From positions 1 through 10,020 of the forward strand of contig JBHGAY010000060.1 in assembly GCA_041946735.1 (NCBI GenBank): a stretch of DNA of 10,020 nt, in the 5' to 3' direction. The notes beneath the pieces are model-generated. The model ran no database searches. It saw only the letters and a list, made by a program, of their open reading frames with translations, and was not told the DNA's origin. This stretch comes from Candidatus Eiseniibacteriota bacterium. Its GTDB lineage: Bacteria > Eisenbacteria > RBG-16-71-46 > CAIMUX01 > VGJL01. The translations under genes were made by a program, and so were the position numbers. Positions 1 through 10,020 of this stretch are shown one piece after another (the first letter of the stretch is position 1; every line of letters starts with the position of its first letter).

Positions 1-60
1 GCACACGGAGGCACGACGTTTCCAGCGCGGTTCGTGCTCGTAGCGGCGATGAATCCCTGA
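1..60 (+). pseudogene. comM: Interrupted comM/YifB-family Mg-chelatase-like AAA+ ATPase (end of the 5' fragment, truncated by element insertion)
   Basis: Frame +1 translates AHGGTTFPARFVLVAAMNP* (TGA 58-60). This matches the conserved ComM/YifB motif FPARFxLVAAMNPCPCG, with the Cys codon TGY converted to TGA. Only 19 codons are visible. Confidence 0.85.
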
Positions 61-1558
61 AGTTGCGTTGCTTTTTTGCAGCGACTTCAGAAGGCGTAGG
101 GAGGTAAAGCATTTGGATATGGACGGTTCCGTTCCCGATGGTGATCCGCTCGACAAGCTGCTCGATGACGGCTCGTTTATCTTCGAAGGCGAGCTTGGGC
201 CAGCGGGTGGAGAGGTCCCGGGCGCCGGTGATGACTTCGTCTTTGGAGATGAGCTGGATCTTCAGGAAGTCGAGCTCGCCCTGCAGACGCGGCATTTCGT
301 CCTCGATCTGCTTCAGGCGCTCCTCAAGGGGGCGGTACTGCCGCCGGTAGCCGTCCATGCCCAGGGCGTCCTCCATGTAGGCCTTTTGGATCTTGTTCAT
401 GGACCGGACGACCTTCGCCTGCTCCTTGGCGAGCGCCGCAAGGCGCTCCTCACGGTCCTTGACCTGCTGATTGCCCTGGGCCAGGTGAGCGGTGAGTTCT
501 TTGGGATCGAGGAAGTAGTTCTTGAGCTCCTCGGCGAAGACGGCCTCGAGGTCGCCGGTCGGGATCTTGGTGCGGCACTTGTAGCAGACGTACTTCGGGG
601 TATTGGAGGGGACGTACATCTTCTGGTTCTCGCCGCAGGAACAGAAGACGACGCCCGTGAAGAGCTGCTTCGGCTTTCGGGCGAGGCGCTTGCCATTCCC
701 CCGATTGCCCTCGAGGATCGCGTTGACCTGGGTCCAGAGCTCTTCGGTGATCAAGGGTTCGACAGGGGTTAGGACCCATTCGCTGCGGTCCTTGAGCTTC
801 CAGTTCTTCTTTTCGCCCAGGGACTTCGTGTAGTTCGCCCTTCGGATCCCCTTGGCCGTCGTGTCGCGCAGAAGCCGGTCGATGGTCGTGTCGGTGAACT
901 TCGAGCCGTTCCGGGTCCGGTGGCCCCGCTCGTTCAAAAGCCGAGCGACGGTCTTCTTCCGCCGGTGCTCCAGGTAGAGCTCGTAGATCAGCTTCCGGAC
1001 CGGGGCTTCCTTGGGATCGGGGACCAAGTCCCGGTCGAGCCAGCGGTAGCCGAAGGGGGCGGCGCCGCCTAGGGGCTTGCCCAGCTTCGCGCGGATGGGG
1101 ACCGAGGCCGCCACCCGCTCGGAGATCTCCTCCCGCTCCCACTGCGCCATGGCGGCGATCATCGTGTAGAAGAGCCGCCCGGCCGGGGTCGAGGTATCGA
1201 TCGACTCGTGGAGGGAGACTAAGTCCGCGTCGCACTCCCGGAAGATGTCGGCAAAATCCAGAAGCTCGCGGGTATTCCGCGCGAGCCGGGCAAGCTTGGA
1301 GAAGATGAGCCCTGAGATGTGCCCGGCACGCACGTCTTTCAGCATCCGCTGGGTCTCGGGGTACCCCATGACGGACTTTCCCGACAGAGCCTCCAGGTGA
1401 TAGACCTCCCGGACCCGCCAGCCCTTGACCTCGGCGTACATGCGGGCGCGCTTCTCGTGGTGCTCGGGGCTCTCGCCCCTGGCCTGGTCCTCGGTCGAGA
1501 CCCGGATCCAGATGCCGACGGGCTTCACTTGTTCGCCGCGAGATCCCGTCTTCTTCAT
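2..1558 (-). CDS. Large serine recombinase/integrase (resolvase catalytic domain, recombinase domain, zinc ribbon, coiled coil); 3' end open at the window edge
   Basis: Manual translation from ATG 1558 (RBS AAAGGAG upstream): MKKTGSRGEQVKPVGIWIRVSTEDQARGESPEHHE, with catalytic RVS (Ser21). Further motifs are SGKS, SKLARLARN, ESIDTSTPAGRLFYTMIAAMAQWEREEISER, PFGY and the zinc ribbon FCSCG...YVCYKC, followed by a coiled coil. No stop down to position 2 (519 codons), so it is absent from the ORF track. Confidence 0.95.
   Translation of the reverse strand, partial: MKKTGSRGEQVKPVGIWIRVSTEDQARGESPEHHEKRARMYAEVKGWRVREVYHLEALSGKSVMGYPETQRMLKDVRAGHISGLIFSKLARLARNTRELLDFADIFRECDADLVSLHESIDTSTPAGRLFYTMIAAMAQWEREEISERVAASVPIRAKLGKPLGGAAPFGYRWLDRDLVPDPKEAPVRKLIYELYLEHRRKKTVARLLNERGHRTRNGSKFTDTTIDRLLRDTTAKGIRRANYTKSLGEKKNWKLKDRSEWVLTPVEPLITEELWTQVNAILEGNRGNGKRLARKPKQLFTGVVFCSCGENQKMYVPSNTPKYVCYKCRTKIPTGDLEAVFAEELKNYFLDPKELTAHLAQGNQQVKDREERLAALAKEQAKVVRSMNKIQKAYMEDALGMDGYRRQYRPLEERLKQIEDEMPRLQGELDFLKIQLISKDEVITGARDLSTRWPKLAFEDKRAVIEQLVERITIGNGTVHIQMLYLPTPSEVAAKKQRNFRDSSPLRARTALETSCLRV
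45..80. other. Hybrid attachment site (attL/attR-type junction) between host comM and the integrated element; crossover at or just before about 59
   Basis: comM coding similarity ends abruptly at ATGAATCCCTG|AAGTTGCG, directly at the 3' end of a large serine recombinase. The exact crossover dinucleotide cannot be fixed without the other end. Confidence 0.7.
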
Positions 1559-1562
1559 GTTT

Positions 1563-1569
1563 CTCCTTT
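1563..1569 (-). promoter_or_regulatory. Shine-Dalgarno sequence of the recombinase
   Basis: Minus strand reads AAAGGAGAAAC-ATG. Confidence 0.75.
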
Positions 1570-1601
1570 GAGGGATGGCGCCCGTCTTGTGGGGTAAGAC
1601 C

Positions 1602-2561
1602 TCAGGGCTTCATCTTTTCCCGAATCTTTGCGGCCTGGACCATGGCTGCTTCGGCAACCTTGAGGATGTCGTCCGACCAGCATGCCCGAGCCAAACCCAA
1701 GTTCTCAATCTCTCTTGCGACGAATGTGACTCTCCCATCCCCTGATGGTTCCACGAATACTCCGGATTGCCCAAGGTGGCCGACAACCATACCGAGGAAT
1801 CGAGGTTGTTGGATCTCCAGCAGAGCTGGTTTGGATGCCGGCGTCGTCACTCCCCCCGCCAGAAACACCGGACTTCCGCTATTGCCACCAAGAGAAACTC
1901 CGTCGATGAGGAACTCAGAACCGGAGCCTATGCGCGCGATCGACCCCGCCCGGAGTACAGGGAGAATTCCATCGGTTCCAGGTACATTGGGAAACCCCAA
2001 GAAGAAGACGCTCATCCCAAGCGTCACCTCCCGACGAGGGAGAGGGTAACCCTCACCAATCGATTTCACGCGAGCGACTTTGATCGGACCGCCGTCCAAC
2101 TCACCTCGCACACCAATAGTCAGAGGGAATGCCGCAATGTCGATCAGGCTGTCGGGATGTGTGGCGTACAACTTCGATCCATTATCGTCCAGTTGATATC
2201 TCGTGCGCAGCCTATCTCCCGCCAGCACCCAGCTTCTTTCATTCAAGACAACTTCGTTGGATCCTCGGGCACCCAACCATGCAATCAACTCCGAGTCAGC
2301 GGCCACCGAGACGAAGATTGACTTGCGCATGAGCAGGTGTGCCGCGGTAACCACGATGAGTGGATCACCAGGTGAATTCCCGATCTTCATCAGAAATCCC
2401 GTACCATGATATACAAACGAGTCGCCCATGACCTTCTCAAACAGGACAAGGCAATCAGGGGTACTAGGGTCCATGCCCACTCCATGCGCCGGCTTTATAC
2501 TAAGAGCCGCCGCGGATAGGCAGACGATTGCGATGATGGGTAACAGGCAGCAATGCTTCAT
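1602..2561 (-). CDS. Secreted trypsin-like (clan PA, S1-like) serine protease, 319 aa
   Basis: N-terminal signal peptide (MKH..LLPIIAIVCLSAAALSIKPAHG); GTGF; catalytic triad motifs VTAAH, IDIA and GGNSGSPV; also LGFP. The start overlaps the upstream gene's stop (ATGA, 2558-2561). Confidence 0.88.
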   Translation of the reverse strand: MKHCCLLPIIAIVCLSAAALSIKPAHGVGMDPSTPDCLVLFEKVMGDSFVYHGTGFLMKIGNSPGDPLIVVTAAHLLMRKSIFVSVAADSELIAWLGARGSNEVVLNERSWVLAGDRLRTRYQLDDNGSKLYATHPDSLIDIAAFPLTIGVRGELDGGPIKVARVKSIGEGYPLPRREVTLGMSVFFLGFPNVPGTDGILPVLRAGSIARIGSGSEFLIDGVSLGGNSGSPVFLAGGVTTPASKPALLEIQQPRFLGMVVGHLGQSGVFVEPSGDGRVTFVAREIENLGLARACWSDDILKVAEAAMVQAAKIREKMKP

Positions 2562-5500
2562 GTTTGTCTCCGAATCCTCTTCATTGTTTTCACTACTACG
2601 CCCGAAACAAGCCGTCGCCTCTCCATTCTCTCGCTATCATTCACCCCCTTGTAGCTCACCCTAACCTGATACCCCCGCACCGTCTTCGTCTTCCCCGAAG
2701 CCTCGGCCTCCAGGCTCTCGAGCACGGCGAACGCCTCTTCCGGAACACAGAAGTGGACCCGCTCGGCCTGCTCGGGAAGCTCCTCCGCCACGGCCGCCTT
2801 GACGGCTTTGAGCGTCTTCTTCTCGCTCGAGACGAGTACGGCCCGATCGAATCCCGCCGCCAGGCACTTCTGCAGGTTCCCGAGCTCGTGCGCCGGGTCG
2901 GTTGTCACCGCGACCTCGCAGGCGACGGTGTGCTCGCCTTTTCGGAGCGAGACGTCGACGCTGCCCAGGCCATCCAAGACCTTCTCTTCGATCGTCACCC
3001 GCCAGTCGTGGGCCTCGCCCCAGCGACGGATCAGCTCCTGAACGTACTTGTGCTGCTGGCCACCCCGGCCGGGAGAGCTCTCCTTCGGAATCCGGGCGGT
3101 CCGCTTCGCCGCTTCCCTGGAGACGGGCGGCCGAGCCTCGGCTGCTGTCTCTTGCTCAGGCGCCGGCGTCTGGACCGGTTCCTTTTCGATCGGCTCCGAA
3201 GCTCTCCGAGGCTCGCGGTGGGGCGCTGTGATCTGATCGCGCTCAGGTGCCGCTCGCTGAAGCTCGGCTTCGACCTCTGCGCGCGACCGGGCGTACTTCT
3301 CCCGCGATCGCGCGGTCGCCTGCTCGCGGCGGGCGGGCCCGGTCTCCGGGTCGACCTTGGGGAGGGGTGCGGTGTCGAGTGTGAAATCGCACTCGGATCG
3401 CTCGACCCGCGCGATCGCCTGCCCCGTGCCCAAGTTCTGCAGGTCCTTGGCCTCGAAGTGGGCAAAGCCGCTTTCCAGCGCCCGAGCATCCTGGTCCCCG
3501 ACCCGGAAGCAAATCCTCGTGTAGGGGTTCGAGAGCACGGAGTTCAAGACTTCCGGGCTGCGGCTGGAGAGCTGCCTGAGATCCTGGTGCGCGAGGATCA
3601 GTCCCAGCCGGTACTTCCGCGCCCCCGAGAGCACCTGCTCCATCGTCGGTGTGACGAAGTTCTGAAACTCATCGATGTAAAGATAGAACGGCCGGCGCTC
3701 GGACTCGGCCACCTCCTGCCGGGAGAGCGCGGTCTGCTGGAGCTTCGAGACCAGCAGCGAGCCCAACAGGTAGGCGTTCTCCTCGCCGATCGCTCCTTGC
3801 GAGAGCCGCGCTAAGAGGATCTTCCCCTGGTCCATGAGCGCGCGGAAGTCGAGGCGCTCGCCCTGTTGCGCCACCATGTAGCGCACGAGCTTCGGCCGCA
3901 AGAAGGTGTCCAGTCGCGTCAGGATCGAGCCTTGCGGCTGCCCTCGCAGGAGCGGGAACTCGTGCTGCCAGTAGTAGACGATCTCGGGATCTCGGACGGA
4001 GGACAAGAACTCCTCGCGGAAGCGCTTCTCGACTAAGAAGAGCCGAAGATCGACCAGGGTCCCGCCGCGATCGCTCTCCAAGAACGCGGCAATCGCATTG
4101 CCGAGGACCGAGGTCATCTGATCACCCCAGGACGTCGACAGTCGGCGGAAAACGGCGACAAGGTCTGAGGAGAGTAGCGTCCGTTCGAGCTCGGAGTGGG
4201 CCGAGAGGATGTTGAACCCGACCGGCCAGTCGGCGTCCGCGGGATTCAGGAGCACGACGTCGTCCAGACGGCCCTCGGGGAGAAACTCCAGGACCCGGTC
4301 GACGAGGTCCCCGTGGGGGTCGAGGACGGCGAGGCCCTCGCCGCGCGCCAGGTCCTGGAGGATCATGTTCAGAAGGAGTGTCGACTTGCCCGTCCCCGAA
4401 GCCCCAATCACGTACATGTGGCGCGAGCGCTGGTCGGGATTCAAGGCCACCGGCACCGCCTTGCCGGCGTGGGTGTTGCTCCCCAGGCCGACGCCTTCCC
4501 CCAGCACGATGGCCGGTGCGCCTCTGGTCTTTCGAGCCTGCCGGTGGAGCTTCTCGCTTCGCACGGATTCCGACGGCGGGTGGACGAGCCCCGCAAGCTC
4601 CTCGACGTTCAGGATCATGCCGGATCGCCGGGAGGCCCTTTCGAGCAGATCCGACTTGTGGTCTTCGGAGTCATAGTCGTCGTTCGAGAGGGGCAGGAGT
4701 TCGTTGCCCGCGGGATCGGAGAACGCTCGGAGGCTTCCGGTCAGCGCCCGGGCAAGCTCCCAGACCCGGCCAAGGTCGGGGCTTGCCACCGCGACTCGGA
4801 CGACCACGGCGTAGAGCGGGCTTGCGACCTTCTCCTTCGTCGCGGCCGTCAGCTCGGGCGCATCGAGGAAGAAGGGCTTGCCGTCCTCGTCCCGTGAAGA
4901 GCGCCAGAAACTGGCCGCCCACGGATGACGGACGGGCTGGAAGAGGACCTGGACCAGGCCCAGTTCCTTCGGCTCTAAGTCAGATAGCGCCGCAGTAATC
5001 CCGATCAGCGGATCGATGTCGAAGCTCCGGAAGGTCCGAAGCGGGAAGTGGACCTCCCGAGCAAGACCGAAGTCGACAATGAGCCGGAAGGCCTCGGGAT
5101 CCGACCAGAGCCCAGACAGGGGCTCTGCCGGCGTCACGACGAGATCCGGGAAGAAGGCCTTCAGCTGGCCGAGGAGGCCGTCCTCGGGGTCTCGGAAGGC
5201 CAGCCGGATCGCCACCTGGCTTTCCCGGCCGAGCACCTCGAACGCCAGGGGGGCGTGACCTGCCGGAAGGCCCACCAGGAAGCGTTCCACGGCCTCTCGC
5301 GGGACCTTGAAGGGCGGTGGGACGGCAAGAACGTACTCGGCGATCCGGCCGCCCGTCCGGGCTTCCTCGGGCTCAGGCTCCGCTTCGGCGTCTCGCACAT
5401 CCTCGAGGTCGGCTTCCGTTGGATTGCCCACGAGGAGCCGGCCGATTCCTCCAACCAAACGCGAGAGCAGGGTCGGGCGGAGACCGTCATCGAAGCCGAG

Positions 5501-5641
5501 ATCGGGAATCGGAGTCCCGTGGAAGCGGAAGGGGACGAACGGTGGCTCGAGGTCCACGGGCGTGTCGAAGAGGCGCCAACCCCGGCCGCGCCTCTCCCAC
5601 GCGTGGAACTGCTCCGTCAGGGCTTCGATCGAGTGGATCAC
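2558..5641 (-). CDS. VirD4/TrwB/TraG-like (FtsK-HerA superfamily) DNA-binding ATPase with a Pro/Glu/Arg-rich linker and a C-terminal PD-(D/E)XK-like domain, 1027 aa
   Basis: RHMYVIGASGTGKS (Walker A), VLDPHGDL, GFNIL, FYLYIDEFQNF (Walker B), ARKYRLGLILAHQ and FRVG..DA are coupling-protein motifs. The C-terminal GRGG..HKYVQ...EEKV...VDVSL...VACEVAVT resembles a restriction-endonuclease-like fold. GTG start. Confidence 0.88.
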   Translation of the reverse strand: MIHSIEALTEQFHAWERRGRGWRLFDTPVDLEPPFVPFRFHGTPIPDLGFDDGLRPTLLSRLVGGIGRLLVGNPTEADLEDVRDAEAEPEPEEARTGGRIAEYVLAVPPPFKVPREAVERFLVGLPAGHAPLAFEVLGRESQVAIRLAFRDPEDGLLGQLKAFFPDLVVTPAEPLSGLWSDPEAFRLIVDFGLAREVHFPLRTFRSFDIDPLIGITAALSDLEPKELGLVQVLFQPVRHPWAASFWRSSRDEDGKPFFLDAPELTAATKEKVASPLYAVVVRVAVASPDLGRVWELARALTGSLRAFSDPAGNELLPLSNDDYDSEDHKSDLLERASRRSGMILNVEELAGLVHPPSESVRSEKLHRQARKTRGAPAIVLGEGVGLGSNTHAGKAVPVALNPDQRSRHMYVIGASGTGKSTLLLNMILQDLARGEGLAVLDPHGDLVDRVLEFLPEGRLDDVVLLNPADADWPVGFNILSAHSELERTLLSSDLVAVFRRLSTSWGDQMTSVLGNAIAAFLESDRGGTLVDLRLFLVEKRFREEFLSSVRDPEIVYYWQHEFPLLRGQPQGSILTRLDTFLRPKLVRYMVAQQGERLDFRALMDQGKILLARLSQGAIGEENAYLLGSLLVSKLQQTALSRQEVAESERRPFYLYIDEFQNFVTPTMEQVLSGARKYRLGLILAHQDLRQLSSRSPEVLNSVLSNPYTRICFRVGDQDARALESGFAHFEAKDLQNLGTGQAIARVERSECDFTLDTAPLPKVDPETGPARREQATARSREKYARSRAEVEAELQRAAPERDQITAPHREPRRASEPIEKEPVQTPAPEQETAAEARPPVSREAAKRTARIPKESSPGRGGQQHKYVQELIRRWGEAHDWRVTIEEKVLDGLGSVDVSLRKGEHTVACEVAVTTDPAHELGNLQKCLAAGFDRAVLVSSEKKTLKAVKAAVAEELPEQAERVHFCVPEEAFAVLESLEAEASGKTKTVRGYQVRVSYKGVNDSERMERRRLVSGVVVKTMKRIRRQT

Positions 5642-5657
5642 GGGCTCTCGCCCCCGT

Positions 5658-5729
5658 TCACGTGACGATGGTTTCCAGAGTCGCGATGAGGAGCAGAATA
5701 GGCAAGCGGGAGAGGCAACACAACGGCAT
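5658..5729 (-). CDS. Candidate small hydrophobic peptide, 23 aa (MPLCCLSRLPILLLIATLETIVT)
   Basis: GGAGG lies 6 nt before ATG 5729 and the stop is TGA at 5660-5658. It fills the gap between the membrane-protein gene and the ATPase gene. Confidence 0.3.
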   Translation of the reverse strand: MPLCCLSRLPILLLIATLETIVT

Positions 5730-5776
5730 GTTGCCCCTCCCCGGGTTGGGCCACGAGCGGCCCGGGCGCGTTCCCC

Positions 5777-6439
5777 CTACTGGCGACTCAAGAGCTCGCT
5801 CAGGACGGGCTTCTCCTCCTCAGTGGTAAGGGCGCGGAGTCCCTTGCTCGCACGGAGGCCGCTGATCACCTCCTTGACCGCCGCCTCGACCTCGGCGCGG
5901 AACATCAGGGCCGTGTCGATCTGGTAGTACGTCGTCGGCCGGAAGATCGCCCGGTAGAGCGTGCCGACGACGGGAAGCATCATCACGGCTGACTCCAATC
6001 CTGGGCGGTTGCGGTGCGCAATACCGGCCACCAGCCACAAGACGAGAGGCAGCGTGAGCAGAGCGACGACCCCGCCGAGGATGGACTGCCAGCGACCGAT
6101 CACGTTCAGGACAAAGAACCCGGCGATGACGAGGAGGGCCATCCAGTCGACGAAGGTCGGCGGACGGATCGCGAGCCACCAGGAGAAGAAGTACCCCGTG
6201 CCGAAGGGAGCGGCGCAGATGTCGAAGACGATGTTGCGCCGCTGGACACGGAAGTACTCCCGATCGGCCGAAGCCACCCCGCCCTCCCGATACCGGATCC
6301 GTTGATACCCAATGTCGGGGACCTTACGGCGAGCGAGGGACTGCATCACCGCATCGTAGAAATCACCGGAGGAGGTGCGGAAATCTTCGAAGGACTGCTG
6401 CCAATGGGCGAGGACTTCGGGATAGGCTTGCCGAGACAT
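5777..6439 (-). CDS. Hypothetical membrane protein (about 220 aa; soluble N-terminal domain followed by 2-3 hydrophobic segments)
   Basis: The ORF track gives 5777..6517, but ATG 6439 (MSRQAYPEV) has a strong RBS (AAGGGAGGAACACTC-ATG). Sequence FDICAAPFGTGYFFSWWL is followed by hydrophobic stretches WMALLVIAGFFVLNVIG and ILGGVVALLTLPLVLWLVAGIA. Confidence 0.8.
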   Translation of the reverse strand: MSRQAYPEVLAHWQQSFEDFRTSSGDFYDAVMQSLARRKVPDIGYQRIRYREGGVASADREYFRVQRRNIVFDICAAPFGTGYFFSWWLAIRPPTFVDWMALLVIAGFFVLNVIGRWQSILGGVVALLTLPLVLWLVAGIAHRNRPGLESAVMMLPVVGTLYRAIFRPTTYYQIDTALMFRAEVEAAVKEVISGLRASKGLRALTTEEEKPVLSELLSRQ

Positions 6440-6517
6440 GAGTGTTCCTCCCTTTCTGACCCTTATCGCCTCGATCTTCGCAATCGATCCCCCCGGTTCT
6501 CCTCGATGGCTCGGCAC

Positions 6518-7546
6518 CTAGATCGAGTCGAGCCGAGAAGAATGAGAGAGTCCCCACCGGACCTGGGCGATCACCAGCACTCGGTCCGGCTCCTCTGCAG
6601 TCGCGAAACGGCTGCCAAACCCGGTGGAGATCCAGAGGCCCTCGGACGCTCGAAACTCCAAACCGGCGGACCATTTGCCGCTCGAGGCGTCCGCCGGTGC
6701 CCCCTTCTCTAAGTGCTCGATCCCAACAAGCTCGAGAAAGGCATTGGTGCTTCCCGAGCCTATGCGTGCCTGCCCGGCGTAGCGGAGGACGCCTTCCCGT
6801 GGTTGGGCGGCCTGGGCTTGCCGTTGGTCGAACTGCACCTGAGCCCGAAACTGCCCGTACTTCATCAGCGGCTGTGACCCCACGAGCCAGATGCTCGTGC
6901 CGAGCCACTCGGTGCGGTCAATCTCAGAGCGTTCAGCCCTCGCTCCTCCTGCCAGGCCTAACGAGAGCCTCCGGGCGTTCCAGTGCTCCTCGAACCAGGC
7001 GGCGCGCAGCTCCTCGCTCTTCTCGTCTAGGCACGACTGTGAGCTTCGTTCCCCAGGCAGCGCGGGCCGACAATCCGCGAACGCCTTGGCAAGCGCGGCC
7101 GTGAACCCCGGATCCCTCATCGGGTCGCCTTCATCGACCAGATTGACTCGAATTCCGACCGCCAGGTCCGTCGAAGCGCTGTCCCCAGAGGCTCGGGCCG
7201 TACCGACCGAGAGCTGGGTGGTCGCAAGCACGTAGGCGCTCCAACTCTTCTGATAGCGATCGAGATCGACGTTCAAGGCGGGAAGCAGCGTGGAGGGAGT
7301 GACATCGAGTGCAAAGCCTTGCTGGATCTCTCCGTGTTCTCCGACCGCATTCAGAAGCGTGACGGCCATATCCCGCGGCGACCCGGGTTGGGAGGCGGCC
7401 GTCGGCGAGACGCCGAGAAACGTGAAGGCCGGAGCGTCCGGGACGGCGTAGTCGACGACCGGTACATCCGCACCGGGTGCGACCGTCGCAGTGATGGCGA
7501 GTAGGACGAGTGCGAGCACGCACGGCAAGACGGAGTCGTTCCACAT
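6518..7546 (-). CDS. Exported hypothetical protein, probably an outer-membrane beta-barrel-like protein, 342 aa
   Basis: Signal peptide (VLPCVLALVLLAITATVAPGA); GGAGG RBS overlapping the upstream stop codon. The C-terminal half has alternating amphipathic strands (LSLGLAGG, SIWLVGS, FRAQVQF, WSAGLEF, LWISTGFG, VIAQVRWGL). Confidence 0.7.
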   Translation of the reverse strand: MWNDSVLPCVLALVLLAITATVAPGADVPVVDYAVPDAPAFTFLGVSPTAASQPGSPRDMAVTLLNAVGEHGEIQQGFALDVTPSTLLPALNVDLDRYQKSWSAYVLATTQLSVGTARASGDSASTDLAVGIRVNLVDEGDPMRDPGFTAALAKAFADCRPALPGERSSQSCLDEKSEELRAAWFEEHWNARRLSLGLAGGARAERSEIDRTEWLGTSIWLVGSQPLMKYGQFRAQVQFDQRQAQAAQPREGVLRYAGQARIGSGSTNAFLELVGIEHLEKGAPADASSGKWSAGLEFRASEGLWISTGFGSRFATAEEPDRVLVIAQVRWGLSHSSRLDSI

Positions 7547-7558
7547 GGCCCGCGCCTC

Positions 7559-7915
7559 CTAGATGAGCTCGACGGAGCCGGTGACTTCCGCCGCTCCCTT
7601 TCCGCTCACCTTGCCTTGATGCAGGAGATCCCCGCCAATAAGGAGTTTCCCGCCCTGAGAGAGCAGAAGGAGGGCCACGTAGCGCGTGTGAGGGTTTCCT
7701 CCGACGGCGAACCAGTAGGCGATCTCCGTCCCCCGGGACAGTGCTCCGAGACTCTGATGGTCAGGGGCGGAGTCCCGGGATTCCCCGTCGGCCACGACCT
7801 GCCACTCGTCCTCGGGGACTCGCGTCCAGATCCGATAGTTCACAACGTGTGGCGTTCGAACAACGACGTTCACCTCGAGCTCCATCGCGGGGTCCATGCG
7901 GATCGGTCCGGCCAT
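7559..7915 (-). CDS. Hypothetical protein, 118 aa, beta-rich
   Basis: RBS GAAGGGAG before ATG; protein-like composition; 12-bp gap to the next gene; first ORF after the sigma-54 promoter. Confidence 0.65.
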   Translation of the reverse strand: MAGPIRMDPAMELEVNVVVRTPHVVNYRIWTRVPEDEWQVVADGESRDSAPDHQSLGALSRGTEIAYWFAVGGNPHTRYVALLLLSQGGKLLIGGDLLHQGKVSGKGAAEVTGSVELI

Positions 7916-8038
7916 GGCAACGCTCCCTTCCCCTTGGGTGGGTGTGGTGGGAGAACGGCTTCATCCCGAAAAGGGGGCCGACCGGAGAAACGGCGCCGAC
8001 CCCCTTCGGCTCTCCGGATCTCCCGAGCTCGCAAGTCA

Positions 8039-8054
8039 TGCAAGGGATGTACCA
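8039..8054 (-). promoter_or_regulatory. Sigma-54 (RpoN) -24/-12 promoter
   Basis: Minus strand TGGTAC-ATCCC-TTGCA versus consensus TGGCAC-N5-TTGCW: exact GG-N10-GC spacing and one mismatch. It is intergenic and points toward ORF 7915. Confidence 0.72.
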
Positions 8055-8127
8055 GCAGCAGAGAGGGTGGCTGGGTGGACGAGATGGGCTTTGCCCAGGA
8101 GGCTCAATCCTAGGAATAACAGAAAAG

Positions 8128-8220
8128 TCCGACATATCGGAGCAGGACGCACGAAGAACGGGCAGGACGTCGCCTATTCCTCTGTCAGATCATGACACGT
8201 TCAGGGGCGTCGTTGACGAC
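8128..8220. promoter_or_regulatory. Cluster of palindromes/direct repeats; candidate upstream activator (enhancer) sites
   Basis: TCCGA-CATA-TCGGA (8128-8141); GCAGGACG twice, 20 bp apart (8142-8149, 8162-8169); TGTCA-N5-TGACA (8183-8197); GTCGT-TG-ACGAC (8209-8220). All lie about 75-165 bp upstream of the -24 element. Confidence 0.45.
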
Positions 8221-8404
8221 AAGCTTGCTTGACTCGCATCCCCTGCCGGGTCGAGAGGCCCGAGGCCGTGAGCCTTCCGGGGATGAGCCGCATTCTCGCC
8301 GCTTCACGGTGGCGGTTGCCCTGCGCCGCTCACCAAAACGGCGGGGTCGCCTTACGGGGAGCGCTGCCTCATGGCAAGGCACATGCGGCGCGAGTGACGG
8401 CGGC

Positions 8405-8797
8405 TCATTGGCGCCGGTAGCTTCGTGGTCCTTCATCCCAGCGCATCGTAAGGTCGTCTCCCTGGATCGAGTAGGCGACCTCGTTGACTTCGCTTCCCGG
8501 CTCGCCGGAGATCCGCACCGTCTCGCCTCGGTCCTCGAAGGTCATCTCCTCCTCGGTCGTGCAGCCCAGATCCGCACAATCGGGCCCTTCACAGCAGTAC
8601 GTCAGCACGAAGGAGCAGTCGGACCGAAACTCGAGGGTCTCGGTCGTCGTCGTGCCTTGGGCGCTCCGCAAGCGCTCCCAGATTCCGGCAAGTGGCGAGC
8701 GATCGCAGGATCCGGAAGGATTGGTGGACGAATCGCCGCCACAGGCGAGAGTCAGGAGACTCGCAAGAAGAAGGGTGCCTGGGAACGCTGCTCGCAT
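8405..8797 (-). CDS. Lipoprotein with a lipocalin-like beta-barrel domain, about 130 aa
   Basis: Better start at ATG 8797 (RBS GAGGAGGAGG): MRAAFPGTLLLASLLTLAC-GGDSSTNPS, with a lipobox and Ser/Gly linker. LAGIW, LEFRSD and YSIQGDDLTM are lipocalin-like patterns. Confidence 0.75.
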   Translation of the reverse strand: MRAAFPGTLLLASLLTLACGGDSSTNPSGSCDRSPLAGIWERLRSAQGTTTTETLEFRSDCSFVLTYCCEGPDCADLGCTTEEEMTFEDRGETVRISGEPGSEVNEVAYSIQGDDLTMRWDEGPRSYRRQ

Positions 8798-8859
8798 GGG
8801 AAGCCTCCTCCTCATTTCGTGCCCCATAGCTTCGACACCAAGCAGTTCTCTGGCTCGCC

Positions 8860-10020
8860 TCATTGGGCGACGCCCAACACGAGCACGTCCGTCGCCGACC
8901 CTTGACTCAAGCGTCGCGACCACGTTTCGCCGTTGTCGTCGGAGGTGAAGACGCCATCGAAGCCGGCCGCGAAGATCCGTCCCGTCGCCGGATCGATGGC
9001 GAGGCCCGCCAGCACTCCGGCCGGCACGGTCCAGCCCGACCAGCTCCGCCCGCCGTCGGTGGAACGATTCGAACCGACGTAGACGATCGAGGCATCTTGG
9101 GGATCGAAGACCACCGACCGGCGGTCGGCGGCGTCAGCGACCCTCGTCCAGGACTGAAGGCGGTTTTCGCTCAGGAAGATGCCGGCTCGGGTGCAGGCAA
9201 CCGCTCGGGCCGGATCGCTCGGATCCATTCCGACCGAGTACACACTGACTCGGAGGAGCCCTTCCCGGGCTCCGATGGGAAGCGCCGCCCAGGTGGCACC
9301 TTGGTCCGTGCTCTCGAAGAGCCCGTTCGTCGCGACATCCGGGTCGAAGTCGTCGGTTCCGATCACGAACCGGTTGGGGTTGTCAGGATCGATCCAGACC
9401 CAATGGACGGCGACCGCAATCGACGGATACGAAGGCACCTTGGGAAGGCCGGCGGAGATGTTGGTCCAGCTGACGCCATCCGTGGAGCGGAACACGCCCC
9501 CGGCGTCGCCGGTGATGCCATTGCAGTCCGCGGATGGCGCATACCCGGCCGTGCCGAGCAGGAACATAGCGGATTGGACCGCAAGGGCCTGGATGCCCGT
9601 GCATGTCAGAAGCGCCGGCTCGCTCACCAAATCAAAGGTCTTGCCGCGATCTTGGCTTCTGTAGATCCGGGTCACCCCTTGTCCGGACCAGTCCCGGATG
9701 CCCGAGGAGGCCCAGACGACGTCGGGGGCGTCAGGGTCGGCAACAAGAATGCCGACCTGATGCCGGAAGTCGCTGAGTTCGCTTTCCTGCCAACTTCGGC
9801 CGCCGTCTTCGGAGTACCAGACTCCGTTGGACTCCGTCCCCACGAGCACGTACGAAGACGACTCCGTCGGGGTCTGCCCGCTTGCCGTGTTGGACTGCGC
9901 CGACCCGTTGCCAGCGGCATCGACGCTCTTGATTCGGAAGACATACGTGTGGCCCGACGCCAGGCCCGTGACTTGGAACGTCTCCGTCGTTCCGGCGGCG
10001 GCAGGAGTCGGCTCCCCGGA
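8860..10020 (-). CDS. 3' part of a probably extracellular protein: fibronectin type III domain followed by a BNR/Asp-box beta-propeller; 5' end outside the window
   Basis: The frame stays open from 9849 to the edge: SGEPTPAAAGTTETFQVTGLASGHTYVFRIKSVDAAGNGSAQSN (FN3 signature). Seven Asp-box-like repeats follow: SEDGGRSW, SQDRGKTF, STDGVSW, STDQGATW, SENRLQSW, STDGGRSW, SDDNGETW. Confidence 0.85.
   Translation of the reverse strand, partial: SGEPTPAAAGTTETFQVTGLASGHTYVFRIKSVDAAGNGSAQSNTASGQTPTESSSYVLVGTESNGVWYSEDGGRSWQESELSDFRHQVGILVADPDAPDVVWASSGIRDWSGQGVTRIYRSQDRGKTFDLVSEPALLTCTGIQALAVQSAMFLLGTAGYAPSADCNGITGDAGGVFRSTDGVSWTNISAGLPKVPSYPSIAVAVHWVWIDPDNPNRFVIGTDDFDPDVATNGLFESTDQGATWAALPIGAREGLLRVSVYSVGMDPSDPARAVACTRAGIFLSENRLQSWTRVADAADRRSVVFDPQDASIVYVGSNRSTDGGRSWSGWTVPAGVLAGLAIDPATGRIFAAGFDGVFTSDDNGETWSRRLSQGSATDVLVLGVAQ

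Follow-up and report, generated by a model that had tools for sequence, protein, structure and literature searches.

A serine integrase gene at a comM junction in an Eisenbacteria genome probably contains its own attP and may shed a DNA-binding tail on integration

In mycobacteriophage BPs the phage attachment site, attP, lies within the ORF of the repressor, and integration trims the C-terminus of that protein. The integrase itself is altered in Myxococcus phage Mx8, where, according to the accessible text of a review (PMC6070905; the case is also cited in PMC4383910), attP is located in the int coding sequence and integration provides the gene with a new 3' end that changes the specificity of the enzyme and does not inactivate it. 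The suicidal integrases of SSV1, pTN3 and pT26-2 also carry their att site within the integrase gene, which is partitioned upon integration and serves as a compact all-in-one module; the available portion of the review that describes them refers to such gene-disrupting integrases as exclusive to archaea (PMC8371274). With respect to the target gene considered here, the available text of Durrant et al. states that 12.4% of predicted site-specific large serine recombinases (LSRs) insert into one 'ATP-dependent protease'/Mg-chelatase (comM/yifB) gene family (10.1101/2021.11.05.467528), and the available text on sr1WO of phage WO describes its integration into the Mg-chelatase gene of Wolbachia, with HTH_XRE genes at the far end of the prophage (10.1101/2021.11.04.467296). 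Insertion of LSRs into comM-type genes and the presence of att inside a tyrosine int are already known. A recombinase ORF that crosses attP, or a fusion to an HTH module in the excised form, is not mentioned in the accessible portions of the two LSR papers (10.1101/2021.11.05.467528, 10.1101/2021.11.04.467296), and a literature search that took in few subscription journals found no published description of a serine integrase ORF that crosses attP or sheds an HTH module. Lastly, engineered fusions between the phiC31 integrase and its directionality factor (RDF) indicate, in the accessible text, that an attached module can set the direction of recombination (PMC5737554).

Here we describe an integrase gene at the edge of a 10,020-nucleotide stretch of DNA from a Candidatus Eiseniibacteriota genome. 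This stretch, referred to below as the window, is an entire contig (G000:C57:1-10020), so that the reading frame that leaves it exits the assembly itself and not just the window. A second contig of the same assembly, C69, provides the comparison used for several of the features, which are as follows:

1..59, plus strand: terminal stretch of the host comM 5' part, ...FPARFVLVAAMNP plus the TG of a Cys codon; left (B) half of attB (identical to C69:1-59)
2..1558, minus strand: LSR ORF of 519 codons with an open 3' end (ORF translation, Pfam)
58..59, no strand: crossover dinucleotide TG, the last bases common to C57 (occupied) and C69 (empty)
58..60, plus strand: TGA stop that closes the truncated comM frame, made of the core TG and the first island base (comM-frame reading ...ATG AAT CCC TGA)
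60..83, no strand: P' half-site of attP within the last integrase codons, with the motif TGCGTTGC at 64-71 (agrees with the P' consensus of 53 type-A relatives; the P-arm consensus from 42 tails is its mirror image)
1602..2561, minus strand: trypsin-like peptidase gene (PF13365, E 1.2e-5, below the cut-off; PADLOC PDC-S45, E 8.6e-9)
2558..5641, minus strand: coupling-protein-like (TrwB/TraD/HerA) ATPase of 1027 aa (Pfam TrwB_AAD_bind and TraG-D_C; NCBIfam VirD4-like and TraD sub-threshold)
5777..7915, minus strand: three co-oriented ORFs (246, 342 and 118 aa) that match no family in Pfam or NCBIfam

The minus-strand recombinase ORF (1558..2) is stop-free over 519 residues, and its translation ends ...AAKKQRNF followed by RDSSPLRARTALETSCLRV. 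Codons 1-500 are the element's own, codon 500 (TTC, bases 61-59) spans the junction with comM at 59/60, and the 19 codons that follow (501-519, bases 58-2) are antisense comM, after which the frame runs off the contig end. The encoded protein has an N-terminal catalytic domain of the resolvase type with a serine nucleophile (PF00239, residues 16-158, E 1.4e-30) and a Recombinase domain (PF07508, residues 182-285, E 1.8e-20) together with a four-cysteine zinc ribbon, and these Pfam domains indicate serine, not tyrosine, recombinase chemistry. Residues S24 and R22 (numbered as in the homolog P0008 and lying within ...RVSTEDQ) are invariant across 65 sequences, as are the zinc-ribbon cysteines C309, C311, C326 and C329. 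Other family assignments are weaker: NCBIfam gives only sub-threshold matches of the recombinase to CcrB and XisF, PF13408 matches the deposited relatives P0004 and P0018 only weakly (E 0.004), and coiled-coil families match only weakly at about residues 350-447 of P0004. All of the recombinase domains lie upstream of codon 500 and are kept on one ORF after integration.

Read on the plus strand, window bases 1-59 (AHGGTTFPARFVLVAAMNP followed by TG) are comM in sense. C69 begins with the same 59 nt and continues with ...CPCGFLGD... to a stop, giving an intact 3' part of comM, 183 codons in total, that matches PF01078 (Mg_chelatase) at profile positions 142-204. Since C57 and C69 part after base 59, the junction lies at 59/60, and in C57 comM is cut short after ...AAMNP. 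Other contig pairs of the assembly also share ends of 57-59 nt, so that the 59-nt overlap is simply the one this assembler usually leaves at contig ends; the shared end, combined with the divergence after base 59, indicates that C57 and C69 are the two branches of an assembly fork, C57 carrying the occupied site (attL) and C69 the empty site (attB). We think it probable, as one part of the explanation set out below and under the single estimate given there, that the window holds the attL (left) end of an integrative element, which its own LSR placed in the Cys codon that joins AAMNP to CPCG in comM.

Contigs from three public sequencing runs (X1, possibly the source of the assembly, X2 and X3) were aligned to window positions 1-1600. 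The X1 and X2 contigs span nearly all of this interval, and those of X3 part of it, with zero variant letters, insertions or deletions. Both X1 and X2 fork at base 59. In X1 the shared comM piece has a depth of 43.4, the island branch 23.5 and the branch with the comM-continuation loose end 14.7; the corresponding depths in X2 are 12.3, 7.16 and 7.87 (for the comM-continuation branch), values that we read as polymorphism only and not as shares of cells. Occupied and empty sites thus coexist in two runs, and the occupied-to-empty depth ratios (about 23.5:14.7 and 7.2:7.9) suggest that the element was mobile recently. No attP branch was seen at positions 60-89 in the X1 and X2 contigs; as contigs drop rare forms, this does not speak for its absence.

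The absence of a stop before the junction extends well beyond the window. Three close relatives from the same taxonomic family (67-70% identity) have the same junction, and a stop precedes it in none of the four genes, the window included. The recombinase is carried by 16 of 206 genomes of the phylum, and no stop occurs before the junction in any of the 16 3' ends, 12 of which are additional to those four. Among contigs of one-genome-per-species collections, 557 stretches encode a relative, and we classified the best 80 of these: 61 enter the 5' part of comM in antisense, as the window does (type A); 3 enter the 3' part of comM in sense, in the opposite orientation (type B); 6 run into an HTH tail; another 6 are flanked by other or unknown DNA; and 4 are truncated where their contig ends. 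None of the 76 complete 3' ends within these best 80 of 557 loci contains a stop ahead of the junction. Their record titles name Acidobacteriota, Proteobacteria, Chloroflexota, Bacteroidota, Planctomycetota, CPR groups and others, some of which phylum labels may reflect mis-binning. The best 120 protein homologs (64-71% identity) give a similar picture, with 111 finishing in the comM-antisense motif, 2 fused to HTH domains and 7 ending otherwise. The comM-antisense tail has a median length of 8 codons and is exactly 8 codons long in 81 of the 111; in the window copy it is at least 19 codons long. In type-B copies the frame stays open for about 165 codons through the 3' part of comM, out of frame. 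Relatives in the phage and plasmid collections are all below 30% identity, and an exact 31-mer from the window P' arm was found in 0 contigs of the JGI metagenomes.

A sequence-only reading of the window had proposed that the recombinase has no stop before the junction, that past about codon 500 (...AAKKQRNF) it continues as antisense comM, and that the frame leaves the window still open. The 519-residue stop-free ORF and the relatives bear out the first of these points, the comparison with C69 the second (codons 501-519), and the third holds for the contig as a whole, off whose end the ORF runs. That reading had also named a sequencing error hiding a stop as something that could overturn it; this prospect is contradicted by the identical X1 and X2 contigs (and X3 in part) and by the stop-free relatives.

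In two genomes, G003 and G001, both ends of the island lie on one contig, and attP was rebuilt by a script that joined the island-side halves. The islands measure about 44 kb (G003) and about 147 kb (G001), and the latter may be composite. In both, TG is the only sequence that attL and attR have in common, and joining the halves yields a symmetric attP: the consensuses of the two arms mirror one another (TGCGTTGCC.TTT.TG) and are equally far from the core (53 P' arms, 42 P arms). The rebuilt attP has the anatomy expected for a serine integrase: the att sites are short, the crossover is of 2 bp, long direct repeats are lacking and attP is imperfectly palindromic. In both rebuilt sites (two of two) the integrase frame runs without a stop into a tail, the joint reading ...[IT]PALPFC.L.L+.P+P..RAYPTELR..GDH.RKRRLDLGL.QRE..., with which a tandem XRE-type HTH module begins; past the crossover the tail continues for 150 codons in G003 and 208 codons in G001. 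On the sense strand, 47 of 53 type-A integrase ends have a codon boundary between C and A of the core, and the tails are read in this same phase. The conserved phase may partly be a consequence of att-site geometry, which is fixed, rather than of selection for the fusion. For the window genome the far island end is absent from bin G000, in which no tail was found (tblastn with two tails; genome search, 0 matches), and the 5' part of comM was likewise absent from that bin. We infer the excised form of the window element, and an attP that would lead into an HTH tail, from the relatives at 67-70% identity.

Fused forms of the kind predicted by the rebuilt sites exist in public data, where the intact proteins are 640-690 aa long. 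Two deposited proteins, P0004 of 649 aa and P0018 of 663 aa, contain Resolvase and Recombinase domains and two HTH_3/HTH_31 domains, with the same joint sequence, and the HTH domains of P0004 are of the Cro/C1 type (PF01381, E 8e-17; PF13560, E 2e-14). When the tail alone was used as a query among proteins of 356-1136 aa, LSR-HTH fusions made up 8 of 12 matches, one of the fusions being incomplete. A degenerate attP pattern found 6 loci in the JGI metagenomes, with integrase and tail adjacent on the same strand in 4; the remaining 2 are too short to show the integrase. In the clade of the window integrase the fused forms are a minority of deposits (2 of the best 120 proteins and 6 of the best 80 loci), and some are on contigs of 75-350 kb and are hence not simply free circles.

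We also note a sister clade, represented by P0128, with about 27% identity in the core alignment and 45% identity in the tail. LSR-HTH proteins of about 680 aa account for most of the best 120 matches in this clade, and we considered that they might be constitutive LSR-HTH enzymes. We rejected this idea, as all 15 matches from Eisenbacteria stop near residue 530. The six Eisenbacteria ends that were read all continue into other DNA, which in two cases is antisense comM. Members of the sister clade are therefore also split on integration, and the layout with attP inside an int-HTH gene is accordingly older and wider than the comM type-A clade.

The homology of 42 tails begins exactly at the crossover. 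Upstream of this point, in integrated tails, the frame is open for 2 to 422 codons and the sequence is not conserved. In the close group the linker that follows the half-site has a pN/pS of 0.36, versus 0.21 for the first HTH domain, and is under purifying selection; the seven codons of the half-site (P arm) show a lowered pS, as expected of a DNA site. An AF2 model of the tail (mean pLDDT 85, pTM 0.70) has residues 1-27 disordered, followed by two HTH domains. The best PDB matches to this fold are 434 Cro, P22 C2, HipB and C.Esp1396I (TM about 0.75 on the target, E of at least 5e-3), which are statistically weak and indicate only a generic Cro/C1-type HTH. A predicted complex between the integrase core (residues 1-501 of P0008, alignment A2) and the tail (alignment A1) scored 0.25 where the mark is 0.32, and weighs neither way.

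The integrase gene is the last gene of a co-oriented operon. The peptidase gene lies 43 nt upstream of it on the same strand, and the 1027-aa ATPase is a backbone gene of the element, a homolog of which (64% identical) adjoins the fused int-HTH gene at locus L162. The ORFs of 246, 342 and 118 aa are probably in one operon with int, and a homolog of the 246-aa ORF (39% identical) is also present in L162. No ORF in the window matched any known RDF family in Pfam, NCBIfam or PADLOC, a promoter scan found nothing, and there is no terminator-like site on the minus strand at positions 1-130. Antisense transcription into comM would be implied by the arrangement. With a single occurrence of the half-site motif in the window, no operator candidate for the tail emerged.

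The explanation we favor, to which as a whole we assign a probability of roughly 0.72, is that attP is situated inside an int-HTH ORF, that integration sheds the HTH tail and that this loss acts as a state-dependent switch. The fused-ORF layout, its phase and its conservation are shown by the sequences of relatives, in which attP lies within one int-HTH ORF and a DNA-binding tail of about 150-210 residues is swapped for a few junk residues on integration. According to this explanation one long ORF of the family holds attP, with about 500 codons of core, the two-base crossover and seven codons in the far half-site, after which come a disordered linker, some 20 residues long, and two or in some cases three HTH domains of the XRE type. 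Recombination with comM would shift everything after codon 500 to the opposite end of the island and leave the integrated copy to encode a core-only enzyme with a short antisense-comM tail. Only the attP form could make the full Int-HTH protein. We infer that losing the tail would act as a switch, as with Mx8 IntP/IntX. The full-length enzyme would be produced solely in the free state of the element and would serve at the time of integration or in regulation, and the integrated core-only form would have a changed activity or regulation. The tail might aid integration, might repress or activate genes of the element, or might bear on directionality.

Set against the described systems, the locus is like Mx8 in that the crossover occurs inside the int ORF and integration would alter the C-terminus. 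Mx8 Int, however, is a tyrosine recombinase that uses a tRNA locus, whereas here we find an LSR with a 2-bp crossover that uses comM and would lose a tandem-HTH module; the window integrase resembles Mx8 Int in layout only and is not a member of its family. In the SSV-type integrases neither half is active after the split, whereas here the catalytic and core DNA-binding domains remain intact; unlike that type, the element is bacterial and would have its C-terminal accessory module alone removed. Enzyme class and target gene are shared with the LSRs that insert into comM/Mg-chelatase genes. The phiC31-RDF fusions are synthetic and their partner is a known directionality factor, whereas the tail in the window family is a natural HTH module to which no RDF role is attributed. 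BPs is similar in that attP is in the ORF of a regulator and integration changes the form of the protein, but in BPs it is a stand-alone repressor that is trimmed, whereas in the window family an HTH module would be detached from the recombinase that precedes it. The sequence-only reading had invoked both phages: its analogy with Mx8 holds for layout, as far as the accessible text of the report goes (PMC6070905), and that with BPs holds for the position of attP in a regulator ORF and fails where BPs trims a stand-alone protein. The placement of attP inside the 3' end of the integrase gene is borne out by the TG crossover at 58-59 (C57 versus C69) and with the symmetric attP of G001 and G003; the expectation that excised and integrated forms differ at the C-terminus is met by a larger difference than was supposed, an HTH tail of about 150-210 aa versus a short antisense-comM tail; and its remark that no recognizable directionality-factor gene is nearby accords with the lack of any known RDF family among the window ORFs.

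It is possible, though we consider it unlikely, that the HTH ORF is an independent XRE regulator that starts at a TTG in the P arm, in which case its fusion to the integrase would be incidental and the wiring of transcription would be what counts, the regulator lying behind the int operon in the circular form alone. Expression of the tail would then report the excised state. Circular Tn916, in which transcription crosses the joint of the circular form, would be a parallel. An in-frame TTG is present at tail codon 4 in 34 of 42 tails, within the conserved half-site motif, and conservation of the linker would fit a stand-alone HTH protein too; but the half-site motif GCGTTGCC dictates the TTG, whose conservation is therefore uninformative about the use of the codon as a start. 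The position of int at the end of its operon, with the 43-nt gap upstream, also suits an independent regulator, as does the orientation of the integrated tail, which points inward from the comM side with no conserved frame upstream, and in the accessible text on sr1WO the far-end HTH_XRE genes of phage WO are treated as separate (10.1101/2021.11.04.467296). Nevertheless, a stop between Int and tail occurs in no element, and in the sister clade the fused ORFs keep a near-constant length down to 54% identity, observations that argue against an independent regulator.

Another possibility, which we regard as unlikely, is that directionality is built into the substrate. The Int-HTH protein of the free form would be the integration mode of the enzyme, and the integrated core-only enzyme would either be prone to excision or be held in check by the detached HTH protein.

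We think it very improbable that the integrase genes of integrated copies are relics in decay within islands that have become fixed, so that the missing stop and the junk tails would be functionally meaningless. Signs of decay do exist, in that orphan tails outnumber integrases (33 versus 16 in 206 genomes), some tails contain premature stops, and one genome (G015) retains just a C-terminal fragment of the integrase joined to the tail. Yet full-length integrase ORFs are found at 59-80% identity in many phyla with invariant catalytic and zinc-ribbon residues, the occupied/empty polymorphism is present in two separate runs, and forms with an intact attP exist. Although the contig runs just 59 nt past the junction, which coincides with a fork in the assembly, and long chance ORFs do arise at high G+C, as the out-of-frame codons of type-B copies illustrate, it is scarcely credible that the open frame is an artefact of a chimeric contig end, a sequencing error or a chance frame in DNA of 64-68% G+C, given that independent runs are identical and that relatives share the junction, the phase and the missing stop.

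Their simplicity and one-way action make serine integrases valued tools for genome engineering, and a separate directionality factor is normally needed to reverse the reaction. The family to which the window integrase belongs is very widespread, with 557 matches of 59-80% identity, from many phyla, in collections of one genome per species, and its members would alter their own protein at each integration by shedding a DNA-binding module. Catalogs and annotation pipelines that work from integrated copies record the wrong C-terminus for such enzymes and miss the tail. Should the two forms turn out to differ in activity or in regulation, the family would exhibit a new natural form of control of a serine integrase, and also a serine-type bacterial counterpart of the layout that a review cited at the outset (PMC8371274) calls exclusive to the tyrosine integrases of archaea. 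And if directionality does reside in the substrate, no separate factor would be needed, and the integrase gene would constitute a self-contained two-state switch across many phyla.

We found both the island-bearing and the intact-comM form of the insertion site in the same assembly: the window passes from comM into the island at 59/60, and its first 59 bases recur as bases 1-59 of a sister contig, C69 (C69:1-59), in which comM is uninterrupted. Both forms also occur together in the contigs of two public sequencing runs, X1 and X2, at comparable depths (island branch 23.5 vs empty-comM branch 14.7 in X1; 7.16 vs 7.87 in X2). It follows that the island is polymorphic; it may also have moved recently. 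The features of the window on which we draw below are as follows.

Features of the window
2..1558, minus strand: int, the large serine recombinase gene
1602-7915, minus strand: co-oriented gene block that int closes
9863-9949: one copy of an 87-nt inverted near-repeat

The block includes genes for a trypsin-like peptidase and a coupling-protein-like ATPase of 1027 aa, the latter matching PADLOC mad8 (E 1.7e-20). Homologues of this ATPase (64% identity) and of a 246-aa ORF (39%) are found on a 206-kb metagenome contig (L162), beside a gene in which int and the HTH tail, a tandem XRE-type helix-turn-helix module, are fused. At the right end of the window, the near-repeat, whose second copy is C55:1-87 (96.6% identity), falls within a BNR/Asp-box repeat gene near the contig end, and it may be the cause of the assembly break there.

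Some intact int-HTH genes, the attP form, in L081, L098, L118, L137 and L162 sit on contigs of 75-350 kb rather than on small circles; an un-recombined attP in a large replicon could reflect tandem copies, carriage on another element, or a plasmid. Among the best 80 of 557 public loci encoding a relative of the integrase (L079-L158), identity is 59-80% even across titles naming very different phyla, CPR and archaeal MAGs included, which suggests that the host range is very broad, that contigs were mis-binned, or both.

Genomes with a detached HTH tail outnumber those with the integrase (33/206 vs 16/206), with up to five such tails per genome. We also note that orphan HTH tails and repeated comM 3' pieces form arrays; in G114:C373, three units of tail plus comM 3' fragment fall inside ~15 kb. 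A minority of elements lie in comM in the opposite orientation. In these, the integrase frame enters the sense strand of comM 3' in the wrong reading frame, so that long ORFs arise by chance. The HTH tail immediately follows the sense strand of comM 5', and a stop stands two codons ahead of the tail.

Loci with detached tails or in the opposite orientation
Detached tails, G006:C1 and C53: L028-L031, L034
Detached tails, G114:C373: L037, L041, L048
Opposite orientation, tails: L054, L065, L051
Opposite orientation, integrase ends: L070, L073, L075, L076, L112, L149, L151

In the more distant sister clade, the integrase frame of L166 (G022:C142) runs for 1195 aa with no stop, extending into an apparent membrane-transporter gene. 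Two related integrases, L069 (G155) and L078 (G099), terminate ...EEAWP... and adjoin the start of a gene (...IGKPAPDF(T/S)LPSTTG...) that we take to be peroxiredoxin-like; this gene would be a different target site within the same integrase family.

Follow-up and report, generated by a model that had tools for sequence, protein, structure and literature searches.

An integrative element in comM whose backbone combines a serine integrase, a partner protein and a type IV secretion-derived ATPase fused to a nuclease-fold domain

The DNA analysed here (the window, an entire contig of 10,020 bases from a Candidatus Eiseniibacteriota bacterium) shows a mobile element lying inside the competence gene comM, from its integrase-proximal end onward; the remainder of the element lies beyond this assembly. 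Four genes on the minus strand encode an integrase, a trypsin-like protease, an ATPase and a small membrane protein, here called the "adaptor". Our preferred reading, held tentatively, is that the window carries the backbone of an integrative element which is widespread, specific to comM and probably mobilizable, and whose DNA pump is fused to its own nuclease. The DNA transfer that we infer would begin with excision by the integrase; the fused nuclease would then cut or nick the element DNA, and the motor, which the adaptor would anchor to the inner membrane, would export it from the cell. Export would run either through the mating channel of a helper, the element then being an integrative mobilizable one, or with the help of the second small ATPase and the membrane proteins that some relatives encode. 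A combination of integrase, ATPase-nuclease and partner recurring in many bacterial phyla is apparently undescribed: no published account of such elements came up in full-text searches, in keeping with the suggestion of an earlier, sequence-only reading that they form an under-described class.

Bases 1..59 (plus strand) close the 5' portion of comM (codons ...AAMNP) and form the chromosomal half of the left attachment junction; they are identical to bases 1-59 of a second contig, C69, where the ComM frame continues (PCPCG...). Because comM is uninterrupted on C69, both filled and empty sites exist. The crossover falls at or just before bases 58-59 (TG). The element-side half of the junction (60..100, no strand assigned) is defined by an alignment of seven junctions, all of which share the crossover point and the conserved element-side motif; the first 12 bases on that side (ARGTTGCGTTGC consensus) are conserved in elements of different phyla. 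The same comM junction is found in six related elements, whose hosts belong to Acidobacteriota, Verrucomicrobiota, Bacteroidota, Desulfarculus and Eisenbacteria, and the trio of integrase, ATPase and membrane protein is widespread across phyla. Logan contigs in an independent run (X2) show the element across the whole window, and at base 59 the end of one runs on into the C69 sequence (intact comM). Of 61 related genomes, just five, G000 among them, have the family of the ATPase N-domain.

The integrase (2..1558, minus strand), whose reading frame crosses the junction into comM, is a large serine recombinase, as had been proposed: it matches Resolvase (1.4e-30), Recombinase (1.8e-20), weakly a zinc ribbon (Zn_ribbon_recom) and the phrog_95 integrases (2.6e-111), is CcrB/XisF-like, and shares 48-70% identity with the integrases that follow the ATPase in related loci. 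The element is inserted by this recombinase at a fixed comM codon, with the motif MNP|CPCG. Resistance islands such as AbaR of Acinetobacter, and other elements inserted in comM, also interrupt this natural-transformation gene; the islands are Tn7-like transposons, not serine-integrase elements.

The ATPase-nuclease fusion (2558..5641, minus strand, 1027 aa; profile matches and homologue alignments) derives from type IV secretion machinery, with a VirB4-type N-domain, a coupling-protein-type hexameric motor and a nuclease. Residues 1-92 (5366..5641, minus) are an N-terminal extension with a conserved WExRGRGW...LEPPF motif, to which no role is assigned (alignments A1 and A2, model). Residues 93-391 (4469..5365, minus; model pLDDT 90.7) have the fold of the VirB4/TrwK N-terminal domain: the best Foldseek match is 7o42_E (E 1.8e-5), and VIA gives Z 16.0 (rmsd 3.6, 244 residues), against 8.1 for the next unrelated row. 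The sequence-only reading had seen no HUH relaxase, VirB4 or phage genes in the 10 kb; profile searches of the window likewise matched no HUH relaxase, VirB4 or phage structural family, but the VirB4 N-domain fold is present within the ATPase itself. VirB4/TrwK of plasmid R388 (PDB 7o42, 7o41, 8rtb) is built alike, with this domain preceding a RecA-like motor that belongs to the same superfamily. Unlike VirB4, the ATPase misses the VirB4 profiles (22 bits against a cut-off of 643 for TIGR00929; no PF03135), its motor scores better with coupling-protein profiles, and it has the extra 92-residue N-terminus and a C-terminal nuclease.

The motor occupies residues 392-800 (3242..4468, minus). Pfam matches of the ATPase are TrwB_AAD_bind (1e-11), TraG-D_C (2.2e-6), T4SS-DNA_transf (3.4e-6) and DUF87 (1.1e-6), the coupling-protein profiles exceeding their Pfam cut-offs on the motor, which also matches conju_CD1115, SXT_TraD and TrwB (1e9r, 3.2e-6). 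Eighteen homologues show no variation in Walker A (4379-4405, minus; G413-T421) or Walker B (D657 E658). The VirD4/TrwB motifs originally reported are thus confirmed, and the reported lack of an N-terminal transmembrane anchor also holds, a hydropathy scan having found no transmembrane segment in the ATPase.

Residues 861-983 (2693..3061, minus) form a PD-(D/E)xK (restriction-endonuclease-fold) domain, in agreement with the nuclease-like domain first proposed: the model has pLDDT 89.8, and all 50 VIA matches listed are PD-(D/E)xK folds (best Z 10.0). Conserved residues are H864, E885, D896, E909, E919 and K925, the acidic residues and the lysine being invariant or near-invariant across 53 sequences. 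The domain would be expected to act as a nuclease.

Among annotated proteins, the ATPase is closest to coupling proteins from ordinary Gram-positive type IV conjugation operons, in which the coupling-protein gene immediately precedes a MOBC (PD-(D/E)xK) relaxase gene. An analogy drawn previously with actinomycete TraB-type transfer finds no support. The two nearest, on Bacillus subtilis plasmid NZ_CP154917.1 and Embleya plasmid NZ_CP108778.1, are 24-31% identical over residues ~193-778 (part of the N-domain and the motor), and each lies immediately upstream of a gene of the relaxase family Replic_Relax (PF13814), which is also the MobC relaxase superfamily. Unlike the window, both operons also encode VirB4 (AAA_10), TcpC, TcpE, PrgI, TrbL_4 and NlpC/P60, with VirB6-like proteins and hydrolases among them; there is no fused nuclease, and no integrase within the annotated operon stretches. 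The fused domain lies where such operons and the streptococcal IME_Class_8 encode a separate MOBC relaxase, Replic_Relax being a PD-(D/E)XK family (PMC3424549). According to Coluzzi et al. (2017; PMC5357655), IME_Class_8 is compact and comprises a VirD4 coupling protein, a relaxase of the MobC/PF13814 type and a serine integrase. It resembles the present element in the compact order of coupling protein, PD-(D/E)xK-fold DNA processing and serine integrase, and in being integrative with no mating pore of its own. It differs in that here ATPase and nuclease form one protein, the nuclease not being recognisable as PF13814, a VirB4-like N-domain replaces the transmembrane helices of the ATPase, a conserved adaptor gene precedes it, the hosts belong to diderm phyla and the target is comM. 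The C-terminal domain has no profile similarity to Replic_Relax (hhalign probability 1.1%), an observation that counts against mobilization.

The adaptor (5777..6439, minus; ATG at 6439, 220 aa) matched no known family; an upstream GTG would extend the gene to 6517, giving a 246-aa ORF. Hydropathy and homologue alignment show a hydrophobic hairpin (residues 119-169 of the longer ORF) flanked on either side by a conserved soluble part, consistent with the small membrane protein already noted just upstream of the ATPase. The hairpin is absent from 10 of the 25 alignment rows shown, seven of which have an N-terminal hydrophobic stretch and three neither, so membrane anchoring is not universal among adaptor homologues. 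The adaptor may contact the ATPase.

The conserved backbone order is adaptor, ATPase-nuclease, a variable cargo slot, integrase. Of the 52 related loci in which the ATPase is full-length and the sequence reaches at least 900 nt further upstream, 50 have an adaptor homologue, which in 41 of them ends no more than 400 nt from the ATPase start. In 25 of 54 loci the ATPase is followed downstream by an integrase of more than 40% identity, and the identity of the integrase declines in step with that of the ATPase (for example 70/63, 63/59, 66/54 and 48/47%). With the same genes in the same order in dozens of loci, the arrangement is far beyond chance.

The main rival, which we regard as unlikely, is that adaptor and ATPase-nuclease are an element-encoded defence or exclusion module: a membrane-associated translocase that would reel in and cut incoming phage, plasmid or transforming DNA, protecting host and element, comparable to MAD7-MAD8 or HerA-nuclease modules. 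The motor matches the PADLOC mad8 model (residues 404-743, 1.7e-20) and, weakly, HerA models; MAD7-MAD8 likewise pairs an ATPase with a nuclease, and PMC13662399 describes this module as required for defence by MADS. ATPase plus PD-(D/E)xK is a common defence architecture, and Can2, Cap4, McrC and NucC are among the fold neighbours of the C-terminal domain. Related elements carry defence cargo (type II CBASS, PDC-S15, and SIR2-HerA in the slot adjoining the ATPase), and insertion in comM has already disabled a transformation gene. Virulent-type Bacillus phages (50 records) and plasmids typed as non-mobilizable (313 of 392 records) encode distant homologues that share the motor and part of the N-domain; these, like the mad8 match, also speak against mobilization. 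However, the window holds no other mad gene, the N-domain and adaptor are apparently not components of MADS as set out in the portion of PMC13662399 at hand, and no PADLOC family consistently matches the C-terminal domain (the most-matched, an HTH, in 2 of 53 members). The nearest annotated relatives come from conjugation operons, and the pair is a fixed backbone co-diverging with the integrase across phyla, whereas true defence cargo differs between elements.

How minimal is the element? The sequence-only reading supposed a core with no relaxase. No HUH relaxase was found in the window, and three complete related elements (23-41 kb) have no HUH relaxase or VirB4 families at E <= 1e-4 (94 of 98 called ORFs scanned, the other four spanning joins between sequence pieces). 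Some relatives, however, carry ArdC (10 of 56 full-length loci), a MOBC relaxase (Replic_Relax, 7), a DnaG-type primase (8) or RadC (10), and a second small coupling-protein-like ATPase occurs in 18 of 44 loci with at least 9 kb upstream, so the family is less minimal than the window suggests. ArdC, Replic_Relax and the small ATPase were not found elsewhere in the host MAG. Where a separate small ATPase and a MOBC relaxase do occur, mobilization may really be the task of those two, and the large ATPase would then have another function. Since the host MAG (94.8% complete) has no canonical VirB4 (TIGR00929) and PF03135 is found in only one of five other element-bearing genomes, a resident helper is often not visible; this weighs against mobilization, as does the absence of mating-pore families from the three complete elements.

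The same missing VirB4, in the host and in four of the five other carriers, would suit a self-sufficient, much-reduced conjugation apparatus with the adaptor and ATPase-nuclease as its engine, not dependent on a helper and in many elements joined by a polytopic membrane protein and the second small ATPase; we consider this distinctly unlikely. The N-domain is VirB4-like and the adaptor gene lies directly upstream of the ATPase gene, as virB3 does of virB4. The second ATPase gene adjoins or lies near the pair, and directly upstream of the adaptor in five Verrucomicrobiota-type loci is a protein of 779-807 aa with ~5-6 N-terminal transmembrane segments. This polytopic protein has no family match, however, the module is incomplete in most loci, and no outer-membrane, pilus or peptidoglycan-hydrolase components were recognised in the three complete elements, whose hosts are diderm.

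It is very improbable that the ATPase-nuclease serves the excision, integration or maintenance of the element itself, whether by giving direction to or remodelling the adjacent serine integrase (as nuclease-fold XisH does for XisF) or by resolving or segregating the excised circle. Such a role would fit the fixed place of its gene immediately upstream of the integrase gene (the two adjoin in 15 of 31 loci, with a gap of 4-170 nt), the similarity of the integrase to XisF (2.8e-30), the XisH-family fold neighbours (2okf, Z 7.2; 2inb, Z 7.1) and the Xis/AlpA-type HTH_17 fused in 5 of the 120 homologues listed, but dozens of other nucleases reach Z scores at least as high as those of XisH, the pair is accompanied in some loci by a tyrosine integrase (8 of 55) and in others by no integrase within reach, and we know of no serine-integrase directionality factor resembling a 1000-aa hexameric translocase.

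Returning to the element as an integrative, probably mobilizable one, the three co-oriented genes first noticed are all present on the minus strand, but a fourth, the protease gene (1602..2561, minus), had been overlooked. The secreted 319-aa product has a signal peptide and matches Trypsin_2 (1.2e-5; 26.5 bits, slightly below the 27.6 cut-off), PADLOC PDC-S45 (8.6e-9) and phrog_7688 (3.8e-10); the ORF overlaps the ATPase stop by 4 nt and has a GC content of 0.55-0.58, against 0.61-0.70 in its surroundings. As no homologue is found in any of 78 related loci, the protease is cargo, placed in the variable slot that separates the ATPase gene from the integrase gene. A secreted 342-aa protein (6518..7546, minus), of no family recognised by profile search and not conserved in related loci, is probably cargo as well. 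In other elements the slot holds zero to six unrelated genes.

The 1027-aa ATPase and the small protein encoded upstream of it (the adaptor) are read here, tentatively, as a module that processes and exports the DNA of an integrative, probably mobilizable, element. The window is the entire contig C57 of the host MAG (4.9 Mb, 94.8% complete), and all its relevant genes lie on the minus strand: a large serine recombinase (2..1558), a 319-aa secreted trypsin-like protease (1602..2561, with a 4-nt overlap with the ATPase gene stop), the ATPase (2558..5641) and the small hydrophobic-hairpin protein (5777..6439, as an ORF reaching 6517 from an upstream GTG). From 6518 onward come a 342-aa secreted protein, several small ORFs and a BNR/sortilin-type glycosidase. 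The sequence-only reading had described three co-oriented genes; all three are there, on the minus strand, but it had overlooked the protease gene.

The insertion cuts short the competence gene comM. Window bases 1-59 are identical to the start of C69, another contig of the MAG, where the ComM frame runs on (...AAMNP-CPCGFLGD...); after base 59 the two part, window 1-100 holding the filled junction and C69 the empty site. Because the window sequence beyond that base is element DNA, comM occurs in this assembly both with and without the insertion. The crossover is defined and without a long target duplication, as for serine recombinases, and in this genome is seen at the left junction only. Logan contigs of X2, an independent sequencing run from a different study, cover all 30 window bins and show no differences in the pieces listed; here, too, one end at base 59 runs on into C69 sequence. 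Among RNA runs, none is listed as containing the window sequence. Within the population, the element is polymorphic or undergoes excision. No circular (attP) junction was found in contigs or in the few raw reads (nine from run X9, all partial). The coexisting alleles occupy window 1-59 and G000:C69:1-549, with the branching repeated in X2; in contigs of the source run, word depth was 43.4 for the common 59-base piece vs 23.5 for the element contig, depth here not being a share of cells.

The same codon is used elsewhere. In relatives, where comM was recognized by Mg_chelatase-type matches, the comM 5′ part ends at that codon, facing the integrase 3′ end, in six loci (L003, Eisenbacteria; L005 and L007, Acidobacteriota; L026, Desulfarculus; L042, Niastella; L071, Verrucomicrobiota), and the comM side of the aligned junctions reads ...ATGAAYCCNTG, the element side ARGTTGCGTTGC. 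In five further loci (L023, L025, L029, L062, L064; mostly Bacteroidota) this side is taken by the comM 3′ part, which directly adjoins the ATPase or integrase end and has the same orientation; relative to comM, the element therefore lies the other way round. L050 has an apparently intact comM directly after the ATPase and lacks the integrase. Where a single contig contains both comM halves, the distance between them is about 35 kb (G001), 41 kb (G003) or 77 kb (G005), and the interrupted copy in G002 spans about 23 kb. Truncation of comM by insertion should lower natural transformation, which would shield the element from removal by recombination.

By domain criteria, the product of 2..1558 is a large serine recombinase: it matches Resolvase (106.7 bits) and Recombinase (73.5 bits), with Zn_ribbon_recom below its cut-off (18.4 bits), it matches the integrase family phrog_95 at 2.6e-111, and its IRVSTEDQ motif corresponds to the RVST...Q serine motif. 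Its frame (window 2-100) has no stop ahead of the junction and continues into comM antisense, so the attachment site is internal to the integrase gene, at its 3′ end, and integration and excision must give the protein different C-terminal tails. In related loci, too, integrase ORFs either overlap the comM fragment or come very close to it. With an attachment site that falls within strongly conserved codons of a gene found almost universally, these integrases could be useful as site-specific integration tools in many phyla.

The sequence-only reading of the ATPase as a coupling-protein-like enzyme with no membrane anchor proved accurate. Walker A and B are invariant in the alignment, and the motor exceeds the Pfam cut-offs of TrwB_AAD_bind (44.8 bits; cut-off 20.5), TraG-D_C (28.0; 22) and T4SS-DNA_transf (26.6; 20.1). 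The same region (about 392-800) also matches DUF87, the CD1115 VirD4-like family, SXT TraD, PADLOC mad8 (1.7e-20) and phrog_5156, a family of unknown function (4.8e-61), and the ATPase matches the TrwB structure sequence at 3.2e-6; NCBIfam equivalog cut-offs are not reached (conju_CD1115, 49.8 vs 250). No hydrophobic segment occurs anywhere in the 1027 residues, and thus no N-terminal transmembrane anchor of the coupling-protein kind. The N-terminus is modeled instead as a soluble VirB4-like domain (residues 1-395, pLDDT 90.7, from a 53-sequence alignment): residues 93-391 superpose on the N-terminal domain of R388 TrwK/VirB4 (TrwK 18-431) with a VIA Z of 16.0 and an rmsd of 3.6 Å over 244 residues, the next unrelated VIA entry having a Z of 8.1, and the TrwK N-domain is also Foldseek rank 1 (E 1.8e-5). 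Sequence profiles of VirB4 gave no such match: TIGR00929 (VirB4_CagE) scored 22.4 bits vs a cut-off of 643.1, neither PF03135 nor PF12846 (AAA_10) matched the ATPase at E ≤ 0.01, and a PDB sequence-profile search with the N-domain returned nothing below E 2, leaving fold comparison as the informative evidence. Among the 120 homologues listed, five (P0064, P0067, P0077, P0090, P0123) carry an N-terminal HTH_17 of AlpA/excisionase type, a hint that the ATPase may recognize specific DNA.

The C-terminal region (residues 846-1027, model pLDDT 89.8) has as its core, at 861-983, a predicted PD-(D/E)xK fold with the restriction-endonuclease-like alpha-beta-beta-beta-alpha-beta arrangement. All 50 VIA matches listed are PD-(D/E)xK proteins, led by NucS (2vld) and AF1548 (both Z 10.0) and including BamHI, Can2, PaqCI, FokI, Hjc, and XisH; weak Pfam matches were to CoiA_nuc (5 of 53 members), SfsA, PDDEXK_9, and Mrr_cat. 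In 53 sequences H864, E885, D896, and E919 are invariant and E909 and K925 are present in at least 90%; E885, D896, E909, and K925 are the putative catalytic positions. Searches with the C-domain gave no consistent PADLOC family among the 53 C-domains and nothing meaningful in PDB sequence profiles. Taken as a whole, the ATPase is thus a type-IV-secretion-derived translocase with its own putative nuclease, VirB4-like at its N-terminus by modeled fold and closer to coupling proteins in its motor by sequence.

The adaptor has no Pfam, NCBIfam, PADLOC, or PHROG match, and the protein atlas offers only unnamed look-alike clusters. Conservation is concentrated in about 100 N-terminal and about 80 C-terminal residues, and the hydrophobic hairpin lies between these two regions. 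The hairpin is missing in 10 of the 25 alignment rows displayed, seven of which have an N-terminal hydrophobic stretch instead and three none; the small protein is best described as an adaptor, in most cases but not in all a membrane-anchored one. Complex prediction with ATPase residues 1-395 gave 0.22 and 0.01 against a mark of 0.32, values that neither support nor oppose binding.

This unnamed ATPase family is widespread. A word-index search scored 8,000 candidates, of which 4,820 are full-length homologues at E ≤ 0.001; the best 119 non-self homologues (947-1073 aa) are 51-64% identical over 90-100% of the length, and none of the 120 listed carries a source name beyond a generic domain label. 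A genome scan found 78 loci in many phyla, including Acidobacteriota, Verrucomicrobiota, Bacteroidota, Gemmatimonadota, Planctomycetota, Desulfobacterota, Eisenbacteria, and candidate phyla, and the N-domain family occurs in 5 of 61 host-related genomes (the host included), one copy each. The expectation that the trio would recur across phyla was borne out by tblastn: of the 52 loci where the ATPase is full-length and the upstream sequence long enough, 50 encode the adaptor, its gene ending within 400 nt upstream of the ATPase in 41 of them, and a closely related serine integrase follows on the same strand in 25 of the 54 loci with enough downstream DNA. Clustering of ORFs gave similar counts (adaptor, 46/53; integrase, 27/55), with tyrosine integrases in eight. 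Integrase and ATPase identity drop together across loci.

Annotation of three complete relatives covered 94 of their 98 called ORFs, the remaining four spanning joins between sequence pieces. As had been noted for the window, where profile searches matched no HUH relaxase or VirB4 family, neither kind appears at E ≤ 1e-4 in these three complete elements, which also lack mating-pore families. They carry extra serine recombinases and, at the far end, adjoining the comM 3′ part, a double-HTH protein. A second, small coupling-protein-like ATPase (about 390-510 aa), whose identity to the motor of the large ATPase is 33-40%, is present in 18 of the 44 loci with at least 9 kb upstream. In the Verrucomicrobiota-type order it is followed by ArdC, Replic_Relax, a DnaG-type primase and, further on, an HTH gene, a 779-aa protein with about 5-6 TM segments, the adaptor, the large ATPase and the integrase; the 779-aa protein of L058 has no usable protein-atlas match. 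Replic_Relax genes occur in 7 of 56 related loci; the 10-kb window contig has none, nor a mating pore. A prophage is ruled out: capsid, tail, and terminase families are absent from the window, which gave only weak P-loop or fibronectin-type matches, and likewise from the three complete relatives.

The best partial matches in the plasmid collection, where no record covers 80% of the ATPase query, are coupling-protein genes of Gram-positive conjugation operons, each directly followed by a Replic_Relax gene; those operons, in addition, have a separate AAA_10 VirB4, TcpC, TcpE/PrgI, a VirB6-like protein and hydrolases. Replic_Relax (PF13814) has been placed in the PD-(D/E)XK superfamily (Steczkiewicz et al., PMC3424549) and equated with the MobC relaxase superfamily by Coluzzi et al. 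(PMC5357655), whose streptococcal IME_Class_8 is a compact combination of a VirD4 coupling protein, a MobC relaxase and a serine integrase. The fused nuclease sits where the PD-(D/E)xK relaxase does in those systems, between coupling motor and serine integrase. What it has in common with MOBC relaxases is fold class and equivalent gene position: hhalign of the 53 C-domains against 10 Replic_Relax proteins gave a probability of 1.1%, and PF13814 is not among the 25 listed of the 61 Pfam families that the C-domains matched. The combination of coupling protein, PD-(D/E)xK relaxase and serine integrase is already known from integrative elements; new here are the motor-nuclease fusion, the VirB4-type N-domain replacing TM helices, the conserved adaptor, the fixed comM target and the spread over many diderm phyla. 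Within the literature collection covered, full-text search found no description of these elements and nothing relevant on comM with a serine recombinase or integrase, on PF26449, or on a coupling protein-endonuclease fusion.

The reading as a DNA-processing and export module is favored by the nuclease taking the relaxase position, by the ArdC, primase, and RadC context, by the Xis-type HTH fused to some homologues and by the co-divergence with the integrase. Of the features by which integrative mobilizable elements are recognized, those found here are the element's own integrase, the comM site and the coupling-type ATPase; pore absence is judged from the three relatives only, because this element is incompletely assembled. 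Against the reading, no similarity of the nuclease to PF13814 could be detected; neither the host nor four of the five other carriers shows a helper VirB4; the small ATPase and MOBC relaxase of some relatives could be the true mobilization pair; and Bacillus phages, as well as plasmids typed as non-mobilizable, have distant homologues. Those in large virulent-type Bacillus phages (for example phage G gp156, CP-51, SP8) are 22-25% identical over residues about 130-740, so that the combination of N-domain and motor also exists outside conjugative elements.

One alternative is that the adaptor and ATPase serve defense or exclusion, an ATPase-nuclease immune module made from conjugation parts. The mad8 match of the motor and the MAD7-MAD8 precedent (PMC13662399) speak for this; MADS, however, is an eight-gene operon (mad1-mad8), and in the window the mad8 model alone was matched, none being matched by the other eight proteins scanned, and we consider such a role unlikely. 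It seems more doubtful still that the pair is a self-sufficient, reduced conjugation engine. Adaptor and fusion would then drive an unrecognized reduced DNA-transfer machine targeting the same comM codon in diderms of many phyla, with the fused PD-(D/E)xK domain as its relaxase and no classical type IV secretion system needed; in many relatives the second small ATPase and the polytopic membrane protein would assist. We give little credence to the pair controlling the integrase or maintaining the excised circle.

If the fusion does move element DNA, as the export-module reading has it, these would be a new, large class of integrative elements of environmental bacteria. Search tools based on relaxases or VirB4 would probably miss the class, since no HUH relaxase or VirB4 family was matched in the window or the three relatives. 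The elements carry anti-phage systems and other cargo: in the complete relatives this includes a type II CBASS, a PDC-S15 candidate, ABC transporters, an IS element and three ArdC copies.

In the host MAG, no comM 5′ part or right junction occurs on other contigs, and the small ATPase, ArdC, and Replic_Relax were not found on any of them. Contig C55 and the right end of the window have only an 87-base repeat in common (window 9863-9949 and G000:C55:1-87, 96.6%), which is probably why the assembly breaks there; the contig ends inside the BNR/sortilin-type glycosidase gene, which has an MXYO-CTERM-family match. A listed joint from 4350 to 9000 was disregarded: one side has only 21 letters, and it comes from a single contig.

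Two relatives have additional comM copies or parts. The Acidobacteriaceae region G001:C4:88971-159647 (L081, L082) has one comM 5′ part and two 3′ parts about 33 kb apart, and its 35-kb element carries four copies of a 143-162-aa double-HTH gene, which suggests tandem accretion of several elements at one site. In Desulfarculus (G002:C1:3314448-3339152; L086, L087), there is also an intact comM of 532 aa; it is encoded on the opposite strand, a little inward of the far end of the interrupted copy, and is adjoined by a complete type II CBASS (cyclase, E1-E2, JAB, patatin); the element region may carry or neighbor a replacement comM.

The protease matches the PADLOC single-gene defense candidate PDC-S45 (8.6e-9) and phrog_7688, and its gene is translationally coupled (ATGA overlap) to that of the ATPase. 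Neither it, the 342-aa protein nor the other upstream genes have a homologue in any of the 78 related loci. The interval between ATPase and integrase is empty in 15 of 31 loci and otherwise holds one to six unrelated genes, among them SIR2-HerA, UmuD/C-like proteins, antitoxins, RadC, and a small HTH protein. Because the protease is not conserved, the content of the slot varies and the GC of its gene is lower than that of the surroundings, we regard it as cargo in a variable slot. SIR2 with HerA is a known anti-phage system; the pair occupies this slot, between large ATPase and integrase, at L020:9088-12188.
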